Source of the DNA: a virus
DNA length: 64,000 nucleotides
IMG/VR virus record: IMGVR_UViG_3300008119_000039
Coordinates: 20,522-84,521 of that record
Reading direction: 5' to 3' (one strand)
Below, in pieces: positions 1 through 64,000 of this stretch. The position numbers and the translations under genes are program-made. Positions within the stretch are counted from its first letter, which is position 1; each line of letters starts with the position of its first letter. The notes beneath the pieces are model-generated. The model ran no database searches. It had not been told where the DNA came from and saw only the letters and a list, made by a program, of their open reading frames with translations.

Positions 1-612
1 TATTCTGAGTCTGAAGTTAATGAGGGCTACTACGAAAAGCCAGCATCAGCATATCGCCGTAAAGGTGACGAAGTGAGAGATCCAACTCCAGTTGCTCCAG
101 TTCCAGCTAAGAAGTATATCAAAGGTACACCTGAGAATAAAGCAGCAAGAGCAGCAAGCAAGCCAATCAATGGTATGCCAACTAATGTAAAGTCAGAAGA
201 ACTTAAAGGCAATCAACACAAGATTGATAAAAACAAGAATGGTAAGATTGATGCCCATGACTTTAAGTTACTGCGTAAAGAAGAGCAGTCTAAAGAACAA
301 TTTGAAAACGGAGAATTGGAAACAATGTCAAAATCATACAAACAATTTGTTGAATCATTAAACGAAATTAAAATGTCAGATTTGCCATCGCGTAAAATAA
401 GTGGTTCAAGCTACGGTGCTCAATACCACGATTCAGAAGGCGATGATGAAGAAGAAAAACCAAAAGCTAAACCAGCAGCAGATGCTGTAAAGCGTGGTCG
501 TGGTCGTCCAGCAGGTGCTAAATCTGGTGCACGTCAAAGTGGCTCTGCCGTTAAGTCAAAGAATGGCGCAGACTACACTGGTTATAAATTACACTTACCA
601 AATAAGAACTAA
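1..612 (+). CDS. Hypothetical virion/internal-type protein, 5'-truncated by window edge
   Basis: Frame is open from position 1; contains EF-hand-like DKNKNGKIDAHD and AT-hook-like KRGRGRP. Confidence 0.6.
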   Translation, partial: YSESEVNEGYYEKPASAYRRKGDEVRDPTPVAPVPAKKYIKGTPENKAARAASKPINGMPTNVKSEELKGNQHKIDKNKNGKIDAHDFKLLRKEEQSKEQFENGELETMSKSYKQFVESLNEIKMSDLPSRKISGSSYGAQYHDSEGDDEEEKPKAKPAADAVKRGRGRPAGAKSGARQSGSAVKSKNGADYTGYKLHLPNKN

Positions 613-627
613 CTAAGGGGAATTAAA

Positions 628-897
628 ATGGCACTATGGTCAAATACAGACGCAGAAGGCAGCAAACCAAAATATCTAAACACTGCTGGTAAAGCAGCTG
701 TTGAAGGTATCTCTGCAGCAGAAGCAGCAATTGCAGCAAACAAAGCAAAGGGTGTTGCTCATGCTGGTTGGGTTACTACTCGTACTTATACTGATGCACA
801 AGGTCGTACTCGCAACAAGACTGAAGTTCTAGTTGCTATGGGTTCAATGACTGGCGATGATAATACTGATGATACTACTATTGGTATTGATGCCTAA
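628..897 (+). CDS. Conserved T4-like hypothetical, possibly structural
   Basis: SD AAGGGG; MALW...HAGWV...EVLVAM pattern recalled from aquatic T4-like phages. Confidence 0.55.
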   Translation: MALWSNTDAEGSKPKYLNTAGKAAVEGISAAEAAIAANKAKGVAHAGWVTTRTYTDAQGRTRNKTEVLVAMGSMTGDDNTDDTTIGIDA

Positions 898-908
898 ATA
901 GTAGTAAT

Positions 909-936
909 GAGGGGAGATTGGCTCCCCTCTCGTTTT
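909..936 (+). terminator. Putative intrinsic terminator hairpin
   Basis: GAGGGGAG/CTCCCCTC stem followed by TCGTTTT. Confidence 0.5.
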
Positions 937-950
937 ACGATTGATTGGAA

Positions 951-1328
951 ATGAGAGAACCTTTGAGTGAAAATAACTTTCTTCTACATGCTATGCATCA
1001 CTATGATAATCCGCAGTGTTCTAACATAGAAGAGTTTGAAGATGATTTAAAGAAGTTTGTTTATCTTAAGAAACTAATATATCGTTATAAGAATGTTGGT
1101 GAGTTAAGAGAAAGATTAATCTTAAATCATATAATTGTTCTCTACAATATTTTTGGCGATGAAACAACTCGTATGTTGTTTCATAAGATTGAAGAGCCAT
1201 TGTGGCCACAGTTAGTCACGTTTTTGGTTTATCTTAATCGTATGCCTGAAAGCGTACCTGAGTATGGAATTACCTTGGCAGATATTAAACTAGACGAAAC
1301 TATTATTGCTGTATTAAGGAAGATATGA
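951..1328 (+). CDS. Conserved T4-like hypothetical protein
   Basis: YDNPQC...ERLILNHIIVLYNIFG motif; CTAAATA late-promoter-like box at ~894. Confidence 0.65.
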   Translation: MREPLSENNFLLHAMHHYDNPQCSNIEEFEDDLKKFVYLKKLIYRYKNVGELRERLILNHIIVLYNIFGDETTRMLFHKIEEPLWPQLVTFLVYLNRMPESVPEYGITLADIKLDETIIAVLRKI

Positions 1329-1858
1329 GTAGGTTAGTAGACAATCTTATTGCATACCGAATTCTGTCAATGCTTATCAAACCATTTTCAGAAACAAGTG
1401 CATACCAATTGGGTATTATCGATGATAAAGGTAAGAACCTAAAGAAGAGCAGCACACTCACAACTACCAAAGAAAAAGACGCATACACATATTTACATCG
1501 TTTGGTGTTTAATATGAAAAAGATTATCAATCGTCTTCCAGGTGGTGAGTCAAAGCTAAAGAATTTAGTTAGTGCGTTCTTTCTAGTAAAAGAATACTAC
1601 GAAACAAACGATCGTTCATTATCACTTATGGAAGAACGATATAATACACTACTGGAAAAAGTAAGTAAATATAATTTAACTCTAGTTGAAGAAGAAATGC
1701 TTATTGTTGAATTTCTTGAGCGTGGTATTATATTAGAAGATGGTGTGGCAAATGTTACTGGTGCTGCTGTTTCAACAGATACTCCTGCTCCATTGAAGAA
1801 AGATATTAAAAAGTATAAACAGATCGCTAGAAGAAAAATTCCAGTAGAGGTTGCATAA
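1325..1858 (+). CDS. Conserved T4-like hypothetical protein
   Basis: Coupled ORF; AYQLGIIDDKG motif. Confidence 0.6.
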   Translation: MSRLVDNLIAYRILSMLIKPFSETSAYQLGIIDDKGKNLKKSSTLTTTKEKDAYTYLHRLVFNMKKIINRLPGGESKLKNLVSAFFLVKEYYETNDRSLSLMEERYNTLLEKVSKYNLTLVEEEMLIVEFLERGIILEDGVANVTGAAVSTDTPAPLKKDIKKYKQIARRKIPVEVA

Positions 1859-2301
1859 TGTGGATGTTGAGTTTTATTCCAGACGCAATACTACTCTGGA
1901 CAATTCATATTATATTGATAGCTGGTGTAATTGGTGTTGCTGCATCATACACAGTATTTAAATTTCCATTTATAAATCGTTATCGTTTACCAATTCAAAT
2001 AATTTCATTTCTGTTGGTAGTTGTTGGTATCTTCTTTGAAGGTAGTTATGCAACAGAGAAAAGCTGGCGTGATCGTGTAGCGGAATTACAAGAAAAAGTA
2101 GCAAAAGCAGAAGCCCAGTCTAAAGTAGCAAATGAAAATATAAAAACTGTCTACGTAGACAAAGTAAGAATTGTTAAAGAACAACAAGTAGTTGTTCAAG
2201 AAAAGATTAAAACTGTTGAATTAAAGATTGATTCACAGTGTAAAATAACTGCGGATACCGTTGATATTTTAAACGAAGCAGCAAAGGGTAGTAAGAAATG
2301 A
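1858..2301 (+). CDS. Putative inner-membrane spanin (Rz-like)
   Basis: N-terminal TM helices, coiled coil, C-terminal Cys; overlaps lipoprotein gene. Confidence 0.6.
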   Translation: MWMLSFIPDAILLWTIHIILIAGVIGVAASYTVFKFPFINRYRLPIQIISFLLVVVGIFFEGSYATEKSWRDRVAELQEKVAKAEAQSKVANENIKTVYVDKVRIVKEQQVVVQEKIKTVELKIDSQCKITADTVDILNEAAKGSKK

Positions 2302-2558
2302 AACTCTTGTTACTTATTCCTGCAGTTCTTTTAACTGGATGTTTGGTCACTCCAGTTAAACAAAACTTTCCTGAAGTACCACCTGAAATTATGATAGCAT
2401 GTCCTGACCTAAAAACTGTGGAGCCAACTGAAAAACTATCTGAAGTTTTGAAAGTTGTTGTCGATAACTATGGGCAATATCACGAGTGTCGTGCCAAAGT
2501 AGATGCATGGCTAGAGTGGTATAAAACCCAGAAACAAATTTTTAAGACTGTAAACTAA
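2298..2558 (+). CDS. Putative outer-membrane spanin lipoprotein (Rz1-like)
   Basis: Lipobox LLTGC, Pro-rich, two further Cys. Confidence 0.65.
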   Translation: MKLLLLIPAVLLTGCLVTPVKQNFPEVPPEIMIACPDLKTVEPTEKLSEVLKVVVDNYGQYHECRAKVDAWLEWYKTQKQIFKTVN

Positions 2559-2559
2559 G

Positions 2560-2916
2560 ATGGAACTACCAGAAAGACTCGCTAAATTGGAAGCACAAGT
2601 AGAAACAATAAAAGAGGATGTCAAAGAATTGAAGCACGATATCAAAGAAGTGCATTCTCGTTTGACTACTTCAAACAGAGAAATCGTGGACAAGATTGAC
2701 GATATGCAAACACGTATTGAACACAAGATGCAAGCTAATGCAAAGATCAATCAAGATCAACACGAAGTCATTCGTAAAGATGTCGTTGAAGATCTAGAAA
2801 GAATGAATACCCGTGTTTCTGCATTGGAACAGTGGAAGTGGTATGTAATCGGTGGTGCTGCTGTTGCAGGGTTTGTTCTTGGACACATCAACGAGATCGC
2901 AAACTACATAAAATAA
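2560..2916 (+). CDS. Coiled-coil protein with C-terminal TM helix (XhlA/holin-like)
   Basis: Heptad pattern then WKWYVIGGAAVAGFVLG. Confidence 0.45.
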   Translation: MELPERLAKLEAQVETIKEDVKELKHDIKEVHSRLTTSNREIVDKIDDMQTRIEHKMQANAKINQDQHEVIRKDVVEDLERMNTRVSALEQWKWYVIGGAAVAGFVLGHINEIANYIK

Positions 2917-2968
2917 ATTTTCTTTTTATTATGAATCAGAGTAAAATTGTTACTCTTGTGGGGTTATT

Positions 2969-3991
2969 ATGCTATACATTGACAACAAATTTGCAAGTAT
3001 TCTTGGATCACGTCTAAGAAACTTTAAACAAAAAAACGATTATCTGTGGAACTATTCTTGCCCAGTATGCGGGGATAGTTCTAAGAATAAATTAAAGGCA
3101 CGTGGATACATCTACCGTAAAGGTTCTGATTTATTCGTTCGGTGTCATAACTGCAACTACGGTTCAAATCTTGGTAGCTTAATCAAGTATGTAGATGCTA
3201 AACTTTATGATGAGTACGTTCTTGAACGCTACAAAGGTGGTGCTAGTAAACACAACGCACACAAAGATGTGGCAGCAATCCTCCCAGAAGAAACCCCAGA
3301 AGTATTTCTAGAAGATGCTATTCTAGAGAGTTTGGCTCGCCTAGATACGTTAGACATCACACACCCTGCTGTAAAATATTTAATTAAAAGAAAGATTCCA
3401 AAACAATATTGGAATCTACTTTATTTTGCACCTAAGTTTAAAAAGTTTACCAACTCAGTAACACCTAAGTTTCAGGAACCAATTGAAGGTGATCATCCAA
3501 GAATGATCATTCCGTTTTTTAACCCAGCAGGTAAATGTTTTGCTTATCAAGGTAGAGCGTATGGCGATGAGCAACCCAAGTACTATACAATTAAAGTTGA
3601 TGAAACACAGGAGAAAATATATGGACTCGATCGCTTGGATTATAGCAAACGCATATACGTTGTTGAAGGACCAATTGATTCGTTATTCTTACCGAATTCA
3701 ATTGCTGTTTCAGGAGCAAGTTTTGATACCCCTACTATTCGGCAGTTACTTACTAATGCAACGATTGTAATGGACAATGAACCCCGCAATAAAGATATAG
3801 CAAGACAACTTGAAAAATATATCGATTTGGGGTATAATGTAGTTATGTATCCTGATTCAGTTCAGGAAAAAGATATTAACGATATGGTTTTATCGGGTAG
3901 ATCGCCTGATGAAATTCTAGAACTCATAAATACCAATACCTTCACTGGTATGGAAGCGAAATTAAAATATGCGAATTGGAGAAAGAATTGA
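2969..3991 (+). CDS. gp61: DNA primase (T4 gp61-like)
   Basis: Zn-binding CPVCGDS...CHNC; TOPRIM VVEGPIDSLF and DNE, KDIND. Confidence 0.95.
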   Translation: MLYIDNKFASILGSRLRNFKQKNDYLWNYSCPVCGDSSKNKLKARGYIYRKGSDLFVRCHNCNYGSNLGSLIKYVDAKLYDEYVLERYKGGASKHNAHKDVAAILPEETPEVFLEDAILESLARLDTLDITHPAVKYLIKRKIPKQYWNLLYFAPKFKKFTNSVTPKFQEPIEGDHPRMIIPFFNPAGKCFAYQGRAYGDEQPKYYTIKVDETQEKIYGLDRLDYSKRIYVVEGPIDSLFLPNSIAVSGASFDTPTIRQLLTNATIVMDNEPRNKDIARQLEKYIDLGYNVVMYPDSVQEKDINDMVLSGRSPDEILELINTNTFTGMEAKLKYANWRKN

Positions 3992-4668
3992 AAGTCAATT
4001 TAATTAGTTATAGTAAGCCCTCCATTACCATGTATGAAGAAGGTCTCAAAGATGCTCAAGAACTCATAGCTTATTGCGCACGAGTTTCTAATCCAAGCAA
4101 TCAATTTAATGTTGAAACAGCTGACAAGCTAATTCGTTATCTAATTAAACACAAACACTGGTCACCACTAGAAATGGTTAGTGCTTGTCTCGAAATTGAA
4201 ACAACTCGAGATATTGCTCGCCAAATTTTACGCCATCGCTCTTTTAGTTTTCAAGAATTCAGCCAACGCTACGCAGATCCAACTAAGGACTTATCATTTG
4301 TCTTAAGAGAAGCAAGACTCCAAGACGAAAAGAATCGTCAAAATAGTGTAGAGTTACCAGCCACAATTGCTGGGCAGAATATTGCTGAAGAGTGGTATGC
4401 TAGACAAAGAGAAATTCTAGCATTAGTGACAAAAACGTATGACTGGGCAATCTCACAAGGTATTGCTAAAGAACAAGCAAGAGCAATTCTACCAGAAGGA
4501 AATACAGTTAGTCGTTTATACATGAACGGTACACTGCGTAGTTGGATACACTACATCGAGTTGCGCAGTGGTAATGGTACACAAAAAGAACATGTGGAAG
4601 TAGCAAGGGAATGTGCTAAAGTTATTGCTGAAGCATTTCCAATGTCTACGGATTTTATTAATCAATAA
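3976..4668 (+). CDS. thyX: FAD-dependent thymidylate synthase
   Basis: RHRSFSFQEFSQRY signature; start may be the TTG at 3988. Confidence 0.95.
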   Translation: MEKELKVNLISYSKPSITMYEEGLKDAQELIAYCARVSNPSNQFNVETADKLIRYLIKHKHWSPLEMVSACLEIETTRDIARQILRHRSFSFQEFSQRYADPTKDLSFVLREARLQDEKNRQNSVELPATIAGQNIAEEWYARQREILALVTKTYDWAISQGIAKEQARAILPEGNTVSRLYMNGTLRSWIHYIELRSGNGTQKEHVEVARECAKVIAEAFPMSTDFINQ

Positions 4669-4687
4669 GAAATATAACAGGAAGTTT

Positions 4688-6487
4688 ATGGAAAATATTG
4701 TGCATGGCATAAAGGTTGATTATTCTCGTGATGCGTTGTTTGACGAACTAGGAAGAATAAGATTAAAAGAAAGTTACATGAAAGATGACGAAACATCTCC
4801 TCAAGAAAGATTTGCTTTTGTTAGTAGTAAGTTTGGTAGTGATCCTGCCCATGCTCAAAGGTTGTATGACTACTCCAGTAGACACTGGTTGTCTTATTCT
4901 ACCCCAATCCTCAGTTTCGGGAGGAGTAAACGTGGTTTGCCGATCTCATGTTTTTTAAATTATATTGAAGATACAGCGGAGGGTTTAGTTGATAATCTTA
5001 GTGAAACTAATTGGCTTAGTATGCTTGGTGGTGGCGTTGGTATCGGTTTTGGTATACGTTCGGCAGACGATAAGAGCACTGGCGTTATGCCGCACCTCAA
5101 GATGTACGATGCATCAAGTTTGGCTTATCGCCAAGGTCGTACTCGTCGTGGATCTTATGCTGCTTACCTTGATATTAGTCATCCAGATATTATAAATTTC
5201 TTGGAGATGCGTAAACCAACAGGTGACCAGAATATGCGTTGCTTGAACTTGCACCATGGTATTAACATTCCAGATGCATTTATGGAATTAGTTGAGCAAT
5301 CTATGATTGACCCAAATTTCGATGACTCTTGGAATCTAGTTGACCCAGCATCAAACGAAATTCGTGAAACTGTTTCAGCCAAAGAAATGTGGCAACGTAT
5401 TCTAGAAATGCGTATGATGACAGGTGAACCATACATACACTTTATTGATGAATCAAATCGTAAACTTCCACAGTGGTTAAAGGATAAAGGTTTAAAGGTT
5501 CATCAATCAAATCTATGTTCAGAGATTATTCTACCAACAGATGAAAAGCGTACTGCTGTTTGTTGCTTGTCATCACTAAACTTGGAGTATTACGATGAGT
5601 GGAAAACAGATCCTCTTTTCCTTGCTGATATTGCAGAAATGCTTGACAATGTTCTTCAGTATTTTATTGATAATGCACCTTCCACCATCAAAAGAGCTAA
5701 ATATTCCGCCATGCGTGAGCGAAGTATCGGCATCGGTGCGTTGGGTTGGCATGCCTACTTGCAGAAAAACAAGTTACCTTGGGAATCACCAATGGCAATT
5801 GGTCGCAACAAACAAATCTTTACACACATAAGAGGAAAGTTAGATGAGGCAAACAAATTATTGGGATCTAAGCGTGGTGAAGCGTTGGACGCAGTGGGTA
5901 CTGGGAATCGCTTTAGTCATCTTATGGCTATTGCTCCCAATGCTTCTTCTTCCATTCTCATGGGCAATACTAGTCCTAGTATTGAACCTTACCGTGCCAA
6001 TGCTTATCGCCAAGACACTCTATCGGGTTCTCACCTAAATAAAAATCGCTTCTTAGATATTATTATTCAAGAAGAATCCCAGAAAAATAAAGAAGGTTGG
6101 GCAGATGATGTTTGGCGTAGCATTATTGCCAATGATGGTTCTGTTCAGCATCTCGATTGGATGGATCAGTGGACTAAAGATGTTTATAAAACATCAATGG
6201 AGATTGATCAGCGTTGGGTAGTTCAGCATGCTGCAGATCGTCAAGAGTTTATTGACCAAGCCCAATCACTAAACGTATTCTTCAGACCAGACTCACACAT
6301 TAAATACATTCATGCTGTTCACTTTATGGCTTGGAAATTAAAGCTAAAGACGATGTACTACTGCCGTTCTGATAAGATCGCAAAAGCGGATAAAGTTAGT
6401 AAGCGTATTGAACGTGAGGTTATCAAAGAAATCAATCTCCATGCACTAACTGGTGACGCAGATACTTGCTTAGCCTGCGAAGGATAA
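4688..6487 (+). CDS. nrdA: Ribonucleotide reductase class I alpha subunit (no ATP cone)
   Basis: PISCFL, SNLCSEI, AIAPNASSS, TMYYCR, C-terminal CLACEG. Confidence 0.97.
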   Translation: MENIVHGIKVDYSRDALFDELGRIRLKESYMKDDETSPQERFAFVSSKFGSDPAHAQRLYDYSSRHWLSYSTPILSFGRSKRGLPISCFLNYIEDTAEGLVDNLSETNWLSMLGGGVGIGFGIRSADDKSTGVMPHLKMYDASSLAYRQGRTRRGSYAAYLDISHPDIINFLEMRKPTGDQNMRCLNLHHGINIPDAFMELVEQSMIDPNFDDSWNLVDPASNEIRETVSAKEMWQRILEMRMMTGEPYIHFIDESNRKLPQWLKDKGLKVHQSNLCSEIILPTDEKRTAVCCLSSLNLEYYDEWKTDPLFLADIAEMLDNVLQYFIDNAPSTIKRAKYSAMRERSIGIGALGWHAYLQKNKLPWESPMAIGRNKQIFTHIRGKLDEANKLLGSKRGEALDAVGTGNRFSHLMAIAPNASSSILMGNTSPSIEPYRANAYRQDTLSGSHLNKNRFLDIIIQEESQKNKEGWADDVWRSIIANDGSVQHLDWMDQWTKDVYKTSMEIDQRWVVQHAADRQEFIDQAQSLNVFFRPDSHIKYIHAVHFMAWKLKLKTMYYCRSDKIAKADKVSKRIEREVIKEINLHALTGDADTCLACEG

Positions 6488-6489
6488 AA

Positions 6490-6678
6490 ATGGATGCCTA
6501 TGACATTGCGGATAAAATTAAAAAGTATTGGTGTGCAGTAGTTCCAAAGAACTCTGGTGAAATTACTAAAACAAATAAAAAAATCAGAGTAGTTGTTAAT
6601 ACTGACGAAGGTTATCGTGAAGTTGTAGGTGTTTATATCAAAGATGATATGATAGAACTAACATTGGACAAGGAATAA
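6490..6678 (+). CDS. Hypothetical protein between nrdA and nrdB
   Basis: SD AAGGA, coupled ORF. Confidence 0.55.
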   Translation: MDAYDIADKIKKYWCAVVPKNSGEITKTNKKIRVVVNTDEGYREVVGVYIKDDMIELTLDKE

Positions 6679-6679
6679 G

Positions 6680-7669
6680 ATGGTAAAGACTAAAACAAAA
6701 ATGACAGATGAACGTAGCTACTTTAAGCCGTTCAACTATCCATGGGCATACGAAGCATGGTTAAAGCACGAACAAGCACATTGGTTGCACACAGAAGTAC
6801 CAATGATGGAAGACGTTAAGCAATGGAAGAAAAGTTTAACACCACACGAGAAAACATTCTTGACAAACATCTTTCGTTTCTTTACGCAAGGTGACATTGA
6901 CGTAGCTGGTGGATATGTAAAGAACTACTTACCATACTTCCCACAACCAGAAGTACGTATGATGCTAATGGGTTTTGCTGCACGTGAAGCACTACACATT
7001 GCTGCGTATTCACATCTAATTGAAACACTTGGTTTACCTGAGATTACATATTCTCAGTTTATGGAATACCAAGAGATGAAAGACAAGCACGATTACGTTC
7101 TTGATATTTCTTCTAAGAATGGCACTATTGAATCAACTGCTACTCACATTGCGGTATTCTCTGCCTTTACTGAAGGTATGCAATTATTCTCTTCATTCAT
7201 TATGTTGTTGAACTTCCCACGTCATGGATTGATGAAGGGGATGGGACAGATTGTTACTTGGAGTATTGTTGATGAAACAATGCACGCTGAGAATATGATG
7301 AAGTTGTTTAAAGAATACATCAAAGAAAATCCAGAGATCTGGGGTGATGATCTAAAAGGTAAGATTTATACAATCGCTGAAAAGATGGTTCAGTTGGAAG
7401 ATAAGTTTATTGATCTGGCATTTGCTGAAGGCGAGATGCGTGATCTTAAGCCAGAAGATGTTAAGACTTATATTCGTTATATCGCAGATCGTCGTTTAAT
7501 TGGTCTTGGTATGAAAGGTATCTTTAAAGTTAAAAAGAATCCACTACCATGGGTTGAAGAAATGATCAATGCACCTGTTCACGGTAACTTCTTTGAGAAT
7601 CGTGTAACAGATTACGCTAAAGGTGCATTGTCTGGTTCTTGGGATGACGTTTGGGGAGCAGCTGCTTAA
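6680..7669 (+). CDS. nrdB: Ribonucleotide reductase class I beta subunit
   Basis: EALHIAAYS, FTEG, DETMH, NFFENRVTDY. Confidence 0.97.
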   Translation: MVKTKTKMTDERSYFKPFNYPWAYEAWLKHEQAHWLHTEVPMMEDVKQWKKSLTPHEKTFLTNIFRFFTQGDIDVAGGYVKNYLPYFPQPEVRMMLMGFAAREALHIAAYSHLIETLGLPEITYSQFMEYQEMKDKHDYVLDISSKNGTIESTATHIAVFSAFTEGMQLFSSFIMLLNFPRHGLMKGMGQIVTWSIVDETMHAENMMKLFKEYIKENPEIWGDDLKGKIYTIAEKMVQLEDKFIDLAFAEGEMRDLKPEDVKTYIRYIADRRLIGLGMKGIFKVKKNPLPWVEEMINAPVHGNFFENRVTDYAKGALSGSWDDVWGAAA

Positions 7670-8334
7670 TGTTAGAAACTATATGTGACACAATGCTGGA
7701 TGCTTACAAGCGTAACTGGATTACCAGTCGTGACGGTAATGTAAGCATTCGACATCACGATCGTGATCATTTTTATATTACGCCAAGTGGTGTGCGTAAG
7801 CAGACTATGCAGCCTGATCAGTTTAAAAAGATTATAATTAAACCACCAATGTCGTGGAATGAACCAAAGACTGGATTGATTGCAGAACGCTGGGGATGGA
7901 AAGAAGATAATTATACTGAGATCAGTGGAAATTTAAAACCTAGTGGAGAAATCCCATTACACTTTGGTTTACAAAAACAAATGGGTCAACACAGTAATGA
8001 TGTTCGTGTAGTTATGCACTTTCATCCAACTTACTGTGTTGCTGCTATGCACGCTGGTATTGAACTGGGTGATATCGCAAATGATTTCCCAGAACTAAGT
8101 AGATATACTAAAGTAGCAAAGAATGTGCCTGATGTTCCACCAATCTCTCAAGAATTAGCTGATCACTGCCATCGTAACTTGGAGTTAGATGATAGCGGTA
8201 ATATCGCATATGATATTGTTGGTATTAAGGGACATGGAGTAGTTTCCATTGACACTAGCCCATGGCGTGCTTATGAACACATTGAACGTCTTGAACACAT
8301 TTGCAAGATAGTACTTGCATCTAGAAAATACTAA
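7669..8334 (+). CDS. Class II aldolase/adducin family protein
   Basis: DGNVS, ITPSG, KPSGEIPLH, HFHP, GHGVV metal-binding motifs. Confidence 0.85.
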   Translation: MLETICDTMLDAYKRNWITSRDGNVSIRHHDRDHFYITPSGVRKQTMQPDQFKKIIIKPPMSWNEPKTGLIAERWGWKEDNYTEISGNLKPSGEIPLHFGLQKQMGQHSNDVRVVMHFHPTYCVAAMHAGIELGDIANDFPELSRYTKVAKNVPDVPPISQELADHCHRNLELDDSGNIAYDIVGIKGHGVVSIDTSPWRAYEHIERLEHICKIVLASRKY

Positions 8335-8345
8335 AAGGTAGAAAT

Positions 8346-8495
8346 ATGACAACAAAAGTATTTGAATGTGAATCATGTGGAACTTCAGGAAAGATAGTTA
8401 TCAAAGGTACTGATACTCAGTACGAAGATATTGTCTATTGCCCGATTTGTTCCGCAGACATTTACGAAGAAGAGGACTTAGACACAGAAGACTAA
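8346..8495 (+). CDS. 49-aa zinc-ribbon protein with acidic tail (not in ORF track)
   Basis: MTTKVFECESCG...YCPICSADIYEEEDLDTED; SD AAGGT. Confidence 0.65.
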   Translation: MTTKVFECESCGTSGKIVIKGTDTQYEDIVYCPICSADIYEEEDLDTED

Positions 8496-8524
8496 ATAGA
8501 TGTTTACATCTATGAATTAGTCTA

Positions 8525-8950
8525 ATGTGGTTATATAATAACGAACAACTTAATGAGTTACCAGAAGATTGCGTTGGATTTGTTTATCTAATAACAAATC
8601 TAACAAACGATCGTAAGTACATCGGTAAGAAACTTGCTAAGTTTTCAAAAACCAGTACCAAAACAGTTACACTTAAAAATGGTACTAAAAAGAAAAAAAA
8701 GATTCGTAGTAAAATTGATTCCGATTGGTTAGAATACTACGGATCAAGTATTGAATTAAATAAAGACATTGAAACTTTGGGAAAAGAACATTTTACCCGA
8801 GAAATTTTATATTTCTGTAAGTCAAAGGCTGAGTGTTCTTACGTTGAAGCACGAGAACAGTTTAGTCGTAGAGTTTTAGAATCAACTGAATATTATAATG
8901 GACAAATCTCAGTACGAGTACACGGATCACACATCATAGGTAAGGTATGA
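8525..8950 (+). CDS. GIY-YIG endonuclease (endonuclease II/DenA-like)
   Basis: GFVYLITN...KYIGKK, YYGSS, YYN. Confidence 0.8.
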   Translation: MWLYNNEQLNELPEDCVGFVYLITNLTNDRKYIGKKLAKFSKTSTKTVTLKNGTKKKKKIRSKIDSDWLEYYGSSIELNKDIETLGKEHFTREILYFCKSKAECSYVEAREQFSRRVLESTEYYNGQISVRVHGSHIIGKV

Positions 8951-9951
8951 CAAAAATACTTTTTATAACAGCAATAGCATTATCAGCTTGTGCAGCTTAT
9001 TACTCTGTAATGGGCTTGCTTGCTATTTTCTCAGCAGCTGTTATTCCAATTCTTATTATGGGTTCACTACTAGAAGCTGCAAAACTTGTAGTAGCTTCTT
9101 GGCTCTATCGTTCGTGGAAAGAAATTCCATTAATAATGAAGTCTTATTTCACCTCAGCATTAGTTATTTTGATGATACTAACTTCGATGGGTATCTTTGG
9201 TTATCTATCGAAAGCACACCTAGATCAAGCAGTCCCAAGTGGGGATGTTGCTTCAAAGGTATCAATACTTGATGAGAAAATAAAAACAGAAAAAGATAAC
9301 ATAGATGTCGCAAGAAAACAAATCAAACAACTTGATGATCAAGTGGACCAAACGATCGGAAGAAGTTCTGACTCGCAAGGAGTGGAGAGATCTCTACAGA
9401 TTAGACGAGGACAGCAAAAGGAAAGAACCGCACTTCTTGCTGAAATTGGATCAGCTCAAACCAGAATCGCCAGATTAAATGAAGAACGTGCACCAATTGC
9501 TGCTGACTTAAGAAAAGTTGAAGCTGAGGTTGGTCCGATTAAATATATTGCTGCGTTAATCTACGAAGACACTGCATCAGAAGATGTGCTAGAAAAAGCA
9601 GTTCGTTGGGTTATTATTATGATTGTTTTGGTATTTGACCCACTGGCTGTTTTACTATTGGTAGCAGCAAACTGGCAAATGCGTAAAGATTCTGAGATCA
9701 TCGTACAATCTGAAGAATTACCTGAACCACAACCTCTACAACCCAAGCCAGAGCCAGAGCCATTACCAGAAGAAAGTAAGAGTATAATCTCTAACTTCTT
9801 TCGTAAGCCTAAAGAAGACACGTCAACATTAGAAGTCTTTGAACACGCCACAACTAAGAAAGTTATAAACTTAAAAAATGAAGCTGTGGTGAATGATCAG
9901 ATTCAAATAGAACTTACACAAGAAAAACCTCCTAGACCACCTTTAAGGTAG
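8947..9951 (+). CDS. Membrane-anchored coiled-coil protein
   Basis: Three N-terminal TM segments, long coiled coil, IVLVFDPLAV TM, Pro-rich tail. Confidence 0.7.
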   Translation: MTKILFITAIALSACAAYYSVMGLLAIFSAAVIPILIMGSLLEAAKLVVASWLYRSWKEIPLIMKSYFTSALVILMILTSMGIFGYLSKAHLDQAVPSGDVASKVSILDEKIKTEKDNIDVARKQIKQLDDQVDQTIGRSSDSQGVERSLQIRRGQQKERTALLAEIGSAQTRIARLNEERAPIAADLRKVEAEVGPIKYIAALIYEDTASEDVLEKAVRWVIIMIVLVFDPLAVLLLVAANWQMRKDSEIIVQSEELPEPQPLQPKPEPEPLPEESKSIISNFFRKPKEDTSTLEVFEHATTKKVINLKNEAVVNDQIQIELTQEKPPRPPLR

Positions 9952-10032
9952 TGTAAAACATAATTAACCCTAAATAATATTAGAGTGAACGCAATACCTC
10001 GTTATTTTCCGTATAACTAAAAAGGTTTAAAA

Positions 10033-10506
10033 ATGACCAAAAAGATCGCTACAGCGGTGCTTTTTGTCATGTATTTGTCTTCTGCGATGGCTGATCCCAT
10101 CGTGACTGATTCGACTAGTAGAAGTACAACTGATTCTACTTCAAATAGCACTACAACAGTAAAATCCCCTCCACCAACAGCAGTGGCTCCAGCAATCACG
10201 ATTATTAATAGTGATGTTTGCGCTGTAGCTGTATCTGGTGCAACTCAAACTCAAATTCTTGGTATCTCCTTTGGTGCCACGATGACTGATAAGAATTGCG
10301 AAAGATTAAAGTTAGCTCGTTCCACATATGATATGGGTATGAAGGTAGCAGCAGTTGCTATTATGTGCCAAGATGAAAGAGTCTTTACAGCAATGATGAA
10401 TGCTGGAACACCATGCCCAGTAGATGGTAAAATTGGTGAGCAAGCCAAGAAAATCTGGGAAGACAATCCTGATCGTCAACCACAAAAAGTCAAGAGTAAA
10501 GACTAA
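10033..10506 (+). CDS. Exported Cys-containing protein
   Basis: Signal peptide, SPPPTAVAP, NCERLKLAR, AGTPCP; CTAAATA upstream. Confidence 0.7.
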   Translation: MTKKIATAVLFVMYLSSAMADPIVTDSTSRSTTDSTSNSTTTVKSPPPTAVAPAITIINSDVCAVAVSGATQTQILGISFGATMTDKNCERLKLARSTYDMGMKVAAVAIMCQDERVFTAMMNAGTPCPVDGKIGEQAKKIWEDNPDRQPQKVKSKD

Positions 10507-12711
10507 ATGAGATTTTGGGTATTAGTGTTTTTGGTTGTTGGCTTGGTTGCACTCACACCAAGAGCTAAAGCACAAACTCCAATAACATCACAAAACATTC
10601 TAACACCAACAGTTGATGCATGGACTGGTTCTGTTGCAGGACAAAATGGTGGATACTCTGGTGGTGGTAATGGACCAGCATTTAATGCAGGAACAAATAC
10701 TTTAATTTTTGGATATACAACTGCAACAGCAACTCAAAGAATCACTGCTGAAGCATTTGCTATTCAACACGCATTAGATTTGTCCAACTCTGGTATTAAA
10801 ATTAATGGATATAATTATTCATGGCAGATTAATAATTCTGGTGAGCAATCTGGAACTTTGACTGGACAGGTAAATTTGTTAAGAGGTACTAGTGTTTTAA
10901 GAACTGACATCTATAATTACAATACTCCAACGAATGGTTTTCAGTTATACTCTGGCACTCAAACTTTTGTTAATCAAGAAAGTATGCTTGCTGGTGATTC
11001 AATGACACTTTCGTTTACTGGTAAAGATAGTAGATTCTGGGCAGGTTATTATGGACCACAAGTTCGTAATCCATCAATTACATTAAACTATACTACTGAT
11101 CCGTGCGCAGGCAATCCAGCATATTCACCATCGTGTTCAGGATATAACACAGTAGTAACCAGTCCAAATTTATTAACTGGAATGACTGGACCACAAGCAT
11201 ATGCTATCAACCAAGCATTATCCAATGCTGGTGCTGGCGCAATGATACATGGTTTTAATTATGGATATGACTATAGCGTAGCTGGAAGAACATGTTCCTT
11301 TTTTGATTTGTTTGGTTTTTGTTTAACAGGTTGGCAGTATTCAGATGCAGGAGTTGCCACTGTTATTACAGACAGTAATAATTCTACTATCTACAGTTCA
11401 TCTAATACACACAATGGTGGTGATAATGGAACTTTTGGAACATATAGTAAACAATTTAGATTTGGAACTTCCAGACAAATAACTACACTTGGTGGCTTTG
11501 CTATGGCACCATGGACTAGTGGAAATGCCAGCATAACAAATATGTATAGCAATGCGGTATATACAGCAGATCCTTGTTTAGATCCTCTATCTTCACCATC
11601 ATGTTCAGGTTATGCTGCAGCATATTTCACTCAACAATGTACTGCTAATCCTCTGTATAATTCTGCATGTCCTGGATACGCACAAGCATATTTTACTCAA
11701 CAATGTACTGTCAATGCAATGTTTGATCCTGCATGTCCTGGATACGCATCGGCATATCTAACATATCAATGTTCAATCAATCCATTGTATAGCACCACAT
11801 GTGCTGGATATGCAGAAGCCTATAAAACTCAACAATGTGCATTGGATGGATTATATGATAGAACTTGTACAAACTATGCAGACGCATATGCTAGAAAATA
11901 TGTAATAGGTATTCCATCTTCTGGAACAATAAGCTATGGACCAGCTGATTCAAGATGCACAGTTGGTTGTGACACATCCAATACCCTAAACACAAATGCT
12001 GGACCAGCTACATCAGGCTATTCTGGTCCAGGTGCCACTAATGTATCAACAACACAGCCAGTAACTTCGATTAGTAACTCAGGACAAATTTCTACTGGTG
12101 TTGCTGTTACTAATGATAGTAACGTGAACGCTGTAATTGCAACTCCAAAAATGGATGGACCAGCTGCATCTACTGGCAATAGTCCTGTTGCCTCATCAAT
12201 GAATTCGCCTGGACCAGCTGCATCAGGATCTTCAACCCAAACAGCAAATGCTGGACCCGCCACTAGACAAGAACAAAAATCAGAGGATAAAAGAGATGAT
12301 GCTCCGAAAGGCACTGGAGGCAACAATTCGCCACAGACTACTAATACTGCTCAAGCGTCATCTGATAAACCAGCAGCACCAACTGCTCGTCAAGCAATCC
12401 AAGAACGAAGAGAAGCTGCAGCAAAAGCTGAAGCAGTAGAAAAAGGTAAAAACCTTGCCAATGAAATGGGTAAGGCATCTGACATGGAATCACAAAAACA
12501 AGTTCAGAATGTAGTTATTCAAGCAATGGGGTTTACACCTGGATTTGATACATACGGTAAAGCAATGTTACCAGATGTTGCTGGATATAAACCATATTCA
12601 GTTTATAACAATCAAAAAACTATTGATAATCGTGCTAACCTAAGAATGTTTGGTGGCACTGATCGCATACATAACGAAATGGTAAACTCACAATATAACA
12701 AAGGAAATTAA
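10507..12711 (+). CDS. Large exported protein with tandem ~22-aa Cys repeats
   Basis: Signal peptide; repeats such as QQCTANPLYNSACPGYAQAYFT. Confidence 0.75.
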   Translation: MRFWVLVFLVVGLVALTPRAKAQTPITSQNILTPTVDAWTGSVAGQNGGYSGGGNGPAFNAGTNTLIFGYTTATATQRITAEAFAIQHALDLSNSGIKINGYNYSWQINNSGEQSGTLTGQVNLLRGTSVLRTDIYNYNTPTNGFQLYSGTQTFVNQESMLAGDSMTLSFTGKDSRFWAGYYGPQVRNPSITLNYTTDPCAGNPAYSPSCSGYNTVVTSPNLLTGMTGPQAYAINQALSNAGAGAMIHGFNYGYDYSVAGRTCSFFDLFGFCLTGWQYSDAGVATVITDSNNSTIYSSSNTHNGGDNGTFGTYSKQFRFGTSRQITTLGGFAMAPWTSGNASITNMYSNAVYTADPCLDPLSSPSCSGYAAAYFTQQCTANPLYNSACPGYAQAYFTQQCTVNAMFDPACPGYASAYLTYQCSINPLYSTTCAGYAEAYKTQQCALDGLYDRTCTNYADAYARKYVIGIPSSGTISYGPADSRCTVGCDTSNTLNTNAGPATSGYSGPGATNVSTTQPVTSISNSGQISTGVAVTNDSNVNAVIATPKMDGPAASTGNSPVASSMNSPGPAASGSSTQTANAGPATRQEQKSEDKRDDAPKGTGGNNSPQTTNTAQASSDKPAAPTARQAIQERREAAAKAEAVEKGKNLANEMGKASDMESQKQVQNVVIQAMGFTPGFDTYGKAMLPDVAGYKPYSVYNNQKTIDNRANLRMFGGTDRIHNEMVNSQYNKGN
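11572..11900 (+). repeat. Intragenic ~66-bp-period repeat encoding C-x2-(N/D)P-x5-C-x-GY-x2-AY units
   Basis: About five consecutive degenerate units in the translation, plus one earlier copy near 11100. Confidence 0.75.
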
Positions 12712-12712
12712 A

Positions 12713-13213
12713 ATGGCAGAGGAAATTAAAGACGTCAATAAAAAGATTGACGAAGCAGAAGCAGCAGTAAAGAAGTATGCAAGTAAAGATACTGTAATTA
12801 GTATTGGTGGTTACGAATTTACACCTGCAAAACTAATGGTAGCTGCAACATTAGTATCATCTATTCTTGGTGGTTTATATGGTGCGTTTGAAGTCTATAA
12901 AGATTATCAGGGTATGAAGAAAAAGATTGCAGAATATGTTTCACCAGATTTAGCAGAAGTTTATAAAAAGCTAGATGTTATTCAAGTAGAGTCTGGTAAA
13001 ACTGCTGAGTATACTCGTGATATCAAGAACGATCTTAAAAATGACATTCGTCGTTTAGAGTCAGTTGTTGAGCAAGTAGAGCGTTCAGCCAAACAATCTG
13101 CACGTGAATCAAGCGAATCGCAAAAAGAACAAGAGCGTGAACTACGTCAATTACGTAAAGAAATCGATACTAAGATCCAAAGAGCGTTAGACAACCCATT
13201 ATCGAATAAATAA
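12713..13213 (+). CDS. Single-TM coiled-coil protein
   Basis: TM SSILGGLYGAFEVYKDY, ends ALDNPLSNK. Confidence 0.65.
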   Translation: MAEEIKDVNKKIDEAEAAVKKYASKDTVISIGGYEFTPAKLMVAATLVSSILGGLYGAFEVYKDYQGMKKKIAEYVSPDLAEVYKKLDVIQVESGKTAEYTRDIKNDLKNDIRRLESVVEQVERSAKQSARESSESQKEQERELRQLRKEIDTKIQRALDNPLSNK

Positions 13214-13221
13214 CCTTTCTA

Positions 13222-13302
13222 GATCAATGACTTACGAAAACCCTACTGCTAGTAGGGTTTTTCAACATTTAGCTTTACTTTTATTTGACTTTAGCGTATA
13301 AT
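13222..13302 (+). promoter_or_regulatory. Early promoter cassette: IHF-like box, palindrome, sigma70-type promoter
   Basis: GATCAATGACTTA 13222; AACCCTACT-GCT-AGTAGGGTT 13239-13259; TTTACT-N17-TATAAT 13274-13302. Confidence 0.7.
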
Positions 13303-13333
13303 AACTGTGTTAGGGTTGAAAAAGGAACTTATT

Positions 13334-13495
13334 ATGATACGATTTATTATTGGTCTACTGTTGACCTTTGGTGCTGTTGGTGGTTTGGATAACGATCCAG
13401 ATGCACCACTGTTGGTATTGACTTTGATTGCCGTGATTGGCTTGGGGTTGATGCATTCTGGTGTGCATGCTCTTGGGAGAAACAATAATGAGTAA
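13334..13495 (+). CDS. Small two-TM membrane protein
   Basis: SD AAGGA; two hydrophobic segments. Confidence 0.6.
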   Translation: MIRFIIGLLLTFGAVGGLDNDPDAPLLVLTLIAVIGLGLMHSGVHALGRNNNE

Positions 13496-13700
13496 AATGG
13501 CTGAGTTAGCGTTAGACATTGAAGAGTTGTTGGCTGAAGGTATGTCACCAAAGTTTGTTGCAGTTACACTGAACTGTCCGATTGAAATGGTTTATGATAC
13601 CATTGAACAACTTGAGTGTTTAGAATTAGAAAAGCAGTATGAAATGTTGTCATATGATGAAGAGATGGCAAATGACGATGCACAATATTATGGAGCTTGA
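13488..13700 (+). CDS. Small acidic HTH-like hypothetical protein
   Basis: SD GGAG; MSKMAEL...GMSPKFVAVTLNCPIEMV. Confidence 0.55.
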   Translation: MSKMAELALDIEELLAEGMSPKFVAVTLNCPIEMVYDTIEQLECLELEKQYEMLSYDEEMANDDAQYYGA

Positions 13701-13701
13701 T

Positions 13702-14004
13702 ATGATTATTACTTACAAAGAAGCACAATTAGCAACTGAACATTTTGATAAGAGTCATGGATCGTTTTTCGATCGTGGTTCTGCAGATTCTTACTACCAT
13801 CGTCCACGTGACCCACATCGTGGTGGTGTTGGTGGTATGTCTGGTCCTAGAATTGATGCTGTGCGTGAAAATAAACTTAAACCTAGAGATCCAATAGCAA
13901 AGGATCTACGTACTCCCAAATACCGAATGCGTGTAGTTGAGAGTAAGGTTAAGTACACACGCAAATCCAAACACACAAAGGACAATTATGGACAATACTT
14001 ATGA
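13702..14004 (+). CDS. Hypothetical protein with C-terminal ArfA-like basic domain
   Basis: N-part HGSFFDRGSADSYY; C-part DPIAKDLRTPKYRMRVVESKVKYTRKSKH. Confidence 0.55.
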   Translation: MIITYKEAQLATEHFDKSHGSFFDRGSADSYYHRPRDPHRGGVGGMSGPRIDAVRENKLKPRDPIAKDLRTPKYRMRVVESKVKYTRKSKHTKDNYGQYL

Positions 14005-14236
14005 AATAGGCAGAGGTGGTGCTCTTACTACTGTTAAGATTAAAGACTACCCATACGATGTTGTTGAGTTTACCATTACCAAATATCTTGCTGATGAAAA
14101 AGGTAGGGAGATTGTCAACAGCGGATACACCACATTCTTTTCCAATAAAGAATTCGTAGATTTTTTCACACCAATTGTAAATGACTTGAAAGCGAGATTT
14201 GATAATGCAAACAATGCCAGCAAACCAAACACCTGA
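13988..14236 (+). CDS. Hypothetical protein
   Basis: SD AAGGA, coupled ORF. Confidence 0.55.
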   Translation: MDNTYEIGRGGALTTVKIKDYPYDVVEFTITKYLADEKGREIVNSGYTTFFSNKEFVDFFTPIVNDLKARFDNANNASKPNT

Positions 14237-14456
14237 ATTTAAAACTTGGCTCAAAGGACTACTAGTCGATGAAAATACAAAAGATCTGTGCGTTGTGTTT
14301 ACCAAGAAAGATGGTACTGAGCGAGAACTATTCTGCACACTCGATGAAAGCAGAATCCCCTCAGCCAAACTTCCAAAAGTCCAAGAAAGTGGCTCGGTTG
14401 TTAGAAACTTCAGCGATGAGTCAGCCAGAGTGTTTGACACAGAAAGTAAGGTTTGA
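14205..14456 (+). CDS. Sm-like/WYL_2-type SH3-fold protein, apparently C-terminally truncated
   Basis: VFTKKDGTERELFCTL...RVFDTE but stops before the usual WRSF motif. Confidence 0.55.
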   Translation: MQTMPANQTPEFKTWLKGLLVDENTKDLCVVFTKKDGTERELFCTLDESRIPSAKLPKVQESGSVVRNFSDESARVFDTESKV

Positions 14457-14462
14457 ACTATC

Positions 14463-14660
14463 ATGAATAATACTATGTTAACAATCGGTCTTTTGTTGGT
14501 TGCAATTGCTGCAGTAATTGGTATGCCTATTGCCCTTATCTGGGCACTCAATACCTTATTCCCTGTGTTGGCAATTCCATACGGCATTGAAACTTGGTTG
14601 GCTGCATTTATTATTCCAGCTGCATTTAAAACTGAATTTTCGTTTAAACAGAAAGCATAA
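14463..14660 (+). CDS. Small membrane protein
   Basis: IWALNTLFPVLAIPY...WLAA hydrophobic motif. Confidence 0.6.
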   Translation: MNNTMLTIGLLLVAIAAVIGMPIALIWALNTLFPVLAIPYGIETWLAAFIIPAAFKTEFSFKQKA

Positions 14661-14662
14661 TT

Positions 14663-14941
14663 ATGAGTATTTCCTCAATTGAAGATCGTAAAAAGATTTT
14701 TGGTGCCATCCGTGAGATTAGTAATTCTATGGTTCGCATCGAAGCAGAACGTGATCTAATCAAAGACATCGTGAAAGATGTTTCTGATAATTATCAACTT
14801 TCTCGTAAAGTTGTAAATAAGATGGCTAAAGTTTATCATAAACAATCACTATCTCAAACTGTTGCTGAACACGAAGAGTTTGTAGACATGTATGACCAAG
14901 TAACCAGTGCGAATAATACCAACACTGCACCCAACCCATAA
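14663..14941 (+). CDS. dsbA: Double-stranded DNA-binding protein (T4 DsbA-like)
   Basis: IREISNSMVRIEAERDLIKDI...KMAKVYHK pattern. Confidence 0.75.
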   Translation: MSISSIEDRKKIFGAIREISNSMVRIEAERDLIKDIVKDVSDNYQLSRKVVNKMAKVYHKQSLSQTVAEHEEFVDMYDQVTSANNTNTAPNP

Positions 14942-15509
14942 GTACAAGTTACTTTATGTTTCTGGATACGCTCAGGAGGGTGATGGTACATTCGATGCTT
15001 TATTCTCAAAGACAACTATAACAGATAATTTTAAAGAACTTTTCTATAAAAATGAAATAGAAACATATGCGTGTGAGTTTAGTAAAACAGACACGCATTT
15101 TTCAGTGTATCATAAATGTAGAGAATTTGTTATAAAGAATAAAATTGATTTTGTCTTTGGTTTTTGCTATGGATCGTTTCCGTCTTTATACTCTGCCATA
15201 GATAGTAGTGTAAAAGGTGTTATTCTTTTAGATACTTCTACTATTCCTCCTGTTTGGTCTAATCGGGGAATTACCTCAAACTTAACAAAACCAATTCCGC
15301 CAATTAAACTGGATAGTATAACATGTCCTGTTAAATTATTTTATTCAGAGTGGGGAGTTAATAATAAGATTAATACCTTTAATAAATTACAAACTGAGTT
15401 TATTAAAACACTTGACGTTGAAGTCATCCCAAATAGTACACATGCTATTATGCTTGAACCACAACGATATATCTTAATGGATAAAATAATGGAGTTTATA
15501 AATGCTTGA
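14907..15509 (+). CDS. Alpha/beta-hydrolase fold protein (Cys nucleophile)
   Basis: GFCYG elbow, VILLD, IPNSTHAIMLE; start uncertain. Confidence 0.6.
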   Translation: MRIIPTLHPTHKYKLLYVSGYAQEGDGTFDALFSKTTITDNFKELFYKNEIETYACEFSKTDTHFSVYHKCREFVIKNKIDFVFGFCYGSFPSLYSAIDSSVKGVILLDTSTIPPVWSNRGITSNLTKPIPPIKLDSITCPVKLFYSEWGVNNKINTFNKLQTEFIKTLDVEVIPNSTHAIMLEPQRYILMDKIMEFINA

Positions 15510-16320
15510 CTATCCAGCTTGGAAAAATGGTAAGTACTGTAAAGTTAAAGATCTGACCGTATCAGTTCTTGATTTTGGTTTGATTCATTGTGATGCTACA
15601 TATGATGTTCTTGCCGTTAAAAATGGCGAGATACAAAATCTCGAAGCACACCTGAGTAGATTTATTAACAGTTCACAGGGGTGGCGCATTCCAGTTGAAT
15701 ACTCTGATAATGATATTGAGATTGTAATTCAAACACTGGTGGCTATTGCTCCAACTGATGATCTATTAGTTTGGATTGGTTTAACACGTGGAACACCTAC
15801 ATCTGGCAATCCAAGAGATCTAGACAGTTGTAAACCTAATTTGTTTATATACGTTAAACCTTACTATGGTTTCAACAAGGATAACACAGCAACTGTTTGT
15901 TTGGCTAAACAATTACGCAATACTGCCATTGATCAAACAATGAAGAACTTTGCATGGAATGATTTAAACCTTGCACAGTGGGAAGCAATTGATCGTGGTT
16001 ATGATACAGCTGTGCTAATAGACCATAGAGGTTTCTTAACTGAAGGTCCAGGATTTAATATGGGTATTGTCCGTGACGGTAAAGTTTATGCCCCAAAGCA
16101 AAATCGCCTGGAAGGCACAGTTATGAAACTTGTTGAACAGTTATGTGTGGAAAATAACGTACAGTTTAGTTGGGCTGCAATATCACCTGAGGATTGTCTT
16201 GATGCAGATGCTATGTTTTTAACATCAACTGCTGGTAATGTTATTGCAGTAAAGTGTTTTGAAAATAAATATTTTAATGATAATGAGATTTTAAAATGGT
16301 TACAACAGAAGTTAGTCTAG
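15502..16320 (+). CDS. PLP-dependent aminotransferase class IV (BCAT/D-amino-acid/ADC-lyase family)
   Basis: DFGLIHCDATYD, HLSRF, catalytic K in MKNF, LTEGPGFN, LEGT, FLTSTAG. Confidence 0.9.
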   Translation: MLDYPAWKNGKYCKVKDLTVSVLDFGLIHCDATYDVLAVKNGEIQNLEAHLSRFINSSQGWRIPVEYSDNDIEIVIQTLVAIAPTDDLLVWIGLTRGTPTSGNPRDLDSCKPNLFIYVKPYYGFNKDNTATVCLAKQLRNTAIDQTMKNFAWNDLNLAQWEAIDRGYDTAVLIDHRGFLTEGPGFNMGIVRDGKVYAPKQNRLEGTVMKLVEQLCVENNVQFSWAAISPEDCLDADAMFLTSTAGNVIAVKCFENKYFNDNEILKWLQQKLV

Positions 16321-17093
16321 AACAAAACAAACATCTATTATTCCTACTACCAGGACAAAGTTTATCGCCACGTGTTTTCTGGGATTTTAAACTACCAGAT
16401 GGTTACACGCATATAGATTATTTTCTTGCAGCAGGTATAGATGTAATCTTATTTGATCCATGCGGTTATGGAGAGAGTACTGAGAATTATCAGTACGATA
16501 GGCTTGGGTATGCAGACCAGATTGAATCTGCAATCAAAGAACTTAAGAAAGAATATGTTTCTAAAACTGTATTTGGTTTCTCTACATCAACTGCTCCTGC
16601 ATTGATTGCTGGTGAGAGAGGTTTATTTGATAAAGTTATTATTCATAGTCCATCTGTTCGTATGGATAAACGGTATTATGTTGAGTTTGACACTGAGCAC
16701 TTTGAGACTGGTATCGAAAAACTTAAAAAAGAAAGACTTGAGAAGATTAGTGATAAGTTGATTGGTACACCAAATAGAATTGACGGATGGGAGCAAAAGA
16801 TTGTTGACGTTATTGGCAGCACTACTTGGAAAGTTCCATCGCAACCTGTTTATGATATAAACAATTACTGGGTTGATACAGGACAGTTAGGGTTCGATCC
16901 TGCAAAGGTTCCACCGATCTTAAGCATTATTGGTGAGTATGACTATGAATCAACCACAGGTGGTTATGATACCTTTAAGGAACTATTCCCTCAATCCAAG
17001 GAAGTCATTATTCCTCAGTCTACCCATTTTTCTATGTGGGAAAATTCCTCTGCCCTAACTCGTTTGGAGATGATCCAATGGGTCTTGCAATAA
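16296..17093 (+). CDS. Alpha/beta hydrolase
   Basis: LLPG, DPCGYGES, GFSTS elbow, GEYD, THFSMWE. Confidence 0.8.
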   Translation: MVTTEVSLEQNKHLLFLLPGQSLSPRVFWDFKLPDGYTHIDYFLAAGIDVILFDPCGYGESTENYQYDRLGYADQIESAIKELKKEYVSKTVFGFSTSTAPALIAGERGLFDKVIIHSPSVRMDKRYYVEFDTEHFETGIEKLKKERLEKISDKLIGTPNRIDGWEQKIVDVIGSTTWKVPSQPVYDINNYWVDTGQLGFDPAKVPPILSIIGEYDYESTTGGYDTFKELFPQSKEVIIPQSTHFSMWENSSALTRLEMIQWVLQ

Positions 17094-17156
17094 CCCTCAA
17101 AACCGTAAGGGAATGATCAAAAATACCTTGCCTTTAATTCAAAGGTAGGGTATAAT
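17092..17156 (+). promoter_or_regulatory. Early sigma70-type promoter with degenerate palindrome
   Basis: AACCCT-N10-AGGGAA then TTGCCT-N17-TATAAT (17128-17156). Confidence 0.7.
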
Positions 17157-17184
17157 AGTTATATTAAATGGAGGTTATTGACCT

Positions 17185-18321
17185 ATGGCTGTAAATACTG
17201 CAAAACGTAAAGCTGCGATTGAGAAAGCAGATCGCATTATGAAGGGTGTTGAGGTTCAACTCAATCCTGAAACATATCAACGTGACTTGATATGTGGTTT
17301 GAATTACTACAACGCAAATCACGATGACAAAGACAAGAAGAAGTGGTTCATCTCTCACTACGCTAAGATTGATAAGAAATTAGCAGTTGAGATGTTGAAG
17401 ATCGATGAATACCAATTTAGGTATGCTGGTATTCTTGCACGTCTTCAAGATGGTGGTTCTGTCCTTCAAGAAAAGGAAATGAATTACTACAATGAACGTG
17501 TAGAGTTCTTGAAGTCTCAGATTGGTGCTCGTCAAAAATCCCAAGACAAACAAGACAAGAAAGATGCAGATGCTGCCAAAGAAGCACTGCCATCAAATGT
17601 AATTTCAATCCAACAACGTATGGAAGATAAAGCCCATGACTTGGCTGGTGAGATTGAAGGTGCGATTGATGACTTTATTCTTGCTGGTTGCAAGTCAGAA
17701 TTTTCAACAAAGAATTATCTGTTGGCGAATCAAGTGGCTGGACCAATTGCTAAACGCATTGGAGAGTTGTTTGAGGGTACTGCCAAAGAACTTAGAGAAG
17801 CGATTGAAGGTACTGATGAGCAATTGGTAGAAGGTTATTCACACTTAAACAAACGAGAGCTAAAACGATTCTTAGAGTTTGTTGAAACTATTATTGCTGA
17901 TTGTCAGCAGATGGTTCAAACAGCCAAAGTGAATCGTGCACCACGTAAGCGTAAAGAAATTTCTCCTACAAAGCAAGTTGCTCGTATGAAGTTCTTGCGT
18001 GAATTTACAGAACTTGGCTTGAAGTCAGTACCACCTACTAACATTATTGGTTCTGCAGAAGTCTGGGTGTATAATACCAAATACCGTAAACTACAAAAGT
18101 ATGCTGCGGAAAGTGGCACTATTGCAGTCAAGGGAACTACCTTGATTGGTATTAGTTTGAAAGATTCTGTTTCGTTTACACTACGTAAACCAGAAGAATT
18201 CTTCAAGGGATTGTCTATGGGTAAACGTGCATTGAGTAATGCACTCAAAACCCTAAAGACTAAACCAGCTGTACCAAATGGTCGTGTGAATGAAGAATGT
18301 ATTATCTTGGGAGCATTTTAA
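17185..18321 (+). CDS. Conserved T4-like hypothetical protein upstream of rnh
   Basis: Strong SD GGAGG; WVYNTKYRKL, TLRKPEE, NGRVNE motifs. Confidence 0.75.
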   Translation: MAVNTAKRKAAIEKADRIMKGVEVQLNPETYQRDLICGLNYYNANHDDKDKKKWFISHYAKIDKKLAVEMLKIDEYQFRYAGILARLQDGGSVLQEKEMNYYNERVEFLKSQIGARQKSQDKQDKKDADAAKEALPSNVISIQQRMEDKAHDLAGEIEGAIDDFILAGCKSEFSTKNYLLANQVAGPIAKRIGELFEGTAKELREAIEGTDEQLVEGYSHLNKRELKRFLEFVETIIADCQQMVQTAKVNRAPRKRKEISPTKQVARMKFLREFTELGLKSVPPTNIIGSAEVWVYNTKYRKLQKYAAESGTIAVKGTTLIGISLKDSVSFTLRKPEEFFKGLSMGKRALSNALKTLKTKPAVPNGRVNEECIILGAF

Positions 18322-18323
18322 TT

Positions 18324-19214
18324 ATGATTTTAGTTGACTATTCGCAAGTTGCTCTCAGCAACATTCTATCTTTCCAGCGTGAGTTGAAAGGAAGTGACTC
18401 TGAAGTAAAGAACTTGATTCGTCACGTTACCCTTTCTACTTTGAAATCATACAAGAAGAAGTATGGTAAAGAGTATGGCGAACTTGTTATTTGTTGCGAT
18501 GGACGCAAGTACTGGCGTAGAGAAATCTTCCCACACTACAAAGCTGGTCGCAAGAAATCCCGTGAAGCCAGTGAACTAAACTGGACATTGATCTTTGATA
18601 CACTATCAGAAATGCGTGAAGATATTGCAAAGCATTTTCCATATAAAGTTATTCATATCGATCGTGCTGAAGCTGATGATATTATTGCAGTTCTTGCTAA
18701 GTGGACTCAGACCAATGACCTAGTTCAACAAGGATTGGTTGAAGACCCACAAAAGGTTTTAATTCTTTCTTCTGATGGTGACTTTATCCAACTGCAAAAG
18801 TTTGATAACGTGACACAATGGTCACCGATGCAAAAGAAACAGATCAAAGCCAATGCTCGTGAACTACACGAAAAGAAAATCACCCACATCGTTAAAGCTG
18901 GTGATGATGGCATTCCAAATATCTTTAGTAAAGATGATGTGTTTGTTATTGGTGAACGACAGAAAGTTTGCTCAGCAAAACGTCTTGCTGAGTTTATTGA
19001 GAATGGGTATGATGCATGTAAGAATGATGATGAACGTCGCAACTGGCACCGTAACGTACAGTTGATTGACTTTGATTACATTCCAGAAGACGTTTCTACG
19101 CAGATCATAGATACATATACAAAGTACAAAACAACTGGCGACAAGATGTCAATTATGCAATATCTTATTGACAACAAGTGTCGTTTACTTTTAGACGAGC
19201 TGGAGGACTTTTAA
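18324..19214 (+). CDS. rnh: T4-type RNase H (5'-3' exonuclease)
   Basis: ILVDYSQ, YWRR..YKAGR, EADDII, SSDGDFIQL, DGIPN. Confidence 0.93.
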   Translation: MILVDYSQVALSNILSFQRELKGSDSEVKNLIRHVTLSTLKSYKKKYGKEYGELVICCDGRKYWRREIFPHYKAGRKKSREASELNWTLIFDTLSEMREDIAKHFPYKVIHIDRAEADDIIAVLAKWTQTNDLVQQGLVEDPQKVLILSSDGDFIQLQKFDNVTQWSPMQKKQIKANARELHEKKITHIVKAGDDGIPNIFSKDDVFVIGERQKVCSAKRLAEFIENGYDACKNDDERRNWHRNVQLIDFDYIPEDVSTQIIDTYTKYKTTGDKMSIMQYLIDNKCRLLLDELEDF

Positions 19215-19681
19215 TGGCAACAAAATATATCACTGAAATCTTAGACGATATCAATTCTGATCCTACTAAGATTGTTAATTACAAAGAAAATGGAGCATTG
19301 CGTTTGGTTCTAGAACACGCATTTGATCCAGCAAAGAAATTTATCTTGCCTGAGGGTAGTCCTCCATATAAAGAAGACACAGCACCTCAAGGTATGAATC
19401 CTTCTAATCTTCATATGGAAGCCAAGAAGCTATATGTGTTCTGTCGTGCAGATCTAAATCCTGTTCGCAGAGAAAGTCTTTTTATTCAATTGCTTGAGAA
19501 CAGTCACCCAAGTGAAGCCAAGCTATTGCTTGCAGTCAAAGATCAAAAGCTAACTAAGATGTATCCTAAAATTACACATAAGTTAGTCAGTAATACTTGG
19601 TCTGTTATTCCTGCTCCAGTTGCAAAGGAGAAAAAGGTAACAAAAAAAGAACAGGCTCCAGAGAATGGAGCAAGTGCCTAA
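19214..19681 (+). CDS. Conserved T4-like hypothetical protein
   Basis: LPEGSPPY, RRESLFIQLLE..HPSEA motif. Confidence 0.7.
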   Translation: MATKYITEILDDINSDPTKIVNYKENGALRLVLEHAFDPAKKFILPEGSPPYKEDTAPQGMNPSNLHMEAKKLYVFCRADLNPVRRESLFIQLLENSHPSEAKLLLAVKDQKLTKMYPKITHKLVSNTWSVIPAPVAKEKKVTKKEQAPENGASA

Positions 19682-19705
19682 CTGCAAGATATCAAGAATC
19701 TTTAC

Positions 19706-19734
19706 TTGACAAAATAAAGAAATTGCTGTATAAT
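19706..19734 (+). promoter_or_regulatory. Consensus sigma70 promoter
   Basis: TTGACA-N17-TATAAT. Confidence 0.8.
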
Positions 19735-19763
19735 TATATTATGAAGCGTGTGAAAGGTTAATA

Positions 19764-20087
19764 ATGAAATCATTAATTATGTTATCCTGTGTTGTTGCAA
19801 CGAATGCCATGGCACTGGACTTTGATACAGAGTGGGCTAGGTATGCCAGTGATTTTGAAAGACTAAAACAAAAAACTGTTGTGGCTACAAAATCTACTGG
19901 TATTGAAGTTACAGATAAGTCTACTAAATTGCCTGAGAAAACTACTCAGATGAATGTATTACAGCAAGTTGACCCTAAGTCTCCTGAGAGATTGGGGTAT
20001 AATTTGTCAGATCCAATTATGCGGGATCGTGTAATAGACGCATATAACAAACCCAATGCAGTAGTTTATTCTGTAACCTTGAATTGA
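19764..20087 (+). CDS. Exported hypothetical protein
   Basis: Signal peptide ending AMA. Confidence 0.6.
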   Translation: MKSLIMLSCVVATNAMALDFDTEWARYASDFERLKQKTVVATKSTGIEVTDKSTKLPEKTTQMNVLQQVDPKSPERLGYNLSDPIMRDRVIDAYNKPNAVVYSVTLN

Positions 20088-20098
20088 AAGTATATATT

Positions 20099-20638
20099 AT
20101 GAAAAAAGTAATCCTAGCAGTTGCGGTTCTCGCACTATCAGCATGCAGTTCAACAAAACTAACTGATGCTGGTCAATCCTCAGATGCAGTTAAGTATACA
20201 CAAGACTTTGGTAAAGTTGAAGTTACATTCAACGACAAGGGTGAGTGGGAATCTCTTAAGTCATCTGCAACATCTTCAGTGCCAATTTCTGTTGATGCTG
20301 GTCTTGAACAAGGTATGAATGTAGCACTTATGCGTGCTAAACGTAATATCGTTGAGTTTATTAATCAGGATCTAAAATCAAAAACAACCACAGATACAAT
20401 TACCAAAGCACTTGAGAAAAACATATCGGATGACGATGCTAAATCTAAACAAAAAGCTGCAGATATTGCCAGTGAGATCACTGAAAAGATTGCAGTTGAA
20501 TCGAATGGTATCTTAAAGGGTATTTACATTGTTGAGCGTAAAATATCCCAAGATTCTAAAACTGTTGTTGTTACAGTGCAAGTTGACAAACGATCTATGA
20601 ATGCAGCAAGTCAACTACGTGTAGCTATGGGGAACTAA
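20099..20638 (+). CDS. Lipoprotein (LPP20-like)
   Basis: Lipobox LSAC; ALMRAKRNIVEFI helix. Confidence 0.65.
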   Translation: MKKVILAVAVLALSACSSTKLTDAGQSSDAVKYTQDFGKVEVTFNDKGEWESLKSSATSSVPISVDAGLEQGMNVALMRAKRNIVEFINQDLKSKTTTDTITKALEKNISDDDAKSKQKAADIASEITEKIAVESNGILKGIYIVERKISQDSKTVVVTVQVDKRSMNAASQLRVAMGN

Positions 20639-20639
20639 T

Positions 20640-20768
20640 ATGAAATCATTTATTCTAGGAACGATCTTTGGTTTAGTTTTGGCAACTGTTGGCTTCAGTG
20701 GAATTGCTAAAATTTTAGATCGAGGTATAGATACAGTTAAAACCCATTCAGAACAACTGGCAAAGTAA
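20640..20768 (+). CDS. 42-aa membrane peptide (not in ORF track)
   Basis: MKSFILGTIFGLVLATVGFSGIAKILDRG...; fills the gap exactly. Confidence 0.6.
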   Translation: MKSFILGTIFGLVLATVGFSGIAKILDRGIDTVKTHSEQLAK

Positions 20769-21769
20769 TGAAATATACATTGCTGGCACTTTCTTTAGTT
20801 GCGAGTTTATGTAGTGCAGAAGAAGTTGTTACCACAGGATACGGTAATACGTTTGAATCTGCACTACGTAATGCAAAAATCTCAGCAATAGCAAAGGTTA
20901 CTGGAACGTGGATATCAAGTGAGCATTTTGTCAAGAATGGTGCACTAACTGAGGAAATTGTTCAGTACAATGGTGGTGTCATTAAGAAGTATGAGGTTCT
21001 TTCGTATCACAATAATGAAGTTAAGATCAAAGCTGATGTTGATGTTGTAAAAGATAATAGAGTTGGAACTAAGTCTAAAGATATTCCAACTGAAATGCGC
21101 AATACTTTACTTGAGCAACAACAAAATCGTGATAAGATTCAAAAAGCTGTAAAGTTTCTTGATAGTAAATCCAAGGCAATGAACCTGATGACACGAGATG
21201 TGTCTTACAATAATAAAGGTTCTATTACTGAGGTGACTATTAAAGGAACTATATCGTGGACACCTAAGTGGATTTCTGATACAACTACGCTTGGTAAAAC
21301 CATAGATGTATATGGCAGAGTTAATCGTGATACACATGAAAGAGTTTCTGGAAGTATTATCAATGCTGCATACAATACACCAGTAATGTTACCTGCGTTA
21401 TTTTTATATGGATTGACTAAACCTGAATCCTTGGAATTATCAGATCAAAATCAATTATGTTTCGTGAATGATTCATGTTACGTAACAGGTGTTCCTTTCA
21501 CAATGTTTGATAGTGATATACGTGTGATAGTTGAGGGTTCCAGAGATAAAGAAAAGATTTACAATACTGTAATTAAATTTAGAGATACTAATCTGTATGA
21601 AATAATTGCAGCAGGTGACGAGAAGCGAAGTTGGTTTGGAACTCGTATAACATACAATAACCCAACAGTGCAGATTAATACTAACACGCAGATGAATGTA
21701 ACATTCTCTTTTGTGTTAGATACAAAGAAGTTGTCGGAAATTGATAAGTTTGACTTTGTTATTAACTAG
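20768..21769 (+). CDS. Exported protein with FlgT/LPP20-like N-terminus
   Basis: Signal peptide; TTGYGNTFESALRNAKISAI. Confidence 0.55.
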   Translation: MKYTLLALSLVASLCSAEEVVTTGYGNTFESALRNAKISAIAKVTGTWISSEHFVKNGALTEEIVQYNGGVIKKYEVLSYHNNEVKIKADVDVVKDNRVGTKSKDIPTEMRNTLLEQQQNRDKIQKAVKFLDSKSKAMNLMTRDVSYNNKGSITEVTIKGTISWTPKWISDTTTLGKTIDVYGRVNRDTHERVSGSIINAAYNTPVMLPALFLYGLTKPESLELSDQNQLCFVNDSCYVTGVPFTMFDSDIRVIVEGSRDKEKIYNTVIKFRDTNLYEIIAAGDEKRSWFGTRITYNNPTVQINTNTQMNVTFSFVLDTKKLSEIDKFDFVIN

Positions 21770-21778
21770 GAGATAATT

Positions 21779-22279
21779 ATGCCAAATTGGTGTGATAATA
21801 TAGTGACTTTGCGTCATTCAGATAAAAGTAAAATTGATGCTCTAGAGCAAGAATTGTTGAAAGAAGATCCTTCAGTATTTAACTTGCTACAACCAAGACC
21901 AGCTGATCAAGAAGAAAATTGGTATGACTGGAATGTAAGTAATTGGGGAACTAAGTGGGATGCTAGTGTTCATGATTGGGGTCGTGATGATGATAATGAA
22001 ATTTGGATTTCATTTGATTCCGCATGGTCACCACCAACAACATTATATGAATTCTTACTAGAATCTGGTTGGGATGTCAGTGCATATTACCATGAGGGTG
22101 GTGTGGGATATTGTGGTAAATTCACAACAGAAGATGGTGATGAATGCTACGAGTATGATATGAGTGATAGATCTAGTATTGAAGAACTCCCTGAAGACAT
22201 TGAAAATTACGCTGGTCTTTTAGACTACCACGATGAATGTGTAGCCAATGGAGACTTTGATGAAGCAAAAGTGGGTTGA
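21779..22279 (+). CDS. DUF1281/YubB ferredoxin-like protein
   Basis: MPNWCDN, WYDWNVSNWGTKWD, FDSAWSPP. Confidence 0.75.
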   Translation: MPNWCDNIVTLRHSDKSKIDALEQELLKEDPSVFNLLQPRPADQEENWYDWNVSNWGTKWDASVHDWGRDDDNEIWISFDSAWSPPTTLYEFLLESGWDVSAYYHEGGVGYCGKFTTEDGDECYEYDMSDRSSIEELPEDIENYAGLLDYHDECVANGDFDEAKVG

Positions 22280-22709
22280 TGCATTTATGGATACAGCTGA
22301 GAGATTTGCTCAGCTATCCAGTGCGAAACGATTGAAGGTAGGTTCGGTAGTTGTAAAAGACAATCGTATCATCTCAATCGGATACAATGGTATGCCTGCT
22401 GGGTGGGACAACTCATGCGAAGAAGTCATTGAGGTTCATGAAGATGGTGGAGTTGTAACTAAGACAAAAGATGAGGTAATTCATGCTGAAGCAAATGCTA
22501 TTCTCAAGTTGGCACGTGATGGTGAATCAGGCAATGGTTCCATTTTATTCTGTACTCATGCTCCTTGCGTACAATGTGCTAAATTAATCCACGGAGCAGG
22601 CATAAGTAAGATGTATTACCGAGATTCATACCGTGACGAACTTGGTATAGATTTTTTAAAGAAGTGTAATATTGAAGTTATTAAGATAAAGGAAATAGAA
22701 AATGAGTAA
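22260..22709 (+). CDS. cd: dCMP deaminase
   Basis: GYNG, HAEANA, PCVQC. Confidence 0.92.
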   Translation: MKQKWVDAFMDTAERFAQLSSAKRLKVGSVVVKDNRIISIGYNGMPAGWDNSCEEVIEVHEDGGVVTKTKDEVIHAEANAILKLARDGESGNGSILFCTHAPCVQCAKLIHGAGISKMYYRDSYRDELGIDFLKKCNIEVIKIKEIENE

Positions 22710-23142
22710 AAATTTAAAAGGTACAATTACCGAGCAATCTTTAAAAGATGCATTCGCTGGTGAATCAAAAGCTAATCGTCGCTATTTGTATTTTGCAAAC
22801 ATGGCTGATATTGCTGGTGCACAAGATGTTGCATCAGTATTCCGTCACACAGCTGAAGGTGAAACTGGTCATGCCCATGGTCACATGGAGTATTTGATCG
22901 CTGGTGGTAGTGGAGATCCAGAAACAGGTTTACCTGCAGGTGATGTGGTTCAAGCATTGGAAAGTGCCATTGCTGGTGAGACACACGAGTATACAGATAT
23001 GTATCCAGGTATGGCTAAAGCTGCACGTGATGAAGGTTTTGACGAGATCGCCGATTGGTTCGAGACTTTAGCTAAGGCAGAACGTAGTCACGCTAACAAG
23101 TTTACCAAAACATTGGCAGCGTACAAAGCAGAACAAGCCTAA
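22702..23142 (+). CDS. Rubrerythrin (short form, no rubredoxin domain)
   Basis: [34 protein letters not shown]. Confidence 0.92.
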
Positions 23143-23150
23143 AATAGTTA

Positions 23151-23714
23151 ATGACAACTACTAAACACGAGTGGTGGGCAACCCCAGTTTGGGAAATTGA
23201 AACTGGGTTTGACTCAACCTTTAATAATGAGTTATTGGTAGAAATTGAAAAGTGTAAACCACCAACAAATCCTTATATGTTTAACATATGGGATTATAAT
23301 ACACCAAATATAACTACACTAAAACAAAAGATACTTTCTGCTGCAAAAGAAAATGCATCACCTTATTTGGGACAGGCTTATACATTTAATCCAATAATGT
23401 CACGTGGTTGGGTTAATCGTCAGCATCCTGGAAATTCTCTTGCACTACATAATCATGGCGATGCGATGTTGGCTTGCACATATTACATAAAAACTCCAAA
23501 TAATAGCGGAGACCTTCAGCTAGTAGATCCACGTGGTGGCGTTAATTGGGATTTAATTAGAGAAGGTAATGTTATGGGCATTAAATATAAACGCATAAAA
23601 CCAACTGAAGGTAAGCTGGTTATGTTTCCTGCATTTTTAGTGCACATGGTAGAGCTAAATAAAAGTCAAACTACTAGGATTAGTTTGGCTACTAACATTT
23701 ATACAGGGAATTAA
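23151..23714 (+). CDS. Putative 2OG-Fe(II) oxygenase (TIGR02466-like)
   Basis: HNH, DPRG, FPAFLVHMV, RISLATN. Confidence 0.8.
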   Translation: MTTTKHEWWATPVWEIETGFDSTFNNELLVEIEKCKPPTNPYMFNIWDYNTPNITTLKQKILSAAKENASPYLGQAYTFNPIMSRGWVNRQHPGNSLALHNHGDAMLACTYYIKTPNNSGDLQLVDPRGGVNWDLIREGNVMGIKYKRIKPTEGKLVMFPAFLVHMVELNKSQTTRISLATNIYTGN

Positions 23715-23715
23715 A

Positions 23716-24390
23716 ATGAAACAATGGGTTGATTATCAATTAAAAAATCAAGTGCGTAACTGGGACTGGGAAAAGCGAGTTTACAAAATAGAAAATGTAT
23801 CTCCAGTTCTTGGCGAACACTTCGATCAAATCGTGAATGGTATTGAAGATGGTTCAATTCCAACCAAATTTGAAAACGTATTCTTTAATAAAGATTACAT
23901 CGCAAGAACTGCAGCAAGCACCAATGGTGATGTCAGTGAAAACGATTTTAGAACTTGGTTGCTTGAGTACGCAGATTTAATGTCTGGTCATGGTCACAAT
24001 TATACTACCAACTTTGGTCCACACACCGAAGAAATTAATAAGAAATTTGCTGAGTTTTATAAACTAAAACTAGAAACAGTTTCTGCTAGAATTCAAATTG
24101 AAAAACCTGGACAATACTTTGTCGTTCATATGGATCGCCAGCGTTATAAAAAATGGACTTTAGATGAAGAAGTTGTTTACGATAAAGTTCGTGATCAACA
24201 TGCGCACGATATCTTTATTACATTCTTAACTGATCAACAGCTTGGTCAGAATTTTACTTTTGGATTGAATGCTATTAATTGGAAGAAGGGTGACACCTTT
24301 ACTTTTGAACATCAAAGTATCCCACACTACACTTCCAATGTTGGATATCATCCAAACTATATACTTGTTGTAACTGGCGAAAAGATTTAA
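23716..24390 (+). CDS. Putative Fe(II) dioxygenase, cupin fold
   Basis: PGQYFVVHMD...WKKGD...PHYTSNVG (HxD...H). Confidence 0.6.
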   Translation: MKQWVDYQLKNQVRNWDWEKRVYKIENVSPVLGEHFDQIVNGIEDGSIPTKFENVFFNKDYIARTAASTNGDVSENDFRTWLLEYADLMSGHGHNYTTNFGPHTEEINKKFAEFYKLKLETVSARIQIEKPGQYFVVHMDRQRYKKWTLDEEVVYDKVRDQHAHDIFITFLTDQQLGQNFTFGLNAINWKKGDTFTFEHQSIPHYTSNVGYHPNYILVVTGEKI

Positions 24391-24399
24391 GGAAAAAAA

Positions 24400-25293
24400 A
24401 TGAAAAAGTTTTTATTTATTGTATTGATGGGCATTTCTAGTATTGCATCTGCAACCCAGCAAGTTCCAAGTCTATGGGCATTTAACATTGCCAACACTCA
24501 AGGCACTTACTATCGTGCATTGCTTGAACAAGCAAATCAGAATCAAACAAAGTATCAATTCATCCCTGAGCATAAGCCAGGAGCAGGTGGTTCTATTGCT
24601 GCTGGGTATGTAAACAACAGCGATCGACTTACACTACTTGGTACTGCTGCAGCATTTTTTGTTCGCCCACATTTATACGATAATGCTGGTTATACCTTTG
24701 ATCAATTCAAACCTGTATATCTTATTGCAAATAGTCCTGTGGCGTTGACATCAAAGAGTAAAGATTTAAAAACAATTTTAGCTCAAAAGAAAATTTCAAT
24801 TGGCACTGCTGGTCCTGGATCTGGAACTCACCTTTATGCATTAAAGTTTAAGGCTCGCCACCCAAACAAAGACATATTAGTAGTTCCATACAAAAGCAGC
24901 ACAGAAGCAATTCAAGATGTTCTTGGTGGTCACATTGACTTAGCGTATGAATTTCTTGGTGATGCTGAAGCCAAGGGTGTTAAAGTCTTGGGTACTACTG
25001 GCACAAAAAAGATTAAGAACTATCCATTGTTAAAAGATATGGGATATCCAGATAATGCACAACTTATTGGAATCTATCACATCTTAGTTAAGAAAGACGT
25101 TTCTGATGAAGTCGTTAGAGAACTACGAGAAATTTTCAATGAAGCAGAAAAGTCAGTAAGATTTCAAGAGTTGTATAAATCTGACTCGTCATTTAAACCT
25201 GTATTAAAAACTGATAAAGATTACACTGATTGGTACAATAATACTATCAAAACAAATAGATCTCTTATTACACCAGATATGAAACTAGACTAA
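24400..25293 (+). CDS. Bug/TctC-family periplasmic solute-binding protein
   Basis: Signal peptide, KPGAGGSIA, GTAGPGSGTHL, VPYKS, DVLGGHID. Confidence 0.88.
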   Translation: MKKFLFIVLMGISSIASATQQVPSLWAFNIANTQGTYYRALLEQANQNQTKYQFIPEHKPGAGGSIAAGYVNNSDRLTLLGTAAAFFVRPHLYDNAGYTFDQFKPVYLIANSPVALTSKSKDLKTILAQKKISIGTAGPGSGTHLYALKFKARHPNKDILVVPYKSSTEAIQDVLGGHIDLAYEFLGDAEAKGVKVLGTTGTKKIKNYPLLKDMGYPDNAQLIGIYHILVKKDVSDEVVRELREIFNEAEKSVRFQELYKSDSSFKPVLKTDKDYTDWYNNTIKTNRSLITPDMKLD

Positions 25294-25299
25294 GAACAC

Positions 25300-26109
25300 A
25301 TGAACGATTCTGATAAGATAAAAAACTGGATCAGAAGTAAAGATCCAGTTTTACAAATTACCCAATGTAAAGATATATTGGGTAAGATTTTTAATCCTCA
25401 ATATAGATCAAACAATCCCGTGCACGCCACGGATATGTCAAAACCATTTCATTTTTTAATTGATATAAAAACCAATAGGATTATGCTGGCTACGCATAAT
25501 TCCGAATTGATTAGAATACTATCAAGAATACCAAATACATTTCAAGTTTATAATATTACTGTTAGCCAAATACCTGGATGTAAAGACTGGAAGCTAAATG
25601 AACATTTTGATTTTGAGTATCCTTGGAATTCAAAATCACTAGACGTTCAATTCTTTATCAATGCTAGCGAACTTGCTGTAGAACCACTAACTTCTGATCA
25701 GATCTATTATTATTTTCTAATTCAACAAAAAGCTGTTTTGATAAGTGTAATATTAGCCATTCTTGAATCTATGAGATTGGATTGCAATGTTAGCGACAAT
25801 ACATATCAAGAATCAATATACCGAGAGAAGTATGAGCAAGCATTAAAAGTTATTGAGAATAATATTTTTCACGATTATGAAAATGAATATTATTATGTTA
25901 CTGACTGGGCTTCTATTAAAGAATTAGATTTGGTTTCTGCAGCAAGAGATATTAAACTCAATCACGATTTACTACACCATAGACTGTCTAAGATAGAATA
26001 TGCTAGACTTATGTTTATTGACAAGATACGTAAAGAAGAAACTCTAAGCAATTTACCTGTAATTCTAAAAGAGTTTAGAATGTTTAACTTTGGATATTTA
26101 AAATTATGA
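25300..26109 (+). CDS. Hypothetical protein
   Basis: 269-aa ORF coupled to the next gene. Confidence 0.6.
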   Translation: MNDSDKIKNWIRSKDPVLQITQCKDILGKIFNPQYRSNNPVHATDMSKPFHFLIDIKTNRIMLATHNSELIRILSRIPNTFQVYNITVSQIPGCKDWKLNEHFDFEYPWNSKSLDVQFFINASELAVEPLTSDQIYYYFLIQQKAVLISVILAILESMRLDCNVSDNTYQESIYREKYEQALKVIENNIFHDYENEYYYVTDWASIKELDLVSAARDIKLNHDLLHHRLSKIEYARLMFIDKIRKEETLSNLPVILKEFRMFNFGYLKL

Positions 26110-27245
26110 ACAACATTATCGCATATAATAGTGTTTATTATTTTGATAGAGAGTTTAGTGAAATATACCCTCAGCTATCACATATGAACGATGTTAGATT
26201 GTTTGGTGGATTATTTTATCTTTATGCTAGAAATATGTCTATCAATGATAGAACAGAAACTATCCAGATACCATTGAAAACAACAGTGCTTGATTACTGT
26301 AGGTTGCCAAAATTTGAAGTTAAAGATATTGACTTCGAACTTATTTGTAATAATAGAGCAAGATTGTTAATGGATCAAGCTAAACAAGGCAACCGTAAAA
26401 TAGCAATTATGTGGAGTGGTGGCGTAGACAGTACACTAATTGCTACATCATTATTGAAAACTTGTACTAAAGATGAGCTAAAAGAAAACTGCGTAGTATT
26501 ACTTTCTCAAGATTCTATTATTGAGAATCCAGCTTTTTATGATAAGCATATACTACCAAACTTTGAACTGATGGCAGCAAATAACTTTGCTCACATAATG
26601 GGCAACGACAAATACTTATATGTAACAGGCGAAGGTAATGACCAATTATTTGCCAGCTTGTTTGTAATTGAAGCATTTAAGGTTTTTCATAAAGATCCTG
26701 AAAGTCCATATAAAGAAATTTCAGATAGTCTTATGATTCCATTCATACAACATAGAACTTCTTTTAATGAAAAAGATTCTACAAAGTTGTATAGAATCTT
26801 AGAGAAACTTTGTGTAGCATCCCCAGTTAAAATTCAAACTCCGTATCAATTTTTCTGGTGGTGTAATTTTGCATTGAAGTGGCAAAATGTATATGTTCGT
26901 TCTATGTTGTTTAGTCATCCAATAAATCGAAACAATATTAAACCTGAGATTAACTATACTACGTTTTTCCACAATGATGAGTTCCAGCAATGGACTATGA
27001 ATACTGTAAACAAGCATGGTAGAATAGGTAAAGATGATACCAACCATTCTTATAAAGAAGTGTGTAAAGAGATCATATATGAATATGATGGTAACTTAGA
27101 TTACAGAAAGAATAAAAATAAGTATGGTAGTTTCGGTAAAGTTATTATGAGTAAACACGCATCTAACTTTGTATTGGAAGATATATCGTTTTACAAGGAT
27201 ATTGATTTTATGGAAATGTATAACCCCATAAACGATTTCGTATAA
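26106..27245 (+). CDS. PP-loop ATPase, asparagine-synthetase C-domain-like
   Basis: WSGGVDST, VTGEGNDQLF; no glutaminase domain evident. Confidence 0.75.
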   Translation: MNNIIAYNSVYYFDREFSEIYPQLSHMNDVRLFGGLFYLYARNMSINDRTETIQIPLKTTVLDYCRLPKFEVKDIDFELICNNRARLLMDQAKQGNRKIAIMWSGGVDSTLIATSLLKTCTKDELKENCVVLLSQDSIIENPAFYDKHILPNFELMAANNFAHIMGNDKYLYVTGEGNDQLFASLFVIEAFKVFHKDPESPYKEISDSLMIPFIQHRTSFNEKDSTKLYRILEKLCVASPVKIQTPYQFFWWCNFALKWQNVYVRSMLFSHPINRNNIKPEINYTTFFHNDEFQQWTMNTVNKHGRIGKDDTNHSYKEVCKEIIYEYDGNLDYRKNKNKYGSFGKVIMSKHASNFVLEDISFYKDIDFMEMYNPINDFV

Positions 27246-27253
27246 ATAGAGTT

Positions 27254-27643
27254 ATGGCATACTCAGATAAAGTAATAGATCACTACGAAAACCCACGAAA
27301 TGTGGGTTCTTTCTCCAAAGAAGAGGAAGGTGTAGGAACAGGCATGGTTGGCGCACCAGCGTGTGGCGACGTGATGAAACTTCAAATTAAGGTGGATGCA
27401 GATGGCATTATTAGAGATGCTCGTTTCAAGACATATGGCTGCGGTTCAGCAATCGCCAGTTCGTCGCTGGTTACAGAGTTGGTTAAGGGTATGCACATTG
27501 ATGCTGCTAGTAGCATATCTAACTCTGAAATCGCACAAGAACTAGCCTTACCTCCAGTAAAGATTCACTGCTCAATCCTAGCAGAAGATGCCATCAAAGC
27601 AGCAGTTGCAGATTATAAAGCAAAGAATGATAACACTAACTGA
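27254..27643 (+). CDS. iscU: Fe-S cluster scaffold IscU
   Basis: DHYENPRNVG, APACGD, GCGSAIASS, LPPVKIHCSILAEDA; TATAAATA at 27241. Confidence 0.97.
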   Translation: MAYSDKVIDHYENPRNVGSFSKEEEGVGTGMVGAPACGDVMKLQIKVDADGIIRDARFKTYGCGSAIASSSLVTELVKGMHIDAASSISNSEIAQELALPPVKIHCSILAEDAIKAAVADYKAKNDNTN

Positions 27644-27947
27644 GATTGCAGCAGCAAAGATTACATCTCATCTATCTAAAAGAAAAACTGGAATTGGAAT
27701 TAGGTTAGGTGTTAGAACAACAGGGTGTTCTGGCTTGGCTTACATTTTAGAATACGCTGACAAGTTGGAAGATACAGATGTTGTTTATGAAGATCGTGGC
27801 ATAAAATTGATTGTCGATCCAAAAAGTTTAGTATACCTAAGTGGAATGATAGTTGATTATGTACGAAATGGTCTGAACGAAGGATTTGAATTCAGTAACC
27901 CAAATGAACGTGACCGATGTGGTTGCGGAGAAAGTTTCAGGATATGA
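27627..27947 (+). CDS. iscA: A-type Fe-S carrier IscA
   Basis: TTGCSGLAY, CGCGESF. Confidence 0.93.
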   Translation: MITLTEIAAAKITSHLSKRKTGIGIRLGVRTTGCSGLAYILEYADKLEDTDVVYEDRGIKLIVDPKSLVYLSGMIVDYVRNGLNEGFEFSNPNERDRCGCGESFRI

Positions 27948-28249
27948 TAACAATCACAGAAAACGCTACTGCTAAAATTACAGACTTGCTGGCTGAACAC
28001 CAAGAACCATACATGCGCATTTCAGTTAAGGGTGGTGGATGTTCAGGTTTCTCATACGCATTTGGTTTTGAGTCACTTAAAGATGAAAGTGACTTTGAAC
28101 TCGGTACAGTTCTTGTAGATTCTATGAGCATGCAATACTTGCAGGGTGGTACTGTTGACTATACTGAGGACTTGATGGGTGCTGCATTTAAAGTGTCTAA
28201 TCCAAACGCAACTTCTACTTGTGGTTGTGGCTCCAGCTTTGCAGCATAA
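27944..28249 (+). CDS. erpA: A-type Fe-S carrier, ErpA-like
   Basis: GGGCSGFSY, VDSMSMQYL, NPNATSTCGCGSSF. Confidence 0.88.
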   Translation: MITITENATAKITDLLAEHQEPYMRISVKGGGCSGFSYAFGFESLKDESDFELGTVLVDSMSMQYLQGGTVDYTEDLMGAAFKVSNPNATSTCGCGSSFAA

Positions 28250-28254
28250 AATAC

Positions 28255-28283
28255 TTTACTTTAATTCAATAAAGGTGTATAAT
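28255..28283 (+). promoter_or_regulatory. sigma70-type promoter for tRNA array
   Basis: TTTACTTTAATT...TATAAT, 17-bp spacer. Confidence 0.75.
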
Positions 28284-28431
28284 TCTTACGTGAACTCGAA
28301 AATGATATCCTTAGGTAATAAGCATCTACCACTACTAAGTGGTTGGGGATGTCCACACCCACAGTATACATTTGCGATTGAGTTAGATAGTGGGGTTCTG
28401 TAAATGTCTCAATATAACTAAGGAGAAACAT

Positions 28432-28479
28432 ATGTCAGTAGAAGAATATTGGAAATGGATTCACGATAACGTACAATAA
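28432..28479 (+). CDS. 15-aa micro-ORF MSVEEYWKWIHDNVQ
   Basis: Strong SD AAGGAG at normal spacing; ends 6 nt before first tRNA. Confidence 0.4.
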   Translation: MSVEEYWKWIHDNVQ

Positions 28480-28485
28480 AAATTT

Positions 28486-28570
28486 GCGACTGTGGTGAAA
28501 TAGGTAGACACAAGAGACTTAAAATCTCTCGCTGCAGAGCGTACCAGTTCGATTCTGGTCAGTCGCACCA
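28486..28570 (+). tRNA. tRNA-Leu(TAA)
   Basis: Cloverleaf, long variable arm, AGAGA-CT-TAA-AA-TCTCT, encoded CCA. Confidence 0.95.
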
Positions 28571-28575
28571 AATTT

Positions 28576-28652
28576 GTCTCGTTAGCTCAGTTGGATAGAG
28601 CAACAGCCTTCTAAGCTGTGGGTCAGGAGTTCGAATCTCTTACGAGACGCCA
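28576..28652 (+). tRNA. tRNA-Arg(TCT)
   Basis: ACAGC-CT-TCT-AA-GCTGT, TTCGAAT loop, CCA. Confidence 0.95.
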
Positions 28653-28659
28653 AGTTGTT

Positions 28660-28734
28660 GGGCTGATAGCTTAATGGTAAAGCGTTCGACTCATAATCGA
28701 TTGAGTGAGAGTTCAATTCTCTCTCAGCCCACCA
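28660..28734 (+). tRNA. tRNA(CAT), probably Ile2 (lysidine)
   Basis: CGACTCATAATCG anticodon arm resembling Ile2; G1-C72 paired; CCA. Confidence 0.85.
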
Positions 28735-29212
28735 CTACTTTAATTGGGAAAGGTTTTCTAGAGTTTGCGTATTCTTTTGCAAAAGGAACTGTTGAGCAAC
28801 CATTTGTTTCGTCGCATTTGCCAGCGAATCGCTCGCATGTATTTGTAAGACAGTTAGTTAATTGCCTTACAGGTAATCCAGTTATAATGTTTATAACTTC
28901 TACTTTTGAAAGTATTTTATTTTGTTGATTCCAAACTCTTGCCTCATCTCTAATGAGTTCAGTAGAATCTACGTAATCAACAAAGAAATCTCTGGCATAA
29001 GTAACAGTTTTAAATATACCTAGTTTTGTATGAAGAACATAGTTGTCTTCTTCATCTCGTTCTCGAGTGACTTCTAATTTATGTTTAAAGAAATACTTTT
29101 TATTTTTAATCAGTAAGTTTTGCATTAATGTGTTCATTTCTTGAACATCACCAACGTCACGATGAAAAAGATCTTCTTTTGTGTTTATAAGTTTCATTGA
29201 TAAAAGATACAT
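28724..29212 (-). CDS. Hypothetical protein antisense within the tRNA array
   Basis: 162-aa ORF with SD GGGAG; fills the gap between two tRNAs; four Cys near C-terminus. Confidence 0.7.
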   Translation of the reverse strand: MYLLSMKLINTKEDLFHRDVGDVQEMNTLMQNLLIKNKKYFFKHKLEVTRERDEEDNYVLHTKLGIFKTVTYARDFFVDYVDSTELIRDEARVWNQQNKILSKVEVINIITGLPVRQLTNCLTNTCERFAGKCDETNGCSTVPFAKEYANSRKPFPIKVVVG

Positions 29213-29233
29213 ATTTCTCCCAAGTAGTTTTAT

Positions 29234-29310
29234 GTGGGTGTGCTGCTGAATGGTTAGGCGACGGATTGCAAATCCGTTTTATGCAGGTTCAAGTCCTGTC
29301 ACCCACTCCA
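29234..29310 (+). tRNA. tRNA-Cys(GCA)
   Basis: ACGGA-TT-GCA-AA-TCCGT, U73, CCA. Confidence 0.9.
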
Positions 29311-29319
29311 AAATAATAT

Positions 29320-29357
29320 TTTACTTTAATTCACTTTTAAAGTATAATTGTATTTAG
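29320..29357. promoter_or_regulatory. Plus-strand sigma70 promoter adjacent to a minus-strand late-type box
   Basis: TTTACT-N17-TATAAT 29320-29348; TATTTAG (CTAAATA on minus) 29351-29357. Confidence 0.6.
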
Positions 29358-29369
29358 TTAGTTATTAAT

Positions 29370-29445
29370 GCTCGGTTCGTCTATCGGTCTAGGACACTGC
29401 CCTTTCACGGCAGGAAGAGGGGTTCGATTCCCCTACCGAGTACCA
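29370..29445 (+). tRNA. tRNA-Glu(TTC)
   Basis: CTGCC-CT-TTC-AC-GGCAG, CCA. Confidence 0.95.
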
Positions 29446-29446
29446 T

Positions 29447-29531
29447 GGAGATGTAGGAAAATTGGTAACCCCAGCTGACTGTAAATCAGCCACCTCTGGT
29501 ATTGTTGGTTCAAGTCCAGCCATCTCCACCA
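29447..29531 (+). tRNA. tRNA-Tyr(GTA)
   Basis: GCTGA-CT-GTA-AA-TCAGC, long variable region, CCA. Confidence 0.93.
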
Positions 29532-29532
29532 A

Positions 29533-29746
29533 ATCTCGTCGGTAGCAAACGTGATTGCTATAGCTTACTCAGTTTCATCGAGTCGGAGGTGGTCATCCGT
29601 AAAGCAGAGTGCCCAGTATTTTCCAGGAAAAATACATAAAAGGGAGTCCGAACCACTGGATAGAACTGTAACTATCAAGAGATCAAAACACAGTGACAGA
29701 GTGTGCAACTCAAGTAGGGGCGATGTGGAAGTTGTAGCCTACACCA
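29533..29746 (+). ncRNA. Candidate structured ncRNA ending in ACCA
   Basis: Series of hairpins between two tRNAs; terminal GTAGG/CCTAC stem plus ACCA. Confidence 0.55.
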
Positions 29747-29752
29747 AATTAT

Positions 29753-29826
29753 AGCGGATTAGAGAAACGGTATCTCGGAAGTTTCATATGCTTCAGTTGT
29801 TGGTTCGATTCCAGCATCCGCAACCA
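29753..29826 (+). tRNA. tRNA-Met(CAT), initiator-like, atypical
   Basis: A1xA72 mismatch, A11-U24, anticodon arm GAAGT-TT-CAT-AT-GCTTC, CCA. Confidence 0.8.
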
Positions 29827-29843
29827 AACATAAGTAGTAGTGA

Positions 29844-29927
29844 GCGCAAGTGGTGGAATGGTATACACGCTGGTCTTAGAAGCCAGTTCCGAAGGGATTG
29901 AGAGTTCGAGTCTCTCCTTGCGCACCA
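29844..29927 (+). tRNA. tRNA-Leu(TAG)
   Basis: CTGGT-CT-TAG-AA-GCCAG, variable arm, CCA. Confidence 0.95.
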
Positions 29928-29954
29928 AATAACAATAACTGAAAGAGGTTAATC

Positions 29955-30131
29955 ATGGCAACAAAAGGTGGTAATCAAAAAACTCGTAAAGCAGATCCAA
30001 TGAAAACCAAGACTGGCAAAGATCGTCTTGGTCCATTAAATGTTGCACAGTTGACTGCATTAAAAGAAAGAACTTCTCATAAGAAAACAATTGCCAAGAT
30101 TCAAAAAGAAATAGATCGTAAATCAAAGTAA
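29955..30131 (+). CDS. 58-aa highly basic protein within tRNA array (not in ORF track)
   Basis: SD GAGG; MATKGGNQKTRKADPMKTKTGKDRLGPLNVAQL... Confidence 0.65.
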   Translation: MATKGGNQKTRKADPMKTKTGKDRLGPLNVAQLTALKERTSHKKTIAKIQKEIDRKSK

Positions 30132-30156
30132 AGAATATTCCGCAGTAGTTTAGTTT

Positions 30157-30232
30157 GCCCCAGTAGCTCATTTGGTAGAGCAACTGATTAGTAATCAGTA
30201 GGTGGGCGGTTCGAATCCGTCCTGGGGCACCA
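30157..30232 (+). tRNA. tRNA-Thr(AGT)
   Basis: ACTGA-TT-AGT-AA-TCAGT; G1-C72 and C2-G71 Thr identity pairs; CCA. Confidence 0.92.
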
Positions 30233-30236
30233 ATAT

Positions 30237-30310
30237 GTCTCGATGGTGTAATGGCAGCATAAGTGTCTCCAAAACACTTGGTTGGGGTTCGAGTCCCTAT
30301 CGGGATGCCA
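30237..30310 (+). tRNA. tRNA-Trp(CCA)
   Basis: AGTGT-CT-CCA-AA-ACACT, G73, CCA. Confidence 0.92.
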
Positions 30311-30315
30311 AATAT

Positions 30316-30389
30316 GCAGGTAAGCCTAAGGTGGGACGCCAGCCTTCCAAGCTGCGCTGAGTGGAGTTCGATTCTCCCTACCTGCTCCA
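30316..30389 (+). tRNA. tRNA-Gly(TCC)
   Basis: CAGC-CT-TCC-AA-GCTG, U73, CCA; D arm atypical. Confidence 0.85.
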
Positions 30390-30409
30390 ATTTTTTAATG
30401 GAGTGTAAT

Positions 30410-30892
30410 ATGAAACGTATCGACATCGATGAAGTAAAACAATTCATCGAAGCACAGAGTCCCAGCACTAAGATCTATATCGGTGGTGACTCTGACAGAT
30501 TTCTTATCGGAAAAGATTGGTACGCAGATTACACACTTGCCATTGTTGTTCATATTAATGGTAATAATGGATGTAAAATATTTGGCGAAGTTCATCGTGA
30601 GCGTGACTACGACCAGAGAAGAGATAAACCACGTATGCGTTTAATGAATGAAGTTTATAAGATTGCTGACTTGTATTTAAAATTACATGATGTATTAGAA
30701 GATCGTCAGGTAGAAGTACACCTAGATATTAACCCAAACGAAATGTATGGTTCGTCATGCGTTATCAATGAAGCAGTTGGATATATTCGTGGAATGTGCA
30801 ACGTAATTCCAATGGTTAAACCAAATGCATTCGCTGCTAGTTACTGTGCAGATCGTATGAAACAAATTATGTCTGACCGTAAGGCAGCATAA
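30410..30892 (+). CDS. RNase H-like YkuK (DUF458) family protein
   Basis: IYIGGDS, RLMNEV, EVHLDIN, KPNAFAASYCAD; track ORF extends into tRNAs, true start taken as 30410. Confidence 0.8.
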   Translation: MKRIDIDEVKQFIEAQSPSTKIYIGGDSDRFLIGKDWYADYTLAIVVHINGNNGCKIFGEVHRERDYDQRRDKPRMRLMNEVYKIADLYLKLHDVLEDRQVEVHLDINPNEMYGSSCVINEAVGYIRGMCNVIPMVKPNAFAASYCADRMKQIMSDRKAA

Positions 30893-30918
30893 ATATATAC
30901 ATTGATAACTGAGGTGAT

Positions 30919-31653
30919 ATGAAAACATATAGTGTTGAAACTTACGATGACTTGATACCTGACGATCTTAGATGGAGAGTCTGGGAATATATTCAAAATC
31001 AAACATTTCATGCTACCCGCAAAGATGTGTCCTACCCAACTCCTGGACACATCATTCACTATAAACCTATCGATAACAAGAAAGAATATCTTGACGATAG
31101 CGTACCTTCAGTAAACAATCAATACATGCATCGTTGTGTCTTTGGCGATTCCGAAAATGAATTGTTGTTTAAACACAAAGTTATACACGAACTTTGGAAA
31201 ACAATAAACAAGTCTACAGGTAACAAGTATGAGATAGCTGGAGACCAAGAAGGTATTGCAGATACTCCACCAAGATTGGCTCGTGTTTATTGTAATGCTC
31301 AACCAGAAGAAACTATTAAACGAAGTCATGGCATACATAGAGATACCATTGACCTAGATGAAACAAAACATTTCACATTAATGTATATTGCCAATCTACA
31401 TTGGTATCCAACATGGATGGCAGAAAATGTTTTTTATTCAGAAGATGCTAGTACAAGTGATAATCAAATCTGGCAACGTGGTTACGGACAATCTCGAGGT
31501 TTCCCTGTTGGATGGCCATATAAAATAGTTTCTCCTGTTGCTGGACGTGTAATCATTTATGACGGAAGAGCATTGCATACTACAAAACCATGTGCCCCAT
31601 GGGCTGACGAAATGCGTTATGCTGTAATTTTTAGAATTCGTGAAAAGGATTGA
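30919..31653 (+). CDS. 2OG-Fe(II) oxygenase
   Basis: RVYCNAQ, IHRD, GRVIIYDGRALH, RYAVIF. Confidence 0.8.
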   Translation: MKTYSVETYDDLIPDDLRWRVWEYIQNQTFHATRKDVSYPTPGHIIHYKPIDNKKEYLDDSVPSVNNQYMHRCVFGDSENELLFKHKVIHELWKTINKSTGNKYEIAGDQEGIADTPPRLARVYCNAQPEETIKRSHGIHRDTIDLDETKHFTLMYIANLHWYPTWMAENVFYSEDASTSDNQIWQRGYGQSRGFPVGWPYKIVSPVAGRVIIYDGRALHTTKPCAPWADEMRYAVIFRIREKD

Positions 31654-31654
31654 T

Positions 31655-32347
31655 ATGGAATCTATGGAACAAAAACCAATTACTTATGTAAAACATAATG
31701 ATGAGGTTATTGATGAAGTACACAATCTCTGGCAAACTCCAGTAATTACTGCCAGACCATTTAGTGAAGACTTTATCTGTCAACTAGAAGAAGATGTAAA
31801 GTATCTGTTAAAACCTGGAGCACCTGCCACACTAAACAAAACTAATATCTGGGAATTGCCTGATCTACCTGATAGCTTTAGGGAAGTAGAGAAAAAGTTT
31901 ATCGAACTAACAGACAAGTACTATCGTCCACTAACAGAAATGCCCTTACCACCACTGTACTGTTCAAAGGGTTACTTCAGAGATATTAAACAGAATAGTA
32001 TATATCGTATTTCACCACATAAGCATGCTCAGACATTGGGTGTTGGTATAATCTATCTTACTGTGCCAAAACGCAATGCTGGTAATCTAGTTTTACTGGA
32101 CCCTCGTGGTGGCGTTATGTGGCACAATCAATTCACGCCATTTAAACGTATTGCTGTTGAGCGTGGTTTGCTGGTTATTCATCCAGGATATCTCGTACAC
32201 TTTGTGGAACCAACTGATTATGACAACGCTAGATATGATTATAGAAATGCATTGGTTTCTAATATTCACTGGAAGCACGCTGACTTTATTAAAGAACTTG
32301 AAAAGAATGAAGAATCCGTTTTTAAAATGGGGAGCATAGAAGTATGA
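31655..32347 (+). CDS. Putative 2OG-Fe(II) oxygenase (TIGR02466-like)
   Basis: PHKH, GNLVLLDPRG, HPGYLVHFVEP. Confidence 0.75.
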   Translation: MESMEQKPITYVKHNDEVIDEVHNLWQTPVITARPFSEDFICQLEEDVKYLLKPGAPATLNKTNIWELPDLPDSFREVEKKFIELTDKYYRPLTEMPLPPLYCSKGYFRDIKQNSIYRISPHKHAQTLGVGIIYLTVPKRNAGNLVLLDPRGGVMWHNQFTPFKRIAVERGLLVIHPGYLVHFVEPTDYDNARYDYRNALVSNIHWKHADFIKELEKNEESVFKMGSIEV

Positions 32348-32988
32348 TAAAGGTTAATATACCTCCTAGAAAAAAATCAAATCCTGGGGATACTGTAGAA
32401 ACAGAATTTCTTTTTAAAATTTTGCCAGATTTACCACATCCACCTGAAGAGTTATTGCGTCAAAACTTAGCCACAAATAAACACAATAACATACCACAAA
32501 TTCCGCACTTTGATGGATTCAAACGGGAAGATGGACAAACTGTTTCTCCAGAAATCAAAGCGTGGTTGTGTCCAGATAATTTAGATAAATGGGTACAGGA
32601 CAATATTGGTCCAACCAATCGTGGATTGATATATCGTAAAGTCTTGATTCAAGATGATAAGAAATTTTACCCACCACATATAGATGTAAATCGTAAATTT
32701 GTTATGCTCTATAATTTGGTGGATTCGGGTGGTGAGTTTTGTTACTGGCAAGAAAAGAACTTGCCTGTTATAAGAAGTATGCTAACTCGTGCTATGTGTT
32801 TTGATTATTCACAATTAACATTGATTGAGAAGTTTGTTCCACCAGTTAGAACTTGGTACCTAACTAATGTTCAAGCATTACACAGTGTTGAGAACTTATC
32901 TGCAGTTAGAGAGAATATTCAGTTTAATCTTGAGCCATGGGATCCGTTGGTAGTTGAACATTTAAAACCTATTAATAGAAATGTTTGA
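32344..32988 (+). CDS. Putative Fe(II) dioxygenase
   Basis: PPHID...WYLTNVQALHSVEN...R (HxD...H...R). Confidence 0.65.
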   Translation: MIKVNIPPRKKSNPGDTVETEFLFKILPDLPHPPEELLRQNLATNKHNNIPQIPHFDGFKREDGQTVSPEIKAWLCPDNLDKWVQDNIGPTNRGLIYRKVLIQDDKKFYPPHIDVNRKFVMLYNLVDSGGEFCYWQEKNLPVIRSMLTRAMCFDYSQLTLIEKFVPPVRTWYLTNVQALHSVENLSAVRENIQFNLEPWDPLVVEHLKPINRNV

Positions 32989-33715
32989 GCAGTTTATTGA
33001 ATCCGATGTTAGGAAGACTAGATTACATTTACCTGTAAATGAAGAGTCTGTTAGTAAAAAACTAACTGCCATGCTACCCAGCGATATAATTGATAATGCT
33101 ACTATTTTAGATTTAGGATGTGCAACAGGTTCAGCTGGACATTGGTGCAATTTAAACAAATGTAAAAGTTATACTGGTGTAGAATTACAAGATAATTATT
33201 ATAGAACAGCAAAACAGCTTTTACCAGATTCAGAAATCGTACAGAGTGATGTAATTGAGTTTTTAAAAACCACAGATAGAAATTGGGAAGTTGTAATTGC
33301 CGCTGGTTTATTGCATGGTGTGTTCAATCCATTTGAAATCATTTCATTGATAGACAAAGTAGCTACTGATTATATTATCATTGAAAATAATGAAACAGTT
33401 GAAGGTAAAATTCCAAGCATTCATTTCCGCAAAACCAATATGGTTAATGATACCGATATGAATAATCCCTACTATGGATATGCTACTTATATTGGTAGTT
33501 CTGCTCTTGAGTTTATTATGAATGAATATGGTTGGGTGGGTACTAGAGTTTATCCTGAAGAACTAATTAATGGAATAGATCCATATCACCACAAAACAGT
33601 TTTTGATCCTAGTATTCCTGAACACGTACATAGATACATATACATCTTTCAAAGATCTAATACCATAAAGCAATCACTTGAGCATTTAGTAAGGAATTCA
33701 AATGTGGAAGTTTGA
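32981..33715 (+). CDS. Class I SAM-dependent methyltransferase
   Basis: ILDLGCATG, YTGVE, AAGLLH. Confidence 0.85.
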   Translation: MFEQFIESDVRKTRLHLPVNEESVSKKLTAMLPSDIIDNATILDLGCATGSAGHWCNLNKCKSYTGVELQDNYYRTAKQLLPDSEIVQSDVIEFLKTTDRNWEVVIAAGLLHGVFNPFEIISLIDKVATDYIIIENNETVEGKIPSIHFRKTNMVNDTDMNNPYYGYATYIGSSALEFIMNEYGWVGTRVYPEELINGIDPYHHKTVFDPSIPEHVHRYIYIFQRSNTIKQSLEHLVRNSNVEV

Positions 33716-34319
33716 TAAGGAAGTTGCTGATAGATTTGAAACTGAGGCTATAAACAATATTCCAGATTACCATCGTGTAATTGATATGTGTGTAGATATA
33801 GCCAAGCAAAAAAGGTTTTCTAGCGAAATAAATGTAGTTGACGTTGGCAGTGCACTTGGATTCACTGTTGATAGATTTATCAATGCTGATTATCCTTACA
33901 CATATGGTGTTGAGTCCAGTGCAGATATGATTGAAAAATCTTTACATAAAGATAAAATTTTTATGTCAAACACATTCCCAGTTATGCCAGTTGAATTTGT
34001 AATGGCTAATTGGACTCTGCACTTTGTAAAAGAACGCAAACAGTATATACAAGACATATACAATAATATGACTGGTGGTGTGTTTATACTATCAGAAAAA
34101 ACTACACAGACCAAAGAAGTGAAAGAGTTGTACTATAACTTCAAGATAGCTAATGGTGTCTCTGAAGAATACATAGCAAAGAAAGAACAGCTACTACAGG
34201 GATTTATGGATTTGTACCCAGTAGATTGGTACATACAAACCTTAACTGACGTAGGGTTTAAAAACATACAGATTATAAATGCAAGATACGGATTTGTAAC
34301 TTTCTATTGTGAGAAATAA
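33702..34319 (+). CDS. CmoA-like (carboxy-SAM synthase-like) SAM enzyme
   Basis: WKFDKEVADRF..NIPDY, DVGSALG, NWTLHFV, ILSEK, FKIANG.SEEYIAKK resemble CmoA motifs. Confidence 0.75.
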   Translation: MWKFDKEVADRFETEAINNIPDYHRVIDMCVDIAKQKRFSSEINVVDVGSALGFTVDRFINADYPYTYGVESSADMIEKSLHKDKIFMSNTFPVMPVEFVMANWTLHFVKERKQYIQDIYNNMTGGVFILSEKTTQTKEVKELYYNFKIANGVSEEYIAKKEQLLQGFMDLYPVDWYIQTLTDVGFKNIQIINARYGFVTFYCEK

Positions 34320-34807
34320 TGAGATATCATTGTCTAAAAGAATTTGCAAATATACCATTTCATGTGGTTGAAGAAGCTAAACGTGCCACATATGAAATGG
34401 GTAGATACCCAAATGTACTAAAAGCTGGATCATCATTTAATCACAGTTCAATTATGAAATCACTGCGTAAACAATTTGGTGATAATGTTGGTGGTATATA
34501 CATAAAAAATAATCCTTGGTCATTTTATGACTGGCACATCGATATGAATAGACAATGTTCTATAAATTGGTTATTAAAAACCAATTCAAATGCACTGACA
34601 TTACATCGAGAGAAAACTGAACCCGAAAGATTAAACTCTATAATATATAACATATTTCCAGTCGAATACGTTTTATATAAACCAACTATTATGGACACTA
34701 CAGTAGAACACTGCGTAATCAATTCTTCAGATGAAGAACGAATCATATTCAGCGTTAGTTTAGATGTTCCTTTTAATGATGTGAAAGGATTCCTCAGTGT
34801 GGTTTAA
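34319..34807 (+). CDS. Putative Fe(II) dioxygenase
   Basis: YDWHID..RQCSIN...HCVIN...RIIFS. Confidence 0.6.
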   Translation: MRYHCLKEFANIPFHVVEEAKRATYEMGRYPNVLKAGSSFNHSSIMKSLRKQFGDNVGGIYIKNNPWSFYDWHIDMNRQCSINWLLKTNSNALTLHREKTEPERLNSIIYNIFPVEYVLYKPTIMDTTVEHCVINSSDEERIIFSVSLDVPFNDVKGFLSVV

Positions 34808-35057
34808 CAATCATCTAAAAGAAGCTGCACTTTACTCCAGAACTAAGACTGGCGTAAAGTTTTATTTCATTCATATGATATGGGCAATACACTTGGCTAG
34901 TTTACTATTTGTGTGGTCATTACTTATGATAGTACATGCCATTGTACCGCAGTTAGTTGGGTTTGTAGTTATAGATAAAATGATAAACTTACTAAAAAAT
35001 CTTAAAACAAAACATCCTGATGATCCTATACTATCTAAAATAAAATTTGATGAGTAG
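34797..35057 (+). CDS. Small membrane protein (DUF6356-like)
   Basis: HLKEA...YFIH...IVHAIVP. Confidence 0.5.
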   Translation: MWFNNHLKEAALYSRTKTGVKFYFIHMIWAIHLASLLFVWSLLMIVHAIVPQLVGFVVIDKMINLLKNLKTKHPDDPILSKIKFDE

Positions 35058-35751
35058 ATACGAAATAACTAGAGTTGGCTTACCAATTACACGTGCCACG
35101 GTAACTGATGAGTTTTTAGATATAATTACAGAACTTAAAAGCAATCCAAAATCTATTGCAATAACAGTTAGTGATGATTCTAAAAACGCACCAGAAGGTT
35201 ATCGCATACTGGAACAAAACGGTATAACCTACACTAACATTGATGTTTGGGAATCTGATAGAGATCCAGTTAAGGCAACTCTAAAGTTACTAAGTACGTT
35301 AAAGCAAATGCACAGTGAGTTGTTGTTTGACCATGTTATGTTATTTACACCTGGAAATCCATATATTGATGATGCAATTACCAAAGTGTTATTGTCTGCG
35401 TATGACGATATAAAAGTTGTTACAACAAAAAGTGCCGCAGAAATTAGCAGTGATGTTATTATAGAACTAACCAATCGTAATACTATAATCCGAAATTATT
35501 ACGACGACTTTGTGTTGATGTTAAATCCAACCATAGATAGATCTCGGGTGAATATTTTTAGTTGTTTACAAAATCTATATAATGTAGATTTACGCACAGT
35601 GATAACTACCTTACAACCTACCAAGGTAATAACGGTAACCATAGGTGCAGAAACTATTACGAAGCAGTATACGTATGAAGAGATCCTAGAATGTAGTGAC
35701 ACACTATCCAGCAGCGATACTACGTATACATTTGGGTTTATATTTGACTAA
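35050..35751 (+). CDS. Hypothetical protein, weak tetrapyrrole-methylase-like motif
   Basis: LFTPGNPYIDD...IKVVTTKSAAE. Confidence 0.45.
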   Translation: MSRYEITRVGLPITRATVTDEFLDIITELKSNPKSIAITVSDDSKNAPEGYRILEQNGITYTNIDVWESDRDPVKATLKLLSTLKQMHSELLFDHVMLFTPGNPYIDDAITKVLLSAYDDIKVVTTKSAAEISSDVIIELTNRNTIIRNYYDDFVLMLNPTIDRSRVNIFSCLQNLYNVDLRTVITTLQPTKVITVTIGAETITKQYTYEEILECSDTLSSSDTTYTFGFIFD

Positions 35752-35760
35752 GGAGAAATT

Positions 35761-35955
35761 ATGACAGAACCACTATCATTTAAAGAGCAATGGGAAGCAA
35801 AGAAGCTACTCAAGAAGTCAAAGAAGAAAGCACGCAATAATGCCATGAAGGAACACGGCATGACCAAAAGCGAAGCTACCTCGGCAGTTAAAAAAGCAGT
35901 AGGTCGCATTGCTTCAAACAAACCAACCACACGTTCAGCTGGTAGAGGTCGATAA
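35761..35955 (+). CDS. Small highly basic protein
   Basis: SD AAGGAG; Lys/Arg-rich, ends RSAGRGR. Confidence 0.65.
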   Translation: MTEPLSFKEQWEAKKLLKKSKKKARNNAMKEHGMTKSEATSAVKKAVGRIASNKPTTRSAGRGR

Positions 35956-36833
35956 TGCGTTTATTTGTTATGGTGGTATCGCTGCTATTAAGCACAGTAG
36001 TTACAGCCCAAGAAACTGTGCGTATCTATAGTCCGTACTCAGCAACGCATTCTGGTACGCCAGCAATGTACCGTATTATTGAAGAAGCCAATAAGTCTCA
36101 GAACATCTATAAGTTTATTCTTGAGTTCAAACCAGGTGGTAACCAGATTATTGCTCTGAAAGCCATGGACGAAAACAGTCTAGGTATTATTGCACCTGCA
36201 TTCGTTGAGAACGTAAACAAAGGTGCTATCAAAGAAGAATACATTCCCATTCATACCATCGGTGACGCATGCTGGGTAGTTATTACCAATGGTTCAATTA
36301 AGGGCATCAAGGAACTAACAGTTGGTGGTGTGGGTTTTGGTAACTCGGCTCACCTAACTGGTTTATCCATGGGTGAAAAGTACGGATTTGCAGTTCGATA
36401 TATTGTTTTTAAATCCAACAACGATGCTCTGGTAAATATGGCAGGCAATAATGGCGTAACTATGGTTGTTGATCGTTGGGAAGCATATGAAGCAATGAAA
36501 ACCAAGAATCCAAATCTAGAAGCATTCGCAGCATCTTGTCCAACCAGATTACCCCAAGCACCAAAGTTAAAGACACTGGCAGAAATGGGAATCCGTGCAC
36601 CATACGTATTTAACATTACAGTTGCACCAAAGTCAATGGATTTTGTAAAGCGTAGAGTTATTGGCATTATACTAAACGATGCTCAGAACAAAGTTGGAGC
36701 AGATGAGATATTCAAGATCTCAGGTATGAAGATACCAAAAGAATCTCCTGAGCAATTCTATACAAAATCAATTAATACGGTACGCACGCTACAAGATAAG
36801 TATCGTAAAGAAATCGAGGAAGCCAGTCGATGA
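35955..36833 (+). CDS. Second Bug/TctC-like solute-binding protein (divergent)
   Basis: Signal peptide, KPGGNQIIA, GFGNSAHL, RLPQAPKLKTLAEMG. Confidence 0.75.
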   Translation: MRLFVMVVSLLLSTVVTAQETVRIYSPYSATHSGTPAMYRIIEEANKSQNIYKFILEFKPGGNQIIALKAMDENSLGIIAPAFVENVNKGAIKEEYIPIHTIGDACWVVITNGSIKGIKELTVGGVGFGNSAHLTGLSMGEKYGFAVRYIVFKSNNDALVNMAGNNGVTMVVDRWEAYEAMKTKNPNLEAFAASCPTRLPQAPKLKTLAEMGIRAPYVFNITVAPKSMDFVKRRVIGIILNDAQNKVGADEIFKISGMKIPKESPEQFYTKSINTVRTLQDKYRKEIEEASR

Positions 36834-36940
36834 GATGTTGTAATGATAACTGCCGTCAGGGAAGAGATTGCCCAGTTCGTAGGTATAACGAAAGGTATCT
36901 AGACCTGTTCCGATGGCTACGATCCCTATTCCGTAAATAA
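36830..36940 (+). CDS. 36-aa Cys-rich peptide (not in ORF track)
   Basis: MRCCNDNCRQGRDCPVR...; ATGA overlap with upstream stop. Confidence 0.5.
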   Translation: MRCCNDNCRQGRDCPVRRYNERYLDLFRWLRSLFRK

Positions 36941-37002
36941 CCCTACTTTTAGTAGGGTTTTTTCATAAATCGCTTGCCTTTAATTGCAAAAAGACCTATA
37001 AT
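36939..37002 (+). promoter_or_regulatory. Palindrome/terminator plus early promoter
   Basis: AACCCTACT-TTT-AGTAGGGTT then T run; TTGCCT-N17-TATAAT 36974-37002. Confidence 0.7.
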
Positions 37003-37008
37003 AGTCTT

Positions 37009-37233
37009 ATGATGAATGAAAAGGAAATAAAAATGTTTGAAACTTGTGTGAGTCAGTTGGTTAAGATGCATCTTGGCAATGAGTACCATCGTACCGAGTG
37101 GTGCAATGGTACGCTGTTTGTTGAGTGTACCATCGCTGAAGCTGTCTCGGTGGAAACGATGTTGTTGAAGCGTAAAATCGGTGGCATCATTATGTCTCGT
37201 GTTGGAAATGAAACGGCATACGACTTTGTTTAA
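37009..37233 (+). CDS. Hypothetical early protein
   Basis: Follows promoter; SD AAGGA before internal ATG. Confidence 0.55.
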   Translation: MMNEKEIKMFETCVSQLVKMHLGNEYHRTEWCNGTLFVECTIAEAVSVETMLLKRKIGGIIMSRVGNETAYDFV

Positions 37234-37441
37234 TACTGTACTGGAATGGTTGGCAACGATCGTAACTATCGGTGCCGCAATCGCAACTGCCCAGTCAATG
37301 GATCCTCTAAACATCTATCTGTTTAATCTTGGTTCAATCTTGTGGTTGATCTGGGCAATACGAATCAAGAAACCCTCACTGATAGTTGTCAACGTTGGAT
37401 TGCTGTTGGTTTATTTTTACGGAGTAGTGGTAAGGATATAA
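37208..37441 (+). CDS. Small multi-TM membrane protein
   Basis: LEWLATIVTIGAAI...PLNIYLFNLGSILWLIWA. Confidence 0.55.
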   Translation: MKRHTTLFNTVLEWLATIVTIGAAIATAQSMDPLNIYLFNLGSILWLIWAIRIKKPSLIVVNVGLLLVYFYGVVVRI

Positions 37442-37449
37442 ATAGTGGT

Positions 37450-38241
37450 ATGCTTAAAACATACCGCACCATCTTCATCTCCGATGTTCATCTTGGTACT
37501 CGTGACTGTAAAGCAGACGCACTGAATAACTTTCTGAAGCACAATACCTGTGATACTCTCTACCTCGTTGGAGATATCATTGATGCTTGGAAAATCAAAC
37601 AAAACAAGTGGAGATGGAAACAGAGCCACACCAACGTAGTTCGTCGTGTTCTAGGACATGCAAAGCGAGATACGAGAGTGGTTTATGTTGCAGGGAATCA
37701 CGATGAGTTTTTAAGACCAATGATACCCTATGGATTTTCCTTTGGTCTGGTTGAGATAAAAAATCAAACCGAACACATTGGTGCCGATGGCAAACGATAT
37801 CTCGTGACTCATGGCGATCTGTTTGATGGAATTACTCGACTGGCTCCATGGTTGGCATTTCTTGGTGATAAGTTATACGATCTAGTCCTAGACTGGAACT
37901 CTCGTTTTAATTGGGTTCGTCATAAGCTGGGTTTTGGATACTGGTCGCTGAGTAAATACCTAAAGAATAGAGTGAAGAAGGCATCGGACTTTATGTTTCA
38001 GTTCGAAAGAAATCTGGCAACATATTGCAAGAAACGTGGTTATGATGGTGTGATCTGCGGACATATACACCATGCGGAGATAAAAGAAATCGATGGTGTG
38101 GTATACATGAACGATGGCGACTGGGTTGAGTCAATGACTGCTCTGGTTGAACATCACGATGGTCGTTGGGAAATTATAACATGGACGAAAACAAGTGATA
38201 AAAATATTGATAGTGACGGACAATCTACCAGACCAGATTAA
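37450..38241 (+). CDS. PlcP/LpxH-like metallophosphoesterase (phospholipase C type)
   Basis: FISDVHLG, LVGDIIDAW, GNHDEFLR, HGDLFD, GVICGHIH, NDGDWVES; TATAAATA at 37437. Confidence 0.88.
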   Translation: MLKTYRTIFISDVHLGTRDCKADALNNFLKHNTCDTLYLVGDIIDAWKIKQNKWRWKQSHTNVVRRVLGHAKRDTRVVYVAGNHDEFLRPMIPYGFSFGLVEIKNQTEHIGADGKRYLVTHGDLFDGITRLAPWLAFLGDKLYDLVLDWNSRFNWVRHKLGFGYWSLSKYLKNRVKKASDFMFQFERNLATYCKKRGYDGVICGHIHHAEIKEIDGVVYMNDGDWVESMTALVEHHDGRWEIITWTKTSDKNIDSDGQSTRPD

Positions 38242-39175
38242 TGGTGTTGTTACCACGTTCAAAAATCTGGAAGATTACGCTACTCGTGATGGGTATAGCA
38301 TTGTTTATCTTGATCCCAGGAAGTTCCCTTATTTTAATGCTGTGGGCTATCCTGAAGTTAAGATCTCACTCCCCATTGGTATTGGTAAAAAGATTGAAGC
38401 GATACATGCGGATCATATTCACATCGCCACAGAAGGTCCAATAGGTCTAGCTGCTAGACTGTATCTGGATCGAAAAAAGATACGCTACAACACTAGCTAT
38501 CATACAAAATTCCCTGAGTTCCTGAAGCAAATCTATGGCATTCCAACGTCATGGACGTATGCCTATGTTCGCTGGTTTCATAAGCACTCTGGAATAGTTC
38601 TTACCACCACAAAGACCATGGTCAACGATCTAAGAGACAATGGATTTGATGGTAATATTATTCCTTGGACTCGTGGTGTCAATCGTGCCAATCTACAACC
38701 GAATCAACATCGCATTGAAAGTGACATTCCAAGAGTTCTCTACGTTGGTCGTGTATCAAGAGAAAAGAATCTGGATGCTCTTTGTAGACTTACAGACTAT
38801 CATATACGTATTGTTGGTGATGGTCCAGATCGTACCAGACTAGAGAAAATGTATCCTCACGTGAAGTTTCTTGGATATAAGTCTGGATCCGATCTAGCCA
38901 ATGAGTACCATAATAGTGATGTTTTTGCATTTCCAAGTAAGACTGATACCTTTGGAATTGTCATTATTGAAGCACTATCTCTTGGCACTCCAGTTGCTGC
39001 GTATCCAGTTCCTGGACCAATAGATATACTTACCCCCAATAGTGGCGTAATGGACGATGAGTTAAAGATTGCAATAGATCGAGCACTACTATTAAATAGA
39101 GCGACAGTCCAACAAGAATCAACTCGATGGACGTGGCTAGAATGTTGGAATATATTTAAAAGGAATCTGGTATGA
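38195..39175 (+). CDS. GT4 glycosyltransferase (Agt-like)
   Basis: QINGVVTT, HIATEGPIG, TSYHTKFPE, YVGRVSREKN, FPSKTDTFGIVIIEA. Confidence 0.9.
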   Translation: MIKILIVTDNLPDQINGVVTTFKNLEDYATRDGYSIVYLDPRKFPYFNAVGYPEVKISLPIGIGKKIEAIHADHIHIATEGPIGLAARLYLDRKKIRYNTSYHTKFPEFLKQIYGIPTSWTYAYVRWFHKHSGIVLTTTKTMVNDLRDNGFDGNIIPWTRGVNRANLQPNQHRIESDIPRVLYVGRVSREKNLDALCRLTDYHIRIVGDGPDRTRLEKMYPHVKFLGYKSGSDLANEYHNSDVFAFPSKTDTFGIVIIEALSLGTPVAAYPVPGPIDILTPNSGVMDDELKIAIDRALLLNRATVQQESTRWTWLECWNIFKRNLV

Positions 39176-39408
39176 ACACGCAAATCGGAGACAATCTATT
39201 CTCAGCGGAAGAGATCCACTCGGACAAAGGATATACCCTATCCACTCACGAGAAACAAGCCCAATTTGCCAAGAAACGAGATGATTCTCTGGAAGAATAC
39301 CGTAAGCAAGCCCAAGAACTATGGAATGATTCCTGCACATCCCAAAGAAAACCAAAGGAAGAGAAGTGCCCTTGGGATAATTGGAAAGCAAGTAGAGATA
39401 TTGTATGA
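39172..39408 (+). CDS. Hypothetical protein
   Basis: ATGA-coupled ORF. Confidence 0.5.
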   Translation: MNTQIGDNLFSAEEIHSDKGYTLSTHEKQAQFAKKRDDSLEEYRKQAQELWNDSCTSQRKPKEEKCPWDNWKASRDIV

Positions 39409-39427
39409 ATAACCAAAAGGAAGAAAA

Positions 39428-39622
39428 ATGCTAAGAGATCGTAAATTACTGGTAGAAACAGAAATCACCAAACTAACTGATACAGCTGCACATATGTATC
39501 TAGATGCTATGGTATCCGTAAGTACCCTAAACCCAGAGTATCATGACATCCGAGAAAGAATTACGGATCTACAACATGAGCGTAAGATGATTCAGCTACT
39601 ACTGGACAAAGGTCATCAATGA
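39428..39622 (+). CDS. Hypothetical protein
   Basis: SD AAGGA. Confidence 0.5.
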   Translation: MLRDRKLLVETEITKLTDTAAHMYLDAMVSVSTLNPEYHDIRERITDLQHERKMIQLLLDKGHQ

Positions 39623-39921
39623 AACCTAAAATAGTGGCAATATTACTGGCAATACCTCTATTGGTATACGCTCAGTCAATTATCATAGAAAAACCCCTAC
39701 AGTGTCTTCCAACAGACCAAGTACTAAGAGAATTAACTAGAGAATATGCAGAGCAGATCGTATGGCATGGTGTAGGAGTGGATCAAGAATTACGTAGATA
39801 TGGTCTCTGGGTAAACGAAAGTAGCAAGACTTGGACACTGGTACAGTTTGATGAAACAATAGCTTGTATACTGGGAGCAGGTAGTACAAGTACTGAGGTA
39901 TTCTACGGTCCAAAGATATGA
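39619..39921 (+). CDS. Exported hypothetical protein
   Basis: Signal peptide; KPLQC...KTWTLVQF...ACILGAG. Confidence 0.6.
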   Translation: MKPKIVAILLAIPLLVYAQSIIIEKPLQCLPTDQVLRELTREYAEQIVWHGVGVDQELRRYGLWVNESSKTWTLVQFDETIACILGAGSTSTEVFYGPKI

Positions 39922-39934
39922 TCCTATAACAGAA

Positions 39935-40207
39935 ATGATACACTATTACTTACTTTCCGCAATACTTGAAATCCTTGGATGCCTGTTATTCCTAAGAGGA
40001 AACTACGCTATATCAATCCCAGTGTTAATACTATTTGCTTGGAGTTTAACCTTACAACCGTATGAGCCAGCCAAGGCATATGTAATCTACGGTGGAATCT
40101 ATATCTTATGCTCTGCTATATTTGCAACTATAAGTGGAACGATACTAAGTCCAAGAGATATTGCAGGGATATCACTACTATTAATTGGTGTGCTACTAAT
40201 GCTATAA
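39935..40207 (+). CDS. YnfA (UPF0060)/SMR-like membrane protein
   Basis: LEILGC, LFAWSLTL, AYVIYGGIYI, DIAG motifs. Confidence 0.75.
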   Translation: MIHYYLLSAILEILGCLLFLRGNYAISIPVLILFAWSLTLQPYEPAKAYVIYGGIYILCSAIFATISGTILSPRDIAGISLLLIGVLLML

Positions 40208-40271
40208 ACAGGCATCATCGCAGTAGTCTAAAAACACACTTTGTCTTTATACGCCCATCTTTACACACATA

Positions 40272-40568
40272 ATGCCAGAAAAACGCCAACGAAAATATCC
40301 TGCCAAGAAATGCCCCACGTGTTCTGCTGTATTCTCCAAGCAAGGCAAGTACTGTTCTAGGGCATGCGGCAACTCTCGTACCTTTACGCCAACGTACAAG
40401 GCAAAGGTCTCTAATAGCATCAAGCAAAAGATGATAGATGATCCTGAGTTTCGAGAAGCAGCCATTGCCAAGATCCTTCCTGATATACCCATCCCACCCC
40501 AAGTAGAAGCACCTATCGGTCTCAACCAGTTCGTCTCGGATGGTGACCTATGGACCGAGATAGACTAG
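40272..40568 (+). CDS. Zinc-finger protein
   Basis: CPTC...KYCSRACGNSR. Confidence 0.6.
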   Translation: MPEKRQRKYPAKKCPTCSAVFSKQGKYCSRACGNSRTFTPTYKAKVSNSIKQKMIDDPEFREAAIAKILPDIPIPPQVEAPIGLNQFVSDGDLWTEID

Positions 40569-40642
40569 ATTTGCAAGAAAATAAACTTGCCTTTTACTTG
40601 CCGTAGAGGTAAACTAACTGTGTTAGGGTTGATCGGTAGTAA

Positions 40643-40738
40643 TCCCTCCAGTAGTTGAGGGTTATTTTCCCTTTCTAAATCAATGACTTACGAGTGTGCA
40701 AGAAATCGCTTTACGTTAATTCGTTTTCGTCGTATAAT
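40643..40738 (+). promoter_or_regulatory. Early promoter cassette (palindrome, IHF-like box, promoter)
   Basis: TCCCTCCAG-TAG-TTGAGGGTT; AATCAATGACTTA 40678; TTTACG-N17-TATAAT 40710-40738. Confidence 0.7.
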
Positions 40739-40744
40739 TCTCTT

Positions 40745-41671
40745 ATGATGAATAAAAACGTGAAAGAAAACTCTGTGAAATCCAATATCTCTTTTGACTC
40801 TGCTTCTGGTAAATTTGTTGGTACTGTAAACGGTAAAGTTGTGGTTCGTTCCAAGTATGAATCCGCTGTTAAGGATCGTATCTCCGAACTGTCTGGTTCT
40901 ATCGCTATCGCCCAAACAGCCCTTGACGAAAAGAACGAAAAGTACGGTATCAATGAGCGATTTGGTTTCGTTGAGAAATTAGTGACTATGGTTGCCAATG
41001 GTGTTCAGCCCTCAGCTGTGATTACTGGTGAAGGTGGATTGGGTAAGACTTATACTGTTACCAAAACTCTTGAAGCCAATGGTCTCAAGGATATCTCTGA
41101 TCTTGCTGACTTTCAAGTTGGTAGTATCATTAACACTCGCAAGTGTTTTACCTTTGTTAAGGGGTATTCTACTGCAAAGGGTCTCTATCGTACACTCTTT
41201 GAGAATCAGAAAAGCACCATTGTGTTTGATGACTGTGATGCTGTTCTTAAAGATCCAGTTGCTCTTAACATTCTTAAGTCGGCTCTTGATTCTTACGGTA
41301 AGCGTATCATTAGCTGGAATGCTGATATGCGTGATGATGATCTCCCACGTAGCTTTAACTTTGAAGGTCGGGTCATCTTTATCTCTAATATGCCTCAGGA
41401 CAAGATTGATCAAGCGATTCGTTCACGTAGTATGATGATTGATCTCTCTATGAGTCTGACACAAAAGATTGATCGTATGGAACACATTGCTCTGTCCGCC
41501 GAGTTCCTGCCTGAGTATGATGCTGAGATCAAGAAGGATGCTCTCGGCTTGATTCGTGAGATCAAAGATGACTGCAAAGAAATCTCTCTGCGTACACTTA
41601 TCTCTGTTGCCAAGGTTCGTGCCAGTAACAAAGACTGGAAAGATCTGGCTACTTATATGTTGACTGCGTAA
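40745..41671 (+). CDS. AAA+ family ATPase
   Basis: Walker A GEGGLGKT, Walker B IVFDDCD, FISN sensor, IRSR arginine finger. Confidence 0.85.
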   Translation: MMNKNVKENSVKSNISFDSASGKFVGTVNGKVVVRSKYESAVKDRISELSGSIAIAQTALDEKNEKYGINERFGFVEKLVTMVANGVQPSAVITGEGGLGKTYTVTKTLEANGLKDISDLADFQVGSIINTRKCFTFVKGYSTAKGLYRTLFENQKSTIVFDDCDAVLKDPVALNILKSALDSYGKRIISWNADMRDDDLPRSFNFEGRVIFISNMPQDKIDQAIRSRSMMIDLSMSLTQKIDRMEHIALSAEFLPEYDAEIKKDALGLIREIKDDCKEISLRTLISVAKVRASNKDWKDLATYMLTA

Positions 41672-41726
41672 TAAAGAAGTCTTAATGGAGGGATATCCGT
41701 GGCAAGACTTTAAACTAGCCAAAACA

Positions 41727-41838
41727 GCAGTCTACATCTACAGGTCGTTGCGTCCTTTGACTGAGAGACTATAAAGAAAGAGTCATAAACTGATGCAGTC
41801 TATTTTTGCTTGTTACAGACTATAAAGAAAAACAAGCA
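41727..41838. repeat. Two tandem units GCAGTCTA...AGACTATAAAGAAA, each inside a different stem
   Basis: Exact 14-mer at 41766 and 41817; exact 8-mer at 41727 and 41795. Confidence 0.75.
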
Positions 41839-42235
41839 CTAATTTGAACACAGTAGATAGCCTAGAGCAATTGGTGTACTGGGCAGAGCTAGATGAGATT
41901 AGCTGTGTGTCCGATGCTGCTAGGATTCTTAAGGGGTATCGCTTAGGGGGTCAGGTTTAAAACGATGACTTTAGAGCACGGGTCCCCTTTCTTGGTTTAT
42001 TGGGGTATGGTATTATCCCCCATCATATAATATCATCCCTAAGAAAAAGTTAATGACTTTGATTTCGTTTCTCGGTGAAAAATCGCCCGTATATTTTTTT
42101 GTGAAAAAGGTTCGATAGATATGATTGCATTCTACATTGTCATTGGGTTTCTCTTGGCACAACTTATTGTTGGTTTGATTATCACTCTCTGTATTCGTAA
42201 GTGGGGTATCTATGTCTCTTGAAAAGGTTGCTAAT

Positions 42236-42397
42236 ATGAATGAGTATTATAGGTATCTAGATAAACTCCGTAAGAGTGGCGTTATTAATATGATGGGAGC
42301 GAGTGTGTATCTTCAGCGGGATTTTGGTCTCTCTAGGGTAGAAGCTAGGACTGTACTAAAATCGTGGATGGAACAATATAGGAGTTGTTATGAATAA
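42236..42397 (+). CDS. Small conserved phage protein
   Basis: YLDKLRKSGVINMMGA..YL...FGL motif. Confidence 0.6.
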   Translation: MNEYYRYLDKLRKSGVINMMGASVYLQRDFGLSRVEARTVLKSWMEQYRSCYE

Positions 42398-42656
42398 ATT
42401 GAATGAACATCTAGGAGGATTGGTTATTCCTCACGAGGTGGCAGATGGCATTGTTCTTGCAGTAATGAGAGATCAGCTGGATTATCTGTTACGAGAACAG
42501 CGTTGGTTTGAATGTCCAGACGCAGATCGCTTCGCTCTGGAAGGAGAGTATGGATATAGAATGTGGGTGCATCCTGATGACTATGCAAAGAATCGAGATG
42601 AACTAATCCCAGCCATTAGGATAGTGATAGCTTACTTTGGAGGTCAGCATGAGTGA
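42390..42656 (+). CDS. Hypothetical protein
   Basis: SD AGGAG; VHPDD motif. Confidence 0.55.
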   Translation: MNKLNEHLGGLVIPHEVADGIVLAVMRDQLDYLLREQRWFECPDADRFALEGEYGYRMWVHPDDYAKNRDELIPAIRIVIAYFGGQHE

Positions 42657-42752
42657 TGCAGATCTATGGATTGTTGCGTACTACCTATTGGGATTATTCT
42701 TACTTGCTTCCGCTGTGGGAGTAATTCTCAATAGATTGGTGCGTTCTTTGTT

Positions 42753-42781
42753 TTGACTTTTATTAAGATTGCGAGTATAAT
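42753..42781 (+). promoter_or_regulatory. sigma70-type promoter
   Basis: TTGACT-N17-TATAAT. Confidence 0.7.
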
Positions 42782-42788
42782 TAATAGT

Positions 42789-43037
42789 ATGAGTACACTT
42801 AAAGAACAATTTGAAAAGCGAGATGCTGACAAACCACTAGCAAAGTGGGTATACGGAGATCGTGTATCTGGCAAGGTCGGTGGAATTCCTGTAATTGGAT
42901 CTGTTATCCGAGAAGATTATAATGAGAGTGGGATAGTCTTGTGTCATCTGGATCTACCCATTAATGTTAATGGTGAGTATGTGCACGTGGTAAAAGTCCC
43001 TGCTAAGGGTATGAAACGATTAAAGGTGATAGAATGA
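42789..43037 (+). CDS. Hypothetical protein, possibly leaderless
   Basis: ATG 7 nt after the -10 box. Confidence 0.55.
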   Translation: MSTLKEQFEKRDADKPLAKWVYGDRVSGKVGGIPVIGSVIREDYNESGIVLCHLDLPINVNGEYVHVVKVPAKGMKRLKVIE

Positions 43038-43252
43038 ACAACAATCAACTAATCCAGATCTCCGCTGAGATTGATAACTTTTTAATTAAGCTGGCAACTG
43101 AGAATGAAGTTCCTGCTCTTAATTTAACAGCTGTAGTTCTTGCACGTCTTGCAATTATGTGCGATGATCTAGAATGCCGTGATGATATGAATAAACTTTT
43201 AACAACTGTGGCTACTGTTAATAAACAAGTACCCCATGCAACTTTACAGTGA
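43034..43252 (+). CDS. Hypothetical protein
   Basis: Coupled ORF with SD AAGGTG. Confidence 0.5.
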   Translation: MNNNQLIQISAEIDNFLIKLATENEVPALNLTAVVLARLAIMCDDLECRDDMNKLLTTVATVNKQVPHATLQ

Positions 43253-43259
43253 GAATTAA

Positions 43260-44132
43260 ATGAAAATCGCAATTTGCTCAGACGTGCATTTAGAGTTTGG
43301 ACAACTACACTTGGAGAATACTCAAGATGCTGAAGTACTTATTTTATCTGGTGATATTTGTACTGCTTGCGATATTCGTGTTACCGATAGCATTCTTTCT
43401 AGTGCTAAAACTGATCGCTATCTTGAGTTTTTTACTGCTTGCTCTCGGAACTTCCCTCATGTTGTTTATGTTATGGGTAATCACGAGCACTATCATGGTG
43501 ACTATGCTACTTCTGCAGGCATTCTAAAAGATGCACTAAAGCATCTACCAAATATTCATGTTCTAGACAAAGAAGTATTCACTCTTGGAGATTATGTATT
43601 TCTGGGTGGCACTCTTTGGACTGATATGAATAATGAAGATGAGATGACCATGAATCATGTTCAGCGTCGTATGAATGACTTTCAAATCTGTGAGAACAGT
43701 AATGAGATGGTCAACTACAGAGTGTGGGATACAAAGGAAGATGACACCAAGACTGTAAAGTTTAAGACTCGTCCTGCAACCCTTTCTCCACGACATGTGA
43801 TTGAAGACCACAAAGCGATGCTGAAGTTTATTGAGACTAATTACAATATGACTCCTCCATGGATGACAACCATTGTAGTTGGGCATCACGCACCAAGTAA
43901 GGGTTCTGAGCATCCTCGTTACAAGCACGATAAACTGATGAATGGTGCATACAATTCTCGTTTGGATCAATTCATTATGGATCGTCCAGGAATCAAACTG
44001 TGGACTCATGGTCATACTCATGAAGATTTTGACTACATGATTAAGGGATGCCGTGTTGTTTGCAATCCACGTGGTTACATTAACTATGAAGATCGTGCAG
44101 ATCGTTTTCAACTAAAGGTGGTGGAAGTATGA
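43260..44132 (+). CDS. Calcineurin-like metallophosphoesterase
   Basis: SDVHLE, SGDI, GNHEHY, GHHAP, HGHTH, NPRGY. Confidence 0.9.
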   Translation: MKIAICSDVHLEFGQLHLENTQDAEVLILSGDICTACDIRVTDSILSSAKTDRYLEFFTACSRNFPHVVYVMGNHEHYHGDYATSAGILKDALKHLPNIHVLDKEVFTLGDYVFLGGTLWTDMNNEDEMTMNHVQRRMNDFQICENSNEMVNYRVWDTKEDDTKTVKFKTRPATLSPRHVIEDHKAMLKFIETNYNMTPPWMTTIVVGHHAPSKGSEHPRYKHDKLMNGAYNSRLDQFIMDRPGIKLWTHGHTHEDFDYMIKGCRVVCNPRGYINYEDRADRFQLKVVEV

Positions 44133-44326
44133 GTAAAACTAATTGGACTATTGAAGTACAAGAGGATCCCGAAACTGGAGATAAGATCTTGGAATTCCCA
44201 GACGATCTTATGGAAAGTGCAGGCTGGAAAGAGGGAGATGTCCTTGAGTGGATTGATAACAAAAATGGTAGCTGGACGTTAAGGAAAAAAGATGATAACA
44301 CAGAACAAGATGCAACAAGCAGTTGA
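44129..44326 (+). CDS. AbrB/MazE-like DNA-binding protein
   Basis: LEFPDDLMESAGWKEGDVLEW. Confidence 0.7.
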   Translation: MSKTNWTIEVQEDPETGDKILEFPDDLMESAGWKEGDVLEWIDNKNGSWTLRKKDDNTEQDATSS

Positions 44327-44470
44327 GGATATCCAAAACAAAATCTGCCCAAACGAGATGGAAGAAGCAGTTGTATTTTTGTTTACGGAAATCACCAAAC
44401 TAAAACACGAGAATGAAAATTTAAGAGAAACTATTAAACAATTGAACTGGTCACTACAGGAGCACGACTA

Positions 44471-44776
44471 ATGCCTAAATTTACTTTTATTTGCGAAGAT
44501 GATCCAATGCCTTTTAGCGAAGGTATTGTAACAAAGCGTACTATTGAGTTCGATGCAGTAGCACTCAATGACGTTGTGTCAGAATTTGAATTATTCTTAC
44601 GTGGAGCAGGATTTAATCCACCTGGTATTCTAGATTTTGTTACAGAAGATGAATATTATGGTACTGGTCCAGAGTGGAACACTGAAGAGTGGGATACTCC
44701 ACAAGATAATCTTCCAGATTTTCCAATCACAGATGATAAATCTTCTTACTATTTTGATACGGAGCGTAACAAATGA
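44471..44776 (+). CDS. Hypothetical protein
   Basis: FELFLRGAGF motif, acidic tail. Confidence 0.55.
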   Translation: MPKFTFICEDDPMPFSEGIVTKRTIEFDAVALNDVVSEFELFLRGAGFNPPGILDFVTEDEYYGTGPEWNTEEWDTPQDNLPDFPITDDKSSYYFDTERNK

Positions 44777-45147
44777 CTAAAGTTTTCACAGACGTAGCAG
44801 TTTTTCTCAAAGCATGTGGTCAAGATTGTCCAGTTACACCAAGTCCACAAAATGAATTGTCAAAATTATACTTAAAACTCATCCATGAAGAGTATGCAGA
44901 GTTTAAAGAAGCACTTTTAGATGACGATGATGTTGAACAACTTGATGCTTGCTTTGATATGATGTGGGTTATCATCGGATATATGAAATCTCGTGGTTGG
45001 GATTGTGAAAATTCGTGGGATGAGGGTGCTTTAAGCAATCTTGCAAAGATTGACAAAGTAACTAACAAGGTTATTCGTCGTGAAGATGGCAAAATCCTTA
45101 AACCAGAGGGTTGGAAACCACCTAATTTCACCAAATTCGTGAAATGA
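44773..45147 (+). CDS. MazG-like NTP pyrophosphohydrolase
   Basis: LIHEEYAEF, EQLDACFD, SNLAK, REDGKILKP. Confidence 0.85.
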   Translation: MTKVFTDVAVFLKACGQDCPVTPSPQNELSKLYLKLIHEEYAEFKEALLDDDDVEQLDACFDMMWVIIGYMKSRGWDCENSWDEGALSNLAKIDKVTNKVIRREDGKILKPEGWKPPNFTKFVK

Positions 45148-45148
45148 C

Positions 45149-45177
45149 TTGACTTTAATGTGGTTTTGAGGTATAAT
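45149..45177 (+). promoter_or_regulatory. sigma70-type promoter
   Basis: TTGACTTTAAT...TATAAT, 17-bp spacer. Confidence 0.75.
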
Positions 45178-45183
45178 ATTATT

Positions 45184-45690
45184 ATGATTACACTTTACTT
45201 AGACATGGATGGCGTGCTTTGCAACTTTGACAAAGCATATCATTCTTTACGCACTCATGCAGCCGACGGAAAACGATTTCGTGCAGCTGTAATGGACTTT
45301 CACATCTTTGAAGATCTGGAATTTATGCCAGACACACAAGAATTACTGACTTATGTCAGTAAACTTGAGCATATTCACATTGAAATTCTTACTTCAATGG
45401 GAACTTTTGATGTTCAACAAGGAAATGCAGCAAAATCACAAAAACAAAAATGGTTAGATAAGTGGAACATCCCTTACAAAGCGAATTTTGTGCGTTCAAA
45501 AGAAGAAAAATCTAAATTTGCACATGATCAAGCAATTTTAGTTGATGATTCTATTGGTTGTATCACACCATTTACTGCTAAAGGTGGTCACGGTATACTT
45601 CATACTAGATCTACTGACTCAATACAACAAATTCACGATACAATTCGTGGAATCATGGGGTTGAATGCCCTACGAGGTGCTTATGCTTGA
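45184..45690 (+). CDS. HAD-family 5'(3')-deoxyribonucleotidase-like
   Basis: LDMDGVL, ILTS, K, ILVDD. Confidence 0.82.
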   Translation: MITLYLDMDGVLCNFDKAYHSLRTHAADGKRFRAAVMDFHIFEDLEFMPDTQELLTYVSKLEHIHIEILTSMGTFDVQQGNAAKSQKQKWLDKWNIPYKANFVRSKEEKSKFAHDQAILVDDSIGCITPFTAKGGHGILHTRSTDSIQQIHDTIRGIMGLNALRGAYA

Positions 45691-45967
45691 TATTTTTAGA
45701 CCCACTTTAGAATGGATTCGTGATGACTGGTATTCTAGTAAGTTTCGTTTTATTGTTGAGTTGCTGGCTTGGGCTATTAGTATTGGTTGTTCAATTACTA
45801 TGGCTGCAACAGTCCCTAACCCTCCGCTACTTGTTCTTTATCCTATCTGGATTACTGGTTGTGCTCTTTATGCTTGGGCTAGTTGGACTAGGAAATCATT
45901 TGGGATGCTGGCTAACTACTTGTTATTGGTAACTATTGATATTATTGGTTTAGTTCGGATGCTATGA
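45683..45967 (+). CDS. Small three-TM membrane protein
   Basis: Hydrophobic segments; TVPNPPLLVLYP. Confidence 0.6.
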   Translation: MLDIFRPTLEWIRDDWYSSKFRFIVELLAWAISIGCSITMAATVPNPPLLVLYPIWITGCALYAWASWTRKSFGMLANYLLLVTIDIIGLVRML

Positions 45968-46575
45968 ATATATTTTATCTTCACGAAGATACTAAAGAAT
46001 GCGCAAAACAACATCTTGACAAGCATGTGGTCAAGATGATTCTGGAATATGCACAACTTCTCTCAACTGCTCATCGTCTTCTTGACGGATATGAGTATGA
46101 GGGTAAGTCTATTTCTGGTCGAAAAGCCATGCGATGGAAATTAGCTGACCAGCGTGAAGATAATTTGTATATGGCTTCACATATGAACCATCCATCTGGT
46201 ATCTGGTGTCGTCAGTCATTAGATAATTACTGGTGGTTATATAATTTGTGGCGAGATCTGATGCGAGAATATACATTTCGTTATGGTAAACATCACGTTG
46301 CTGAAAGATTGATTCCGTTTCTTTCCAACCCACCAACAAATATTCCCGCTGCGATTGCAGATCCAATGCCACAGTGCATGCCTGAACAATATAAAGTTCC
46401 TGGAGATTCTATTAGAGCGTATCATAATTATTATATCGGTGATAAACAAAGATTTGCTGTTTGGACAAATCGTGCAATCCCAGAATGGTATGCTACTGCA
46501 TATCGAGAACAAAATCACAAAGCTATATACATTAAAGAACAAAATAAAGTTCGCTTTAAGATGATTCCCGCATAA
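45964..46575 (+). CDS. Pyrimidine-dimer DNA glycosylase (DenV-like) family protein
   Basis: MNIFYL, DKHVVKMILEYAQLLSTAH, HMNHPSGIW, PQCMP. Confidence 0.75.
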   Translation: MNIFYLHEDTKECAKQHLDKHVVKMILEYAQLLSTAHRLLDGYEYEGKSISGRKAMRWKLADQREDNLYMASHMNHPSGIWCRQSLDNYWWLYNLWRDLMREYTFRYGKHHVAERLIPFLSNPPTNIPAAIADPMPQCMPEQYKVPGDSIRAYHNYYIGDKQRFAVWTNRAIPEWYATAYREQNHKAIYIKEQNKVRFKMIPA

Positions 46576-46596
46576 ATACTAATGTAAAGAGTTATA

Positions 46597-46839
46597 ATGC
46601 CAACATACGAATTTAGAAATAAACAAACAGGTAATGTGACTGAACATATTATGCGCATCTCTGAACGAGAGCAATTTATTTTAGACAATCCACATTTAGA
46701 ACAAACGATTACCATAGCTCCAGCTTTTGCAGGAGATCACGTATCTCTTAAAAGAGATACAGGCTTTAAAGAGGTATTACAAAAAATCAACGAGCGTAAT
46801 CCGCACAACGATTTAAGTAAAACGTCTTCACAATTATAA
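46597..46839 (+). CDS. FmdB-like regulatory protein
   Basis: MPTYEF..., GFKEVLQKI; CATAAATA upstream. Confidence 0.65.
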   Translation: MPTYEFRNKQTGNVTEHIMRISEREQFILDNPHLEQTITIAPAFAGDHVSLKRDTGFKEVLQKINERNPHNDLSKTSSQL

Positions 46840-46850
46840 TAAAGGTAACC

Positions 46851-47621
46851 ATGGCTCGAGTAACGGCAAAATCTAGACAACCAGATAATGTTCAAAGTGA
46901 AACTACCCCAAGAAAACCAACAGCAACAGGAACCCATCTTAAATTACGTTTAGACGATTTAAAAACCTTTGATCCACTAACAGATAATCAAAAGATATTC
47001 TTTGATGCATATAAACGTGGTGATTACTTTGTAGCATTGCACGGAGTTGCAGGTACTGGTAAAACATTTATTGCTCTGTATAAAGCAATTGAAGAAGTGA
47101 TGGATAAATCAAATCCATTTAATAAAATTATTGTGGTACGTTCAGCAGTACAATCTCGTGAGATTGGTCATCTTCCAGGTGACGTGAACGAAAAGATGGA
47201 AATCTTCCAACAACCTTATCGTCAAATTTGCGAAACTCTTTTTGGTCGCAAAGATGCGTGGGATCGTTTAGAAGAACAAGGTCATATTAGTTTTATCTCT
47301 ACATCTTTCATTCGTGGTATGTCATTTGATGACGCAATTATTATTGTTGATGAGATGCAGAACTTAACCTTTGAAGAAATTGACACAGTTATGACTCGTG
47401 TTGGTTATCGTTCAAAGATTATCTGGTGTGGCGATTACCGTCAGACCGACTTGAATAAAAAGAAAAACGACATGTCTGGAATCTTGAAATTCTTTGACAT
47501 TGCTATGCATATGAGTTCATTCACTAAAGTTGAATTTACTCCTGATGATATTGTTCGTTCTTCTCTTGTTAAAGAATATATTTTAGCCAAACTTAAAATA
47601 GAAGATCAGGAAACAAAATGA
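46851..47621 (+). CDS. phoH: PhoH-like ATPase
   Basis: GVAGTGKT, GHLPG, FIRGMSF, DEMQN, GDYRQTD, DIVRS. Confidence 0.93.
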   Translation: MARVTAKSRQPDNVQSETTPRKPTATGTHLKLRLDDLKTFDPLTDNQKIFFDAYKRGDYFVALHGVAGTGKTFIALYKAIEEVMDKSNPFNKIIVVRSAVQSREIGHLPGDVNEKMEIFQQPYRQICETLFGRKDAWDRLEEQGHISFISTSFIRGMSFDDAIIIVDEMQNLTFEEIDTVMTRVGYRSKIIWCGDYRQTDLNKKKNDMSGILKFFDIAMHMSSFTKVEFTPDDIVRSSLVKEYILAKLKIEDQETK

Positions 47622-48238
47622 TTACAGCAGAACAATTTAAAAAGTTATTCCCAAGAGCACAAGACCATCAGGGATGGGCTAACTCTATGAATGAAGTTTT
47701 CCCAACGTATGATATTAATACACCTCATCGTGTTGCAGCATTTCTTGCTCAATGTGGTCATGAGTCTGGTGGTTGGACTACTTTTGAAGAAAACCTAAAC
47801 TACTCTGCAAAGGGTTTGAATGGTATCTTTAAAAAGTATTTTCCCACACTTGAATCTGCTGTGCCATATGAACGTAAGCCAGAAATGATTGCCAATAAAG
47901 TTTATGGTGGTCGTATGGGTAATGGTCCAGAATCATCTGGTGATGGTTGGAAGTATCGTGGACGTGGTCCGATTCAGCTTACTGGTAAAGCAAACTATAT
48001 GGCGTTTGCCAAAGAAATGTTTGATGACTGGGAAAATCTTTTTGAGAATCCAGATTGGGTTACTGCAGATCGTGACTTTGCTCTTATGTCTGCTATTTGG
48101 TTTTGGAATAAGAATGGTTTGAATCGCTACGCAGATCAAGGTGATATTAAAACTATGACTCGTATTATCAATGGTGGTTACATTGGTCTTGAAGATCGCA
48201 TTCACCACTATGAGGAAGCAATTCACTTACTTACATAA
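47618..48238 (+). CDS. GH19 chitinase-like endolysin
   Basis: AAFLAQCGHES, EENLNYS, YRGRGPIQLTGKANY, INGGYIGLEDR. Confidence 0.92.
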   Translation: MITAEQFKKLFPRAQDHQGWANSMNEVFPTYDINTPHRVAAFLAQCGHESGGWTTFEENLNYSAKGLNGIFKKYFPTLESAVPYERKPEMIANKVYGGRMGNGPESSGDGWKYRGRGPIQLTGKANYMAFAKEMFDDWENLFENPDWVTADRDFALMSAIWFWNKNGLNRYADQGDIKTMTRIINGGYIGLEDRIHHYEEAIHLLT

Positions 48239-48891
48239 TGAAAACATTTATACATCATGATCTACCCAAACTTGAACGTGACACAAAATCTGATGGTACG
48301 AGATTATACAAAACCCCATCAGGTAAATCCTATCCCTCCGTTACGACAGTTACAGGATTGCACTCAGCAAAGGGGATCATGGAATGGCGAAACAGAGTCG
48401 GAGAAGCAGAAGCCAACCGAATCTCTGGAAGAGCCAGTGCGAGAGGCACAAGAATCCACCAACACTGCGAAGACTTTCTCCTTGGAGAACATGTTGAGCC
48501 AGATATGTTTGATGCAGAGATGTTCAACTCAATCAAACCCCTGCTTGACCAAGTCGACAACATTCACTGCTTGGAAGATGCGTTATATTCTGACCACTTA
48601 CAAGTCGCTGGAACAGTGGACTGCATCGCAGAATTCCAAGGTAAACTTAGTGTTATAGATTTTAAAACATCAAGCAAACCAAAAGATCGTGATGATATTC
48701 ATAACTACTTTATGCAGACTGCAGCTTATGCTGTTGCATTTGAAGAACTAACAGGTATTCCTATTGGCAGACTTGTAATCATTATGGCAGTAGACAATGA
48801 TGATCCTCGTTGGTTTATTGAAAAGCGAGATAATTGGATTGGTGGATTTAAAAAGCTAAGATTAGACTATAAAAATAAATTTGCTATATAA
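48238..48891 (+). CDS. PD-(D/E)XK (Cas4-like) exonuclease
   Basis: YPSVTTV, RGTRIH, AGTVDC, IDFKTS, YFMQTAAY. Confidence 0.88.
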   Translation: MKTFIHHDLPKLERDTKSDGTRLYKTPSGKSYPSVTTVTGLHSAKGIMEWRNRVGEAEANRISGRASARGTRIHQHCEDFLLGEHVEPDMFDAEMFNSIKPLLDQVDNIHCLEDALYSDHLQVAGTVDCIAEFQGKLSVIDFKTSSKPKDRDDIHNYFMQTAAYAVAFEELTGIPIGRLVIIMAVDNDDPRWFIEKRDNWIGGFKKLRLDYKNKFAI

Positions 48892-48909
48892 ATAACTATA
48901 AGGTATAAT
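48881..48909 (+). promoter_or_regulatory. Nested early and late promoters for tmRNA
   Basis: TTGCTA-N17-TATAAT with TATAAATA (48887-48894) inside the spacer. Confidence 0.7.
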
Positions 48910-48914
48910 TAAGG

Positions 48915-49308
48915 TTATTGCTGTATGAAGCAAAGAGAAAGGTGTTCTGGACGAGGGTTCGATTCCCTCCACCTCCACCAGAAAGGATTTTATGGAAAAC
49001 TTGATTTTGTTAGTATTAATTGTAGTGCTAAACGTATACTGGGTTTATAGTTTAGTTACTTATGATTGGAGTAATTTTGAAAAAGATCAAGAGCAAGCCA
49101 AGAAAGATTTTTTCTGATGGGGGTGACTAGGTTTCGACAGGGCAACAAGTAAACAAGTGGACAGCACGGGAATGTGAAACCCGTAGGATTGGGGAAACTC
49201 GGTCGCAGAAGCAAAAAACGTAAATGCAAACGACGCACAGTTCGCTTTAGCAGCCTAAACACTGCTTAGGGTTTCGATAGGTTTCCTCGTAACAGAATAA
49301 CCTATCAC
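48915..49308 (+). ncRNA. ssrA: Circularly permuted (two-piece) tmRNA gene
   Basis: Acceptor piece with T arm and CACCTCC-ACCA ends 48980; coding piece starts GGGGGTG at 49119; G3.U70; tag ANDAQFALAA* 49226-49258. Confidence 0.92.
48992..49117 (+). CDS. 41-aa membrane peptide inside the tmRNA intervening segment (not in ORF track)
   Basis: SD AAAGGA right after CCA; MENLILLVLIVVLNVYWVYSLVTYDWSNFEKDQEQAKKDFF*. Confidence 0.65.
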   Translation: MENLILLVLIVVLNVYWVYSLVTYDWSNFEKDQEQAKKDFF

Positions 49309-49329
49309 TAATTCTAAAAGGATATTCAA

Positions 49330-49536
49330 ATGAAGAAATTTTTAATTGCACTAAACTTAGTCATCTGGTCATTTGTTGGTTATCAAGTTACCGCATATGC
49401 AGCTGAACCAGCAAAGAAAGAAGTCCCTGCTGGGCAAAATGATAATTGCGTAAAGAAAGACAAGAATGGTAAGTGCCCACCTCTACCAAAGAGTGAAAAG
49501 CCAACACCTAAGAAAAAAGTAGAAGATAAGAAGTAA
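49330..49536 (+). CDS. Small exported basic protein
   Basis: Signal peptide to AYA; CVKKDKNGKC. Confidence 0.6.
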   Translation: MKKFLIALNLVIWSFVGYQVTAYAAEPAKKEVPAGQNDNCVKKDKNGKCPPLPKSEKPTPKKKVEDKK

Positions 49537-49613
49537 GCTAAATAGTATACACGAGGGTTGAGAGAACCCTACAAAACTCTCATTTTACACACAACACAGA
49601 AAGGTATTAAAAT

Positions 49614-49889
49614 ATGAGTAACATGACTCCGTTCGAGATTCGCCTTGAACTTTTAAAAATGGCGAAAGACATGCTTAACGATGAGTACTACGGTAAGCGT
49701 GAACAAATTAGCAACGACTGGCATATGAAAGTCGAATCTGCTAAATTAAATGGTGGCACAATTCCTGATCATCCAGGATTTCCTGCTATCCCATCCGAAA
49801 CAGATATCATCACAAAGGCAACTGCCTTAAATGGTTTCGTTTCAAACATCCCTCTAGATACTAATAAGACTAGCAAAAAGTCCACCTGA
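49614..49889 (+). CDS. Conserved T4-like hypothetical protein
   Basis: PFEIRLELLKMAKDML...LNGFVS. Confidence 0.65.
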   Translation: MSNMTPFEIRLELLKMAKDMLNDEYYGKREQISNDWHMKVESAKLNGGTIPDHPGFPAIPSETDIITKATALNGFVSNIPLDTNKTSKKST

Positions 49890-49898
49890 TAAGGGGTT

Positions 49899-49924
49899 GG
49901 GGTGCATTCGTGCACCCCTCTTAC
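49899..49924 (+). terminator. Hairpin with TTCG loop, possible terminator or stabiliser
   Basis: GGGGTGCA-TTCG-TGCACCCC followed by TCTTA. Confidence 0.5.
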
Positions 49925-49940
49925 TAACAAGGAGATAACT

Positions 49941-50441
49941 ATGCGAGTATATGCAAAAATACTCTTATCGATCGCATTAATAATATCAATTACTGTAATT
50001 GCAGTAAAACAAAATAATGATACTGATTTAAAAATCGCTTATACGGAATTAACTAAAGACGCTAAAAAACAAATTGATTGTCTTGCAGAAAACATTTATT
50101 ATGAAGCAGGATGGGAACCACCAAGTGGTCAACTTGCAGTTGCTCTAGTCACATTGAATAGAGTCAATGATCCAAGATTCCCAAAAGACATTTGTGATGT
50201 TGTAAAACAAAAGAAACAAGGTACGTGTCAGTTCTCTTGGTTTTGTGAACCACCTAAACCAAAGAACCAAAATGTTTATATTAAAAATTTAGAAGTAGCG
50301 TTGTACGCATACGCTAATTATGAACGTATACAGGACTTGACCCAAGGTGCTATATACTATCACGCTGATTACGTGAACCCTCGCTGGAAGCTGGAAAAGA
50401 CTACTAAAATTGGTAGACATATATTTTATAAGGATTATTAA
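49941..50441 (+). CDS. SleB/Hydrolase_2 cell-wall hydrolase
   Basis: CLAENIYYEA, VTLNRV, CQFSW, YYHADYVNPRW, IGRHIFY. Confidence 0.9.
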   Translation: MRVYAKILLSIALIISITVIAVKQNNDTDLKIAYTELTKDAKKQIDCLAENIYYEAGWEPPSGQLAVALVTLNRVNDPRFPKDICDVVKQKKQGTCQFSWFCEPPKPKNQNVYIKNLEVALYAYANYERIQDLTQGAIYYHADYVNPRWKLEKTTKIGRHIFYKDY

Positions 50442-50999
50442 ATGATGCAAAAACTGAATCTGCAGTTAAAGGATGAGCAATCTGCACATTCATTCTTTAT
50501 ATTGATGGAAGATATTTCATTATCTACCTGCAAACAAGCCATTGAATGGATCCTTGAAGCAAACTTTTCTGAAGAGCGACCAGATATGTTAAACCTACTT
50601 GTGTGTTCTCCAGGTGGTGATTTAAATGCTGCATTTGCTCTAGTTGATACTATGCGTGGTTCAGCTATTCCAGTTCGCACGATTGGTCTTGGTCAAATTG
50701 CATCCGCAGGATTGTTAATTTTTATTAGTGGTGAAAAGGGTCAACGTATTCTTACTCCAAATACTTCAATTCTTTCGCATCAATATTCTTGGGGTGCTTT
50801 TGGTAAGGAGCATGAGTTGTTTGCTACTATTAGAGAGTTTGATTTAACAACCAAGCGTATGATTGCTCACTATAAAAAATGCAGTGGTCTTACAGAACAA
50901 AAAATTCGTGAAGTATTACTTCCACCGCAAGACGTTTGGTTGTCTGCGCCAGAAGCTAAAAAATTAGGATTGTGCGATGACGTTAAAGATCTTAAGTAA
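50442..50999 (+). CDS. clpP: ClpP-like protease
   Basis: CSPGG, IASAG (Ser), SHQ (His), DVWLSAPEA (Asp). Confidence 0.85.
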   Translation: MMQKLNLQLKDEQSAHSFFILMEDISLSTCKQAIEWILEANFSEERPDMLNLLVCSPGGDLNAAFALVDTMRGSAIPVRTIGLGQIASAGLLIFISGEKGQRILTPNTSILSHQYSWGAFGKEHELFATIREFDLTTKRMIAHYKKCSGLTEQKIREVLLPPQDVWLSAPEAKKLGLCDDVKDLK

Positions 51000-51168
51000 T
51001 TATATTCGTTACTCTGGTATTTGGGTTACCTTTGGGTTAAACCCACTTCACTGGAGTTTTAAATTTGAATTCATGCATCCTGACGAGTTAAATCCAAAGA
51101 TGCGTGGAATCTACTTTGTACTGGCATTTGTGTCAGTGCGTATTGTTATTGATGATGGTTCTTGGTAA
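50977..51168 (+). CDS. Hypothetical protein
   Basis: Coupled ORF ending IDDGSW. Confidence 0.5.
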   Translation: MTLKILSNYIRYSGIWVTFGLNPLHWSFKFEFMHPDELNPKMRGIYFVLAFVSVRIVIDDGSW

Positions 51169-51178
51169 GGAGAAAAGT

Positions 51179-51418
51179 ATGGAACGCAAAGATATTATTG
51201 CATTAGTTTTTGGTGTAGTTTTAGTTGCTGTAACTGCTATTATTTGCATGACAGTTTACAGTCTGCAGAGAAATACAGCAATGAAGTCAAACATTGAATC
51301 TGCAATTGTAAAGGGAATTGATCCTATTGCTGTTCGTTGTGCTTATGGATCAAGCGATACTCTGTGTATCGTTTACGCATCTACCCACAACAAAGAGATC
51401 CCGAACTCTAAGAAGTAA
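51179..51418 (+). CDS. Membrane protein
   Basis: SD AAGGAG; TM; KGIDPIAVRCAY. Confidence 0.6.
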   Translation: MERKDIIALVFGVVLVAVTAIICMTVYSLQRNTAMKSNIESAIVKGIDPIAVRCAYGSSDTLCIVYASTHNKEIPNSKK

Positions 51419-51425
51419 TCCGAAT

Positions 51426-51511
51426 AACCCTCAGTTCTTGAGGGTTATTTTCCCCTTTAAAATCAATGACTTACGTGAGGGGTTTACTTTAATTCAATTT
51501 CAGCGTATAAT
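51426..51511 (+). promoter_or_regulatory. Early promoter cassette (palindrome, IHF-like box, promoter)
   Basis: AACCCTCAG-TTC-TTGAGGGTT; AATCAATGACTTA 51461; TTTACT-N17-TATAAT 51483-51511. Confidence 0.72.
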
Positions 51512-51540
51512 AGTTATATGATGATTGAAAAGGAGTTGTT

Positions 51541-51750
51541 ATGAAATATCGTGTGATTGTGAATGGTGTGTCTTTTTATACTACTGGTGCTGCAATTAAA
51601 CGTGGCGTTGGTGATTCTGTGAGCGTGAATACAGTTGTCCGTGAGTTGTTTGAAAACTTGTTTAATGCAGTAGGTATCTCTTCAACTATGACTGTGTATG
51701 ACCATAAGATGAATCGTGTTTCCTACGATGTTCAGATATCCAAAGTTTAA
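51541..51750 (+). CDS. Hypothetical early protein
   Basis: SD AAGGAG after promoter. Confidence 0.6.
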   Translation: MKYRVIVNGVSFYTTGAAIKRGVGDSVSVNTVVRELFENLFNAVGISSTMTVYDHKMNRVSYDVQISKV

Positions 51751-51751
51751 C

Positions 51752-51780
51752 TTTACTTTAATTCAGTAATCAGGTATAAT
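51752..51780 (+). promoter_or_regulatory. sigma70-type promoter
   Basis: TTTACTTTAATT...TATAAT, 17-bp spacer. Confidence 0.75.
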
Positions 51781-51786
51781 TATATT

Positions 51787-52128
51787 ATGATGATTTTTAC
51801 CACACCACAGCGTTCCAAAAAACGTAAGCCTACGGCAAAGCAACGGGAGTTGTCTAATTCTTGGAACGATATGTTAAAGAAGTATGCCACAAAGACTGTT
51901 GTGAAACCAAAGCAACAACTCAGTGACGTGTACTCACTTGGAAAACCTGCTTGTCGTGAGACACCTAAGATTCCAAGTCTTCCCTTCTCTGGTGGTTCAT
52001 GCACCAAAAAAGATTCACCAGTGTATACAGGTACCAAGATCAAAGGTATCGGTACAATGCACAAGTCAAATGCAGTTCCTATTTTTTCTGATGAAGAAGC
52101 AGTGGACATTGCCACTATGAGGAGATAA
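51787..52128 (+). CDS. Conserved T4-like hypothetical protein
   Basis: YTGTKIKGIGTMHKSNAVPIF...MRR motif. Confidence 0.7.
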   Translation: MMIFTTPQRSKKRKPTAKQRELSNSWNDMLKKYATKTVVKPKQQLSDVYSLGKPACRETPKIPSLPFSGGSCTKKDSPVYTGTKIKGIGTMHKSNAVPIFSDEEAVDIATMRR

Positions 52129-52129
52129 C

Positions 52130-52318
52130 ATGAGCGAGTTCTGCGTAAAGTGTGCTGAGAAAGAATCTCAGATGGAAATTGTGATAAAGAAATACTATGA
52201 TGAGATTGAAATTCTCAAGAAACGTATTGAGAAGTTGGAAAATGAAAATGATGCACTAATTTTAGATGTAGCATTTTATGGTGGTAATATGATCAACTTG
52301 TCTTGTGATAACAAATAG
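52130..52318 (+). CDS. Hypothetical coiled-coil protein
   Basis: SD AGGAG; CVKC. Confidence 0.55.
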   Translation: MSEFCVKCAEKESQMEIVIKKYYDEIEILKKRIEKLENENDALILDVAFYGGNMINLSCDNK

Positions 52319-52328
52319 GAAATTTATA

Positions 52329-52589
52329 ATGAATGCAGCATATCAACAACTTGTAACAGCCAGTGCAAATAATGATAGACAAACTATTAATGATGTCTAT
52401 ATTTCTTTGCTAAATCAAAAAATGAAGTTGGACAAATTCTTTAGTATGTTTCTTGATAAACTTGGCGACAAGATGGATCCTGATGAAACTGATACTCCAG
52501 TCTGGAAGTTATACCGTGAAAAGACTAAAGAGTATTCTGAGTTGGACAAAACAATTAAAATTGCCAACTATTACTTAAAGAAGAACTAA
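52329..52589 (+). CDS. Hypothetical protein
   Basis: SD AGGA. Confidence 0.55.
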   Translation: MNAAYQQLVTASANNDRQTINDVYISLLNQKMKLDKFFSMFLDKLGDKMDPDETDTPVWKLYREKTKEYSELDKTIKIANYYLKKN

Positions 52590-52590
52590 T

Positions 52591-52806
52591 ATGTTTAGAA
52601 CATCAAATGAATTTTCTTTACACATTGAGCAGATAGTTAAAGAAAAACGCATATCCCATATGGATGCTGTGCTTGAATATTGTAAAGAAAACTTTCTTGA
52701 ACCACAGGATATTGCTAAACTGGTAAACAAGTCTTTGAAAGAAAAGATTGCCATTAATATGCAGGATTCAAACCTAATGCCAAAGACAGCAAAACTTGAT
52801 ATTTAA
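52591..52806 (+). CDS. gp33: Late-transcription coactivator (gp33-like)
   Basis: FSLHIEQIV, MDAVLEYC, LKEKI; synteny gp33-gp59-gp32. Confidence 0.82.
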   Translation: MFRTSNEFSLHIEQIVKEKRISHMDAVLEYCKENFLEPQDIAKLVNKSLKEKIAINMQDSNLMPKTAKLDI

Positions 52807-52819
52807 CTGAGAGAAACTT

Positions 52820-53434
52820 GTGGACGGATTTAAAGCCTACAAATATTACATTGCAATTAAGCTGCACTTTACAAAAGATAACTTTGATGTTTTTAAAAAT
52901 CGTGGCAACGTAAAGGGTACTCGTGAAGCATTTAATGCTAGAAATGATCGTTATATGTTTGAGAGACTTGCAAGAAAGTATCCAGTTGATAAAGATTTGA
53001 TTCAGTACTACGTTGCAAATTTTGCTTATGGTAATGATGCTGCTATCTATTCCTCTGAAGAAGCTGAAACTAATTTGTTGGAATGGAATCGCAGAAAGCA
53101 AAGTATTACAAAAATCTTTGCAGATGATTGTAACAAGATTCTTATGGATGCTTGCAAAAGTAAATACAAAGAAGACTCAATATTTAACTTGACGAATAAA
53201 GGATATTCAAGTATACTTAAATTATTCCTTGGTAATCAGATCTCTCTAGAAAGCCTAAGAATAATTGATGACTTGCATCCAGTGATTGATTCTTGGAAAG
53301 AAAATTCATCTATGGTTTTGTTATGGGAAAATGAAATTCGTAGGATTGAAAAGTCCAAAGGTTTCGTTAAATATGATAGTGATAAAGTAACAAAAGTTTT
53401 TAATAACTTCATTCAGGAAATAAAAGAGTTATAA
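52820..53434 (+). CDS. gp59: Helicase loader (gp59-like)
   Basis: YIAIKLHFT, RND..FERLARK, YYVANF; synteny. Confidence 0.85.
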   Translation: MDGFKAYKYYIAIKLHFTKDNFDVFKNRGNVKGTREAFNARNDRYMFERLARKYPVDKDLIQYYVANFAYGNDAAIYSSEEAETNLLEWNRRKQSITKIFADDCNKILMDACKSKYKEDSIFNLTNKGYSSILKLFLGNQISLESLRIIDDLHPVIDSWKENSSMVLLWENEIRRIEKSKGFVKYDSDKVTKVFNNFIQEIKEL

Positions 53435-53435
53435 G

Positions 53436-53657
53436 ATGGGCAAGACATATCTTAAGAATCAAAAATCTTATGATGAGCAATCCAGTAGTCGTTCTGGAAA
53501 GCATGCTAATCATGCCAGTGGTAAAAAAACTGGTGGTATGAAAACGCTAAATAGTTATGTTGAAGAAGATTATGAAGATCCGTTCCAAGATGATTTTGGA
53601 ATTGAAGATAGTATTTCTATTCAACATACAAAAGACGATACGACAAATACACCGTAA
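53436..53657 (+). CDS. Hypothetical protein
   Basis: MGKTY... ORF between gp59 and gp32. Confidence 0.5.
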   Translation: MGKTYLKNQKSYDEQSSSRSGKHANHASGKKTGGMKTLNSYVEEDYEDPFQDDFGIEDSISIQHTKDDTTNTP

Positions 53658-53678
53658 TATTAATATAAAGGAAATACG

Positions 53679-54599
53679 ATGGACATTCAAACACTCCGCA
53701 AAATGCGCAACTCTGACTTTGGTGCTATCTCTAGCGCATTCGACAAAGTCGCCAATCCCCAAACCCAAACCAAGTCATACGCTGACGATCGCTTCTGGAA
53801 ACTAGAAGGCGACAAAGCTGGCAATGGTACAGCGACAATTCGTTTTCTGCCACGTGTAGAAGGTGATGAGTTGCCTTGGGTACGTATCTTTAGCCATGGT
53901 TTCCAAGGACCAACTGGTAAGTGGTACATTGAGAACTCACTAACTACTCTTGGTGAGAATGACCCTGTTGGTGAACTCAACACTCAACTGTGGAACTCTG
54001 GTTCTGATGCCAACAAGAAAATTGCTCAGGCTCAAAAGCGTAAGCTAAGTTTCATTGCTAACATTATGGTTATTAGTGATCCAAAGCATCCAGAGAATGA
54101 AGGTAAAGTATTCTTGTTTAAGTTTGGCAAGAAAATCTTTGATAAGATTATGGACAAAGCACGTCCAACCTTTGAAGATGAAAAACCAGTAAACGTATTT
54201 GACTTCTGGGAAGGTGCTAACTTCAAACTGCGTATGCGTAAGAAGGATGGTTACATTAACTATGATGAGTCAGCGTTCAGTGACCCAGCTGCTCTAGCCA
54301 ATGGCGATGAAGAAGATATCCTACGTATTGCTAATTCTCAGCACAAGTTGGCTGAGTTTACTGATCGTAAGAACTTTAAATCTTATGATGATCTAAAGAA
54401 GAAACTTCAAGAAGTTCTTTCTGGTGATGCGTTCGCAAGCAAGTCTGCTGCGGAAATTGCTGAAGAGGAAGATCGTCCAGTTCGTGCCGCAGCTGAACCA
54501 CGTTCAGTACCTGCACCTGCTGTAAAGGCATCGTCAGTTGTTGACGATAATGATGATGACGTAATGTCTTACTTTGAGAAGATTGCTAAGGAAGACTAA
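53679..54599 (+). CDS. gp32: Single-stranded DNA-binding protein (gp32)
   Basis: DDRFWK, IRFLP, HGFQGPTGKWYIENSLTT, FGKKIFDKI, GANFKL, acidic tail. Confidence 0.96.
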   Translation: MDIQTLRKMRNSDFGAISSAFDKVANPQTQTKSYADDRFWKLEGDKAGNGTATIRFLPRVEGDELPWVRIFSHGFQGPTGKWYIENSLTTLGENDPVGELNTQLWNSGSDANKKIAQAQKRKLSFIANIMVISDPKHPENEGKVFLFKFGKKIFDKIMDKARPTFEDEKPVNVFDFWEGANFKLRMRKKDGYINYDESAFSDPAALANGDEEDILRIANSQHKLAEFTDRKNFKSYDDLKKKLQEVLSGDAFASKSAAEIAEEEDRPVRAAAEPRSVPAPAVKASSVVDDNDDDVMSYFEKIAKED

Positions 54600-54619
54600 A
54601 CAAATCCCATGCATGTACT

Positions 54620-54645
54620 AAGGGGAGCTTCGGCTCCCTTTTTTA
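54620..54645. terminator. Intrinsic terminator between convergent blocks
   Basis: AGGGGAGC-TTCG-GCTCCCTT-TTTT. Confidence 0.85.
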
Positions 54646-56370
54646 TTATGCAAATCTGGTACGTACGTATCGGTTCATAGTCTGTTCTTGATTACGAACA
54701 GGCAATTGAATAACTTGTTTAGTATTAGATATGTTTGTAGTTGGAGCATTAACTGCGGTATTGTTACCACCTGAACCACCACCAGCTGCAGTTCTAGCAC
54801 TATCGTTTGCTGCAGATTGAGAAGAAACTGCATTGGCTGAACTCATGGCTAAGCCCATAGCTGCAATTTTATCAGTAGGTAAAGCAGCAATTGCTTTTAT
54901 TTTGTCAGCATCTATGGAAGAGAATGCCTTTAAGCCGTTACCTAATTTCTCAACACCGATACCAGCTTTTTCAATATTAGCTCCACTTTCACCGAGAGCA
55001 ATAATTTGATCCACTGGGGATTTCTGTCCAGAAACTTTTGATAGTAAACCACCAACTAAGTTACCTACGCCAGCAACGGCATTTGCTGCTCCAAACGTAG
55101 CCATACCAGCAGATACTGCCAACAGTCCAGCACCTACTTGTATTAAATTCATTCCGTCAATAGAAGCCAATCGTTCAATGGCGTCAGTTATAGAATTTAC
55201 AATTGCCACAATTCCTTCAGCGATACCAGAAATAATCTTTTCTGCGGCATTACCAAATGCTTCAATACCAGGTGCTGCCATTTCAAGTGCTTTACCAATA
55301 CCCATAACAGCCAACGTAACAGCACCAAGACCAATTAGAGTAGCTGGGTTAGCCAGTGCAGCTAGTCCTCTGGCCAATCCAAATAGTAATGCTTGAATTC
55401 CTGCGCCAGCACCTCTACCCAATCCAGCAAGACCACCACCAAGAGATTTAAGAGCAAGACCAATACCACCTAAAATTCCACCACCACTACCTTCGGCTGG
55501 TGCAACAGATTTGGCGGCATTGCCACTTGCAGTATTCTTTTCAATCTTTTCAAGAAGAGCAGTTTGTGCTTCATCTCTACGAGCAGATTCCATTTCTTCT
55601 TCAGAAACATTAACTGCATCATTCTGTTCTTTATTTGATAGCCCAGTACCAGCTGGAGCAGCTTTGCCAACTAAACTAGCACGTATATCTGTTTTGGCAA
55701 ATGTATCAGATAAAGTTTCACGCTTTGAAATAAGACGCTTACCTTCTGGAGTAGCAGATAACTGTTTTTCAGTTAAACCAGTTTCTGATTTTAATTTTTC
55801 AATCTCACCTTCATTGGTTTTAATTTGTTTAGCAGCAATATTTCTTGCAGAAAAATCTTGACGTAACTCTTTGTCTGACTTCTCGCTACCAAGTTTTCTT
55901 TGTTGTTGAACAAACTCACGCTCAGCTATTTTCTTATTCAAGAAACCACCAACGTTGACTGCTTTAAGAGCAGTAGTCTTTAGTGCACTAACAGAACCAA
56001 ACTTATCACCTAATCCTCTGCCCATGTTTCGAAATTTATCACCTAGCGTATCAAATGTCTTTACAGTTTTAGCAATATTACCAACAGCCTCAACCATTTC
56101 GTCACGAGCAATTTGAGCTTCTTTAATAGATTCGAGAGATTCTGCCGCACTCTTAGATACTTTTAAAGTTTCTTTTTGAACCTTAAGCATCTCTTCATTA
56201 TCAATGGAAGAACTTTTTACAGCAGGAGTTATTCCTGCAAGTTGTTCTTCTCTATTCTGTTCCATAATCGTTTGCATGGAACGCAATGAAGATAAAGATT
56301 CTCGTTGAGCTTCTAGTAATGATTTAAAATCACTAGATGATACGTGAATATTGATAGGTGGTTTGGCCAT
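54646..56370 (-). CDS. Tape-measure/baseplate-hub (gp29-like) protein
   Basis: Helical, Gly/Ala-rich hydrophobic repeats, NAPTTN tail; lies after gp26/gp51-like genes. Confidence 0.65.
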   Translation of the reverse strand: MAKPPINIHVSSSDFKSLLEAQRESLSSLRSMQTIMEQNREEQLAGITPAVKSSSIDNEEMLKVQKETLKVSKSAAESLESIKEAQIARDEMVEAVGNIAKTVKTFDTLGDKFRNMGRGLGDKFGSVSALKTTALKAVNVGGFLNKKIAEREFVQQQRKLGSEKSDKELRQDFSARNIAAKQIKTNEGEIEKLKSETGLTEKQLSATPEGKRLISKRETLSDTFAKTDIRASLVGKAAPAGTGLSNKEQNDAVNVSEEEMESARRDEAQTALLEKIEKNTASGNAAKSVAPAEGSGGGILGGIGLALKSLGGGLAGLGRGAGAGIQALLFGLARGLAALANPATLIGLGAVTLAVMGIGKALEMAAPGIEAFGNAAEKIISGIAEGIVAIVNSITDAIERLASIDGMNLIQVGAGLLAVSAGMATFGAANAVAGVGNLVGGLLSKVSGQKSPVDQIIALGESGANIEKAGIGVEKLGNGLKAFSSIDADKIKAIAALPTDKIAAMGLAMSSANAVSSQSAANDSARTAAGGGSGGNNTAVNAPTTNISNTKQVIQLPVRNQEQTMNRYVRTRFA

Positions 56371-56381
56371 CTTAGTTTACC

Positions 56382-56525
56382 TTACTTTCGTTGTGCATCT
56401 AATCTTTGTTTTTCTTCTTCTAGATATTTAACTAGCATAGCAACGTAAATCTCTCGCTCAAACGGTATCATACTTTCAAGTTCGGTCAGCGAGTATTTGT
56501 GGTACTGCATCAAAGCAAAATTCAT
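56382..56525 (-). CDS. gp51-like hub assembly catalyst (not in ORF track); frame open upstream to the slippery site
   Basis: MNFALMQYHKYSLTELESMIPFEREIYVAML... Confidence 0.78.
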   Translation of the reverse strand: MNFALMQYHKYSLTELESMIPFEREIYVAMLVKYLEEEKQRLDAQRK

Positions 56526-56563
56526 TTTGTAATAATTATACAAAGTGTCATGACAAAGGTTTA

Positions 56564-57277
56564 TTAAAAAAAACTTTGAAGACCCTCCAGGGTCTTCTTA
56601 TGATGCTTTTTACATACAGGACAATCGTACTCAACATCTTGCTTTAATCTTGGCATAGTCTCAAAGAACTTTTGTACTTTGGCAAATTGCTCTGATGTTA
56701 AGTTGTTAATAAAATCTAATAGTTCTTGTTGAGTTTGCTCTTTAGCGTAAAACAACTCATCACCTTGATAGATGTAATCGATGCATTTAGCAATTATAGT
56801 AAACAGATCATCAAGGTTTTCTGTGTCTAAAACTTGTAACTGATTCAATACTTGTAAAGTAGGGTACTTCATAACAACACCTACATCTCCGAACAATGCA
56901 ATGTTAGCTTGATGTTCTGGAGACTTTTCTACAGCAATCTTTGTGATATCAAAAGAGATTTGAACTCTGGCTTTTTCATCATCACACGTATCGCATGGAA
57001 AAATTAAATCAATAGTTTCACCAACTGACTTCGCACGTAGTTGAGTGAAGATATATTCTAGATCGAATGTAGCTAGATCATCTGGATTAATAGGCTCAAC
57101 AACGCAAGACTTAATTACATCTTTAAGAGTGTTGATCATAGTCATAGGATCTTCACTCTGCTGAGCAATCATTAATGCTTTTTCTTCACGAACTAGAAAT
57201 GGTCTATATTTGATTTCTTTTCCACTAGACGGAATGGTCAACGTATACGTTGGGGTATTACTCATTGGTAAAGCCAT
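56564..57277 (-). CDS. gp26-like baseplate hub assembly chaperone
   Basis: YRPFLVREEKAL, FDLEYIFTQLRAKSVGE, two CxxC, FFETMP, LEGLQSFF. Confidence 0.85.
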   Translation of the reverse strand: MALPMSNTPTYTLTIPSSGKEIKYRPFLVREEKALMIAQQSEDPMTMINTLKDVIKSCVVEPINPDDLATFDLEYIFTQLRAKSVGETIDLIFPCDTCDDEKARVQISFDITKIAVEKSPEHQANIALFGDVGVVMKYPTLQVLNQLQVLDTENLDDLFTIIAKCIDYIYQGDELFYAKEQTQQELLDFINNLTSEQFAKVQKFFETMPRLKQDVEYDCPVCKKHHKKTLEGLQSFF

Positions 57278-57279
57278 AG

Positions 57280-57696
57280 TCAATCTCCTTTAGTCATATT
57301 CTTTATAAGTTTATTCAATTCAGCAGTGCTACCTACAAAGATAGCATTATTGGTCACACTTTTAGATGAATCTTTTGGGCCATCTAATTTAGATTTCTGT
57401 TGGTGCAAATCTAATAACTGTTGGTTTATATCCGCCAACTGTTTCACCAAATTACCCACAACCTCAAATGCACGTGGGTGCTCAGATTGCTTGGCTACCT
57501 CAAGTGCATGCATTAGTGCTTCTTGTCCTTGAGATAAAAGATCGTGCAAATTGCCACGTGCTTTATCAAAGTCATTCTCAACCTTATCAGATGGCTTCTG
57601 GATTATTTCTCCAGTAGCAGCATCAATAATCTCAACTTCAGTTTTAGTTACCGTTGGGGTATCAAAAACTTCAGATAATTTATCATCAAGTTTCAT
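57280..57696 (-). CDS. gp16: Terminase small subunit (gp16-like)
   Basis: HPRAFEV, TNNAIFVGSTAEL. Confidence 0.85.
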   Translation of the reverse strand: MKLDDKLSEVFDTPTVTKTEVEIIDAATGEIIQKPSDKVENDFDKARGNLHDLLSQGQEALMHALEVAKQSEHPRAFEVVGNLVKQLADINQQLLDLHQQKSKLDGPKDSSKSVTNNAIFVGSTAELNKLIKNMTKGD

Positions 57697-58025
57697 TAGT
57701 CATTCCTAGTATTACGAACAGGTGGATCTTCCAAATTAGTATTTATCGGTTTAGCAATAGGTGTTGCAGGAATAATCCCTGCTATCTTTTCTTGACCACG
57801 TGACCAAGCAGCAATACCAAGTATAGCACCCATAGCCATATGAAACAAACCAGCACCTTTAAGTGTTAGCGGATCCCATTGGCTAGTTACTGTACCATTA
57901 GCCATTGCTTGTAGGATTGACCATGCCATTGGAAAAATAGCAAAGTCTAGAATACAAATGACCATGTACGTCCAACCCATGGCTGGACGCCATTTTTTAT
58001 TCACCCAAGATTCTTGTTCTATCAT
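57696..58025 (-). CDS. Putative holin (3TM holin family)
   Basis: KWRPAMGW, GAILGIAAWSRGQEK. Confidence 0.65.
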   Translation of the reverse strand: MIEQESWVNKKWRPAMGWTYMVICILDFAIFPMAWSILQAMANGTVTSQWDPLTLKGAGLFHMAMGAILGIAAWSRGQEKIAGIIPATPIAKPINTNLEDPPVRNTRND

Positions 58026-58459
58026 TAATCGTTACGAGTGTTTCTATTCACTGGATCTCCAGGTTCTAGATAACTACCAGTCATTCCCATTGGCATCTGC
58101 GGCATTCCAGGCATTGGTGGACGAGCAGGCATGCTTACTCCACCAGCTGGTGTTGGTGAAGATGGTGGGCGAGTCCAACCAGCATTGGCAGCTTTTAGTG
58201 CTTCAGCTTGAGCAGCTTTATCATTACCAGCAAGCATAATACCAGACAGTGTACCTGTTAGGAATGTTGCGATAGGAATAATCAATTCAAAAAACTTTGA
58301 ATCAATTGGTGAGATGGCATTAAGTGGTTGTGTCACAAAGATAATAGAGTATAAAACTACAAACACAATTCCAGTTAATGTTAGAGCTAGACAGATTCCA
58401 ATAAAGAATCTCAGACGAGCCATTAGCTGATCTTCGGTATACATAAATTGATCATTCAT
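58025..58459 (-). CDS. Two-TM membrane protein with Pro/Met-rich tail
   Basis: FVTQP, PIATFLTGTLSGIM. Confidence 0.65.
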   Translation of the reverse strand: MNDQFMYTEDQLMARLRFFIGICLALTLTGIVFVVLYSIIFVTQPLNAISPIDSKFFELIIPIATFLTGTLSGIMLAGNDKAAQAEALKAANAGWTRPPSSPTPAGGVSMPARPPMPGMPQMPMGMTGSYLEPGDPVNRNTRND

Positions 58460-58716
58460 TTGCACGATACTCCTGATGTTGGGGTAGATTGTTTAGGTTG
58501 TTCTGTAACTGGTCCGAGTCTTGGATCACGCTGACCTTTAAAAATATGTTCTGGGCAAGATCTTGTTATATCACATAGTGGCAATTTACAAATATCTTTA
58601 TCCCAATTGGCTGGATCTTGACATGGATATCTGTAACGATCTCCACCAAAGAATGCCAGCACTAACGGCAATACTAATAATATTGCTAAGTATTTAAATA
58701 GTTTTTTGTCGTTCAT
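58456..58716 (-). CDS. Membrane-anchored Cys-rich small protein
   Basis: TM then RYRYPCQDPANW..C..P.C....CPE. Confidence 0.6.
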   Translation of the reverse strand: MNDKKLFKYLAILLVLPLVLAFFGGDRYRYPCQDPANWDKDICKLPLCDITRSCPEHIFKGQRDPRLGPVTEQPKQSTPTSGVSCK

Positions 58717-58717
58717 T

Positions 58718-59473
58718 TTATCTTCCAGAAAATATAGAAGTAACACCAGTAGTTATATTCTGAGTTTCCCCAGTATTAACTTGCTGTTGAAATCCATTAA
58801 AGTCATTTGTGTATTCAGCTGGCACGCTTTGTGCTTGACTCATACCAGGAATGGGGTTTCCGTTGATAGTAGGCATTTGAAAGAATCTTGAAAACTGAGA
58901 TTCCTTAACTTCTTTCGGTGTACTGTACGCAGTTGAACGCCAGTACTTGTAATTCATACTAACTTGAAGTTTCATTACTTCTTTTGTTTCGTACCCAAGA
59001 GATATTGGACTAATACTCTTTGGATAACATTCAGAAAGTTTAACTGAGTAGCGTTTTCTATCTTTTAAATCTTCAACTTCAATGTCTAAGTCTGTAATAT
59101 AATTTTCATAATATTCAAATGTTCTTGTGTAGGGATTTTGAATAGAATCTAACCAACGATCAAAGAATAGTTTAACTTCCATATTGTTATCAACATAGAA
59201 AGTCATACTAATATTATCAAATGTTTTCTCAGAAGGCACTTCACGGATCTCTCCGTATTGTCTAATTTGATTGGTTATTAAGTTTTGACCAGGAAGTGAA
59301 ATCTCTGAACAAAACAACAATAACTTTCTCATATTTGTAAACGATCCTACTGATTTTGGTGGGGTCATCATTACTGCGTATCTTGATGAACGCATTAACC
59401 CTTCAGTTTTAATCGTTGATATAAAATTTCTTAAGCCAGAATTCTTTTGTGCTGGCGGATTGAAAATAGCCAT
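58718..59473 (-). CDS. Tail-tube-fold protein (gp54/gp19-like initiator)
   Basis: CSEISLPG, FDRWLDSI, YYENY, ECYPKSI..I.L. Confidence 0.72.
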   Translation of the reverse strand: MAIFNPPAQKNSGLRNFISTIKTEGLMRSSRYAVMMTPPKSVGSFTNMRKLLLFCSEISLPGQNLITNQIRQYGEIREVPSEKTFDNISMTFYVDNNMEVKLFFDRWLDSIQNPYTRTFEYYENYITDLDIEVEDLKDRKRYSVKLSECYPKSISPISLGYETKEVMKLQVSMNYKYWRSTAYSTPKEVKESQFSRFFQMPTINGNPIPGMSQAQSVPAEYTNDFNGFQQQVNTGETQNITTGVTSIFSGR

Positions 59474-60073
59474 TTAACCCATCTTCCTTTTTGAATCTGT
59501 CCAAACTTGTTGGGTAGTTGCACCAACAAATCGTTCAACTGGCAATAACATAGCAGTTGCCCAGTCGTATGAGGGAACTTCTCTAAATGCAGATCTAACA
59601 TGACTATCTAAATAATGTTTGACGCAAGGAATAGCTCCATTAAATCGTGATACACCATCAATTAGTGCCCAAGAATACTTAATTCTAGTGGCTTCATTTA
59701 GCTTATTATTGCTGGCGTACTGCATAAGTTTATCCAACAATCTAATACGTAATTGGTAAGGCAAATAGTGCATATTTAACCCAAGGAATCCACCTTGAAC
59801 TTTTCTAAACGGAAATACCAAGGGAAATCTGTCGTAGTAAGGTAACTCGTTTTTAAGTTTAGGGTCATACAAAAACATATACAGCTTACCAGGCATAATG
59901 GTCATCTTTAGCTGCTGCGGATTACCCTTTAAGACTTTAGGTGGCGTTATTGATTGCTTAGACATAAGCAATGCTTGCTGACTGAACCAAGCACGAGACT
60001 TCTTGACTGCGTCGTCAAGGTTATACTTGTTTCGTTCGAATACGTCTTGGAGTGTAGGTGATTGTATAGCCAT
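59474..60073 (-). CDS. gp2: DNA end protector (gp2-like)
   Basis: YDPKLK..LPYYDRFPLV, GLNMHYL, LLPVERF. Confidence 0.88.
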   Translation of the reverse strand: MAIQSPTLQDVFERNKYNLDDAVKKSRAWFSQQALLMSKQSITPPKVLKGNPQQLKMTIMPGKLYMFLYDPKLKNELPYYDRFPLVFPFRKVQGGFLGLNMHYLPYQLRIRLLDKLMQYASNNKLNEATRIKYSWALIDGVSRFNGAIPCVKHYLDSHVRSAFREVPSYDWATAMLLPVERFVGATTQQVWTDSKRKMG

Positions 60074-60086
60074 ACTATTATTTAGG

Positions 60087-60524
60087 TTACTTTAACCCAA
60101 GTTCATGCTCAGTAATGATCTTAAATTCCCAATTCCTATCTTTAGCATATTCAGTGGCAGCTTTCCATTTGGCTTGATTCTTGATAAAGGTCATAGACTC
60201 GGTTAAATACCTTTGAGTTTGACGACCTGGATATACTGGAGGTTGGGTTTGGCTAAAGGGTTTTACTTCTACTAGGTAAGTTTTTAATATCCCATCCTTT
60301 TGCTTAACTTGTATTTGAAAATCCACGAAATAACGATGTATTCTATCATCGGTTGGGCATCTGTACGGAACAACTGTCTCTTCGGATATCCACTTGACAA
60401 CTGCTGGGTTTTTATCACACCAAGAAGCGAATCTGGTCTCCCACGATGAACGCATAATTATGTTCGTTGGATCCCCAGTATACTTTTGTGGAAACAGTGG
60501 TTTGAATAATCTTTTGTGGTACAT
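60087..60524 (-). CDS. gp4: Head completion nuclease (gp4-like)
   Basis: KYTGDP, RSSWE, HRYFVDF, EVKP, NQAKWKAA, IITE. Confidence 0.9.
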   Translation of the reverse strand: MYHKRLFKPLFPQKYTGDPTNIIMRSSWETRFASWCDKNPAVVKWISEETVVPYRCPTDDRIHRYFVDFQIQVKQKDGILKTYLVEVKPFSQTQPPVYPGRQTQRYLTESMTFIKNQAKWKAATEYAKDRNWEFKIITEHELGLK

Positions 60525-60526
60525 CG

Positions 60527-60561
60527 CCTAAATAATAGTAGTGTAATTGCTAATATTTAGG
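60527..60561. promoter_or_regulatory. Face-to-face late promoter boxes
   Basis: CCTAAATA on + (60527-60534) and on - (60554-60561). Confidence 0.6.
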
Positions 60562-60568
60562 GTGCCCA

Positions 60569-61708
60569 ATGCCAAACGCAGATAGAAACGCAGCAGAACA
60601 GGCTTTACAAGAAAGACTGAAAACCTCAACAAAATCATTCCAAGGTGGACCTCTAGAGAGAACCGCTTTTGGTGAGGGTAAATACGACATTAAACAACAC
60701 TCGTATCCATCAAATTTGATGAGTTATGAGTATGGTGGTAACTACGTTATATTTTACATTAACGTGGCAGTCGAGTCAAAGTTATTCAACGATAAAACTA
60801 TACAAACCGTAGCTGATGTTCCGCCACGTTTACGTAGCAATGGTTTAATTGCTCAAAACGAAAGGCTATTTGGTAATGGTAGTACTGTAGGAGATAAAGC
60901 AGCATTTGTTGGATTAAATGCAGCTGGACAAGTTATTGAAGGTGCAGTAGGTGGTGGATTATTGGCTGGTAGAAAAGGTGCTGTTGCTGGTGCATCTTTA
61001 AATGCAGCCCCAGCAGCAATTGGTATTGGTGCTGCAGCTACTCAAGCAGCATCTGTTACTCGTGCTCAGAAAAGATTAAAAACAGCAATCGCCTTACACG
61101 TACCAAATCAATTAAATATTCGATATGGTGTAAGTTACTCTGAAGAAGATACATTTGCATTTCAAGCAGCAGCTAGCGGTGCAGCAATTGCAAAGTTTTT
61201 AGCGAATGGTGGGAATTCTGGACAAGCAGCTAATGATACTGCAGCTATTGCGGCAGCCATGGGATTAAAAAGTGACAAGCAAGGTGCAGCTGCTTCAGCA
61301 GCCATGGGTCTTGCGGCAAACCCAAAGAAAGAACAACTGTTCAAGAGCGTAGACTTTAGAACATTCCAATTCGATTATCAATTCTTCCCAAGAGATATTG
61401 GCGAAGCTGAAAATGTATTGCGTATTATTGAGCAATTCAAGTATCATATGCACCCAGAGTTTAAAGACACAAATCAGTTTTTATACATCTATCCATCTGA
61501 ATTTGATATTGCGTATTATCAAGACGGTAAAGAAAATACAAATCTTCATCGTCACACTTCTTGTGTTCTTACTGAGATGAGTATTAACTACACACCAAAC
61601 GGACAATTCAATTCTTTTGCCAATGGTATGCCTACTCAAATCAACGTAGTATTAAACTTTAAAGAACTTTCTACTCTCACCAAAGATCTTATTAAGGAAG
61701 GTTTATAA
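60569..61708 (+). CDS. gp48: Baseplate tail-tube cap (gp48-like)
   Basis: ANPKKEQLF, FRTFQF, FKYHMHP, YPSEFDI, INYTPNG, LNFKE. Confidence 0.85.
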   Translation: MPNADRNAAEQALQERLKTSTKSFQGGPLERTAFGEGKYDIKQHSYPSNLMSYEYGGNYVIFYINVAVESKLFNDKTIQTVADVPPRLRSNGLIAQNERLFGNGSTVGDKAAFVGLNAAGQVIEGAVGGGLLAGRKGAVAGASLNAAPAAIGIGAAATQAASVTRAQKRLKTAIALHVPNQLNIRYGVSYSEEDTFAFQAAASGAAIAKFLANGGNSGQAANDTAAIAAAMGLKSDKQGAAASAAMGLAANPKKEQLFKSVDFRTFQFDYQFFPRDIGEAENVLRIIEQFKYHMHPEFKDTNQFLYIYPSEFDIAYYQDGKENTNLHRHTSCVLTEMSINYTPNGQFNSFANGMPTQINVVLNFKELSTLTKDLIKEGL

Positions 61709-62202
61709 TGTACTTTCAAGATTTCCCAAATTTCCTTTATGATTTTGAGTTTACTAAAAATAAACGTGATGCTCTTGTACTAACTGACATCACTCGCAAC
61801 ATTCGTTTTCGTAGAGATGTATTGGCAAACATTACAGTTTACGATGAGTATGATGTTAAAGATGGTGAAACTCCAGAGATAGTTGCCGAGAAAATTTATG
61901 GTAATGCCGAGTATCATTGGATTATTATGTTGGTCAATGAACGCTTTGATTACAGAGCTGACTGGGTATTATCAATACCAAGACTAGAAGAATTCGTCGC
62001 AGCCAAATATGGTGCACAAGCAAATGCTATTCATCACTATGAAGATAGCAAAGGTAATATTGTTCATTCAACAGCATCAGGTGCAGTTTCTGTTTCAAAT
62101 CGTCAATACGAAGACTCAGAAAATGAAAAGAAACGTAGAATTAAAATAGTTTCTCCTGCACTTATCGATACTGTTTTAAATAACTTCAAAGAATTATTAT
62201 AA
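61708..62202 (+). CDS. gp53: Baseplate wedge protein (gp53-like)
   Basis: MYFQDFP, ETPEIVAEKIYG..YHWII, NEKKRRIK. Confidence 0.87.
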   Translation: MYFQDFPNFLYDFEFTKNKRDALVLTDITRNIRFRRDVLANITVYDEYDVKDGETPEIVAEKIYGNAEYHWIIMLVNERFDYRADWVLSIPRLEEFVAAKYGAQANAIHHYEDSKGNIVHSTASGAVSVSNRQYEDSENEKKRRIKIVSPALIDTVLNNFKELL

Positions 62203-63482
62203 TGCAACCTTCAAGTGTATTGAGATTTGCTGGTGATGTAACAATAAACAAAGTTCTTGTTATTACACCAAGCGGATTTTATCAAGATATCGCCAACCAA
62301 GTTAAAGGTATTCAAATCTTTGAAGATTTGTTATCACCATTTATCACAGGTTCACTAGTAGTAAAAGATTCCTTAGATTTAATAAATCTATTCCCATTCG
62401 TTGGTGAAGAATTCCTAGAGTTGGATGTAACAACACCTACTCTAAAAGAAGGTAACATAAAAGGTAAATTTTATATTTACAAAATGACTGATCGTGAACT
62501 AATTGGTGACAAATCTGTGGCTTACCAATTGCACTTTACGTCACAGGAATCGTTGTTAGACTTAAACAAATCAATTAGCAAATCATTCTCTGGTAAAGTT
62601 TCAGATATTGCTACCAAGTTTTTAATGGATAAAACTATCGGGTTGCAATCTACTAAAAATAATATTGTAGAGCAAACTTCCAACGAAACCAAGTATGTAT
62701 CAAACTTTTGGTCACCTGTTAAAAACTTAGTTTATTTAACAGAACAAGCACTTAATAAAAGTGGTTCGCCAACATACGTATTCTTTGAGAATCGTGATGG
62801 ATATAATTTCGTTTCACTTGAATCATTATATAAGAAACCTGTTAAACATAGTTTTATTAAAGACAACTATGTTAGAGATCCACGTGGAACTACAGGATCT
62901 GTTAGGAATGTTCAAGAAGATTATAAACGCATAACTGACTTAAAAATTCCAGTTGGTATTGATTACATAGATAGAATTCAAAGTGGTGTGTATGCATCTA
63001 GAATGTATACATACGATTTAGCTACAAAGAAAGTTGAAAGTAAAAACTTTAGTGCAGTTGAAAAATTTAATCAAAGAAGTCACTTAAATGAGTTTGCACC
63101 TTACTCTAAAAAAGTTATTTCTCGTTACGGTGCAAAACTATTCAATGAGTTAAAGTATTATAATAACTTTAGTAACTTTGGCGATGCTACTCCAACTAAG
63201 AGTATTCAAGAACGTATTTCTTTAATGAAGCAATCTGAATCTACTAAAATTGAAATCACAGTTCCAGGTCGTTGTGATTATACAGTTGGTCAAAAAGTAG
63301 ATATTAAATTATACAAAGCTGAACCAACTAGTAAGAATGATAAAAAGACCTTAGATAATATGTTCTCAGGTAACTATATTATTTCTGCTATAAATCATAT
63401 GATAACAAGAGAAATGCACGAGTGTTCTATGGAACTAATAAAAGATTCTCTATTAGTAAATCTTGATGGGAAAACCAAATAA
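62202..63482 (+). CDS. Baseplate hub/tail protein (gp27-like)
   Basis: IFEDLLSPFITG, FFENRDGYNFVSL, SGNYIISAINH; synteny. Confidence 0.7.
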   Translation: MQPSSVLRFAGDVTINKVLVITPSGFYQDIANQVKGIQIFEDLLSPFITGSLVVKDSLDLINLFPFVGEEFLELDVTTPTLKEGNIKGKFYIYKMTDRELIGDKSVAYQLHFTSQESLLDLNKSISKSFSGKVSDIATKFLMDKTIGLQSTKNNIVEQTSNETKYVSNFWSPVKNLVYLTEQALNKSGSPTYVFFENRDGYNFVSLESLYKKPVKHSFIKDNYVRDPRGTTGSVRNVQEDYKRITDLKIPVGIDYIDRIQSGVYASRMYTYDLATKKVESKNFSAVEKFNQRSHLNEFAPYSKKVISRYGAKLFNELKYYNNFSNFGDATPTKSIQERISLMKQSESTKIEITVPGRCDYTVGQKVDIKLYKAEPTSKNDKKTLDNMFSGNYIISAINHMITREMHECSMELIKDSLLVNLDGKTK

Positions 63483-64000
63483 TGAATTTATTTACAGGCG
63501 TAGTTGAAAATAGACAAGACCCATTAAAGTTAGGTCGTTGTCAAGTTAGAATTGTTGGTATTCATACTGACGATAAAACACTTTTACCAACATCAGACTT
63601 ACCTTGGGCGTATCCTGTTCAACCAGTAACTTCTGCGGCAATTAGTGGTATTGGTAATTCACCAGTTGGTCCAGTTCCAGGAACTTGGGTTGTTGTTATG
63701 TTCCGAGATGAAGATCAACAGATGCCTATTATTATGGGTACTATTGGTGGTATCCCGCAGACTAAATCTGGTGCACGAGCACTTGATGATTCAAACGATT
63801 CTATTATACCAACAGATGGTGGATTTCTAACTACCAGCGATGGAACTATTGTAACAGATGGATCTGGTAATCCAATTACAACTGGTACTAATCAAGCAAA
63901 CAATTCTGCGCCAACTACACCAACTCCTGCTGCAATTCCAGTAGCTAAGAGTGGTAACACAATAACTAAATTAACACCACCACCAAAATCTGGTGCTACC
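63482..64000 (+). CDS. gp5: Baseplate hub/cell-puncturing gp5, 3'-truncated (not in ORF track)
   Basis: FTGVVENRQDPLKLGRCQVRIVGIHT...LPWA OB-fold start. Confidence 0.9.
   Translation, partial: MNLFTGVVENRQDPLKLGRCQVRIVGIHTDDKTLLPTSDLPWAYPVQPVTSAAISGIGNSPVGPVPGTWVVVMFRDEDQQMPIIMGTIGGIPQTKSGARALDDSNDSIIPTDGGFLTTSDGTIVTDGSGNPITTGTNQANNSAPTTPTPAAIPVAKSGNTITKLTPPPKSGAT

Follow-up and report, generated by a model that had tools for sequence, protein, structure and literature searches.

A multiply pseudoknotted RNA gene in the tRNA array of a lake phage belongs to an uncatalogued family

The tRNA array and the RNA gene

The window analyzed here is a 64,000-nucleotide stretch of an 84.5-kb viral record in IMG/VR, from a phage that carries T4-type baseplate and tail genes. 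A two-piece tmRNA in the window points to freshwater Betaproteobacteria as the host group. ARAGORN places tRNA-Tyr(GUA) and tRNA-Met(CAU) on either side of an element that had been predicted, by inspection of the sequence, to be a multi-hairpin RNA other than a tRNA (Table 1). The 3' end of tRNA-Tyr abuts the first base of the RNA gene (gap of 0 nt), and tRNA-Met begins 11 nt past the last pair of the 4-bp helix P7. The element is richer in G+C (0.44) than the visibly A/T-rich spacers, all of the complementary words listed in the original prediction occur in it, and the GUAGG...CCUAC stem with its ACCA end lies at 29714-29746. The predicted lack of a T-loop and an anticodon arm was also confirmed: neither ARAGORN nor the Rfam tRNA model (RF00005, E<=10) finds a cloverleaf in 29532-29752, and no tRNA, tmRNA, TLS or other Rfam 15 model matches inside the element, even at E<=10. 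A tmRNA_permuted match of 16.2 bits at 29504-29591 (Rfam, E<=10) overlaps the T-arm of tRNA-Tyr.

Table 1. Features of the RNA gene and its surroundings (window positions)
Feature	Position	Strand	Basis or detail
Promoter-like TTTACT-17-TATAAT before tRNA-Glu	29320-29348	+	Consensus scan, 10/12 matches
tRNA-Tyr(GUA) with encoded CCA	29447-29531	+	ARAGORN; Rfam tRNA, 51.6 bits
RNA gene, divergent member of the uncatalogued R1 family	29532-29746	+	Full-length R1 match
5' tail AAUCUCGU	29532-29539	+	
PK3	U29534-C29535-U29536 with A29729-G29728-G29727	+	5' tail with P8 loop
PK0	C29537-G29538 with G29551-C29550	+	5' tail with P1 loop
P1 hairpin	29543-29560	+	UAGCAA / UUGCUA, loop ACGUGA
P2	29567-29583	+	3 bp, ACU / AGU; closes an 11-nt loop
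P3 hairpin	29584-29599	+	CGGA / UCCG
PK1	29589-29593 with 29652-29656	+	P3-loop bases GUGGU with ACCAC after P4
P4 variable hairpin	29604-29648	+	Tip GUAUUUU 29616-29622 / AAAAUAC 29629-29635
P5 hairpin	29659-29676	+	GAUAG / CUAUC
PK2	29665-29669 with 29690-29694	+	P5-loop ACUGU with ACAGU, just 5' of the invariant GACAG
Nearly invariant core GACAGAGU with P6 hairpin	29695-29711	+	P6, GAGU / ACUC
3' hairpin	29714-29742	+	P7 GUAGG / CCUAC; internal loop GG / UAG; P8 CGAU / GUUG
P8 loop GUGGAA	within 29714-29742	+	Paired with the 5' tail
Tail ACCA (29743-29746), then spacer AAUUAU before tRNA-Met	29743-29752	+	Single-stranded; sequence
tRNA-Met(CAU)	29753-29826	+	ARAGORN and Rfam

The promoter-like site before tRNA-Glu is a possible start of a Glu-Tyr-RNA-Met-Leu transcript; such sites number 10 in the window's array compared with 6.0 +/- 2.6 in shuffles, which is not clearly above chance, and no terminator-like site was found in 28200-30600. 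Contigs from RNA libraries of three studies match the element with 0 differences (X15, 29557-29735; X16, 29529-29735; X17, 29550-29700); these Logan contigs show no starts, ends or strand, and DNA may be present in RNA libraries. Two further contigs cross the 3' end into tRNA-Met (29706-29780 and 29706-29831), which fits precursors and DNA equally, and an X17 contig (29390-29538) crosses the junction between tRNA-Tyr and the RNA. The contig ends at 29735 were rejected as RNA ends: they are breaks in the assembly graph, with 30-letter overlaps (29706-29735) to the next contigs. The intervals 29200-29226 and 29956-30000 have no contig cover in all four runs, from which we draw no meaning.

An RNA family in freshwater phages

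A covariance model, R1, with 198 model positions was built from 32 related stretches. The window matches it over its full length (positions 1-198 of 198, at 29532-29750) with 109.3 bits and an E value of about 1e-35, it contains the whole of the conserved core (5' AAUCYCGU, GACAGRGU, and GGGC ... UGG ... GUAGC), and this is the single R1 copy in the record. R1 matches numbered 108 in 100 sources, 10 in 82 and 24 in 27. At least 120 related stretches turned up when IMG/VR was scanned for the motif, and 95 distinct copies with the full 5' part are among the matches listed. The Rfam search proposed with the original prediction has been run: Rfam 15 gave nothing at the gathering score, or at E<=10 and E<=5 for the element and two copy types in locus L145, consistent with an uncatalogued RNA.

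Neither blastn (word size 7) nor nhmmer matched the element to any of 80 related loci, and blastn of three subtypes found no match in 50,697 cultured-phage records. An earlier search of the cultured-phage records matched the tRNAs alone. The homology to the related loci emerged only from reading the sequence 3' of tRNA-Tyr there. No relatives were found through the adjoining 162-aa protein. Our literature search found no description of the R1 RNA; Fremin et al. (2023; PMC10690425) identified structured RNAs in viral intergenic regions of IMG/VR by covariation, and the supplementary tables of that study may list fragments. That paper reports tRNA-like and tRNA-adjacent candidates and gives 8,495 candidates of 29-151 nt, a length too short for the whole R1 RNA of 190-220 nt.

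Evidence for the fold

Folded as a single sequence, the element behaves at the level of chance, with a minimum free energy of -48.7 kcal/mol; shuffles average -48.56 (z = -0.03), and 97 of 200 fold equally well. The case that there is more here than chance rests instead on the family-model score and on strong covariation. In an alignment of 32 copies less than 90% alike, made with MAFFT only and not fitted to helices (A2), 91.1% of 1,400 cells are paired, compared with 31-39% for slid partners; both sides change in 30 of 45 pairs, and 0 of 500 shuffles reach any of these measures. Alignment A3, unlike A2, was fitted to the nested helices. Across 90 distinct copies, standard pairs fill 93.3% of 3,912 pair cells (slid partners, 32-38%), counts that overstate the number of independent events because of the close kinship of many copies; changes on both sides are seen in 36 of 45 pairs, so that the covariation among homologues set in advance as a test of the prediction was found. 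Three pseudoknot helices that lie outside the model are 79-99% paired in these copies and also covary, a signal that is the same whether bases pair within one molecule or between copies. The R1 family is real, the window is a member of it, and it is the fold rather than a reading frame that is under selection; the element in the window is almost certainly a genuine structured RNA gene of this family.

As read from the aligned sequences, the architecture comprises eight helices (P1 to P8) and four extra pairings (PK0 to PK3), and the bases of all of them are complementary in the window and able to form there. The 5' tail takes part in two of the extra pairings. PK3 is paired in 98.5% of 264 cells, with CG replaced by UA in 6 and UA by AU in 3 distinct copies, perhaps representing two independent events, and the PK0 column pair 6/26 is CG in 79 copies, GC in 3, AU in 2 and UG in 1. 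In the P1 region (helices 2-3 of the 90-copy analysis), 7 of 7 pairs change on both sides, as do 3 of 3 in P2, which is paired in 100% of cells. P3 is 98.9% paired, and its loop forms PK1, in which the pairs 61/126, 62/125 and 64/123 change on both sides (CG to UA, AU to GC, AU to UA); the words are GGUGGU/ACCACU in the window versus GGCGGU/ACCGCU in L142 and L148. The length of P4 differs among copies and is greater in the window than in most; its three basal pairs covary in the family, with five pair types at 185/276, and its base is not well aligned in the window. P5 (96.6% paired, with both sides changing in all 4 pairs) contributes its loop to PK2, which lies outside the model, is 79% paired, changes on both sides in 4 of 5 pairs, and reads AUCUC/GAGAU, UCCCU/AGGGA and UCUUU/AAAGA in other subtypes; the 3' strand of PK2 in the window is shifted one column further on relative to the main type. 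At least 97% of the 90 distinct copies, those of the second type included, retain the motifs GACAG, GU and CUCA, and GGGC and GUAGC are invariant. P6 is 97.8% paired, P7 99.7% and P8 95.9%, and in each of the last two 3 of 4 pairs change on both sides.

Six of the nine stems named in the original prediction correspond to family helices (P1, P2, P3, the tip of P4, P5 and P7), and three do not. None of these three is conserved in relatives, and each clashes with covarying pairings: CCAGT/ACTGG with PK1, ACAC/GTGT with PK2 and P6, and the supposed closing stem ATCTC/GAGAT with the pairing of the 5' tail to the P1 and P8 loops. Other pairings were tried and set aside. A long-range helix proposed by RNAalifold (7-9/175-177) hardly varies, and its G7 is needed for the covarying PK0; a CACACA/UGUGUG pairing of the strand after P5 with the P8 region was rejected because CACACAG is unchanged in copies without UGUG in that region. 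All-against-all lists of covarying columns proved too noisy, the subtypes differing at many sites at once. The only lead kept from these lists was 4/210, which was tested afterwards with PK3.

The tRNA slot and proposed processing

R1 copies lie on the tRNA strand throughout. Of 91 distinct copies, 88 have a tRNA on their own strand no more than 1 kb away; the other three have no tRNA within 1 kb of available sequence. In 53 of 90 distinct copies, the distance from the 3' end of the preceding same-strand tRNA to the model start is -1 to +3 nt, and conservation begins 0-1 nt after the tRNA CCA in 46 of the 90. Downstream, the next tRNA begins 8-17 nt past P7 in 60 of 90 copies, mostly at 9-10 nt. 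The window copy shows this same placement (0-3 nt after one tRNA, with the next about 9-11 nt after P7). Among 54 copies with an abutting upstream tRNA, 24 have Tyr and 18 have Glu in that place; on the other side, 38 of 61 copies are followed by Asp and 10 by Tyr. Seven of 87 copies are preceded by TTGACA-17-TATAAT, which ends 15-16 nt upstream of the RNA start.

This placement is as the prediction of a processing-released RNA would have it, in that the element sits in a tRNA slot from which tRNA processing would free it. The R1 RNA would be made within a tRNA precursor or, in some phages, from its own sigma-70-type promoter. Its 5' end would be set by 3'-end maturation of the preceding tRNA, and its 3' end by RNase P, cutting at the next tRNA 8-17 nt past P7, and by exonucleases that then trim the product; in the window, RNase P cleavage at the 5' end of tRNA-Met would set the 3' end of the precursor. 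There is a cellular precedent in the Escherichia coli tyrT operon, where the stable RtT RNA (RF00391) is freed downstream of tRNA-Tyr by tRNA processing; RtT is unrelated to the phage-encoded R1 RNA.

The family is accessory and, judging from where its sequences occur, borne only by phages. An R1 copy is present in 9 of 80 related loci and in none of four near-complete close relatives of the window's phage; since these relatives lack it, the RNA is dispensable, and dispensability is all that their lack of it is evidence for. Among 185,579 prokaryote species, each represented by one genome, there were six motif stretches, of which one, on a 3-kb contig of a freshwater metagenome-assembled genome, is a true R1 match; the other five are chance occurrences without a model match. 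We consider that 29532-29746 probably encodes a stable RNA, non-coding and about 210 nt long, and that this RNA is a divergent representative of a large accessory family, absent from the catalogues, whose copies occupy tRNA slots in the tRNA arrays of uncultured freshwater phages.

Comparison with known phage RNAs

The original prediction likened the element to the stable RNAs of the T4 tRNA cluster, and in placement the analogy holds: rnaC (species 1, 139 nt) and rnaD (species 2, 119 nt; annotation of NC_000866) are likewise encoded among the clustered tRNA genes of a T4-type phage and on their strand. rnaD starts 3 nt past the tRNA-Arg CCA; its end, ...GCGCACCA, precedes an A/U spacer, an arrangement also seen in the window. 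Homology is another matter, and R1 has no match at E<=1 in the T4 tRNA region (locus L082) that holds both genes. Both T4 RNAs are shorter than the R1 RNA, whose four pseudoknots have no described T4 counterpart, and rnaC has a true T-arm (GGTTCGAATCC), which the R1 RNA lacks. We know of no function for rnaD.

GOLLD and ROOL RNAs are about 580 nt or more than 800 nt long, and the R1 RNA, at about 210 nt, is 3-4 times smaller. The Rfam models of GOLLD and ROOL have no match in the window at the gathering score, or in the element and the two L145 copy types at E<=10 and E<=5. What the R1 RNA shares with them is being phage encoded, tRNA adjacent and multiply pseudoknotted: according to PMC12286853, ROOL and GOLLD are phage or prophage RNAs, often near tRNA islands and multiply pseudoknotted, that form cages and whose function and protein partner are given as not known.

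Possible roles of the R1 RNA

Could the locus hold no RNA gene at all, its stems being decayed tRNA genes, part of a protein-coding gene or products of chance? The single-sequence fold at chance level would allow this, as would a 67-codon ORF with a GTG start (29551-29754) that overlaps the RNA gene. However, the ORF has no Pfam match, and the coding-type conservation that the original prediction had named as evidence against itself is lacking: the ORF is not conserved across copies, in which the longest closed ORF has a median length of 40 aa and reaches 60 aa or more in 2 of 89. Nor do decayed tRNAs or chance fit a lack of any tRNA-like score at E<=10, compensatory changes in 36 of 45 pairs and the E value of the model match, so the non-coding structured RNA gene predicted for the tRNA array stands. 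Short of alignment error, covariation and the failure to keep the ORF refute this reading, and its probability is practically negligible. A different proposal starts from the 3' end, where the 3' helix and ACCA would form an acceptor-like minihelix that undergoes the end maturation of a tRNA and serves as a substrate for aminoacylation or for the CCA-adding enzyme. In the window, the helix of P7 and P8 leads into A, CCA and an A-rich spacer, just as the neighboring tRNAs do; P7, the internal loop and P8 together stack, on our own reading, to about 12 layers, as long as an acceptor/T-arm stack; and the ACCA end is found in T4 rnaD as well. Yet a stem followed by A and CCA occurs in only 4 of 90 distinct copies (the window and three others, L146, L103 and L175), with a near-form in the second copy of L091, and most copies end in UCCU or UACU (commonest tails, UCCUAA in 20 and UACUAA in 19) although the adjoining tRNAs in the same phages do encode CCA. 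A 3'-terminal NCCA, present in the window, is thus not conserved in the family. No UUCRANN T-loop is present in the hairpin loop, whose bases pair with the 5' tail, and a T-loop reading of UGGAA there was dropped because the second type has GUGGU; as noted above, Rfam finds no tRNA, tmRNA or TLS inside the element. Because the ACCA end is no family trait and the P8 loop pairs with the 5' tail, aminoacylation is unlikely as a function of the R1 family, which as a rule would not be a substrate for it, and the CCA-bearing end is not the point of the molecule that the original prediction took it to be. We regard a chargeable mimic as highly improbable.

Several other readings accept the RNA and differ in what it does. 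A catalytic knotted core, for example one that cleaves itself at its 5' edge to free the preceding tRNA or acts on array transcripts, would suit an RNA that in about 200 nt has four pairings of pseudoknot type and the invariant unpaired bases GACAG, GGGC and GUAGC, a complexity typical of ribozymes and riboswitches, and would also suit conservation that starts 0-1 nt after the tRNA CCA in about half of the copies, with the 5' tail clamped by two pairings. Against a ribozyme, none of the ribozyme classes or RNase P RNA of Rfam 15 is among the seven matches listed at E<=10 in 29400-29900, ordinary arrays with 2-10-nt spacers need no such aid, close relatives manage without the R1 RNA, and the X17 contig spans the junction that would be cut; we judge it quite unlikely. 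A similarly low probability attaches to a small RNA-only assembly like those of GOLLD and ROOL, in which some of the "pseudoknots" would be contacts between copies in a homo-oligomer. The setting and the loop-to-strand pairings are common to these RNAs, as PMC12286853 describes them, and to the R1 RNA, and intramolecular and intermolecular pairs look alike in covariation; but the R1 RNA is much the smaller, has no match to their Rfam models, and has four extra pairings that can all be drawn within one molecule. Tight and ordered placement on the tRNA strand, with Tyr and Glu recurring upstream and Asp and Tyr downstream, could instead point to a cis-acting element of the tRNA operon, that is, a processing platform, an insulator or an antitermination signal for its neighbors. 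This is very unlikely, given that the 7 copies behind a near-consensus promoter lead their own transcription unit, that other tRNA neighbors occur and a few copies have none within 1 kb of available sequence, that relatives express the same tRNAs without the R1 RNA, and that known processing signals need far less than a 200-nt knot.

The reading we tentatively prefer, and hold to be clearly less secure than the identification of the gene itself, is that the R1 RNA may be a trans-acting particle, compactly folded, whose partner would be a protein or RNA belonging to the machinery of tRNA handling or defense. Binding would be through the exposed 3' helix of about 12 stacked layers and the 4-nt single-stranded tail N-(A/C)-C-(U/A), and the RNA would serve as a host-specific fitness factor rather than in a core function. 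The likeness to the tRNA acceptor/T-arm minihelix and to TLS (the tRNA-like domain of tmRNA and plant-virus TLS) lies in this helix and in the 4-nt single strand after it (ACCA in the window); the P8 loop with its CC-containing strand may loosely resemble the contact between the T-loop and D-loop of tRNA. By contrast with tRNAs and TLS, the R1 RNA has no T-loop sequence, D arm or anticodon arm. A more specific and unlikely version of the trans-acting reading is a closed-knot anti-defense or takeover RNA, in which the 3' helix, the tail and the loop-to-tail "elbow" would mimic the upper half of a tRNA and trap or redirect a host enzyme that acts on the end or elbow of tRNA; candidate targets would be a tRNA-cleaving defense nuclease, RNase P or the CCA-adding enzyme. 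If true, such mimicry would explain an accessory cassette in tRNA arrays and its presence or absence among near-identical phages.

Few RNAs of about 200 nt combine several interlocked pseudoknots with invariant unpaired bases, and those that have come to be understood are mostly ribozymes, riboswitches or parts of large machines. The R1 family is abundant in lake phages, with no counterpart in Rfam 15 or, by blastn, in the cultured-phage records, and shares its setting with two old puzzles, the T4 species 1 and 2 RNAs and GOLLD/ROOL. It also shows that genes overlooked by standard annotation lie in the "gaps" of phage tRNA arrays. The R1 RNA is small enough for direct structural work and simple in vitro tests, and near-identical phages with and without it are natural pairs for asking what benefit it brings. 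In one relative, an RNA-library contig joins the equivalent of 29534 directly to that of 29751.

A family of structured RNAs in lake phages

The window's phage (an 84.5-kb IMG/VR record that contains the window, estimated to be 53% complete) encodes a DNA primase, a ribonucleotide reductase, and T4-type baseplate and tail proteins, and the 221 bases between tRNA-Tyr and tRNA-Met in its tRNA array are occupied by the structured RNA gene that we call the knotted RNA. This interval matched no tRNA, tmRNA, or other Rfam 15 model at curated thresholds (whole window), nor any Rfam 15 model at an E value of ≤10 (29400-29900), confirming the original prediction of a non-tRNA element there. Folded alone, the knotted RNA is at chance level (−48.7 kcal/mol versus −48.56 ± 4.14 in dinucleotide shuffles; z = −0.03; 97 of 200 shuffles folded as well or better), so the case for it rests on its relatives. 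blastn and nhmmer searches with it found no match among 80 related loci, collected via the neighboring RNase H-like protein (PF04308), and the family was first recognized by listing the sequence 3' of tRNA-Tyr in each locus. Four distinct gaps (L023, L032, L069, and L028), which are 190-200 nt long or open with such a unit, share with the window an AAUCYCGU start, the first hairpin, another of the form CGGN/NCCG, the word GACAGRGU, and, towards the 3' end, a hairpin GGGC...UGRAA...GUAGC. Compensating changes distinguish the outer stems of this last hairpin.

The 3'-part motif matched at least 120 stretches in IMG/VR, on contigs of a few kilobases up to 525 kb, and 95 distinct copies with the full 5' part are among the matches listed. 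R1, a covariance model built from 32 aligned copies <90% alike (198 positions, 33 nested pairs), matches the window over the entire model length (109.3 bits, 29532-29750), finds no second copy in the 84.5-kb record, and has 108 matches in one set of 100 sources and 24 in another of 27. Judged by these sequence comparisons, the knotted RNA is a member of an abundant, genuine, and uncatalogued family of structured RNAs in lake phages. An IMG/VR survey gives 8,495 candidates for structured RNAs, 29-151 nt in length (PMC10690425); on those lengths the knotted RNA as a whole cannot be one of them, and a fragment of it might be. A full-text literature search, outside which the supplementary candidate lists of that survey lie, found no description of the knotted RNA.

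Features of the window, of the predicted fold, and of related loci ((−), minus strand)
Feature	Position	Description
Iron-sulphur cluster assembly genes	27254-28249 (+)	just 5' of tRNA array; one NifU_N/IscU-type, two Fe-S_biosyn/IscA-type
tRNA array	28486 to about 30390	window
tRNA-Tyr	29447-29531	directly 5' of knotted RNA
tRNA-Met	29753-29826	next tRNA 3' of knotted RNA
tRNA-like gene	30316-30386 (+)	anticodon UCC (Gly)
Permuted tmRNA	48867-49349 (+)	two-piece, phage-encoded
P1		nested helix of R1; hairpin, CGU within loop
P2		nested helix of R1; 3 bp enclosing 11-nt loop
P3		nested helix of R1; CGGU/ACCG
P4		nested helix of R1; hairpin, length variable
P5		nested helix of R1; hairpin
P6		nested helix of R1; GAGU/RCUC
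P7 + P8		nested helices of R1; 3' hairpin, internal loop GG/UAG
PK0		extra pairing; 5'-tail C6-G7 with P1 loop
PK1		extra pairing; P3 loop with strand 3' of P4
PK2		extra pairing; P5 loop with strand immediately 5' of GACAG
PK3		extra pairing; 5'-tail U3-C4-C5 with GGA in P8 loop
Second-type copies	L145:2152-2358(−); L120:5784-5996; L091:7654-7858(−); L085:6371-6582; L114:7402-7603(−); L156:4308-4532(−); L105:12534-12745; L125:4260-4467(−); L198:8241-8460; L192:8058-8284	
126-nt element	L006:622-747; L020:911-1036	after tRNA-Tyr
126-nt element	3' part of L062:863-1091; 5' part of L065:1755-1980	after tRNA-Tyr
126-nt element	L086, about 6300-6370	directly 5' of a knotted-RNA copy
Cut-down copy	L187(−), about 10060-10204	3' domain alone (GACAG to GUAGC plus tail)

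Covariation and the knotted fold

In A2, a MAFFT-only alignment of the 32 copies, standard pairs fill 91.1% of 1,400 cells, compared with 31.5-38.8% when the 3' partners were slid by 1-3 columns; two-sided change occurs at 30 of 45 pairs (4-15 when slid), and none of 500 shuffles reached any of the five measures used. In A3, which was fitted to the nested helices of R1 and hence favors them, 93.3% of 3,912 cells are paired across 90 distinct rows from the matches listed (32.3-37.9% when slid), and 36 of 45 pairs change on both sides. The covariation among homologues that the original prediction had proposed as a check is thus present.

The pairings outside R1 also hold in A3: PK0 is 98.9%, PK1 81.2%, and PK2 79.0% paired, all with two-sided changes, the PK1 figure being lowered by one edge pair formed in two subtypes only. 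PK2 is the clearest case among them, its loop and partner reading AUCUC/GAGAU, UCCCU/AGGGA, or UCUUU/AAAGA across copies and ACUGU/ACAGU in the window. PK3 is 98.5% paired, with C-G replaced by U-A in six copies and U-A by A-U in three; these few independent events make it suggestive, not proven. Every helix can form in the window sequence, and the comparisons show that the predicted knotted fold is conserved in the family.

All the complementary words listed from the single sequence are there, including GUAGG...CCUAC followed by ACCA at 29743-29746. Six of the nine stems proposed from them correspond to P1, P2, P3, the P4 tip, P5, and P7. The remaining three are not conserved in the window's nearest subtype (L142 and L148), and each conflicts with covarying pairings: one with PK1, one with PK0/PK3, and one with PK2/P6. 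The knotted RNA is noncoding and is not a tRNA. The overlapping 67-codon ORF, whose coding-type conservation would have argued against an RNA gene, has no Pfam match, and ORFs are not kept: the longest closed ORF of a copy is 40 aa at the median, with ≥60 aa in 2 of 89 copies, and P4 length shifts freely.

Genomic setting and RNA libraries

The knotted RNA is placed in tRNA slots. A same-strand tRNA lies within 1 kb in 88 of 91 distinct copies (from the matches listed); the preceding tRNA ends at −1 to +3 nt from the R1 start in 53 of 90 copies (exactly 0 in 30), and in 60 of 90 the distance from P7 to the start of the next tRNA is 8-17 nt, most often 9 or 10 nt. The neighbors are mostly tRNA-Glu or -Tyr on the 5' side and tRNA-Asp or -Tyr on the 3' side. 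The same slot after tRNA-Tyr holds, in other relatives, an unrelated small RNA-like element of ~126 nt, whose 3' end reads ...GGCTAAAGTTCGTAATGCCAC.

The stretch is wholly or partly present in 20 of 24 listed public runs, six of the 20 recorded as RNA. Contigs from four metatranscriptome runs (four studies) cover the knotted RNA: three have zero differences (29557-29735, 29529-29735, and 29550-29700), and the fourth has the same flanks and a different 101-letter middle, the variable P4 region. They show presence in RNA libraries rather than transcription, and RNA ends are not readable from them.

Accessory distribution

Knotted RNAs lie within 4 kb of the RNase H-like protein in 9 of the 80 loci. 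R1 found no match (E ≤ 0.001) in four near-complete genomes of close relatives (96-100% complete, three with terminal repeats), whose RNase H-like proteins are 83-94% identical to the window's. In the closest relative (L002:2228-3199), tRNA-Asp, an 815-nt gap, and tRNA-Thr, in that order, separate tRNA-Tyr from the same Met-Leu pair; most relatives have tRNA-Asp(GUC) after tRNA-Tyr, and the window has none. By this comparison the array is mosaic, the knotted RNA standing where L002 has tRNA-Asp, the gap, and tRNA-Thr. In one RNA-library contig from a relative, 29534 is followed immediately by 29751, which makes it a natural variant without the cassette. Together, these data show an accessory distribution.

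Across 185,579 prokaryote species (one genome each) the motif occurs in six stretches, only one of which matches R1, at the end of a 3-kb contig of a freshwater MAG, in line with a phage-only family; blastn of three subtypes against 50,697 cultured-phage records gave no match. Ten loci with a first-type copy also carry a second, full-length one of a more distant type, which R1 scores at 35-60 bits, so some phages retain two paralogues. This type shares the 5' tail, P1 loop, GACAG core, and 3' hairpin and differs in the middle and in the P8 loop (GUGGU). The L187 copy, fused to upstream sequence that in L186 precedes a full copy, looks like an internal deletion.

The 3' end and possible mode of action

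The original prediction of a processed stable RNA holds as regards a processed-type noncoding RNA, and its acceptor-like CCA end does not hold as the center of the family. Stem, A, and CCA occur in the window, L146, L103, and L175, with a near-form (ACACCA) in one second-type copy (4-5 of 90); the commonest tails are U-CCU-AA and U-ACU-AA, and second-type tails are mostly C-ACU. The pattern retained is N-(A/C)-C-(U/A) and not CCA, and the tRNAs just 5' of the knotted RNA in the same phages carry an encoded CCA. A chargeable tRNA mimic is very unlikely as an account of such an RNA. Trimming and CCA repair could possibly turn UCCU into a CCA end: RNase T comes to a halt at CC, and the CCA-adding enzyme extends ends in CC to CCA.

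Near-consensus TTGACA-17-TATAAT promoters lie 15-16 nt before the start in 7 of 87 copies, so the knotted RNA can come first in a transcription unit, an argument for its being a product in itself; a purely cis-acting element is very unlikely. The window has a promoter-like site 5' of tRNA-Glu, in a scan whose site counts are not above chance, and a sequence scan of 28200-30600 found no terminator-like site. The knotted RNA resembles T4 rnaC and rnaD in placement and is not their homologue. GOLLD and ROOL, described as of unknown function and "often near tRNA islands" (PMC12286853), are similar in setting and complexity; the knotted RNA is far smaller, however, and neither Rfam model matches it, and that it would form an RNA-only oligomer in their manner seems unlikely, as does a ribozyme with this fold.

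Near-identical phages live without the knotted RNA, and for this reason we favor a host-specific helper, perhaps acting by binding or as a decoy, rather than a core role in processing. tRNA-processing enzymes would release it, and it would act in trans as a folded particle. Its 5' tail would be held tightly between the P1 and P8 loops, with the P7/P8 helix protruding with a short single strand; in this model the clamped tail, helix, and strand look like a surface for recognition.

A hint of a betaproteobacterial host comes from the window's permuted tmRNA (tmRNA_permuted, 120 bits; beta_tmRNA, 96 bits; tag peptide ANDAQFALAA). The tRNA-like gene, whose D arm and variable region are unusual, scores 26.8 bits against an Rfam cut-off of 29 and is undetected by ARAGORN; similar DNA is annotated as tRNA-Gly in an Aeromonas phage.

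Follow-up and report, generated by a model that had tools for sequence, protein, structure and literature searches.

A small membrane-peptide gene in an apparently exchangeable spacer of a permuted phage tmRNA

Can the segment that separates the two halves of a permuted tmRNA gene, and that is removed when the RNA matures, itself carry a protein-coding gene under selection? The question is raised by a 64,000-nt stretch of viral DNA (hereafter, the window; positions 20,522 to 84,521 of the IMG/VR record IMGVR_UViG_3300008119_000039), for which an earlier note, made from the letters alone, proposed that a small membrane-protein gene fills the intervening segment of a tmRNA, and suggested that homologous spacers be compared for frames, either the same or swapped, with dN/dS below 1. 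Our answer, to which we assign a probability of about 80%, is that the spacer is a stem-closed, exchangeable expression cassette that holds a real membrane-peptide gene, is transcribed together with the tmRNA, and is excised by tRNA-type processing.

The RNA that surrounds the spacer is well defined. A permuted tmRNA was located at 48919–49311 by ARAGORN and Rfam (this and all other features described here lie on the + strand). The ARAGORN call for a permuted tmRNA extends over 48888–49349 and includes the tag ANDAQFALAA, and the Rfam models RF04321 (tmRNA_permuted) and RF01850 (beta_tmRNA) match with 120.4 and 96.1 bits, above their cut-offs of 47 and 84, respectively. The beta model has about 10 unaligned positions at the place where the window spacer inserts about 120 nt. 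The acceptor (3') piece (48919–48980), which comprises the T arm, the acceptor 3' strand CACCTCC (48970–48976), the discriminator A (48977), and the encoded CCA (48978–48980), lies upstream of the coding (5') piece (49119–49311), which begins GGGGGTGA, holds the tag frame ANDAQFALAA plus TAA (49226–49258), and has a 3' hairpin. This is the permuted order, with the T arm, acceptor 3' strand, and CCA preceding the acceptor 5' strand and the tag frame. The acceptor 5' strand GGGGGTG (49119–49125) pairs with CACCTCC, and the stem includes G3 opposite T, i.e., the G3.U pair that specifies alanine identity. The tag has the hydrophobic end ..ALAA, followed by a stop. The insertion is located between CCA and G1 rather than in the T-loop, and is thus not placed as a group I intron would be; no intron family occurs among the Rfam matches of the window. 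As a tmRNA, it is a typical representative of the permuted type.

Between the two pieces lies a spacer of 138 nt (48981–49118) that begins GAAAGGA. It contains a gene for a 41-aa single-pass membrane peptide (48992–49117, with ATG at 48992 and TGA at 49115–49117; translation MENLILLVLIVVLNVYWVYSLVTYDWSNFEKDQEQAKKDFF), and a single T (49118) separates the stop from the coding piece of the tmRNA. The coordinates and the layout of spacer and ORF given in the earlier note all held when the sequence was checked again, as did its single transmembrane (TM) helix, for which the Kyte-Doolittle 19-residue mean peaks at 2.59 over residues 4–22.

Comparison with related phages shows that the spacer behaves as a slot for small genes. 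Related loci were found via the neighboring nuclease gene (80 of 136, 75%–94% identity), and 68 of the 80 have a tmRNA, 67 recognized by ARAGORN and one (L015) by a pattern search; the 12 loci that showed no tmRNA, some of them cut by contig ends, were left out of the spacer counts. Together with the window this gave 69 spacers, 52 of them distinct and ranging from 26 to 200 nt, and all counts from this set describe one phage lineage chosen through one neighboring gene. We called a spacer ORF-filled if it has an ATG in its first 25 nt and a frame that stays open to its end, and obtained expected numbers from 1000 dinucleotide shuffles per spacer. Among the distinct spacers of at least 90 nt, 12 of 17 are ORF-filled, as compared with 0.51 expected, and there is no excess among those shorter than 90 nt (five of 35, 6.19 expected). 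Nine sequence families, unrelated to one another, are represented among the 12 filled spacers, which is the swapped cargo that had been proposed as a test, and across the 68 related phage loci the spacer is hypervariable.

The cargoes are diverse, and other families (C and D below) are likewise under selection and likewise occur beside a tmRNA or away from one. One family (C, 52 aa) occurs in the spacers of different tmRNAs (L248, L249, L252, and L254), directly upstream of the acceptor piece in L253, and, in L250 and L251, upstream of a tmRNA and enclosed by relic tmRNA flanks; for this family dN/dS is 0.06–0.45. Another (D, 54 aa) has a 76%-identical homolog in L247 that is an ordinary gene without a tmRNA, from which it is separated by 27 synonymous and 17 non-synonymous differences, and a third (E, 62 aa) is 95%–100% identical on three different tmRNA backbones. 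Further cargoes are a 24-aa TM peptide (L092), a CxC...CxxC peptide (L091 and L094), a 63-aa protein (L093), and a 38-aa ORF (L112); L091 and L092 have common flanks and different cargo. PHROGs and Pfam searches with nine cargo peptides, and Pfam searches with three more, returned nothing usable for function. A guess that the CxC...CxxC cargo of L091 is a Bfd-like ferredoxin found no Pfam support and was dropped. When 10 of the 40 distinct spacers without a filling ORF were scanned against Rfam by E-value, the only known RNA family to appear was the tmRNA itself. As a small and weak control from bacteria, we used an unspecific 14-nt pattern that retrieved at least 120 genome stretches and ran ARAGORN on 120 of them; this yielded four credible permuted tmRNAs with spacers of 4–28 nt and no ORF. 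The tags of these four two-piece tmRNAs (ANDEQFAIAA, ANDERFALAA) resemble that of the window. Two other permuted calls in the control (L169 and L179), which coincide in part with standard tmRNAs, were discarded as false.

Mosaic patterns between loci indicate that the spacer moves as a cassette. In L014, the acceptor piece, the body of the coding piece, and the tag are 97%–100% identical to those of the window, whereas the spacer (65 nt) is unalignable at 33%. The reverse is seen in L050, where a spacer with 94% identity sits on another backbone (62% in the 5' part of the acceptor piece and 48% in the coding-piece body). Because L050 matches the window without a difference (100% identity) in three places, namely, the T arm, the acceptor strands, and the 5' end of the coding piece, the tRNA-like arms travel with the spacer. 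We infer that homologous recombination through these conserved arms moves cassettes between phages, which would account for the other small genes, or only a hairpin, that related phages carry in the slot. The spacer of L051 is 77% identical to that of the window.

A second property of the slot is that it is closed by a stem. In the window, the first 11 nt of the spacer (GAAAGGATTTT, 48981–48991), which contain the Shine-Dalgarno (SD)-like AAGGA, form 11 bp with AAGATTTTTTC (49104–49114), i.e., with the last codons of the ORF, in the minimum-free-energy folds, whether of the spacer alone or of the entire precursor. When the first spacer nucleotides were compared with those just before the last four, a closing stem of at least 8 contiguous bp was detected in 44 of the 52 distinct spacers (8–13 bp, median 10), as compared with 14.7% of 2550 mismatched partner pairs. 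The 52 spacers have 42 distinct 5' stem strands, and so the pairing is kept by covariation. An SD-like triplet is present in the first 12 nt of eight of the 12 ORF-filled spacers versus seven of the 40 others. The SD of the window is sequestered within the closing stem in the predicted folds, and this pairing could keep translation low. The tail of the peptide, described earlier as ending FF, is evidently not only a by-product of the stem; copies of the peptide encoded outside spacers also end D-L-F, specified by a U-rich string, and so the natural C terminus was suited already to pair with a purine-rich SD.

The spacer also ends in a characteristic way. A TGAT leader (49115–49118) directly precedes G1 of the tmRNA and supplies the ORF stop, and it is conserved, as TGAT ends 44 of the 52 distinct spacers, coding or not. 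Bacterial RNase P prefers U at position –1, which would explain the conserved leader. Five cargo families stop on the TGA of TGAT, and the cargoes of L005, L073, L015, L074, and L091 are in another frame, have no stop within the spacer, and read at least 12 nt into the tmRNA.

These features can be joined into a scheme for expression. The peptide gene would be transcribed with the tmRNA from a sigma-70-type promoter-like site (TTGCTA-17-TATAAT, 48881–48909) just upstream of the acceptor piece, recognized by 10 of 12 consensus matches only, in a region where a promoter scan was not above shuffles (four sites found, 3.4 expected). Ribosomes would load either on the nascent precursor while the stem still lacks its 3' strand, the SD emerging about 120 nt before transcription of its pairing partner, or later, once the weak A-U/G-U stem has opened. 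Any ribosome that occupies the last codons or the stop would cover the 5' acceptor strand of the tmRNA, and therefore translation and folding or RNase P cleavage would be mutually exclusive on any one transcript. Processing of the tRNA type would then free the two tmRNA pieces and release the spacer; a single base separates the ORF stop from G1, where RNase P is presumed to cut. The probable translation template in this scheme is the unprocessed precursor, which is favored because at least five cargo ORFs read into the 5' end of the tmRNA.

The alternative that fares best concerns only this last point, and we consider it possible but doubtful: the excised 138-nt spacer might itself be the messenger, a "mini-mRNA" whose leader is 11 nt long and whose stop is followed by a single base, and on which termination would compete with trans-translation by the new tmRNA. 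The ORF and its SD do fit exactly between the two processing sites, and the stop one base before G1 recurs in five cargo families. However, the five stop-less cargoes named above would have no stop on an excised RNA either, and the SD would be paired in the free spacer according to its minimum-free-energy fold. Moreover, the position of the stop may be incidental, because TGAT is also kept in non-coding spacers. A wider proposal, which we offer tentatively and regard as unlikely in its full form, is that the tmRNA spacers of aquatic T4-like phages work like integrons, as slots in which small genes are captured, swapped by recombination via the tRNA-like arms, and expressed from the tmRNA promoter with their output gated by tmRNA maturation. 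A ribosome on the last codons would block formation of the acceptor stem and the RNase P cut, and after excision the message would end one base past the stop (or have none), making its product a substrate of the tmRNA from the same transcript. If true, maturation would act as an intrinsic timer, and peptide synthesis would be confined to the period before processing.

The peptide gene itself has relatives elsewhere. A search from an alignment of three spacer copies found homologs at 46%–78% identity on 21 other viral contigs, and also retrieved nine protein clusters of 41–45 aa; a 19-sequence profile then matched 23 cluster representatives of 36–60 aa among 1.84 billion proteins, 10 of them at E ≤1e-10. 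We define the family by an N-terminal TM helix followed by the invariant T-Y-D-W..F in a peptide of 36–60 aa, a definition that includes the window peptide, and in the 19 sequences W17, T23, Y24, D25, W26, and F29 are invariant. The best Pfam candidate for the window peptide, DUF6341 (PF19868), scores 16.8 bits (E 0.0052), below the gathering cut-off of 26.4, and thus does not establish membership; weak matches to it occur in six of 19 family members (best E 0.00069). With the window peptide as query, the best PHROGs match had an E-value of 0.032, ESM Atlas gave no lead, and tblastn against 50,697 phage records gave no match.

We surveyed the genomic contexts of the gene on 22 contigs, the window included. 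Eight copies are in the spacer of an intact tmRNA (window, L083, L086, L087, L090, L095, L096, and L097), and among these tmRNAs L090 and L097 score alpha-like, whereas the window scores beta-like. In L098 the copy stands behind an orphan acceptor piece, and a complete tmRNA lies 1.7 kb downstream. Eight copies abut an acceptor piece, with the stop –1 to 4 nt from the start of the Rfam model in the six that were scanned; one of the eight (L101) breaks off where its contig ends, and its assignment is based only on the first bases of the acceptor piece. Three copies lie about 450 nt upstream of a tmRNA, and two, without a nearby tmRNA, precede a NifU_N gene (178 bits). The gene evidently does not depend on the spacer for its existence, but it keeps to tmRNA transcription units with unusual fidelity.

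Could this fidelity reflect a function of the peptide in ribosome rescue, or in the tag-and-degrade pathway, where it might, for instance, act on a membrane protease with tagged proteins as substrates? The association with a tmRNA or a tmRNA remnant on 20 of the 22 contigs would fit such a role, as would the ClpP gene located 1.3 kb downstream in the window. However, unrelated cargoes, including soluble helical peptides and other TM peptides, occupy the same slot, which makes a direct role in rescue or tag-dependent proteolysis less likely; in addition, the two homologs beside NifU_N genes are away from any tmRNA, and PHROGs, Pfam, and ESM Atlas gave no homology to any known factor. On this evidence we consider a functional tie to rescue improbable. 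The coupling of a small membrane protein to rescue RNA output, as envisaged in the earlier note, therefore stands only as a repeated linkage to tmRNA genes, and a functional connection with rescue is not specifically supported. Our guess is that the peptide is a moron-like accessory peptide of the inner membrane that is made together with the tmRNA.

It would also be conceivable that the gene is real but that its insertion disabled the tmRNA, which would then be a decaying remnant. There are relatives in which cargo is accompanied by orphan or decayed tmRNA parts, namely, an orphan acceptor piece in L098 and L112 and relic flanks in L250 and L251. However, the window tmRNA scores well above both Rfam cut-offs, retains the G3.U pair, CCA, and the tag ANDAQFALAA, and is 97%–100% identical to that of L014, in which the spacer is short. 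Further, the acceptor stems of tmRNAs that bear the peptide in their spacers differ by compensatory changes (GGGGGTG/CACCTCC, GGGGCAG/CTGCTCC, and GGGGCCG/CGGCTCC). Decay of the window tmRNA is thus very improbable.

To evaluate selection we used the gap-free 32-codon core of the 19 distinct nucleotide sequences among the 22 copies (171 pairs). Synonymous sites are saturated in 104 of the 171 pairs; where dS is finite and exceeds 0.05 (64 pairs), dN/dS has its median at 0.18 and reaches at most 0.50 (overall range about 0.06–0.5). Values for pairs in which both copies are in spacers are 0.14 (window and L083) and 0.08 (window and L086), below the value of 1 proposed as the test for homologous spacer ORFs. 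Purifying selection, together with homologs in several contexts, bears out the proposal that the ORF is a genuine protein-coding gene. A chance open frame within a purely structural or processing spacer, for which one could cite the AT-rich sequence and the chance level of open frames in short spacers, is already contradicted, given that an ATG-led frame fills the window spacer in only 0.8% of 1000 dinucleotide shuffles, so that the ORF exceeds what chance would produce, that dN/dS is far below 1 with saturated synonymous sites, that homologs occur outside spacers as ordinary genes, and that the family comprises 23 cluster representatives.

Dual-function RNAs and small genes cotranscribed with tRNAs, in which one transcript yields a functional RNA and a small protein, include SgrS/SgrT, RNAIII/hld, and tyrT-tpr of E. 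coli; in these, the coding part is not known to be an excised spacer between two RNA halves or a swappable cassette. The nearest architectural analog is the intervening sequence of the Coxiella burnetii 23S rRNA, described as a 428-nt selfish element in rRNA helix 45 with an S23p ORF whose protein was suggested not to be made (PMC4990558). Both are ORFs inside a segment removed from the precursor of a stable RNA; the Coxiella element, however, has rRNA as its host and a single ORF family, whereas here the host is a tmRNA with many unrelated, selected small genes in one slot. The window ORF has no S23p match in Pfam, and the resemblance is in architecture only. In the main text of the 2025 tmRNA database paper (PMC11915505), group I introns are described in the T-loop, some with homing-endonuclease genes, along with one spacer that holds a tRNA-Ala gene and one that holds a repetitive element; the word "ORF" is absent from that text. 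These cases have in common with the window that foreign sequence is tolerated in a tmRNA gene and removed at maturation, but those in that main text are T-loop introns or RNA and repeat cargo, whereas the window has a protein gene in the spacer.

The closest relatives are the permuted two-piece tmRNAs themselves (RF01850, RF04321, and phage copies such as that of the OM43 phage Melnitz; PMC9004378), which share the gene order, tRNA-like domain, CCA, and a tag ending ALAA. The Melnitz paper describes phage two-piece tmRNAs and a glutamine riboswitch, and mentions no spacer genes (PMC9004378). Known permuted tmRNA spacers are short and treated as non-coding, and what differs here is a coding, swappable spacer that holds a selected protein gene. 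A full-text search of the literature outside subscription journals and supplements turned up no account of a tmRNA spacer with a protein gene inside it, in agreement with the earlier remark that the arrangement was not recognized as described.

Such genes escape gene callers and RNA annotators alike, since permuted tmRNA spacers are either labeled as RNA or passed over, and this argues for an ORF scan of the spacers of permuted tmRNAs; the database holds 11,946 unique sequences (PMC11915505). If our reading is correct, what is "discarded" from the precursor of a stable RNA can serve as a messenger under selection and, in abundant lake phages, as a hot spot of small-gene exchange. The locus would also offer a natural system in which to study how one transcript accommodates both translation and tRNA-type processing, and how termination proceeds beside an RNA cleavage site, and it adds a family of phage membrane micro-peptides.

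The source of the window is an uncultured freshwater phage. The IMG/VR virus record to which the window belongs is 84.5 kb long, with an estimated completeness of 53%, and the contig carries a tRNA array, a PhoH-like gene, the ClpP gene, and T4-like neighbors. No match to SmpB (PF01668) was found in this 53%-complete contig, and the SmpB of the host may serve the phage tmRNA. Cultured phages share only the T-arm region with the tmRNA region (at most 15% of the query) and match at most 12% of a 4.2-kb stretch; the neighboring nuclease reaches 46% protein identity in cultured phages, with T4-like cyanophages as the best match. In 14 DNA runs labeled freshwater, lake, or similar, contigs contain 0.92–0.98 of the words sampled from a 1.66-kb stretch around the locus; two of the 14 may be the source sample itself. 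RNA library X18, which may hold DNA, yielded weak evidence, one 151-nt contig (depth 2, 0 differences) that covers 48993–49143 and extends 25 nt past the junction of spacer and tmRNA, as compared with the 31 nt set for a bridge. Three further RNA libraries (X15–X17) left some bins of the spacer uncovered, which by the rule applied does not count as evidence. A single record in X16 ends at 48978, followed by adapter letters.

Genes that occupy the spacer of a permuted tmRNA in one phage can lie upstream of the tmRNA in another, and one pair of loci suggests that the passage from the first position to the second runs through tandem tmRNA copies, one of which decays. We draw this route from the phage loci L250 and L251, because the gene for family C (a family of 52-aa spacer-encoded peptides) sits there, around 1130-1400, between decayed tmRNA ends, with ...CAGGACCACCA 5' of the gene and TGATGAGCCTG... 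3' of it, and with a normal acceptor piece just downstream. On the related contig L112 (the same contig as L098), an intact permuted tmRNA (7262-7651, minus strand), whose spacer has its own 38-aa ORF, is preceded ~1.7 kb upstream by an orphan acceptor piece together with the gene for the T-Y-D-W peptide, the membrane peptide encoded in the window's spacer (9362-9556, minus strand). The order is orphan acceptor piece, T-Y-D-W peptide gene (here lengthened to 60 aa), and then a gene of ~280 aa, and the arrangement looks like the relic of a duplicated tmRNA cassette.

Spacer content can also differ between phages whose flanks are near-identical. The loci L091 and L094, on the one hand, and L092, on the other, all have the T-Y-D-W peptide gene ~450 nt upstream, but the spacer of the former (near 2140-2280) encodes a CxC...CxxC peptide in a frame that runs into the tmRNA, whereas that of L092 (near 2065-2160) encodes a 24-aa TM peptide. 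A Bfd-like identity for the CxC...CxxC peptide was a guess without Pfam support and was set aside.

One internal module, …TTGACGAACC..G…GGTAGCAAACA…GTGGCAATAT…, recurs in many short non-coding spacers (L014, L018, L019, L069, L082, L084, and others), whereas the closing stems around it, formed by pairing of the two spacer ends, differ from spacer to spacer. The module may be a conserved small RNA; in 10 loci whose spacers are non-coding, the only family that Rfam detected by E-value was the tmRNA. The 92-nt non-coding spacer of L025 (3743-3834) contains a T-arm-like fragment (GGGTTCGAACCCCACC), possibly what is left of a tRNA or tmRNA piece.

Downstream of the window tmRNA, a 68-aa ORF (49330-49536) with a signal-peptide-like N-terminus, a tail rich in lysine and proline, and no Pfam family begins 19 nt past position 49311, where the Rfam beta_tmRNA match stops, with no terminator-like site between ORF and tmRNA. 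At a distance of 1.3 kb on the downstream side follows a ClpP-family protease gene (50442-50999; Pfam CLP_protease, 96.9 bits). The tag of the tmRNA ends in LAA; no SmpB gene was detected on the 84.5-kb contig, which is estimated to be 53% complete.

The coding piece of the window tmRNA (49134-49301) is covered by contigs from X15, a lake metatranscriptome library, with several letter differences, and these contigs therefore come from relatives. RNA libraries thus seem to contain tmRNAs of this phage group; contig depth cannot rank expression.

Two-piece tmRNAs with a 28-nt hairpin spacer also occur on three bacterial genome contigs, L127, L150, and L237, the first two from a Betaproteobacteria MAG and an Azonexus MAG. 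Their tag, ANDEQFAIAA, is close to the phage tags ANDAQFALAA and ANDEQFALAA, a likeness in sequence that hints at where the phage gene came from or to which group the hosts belong.
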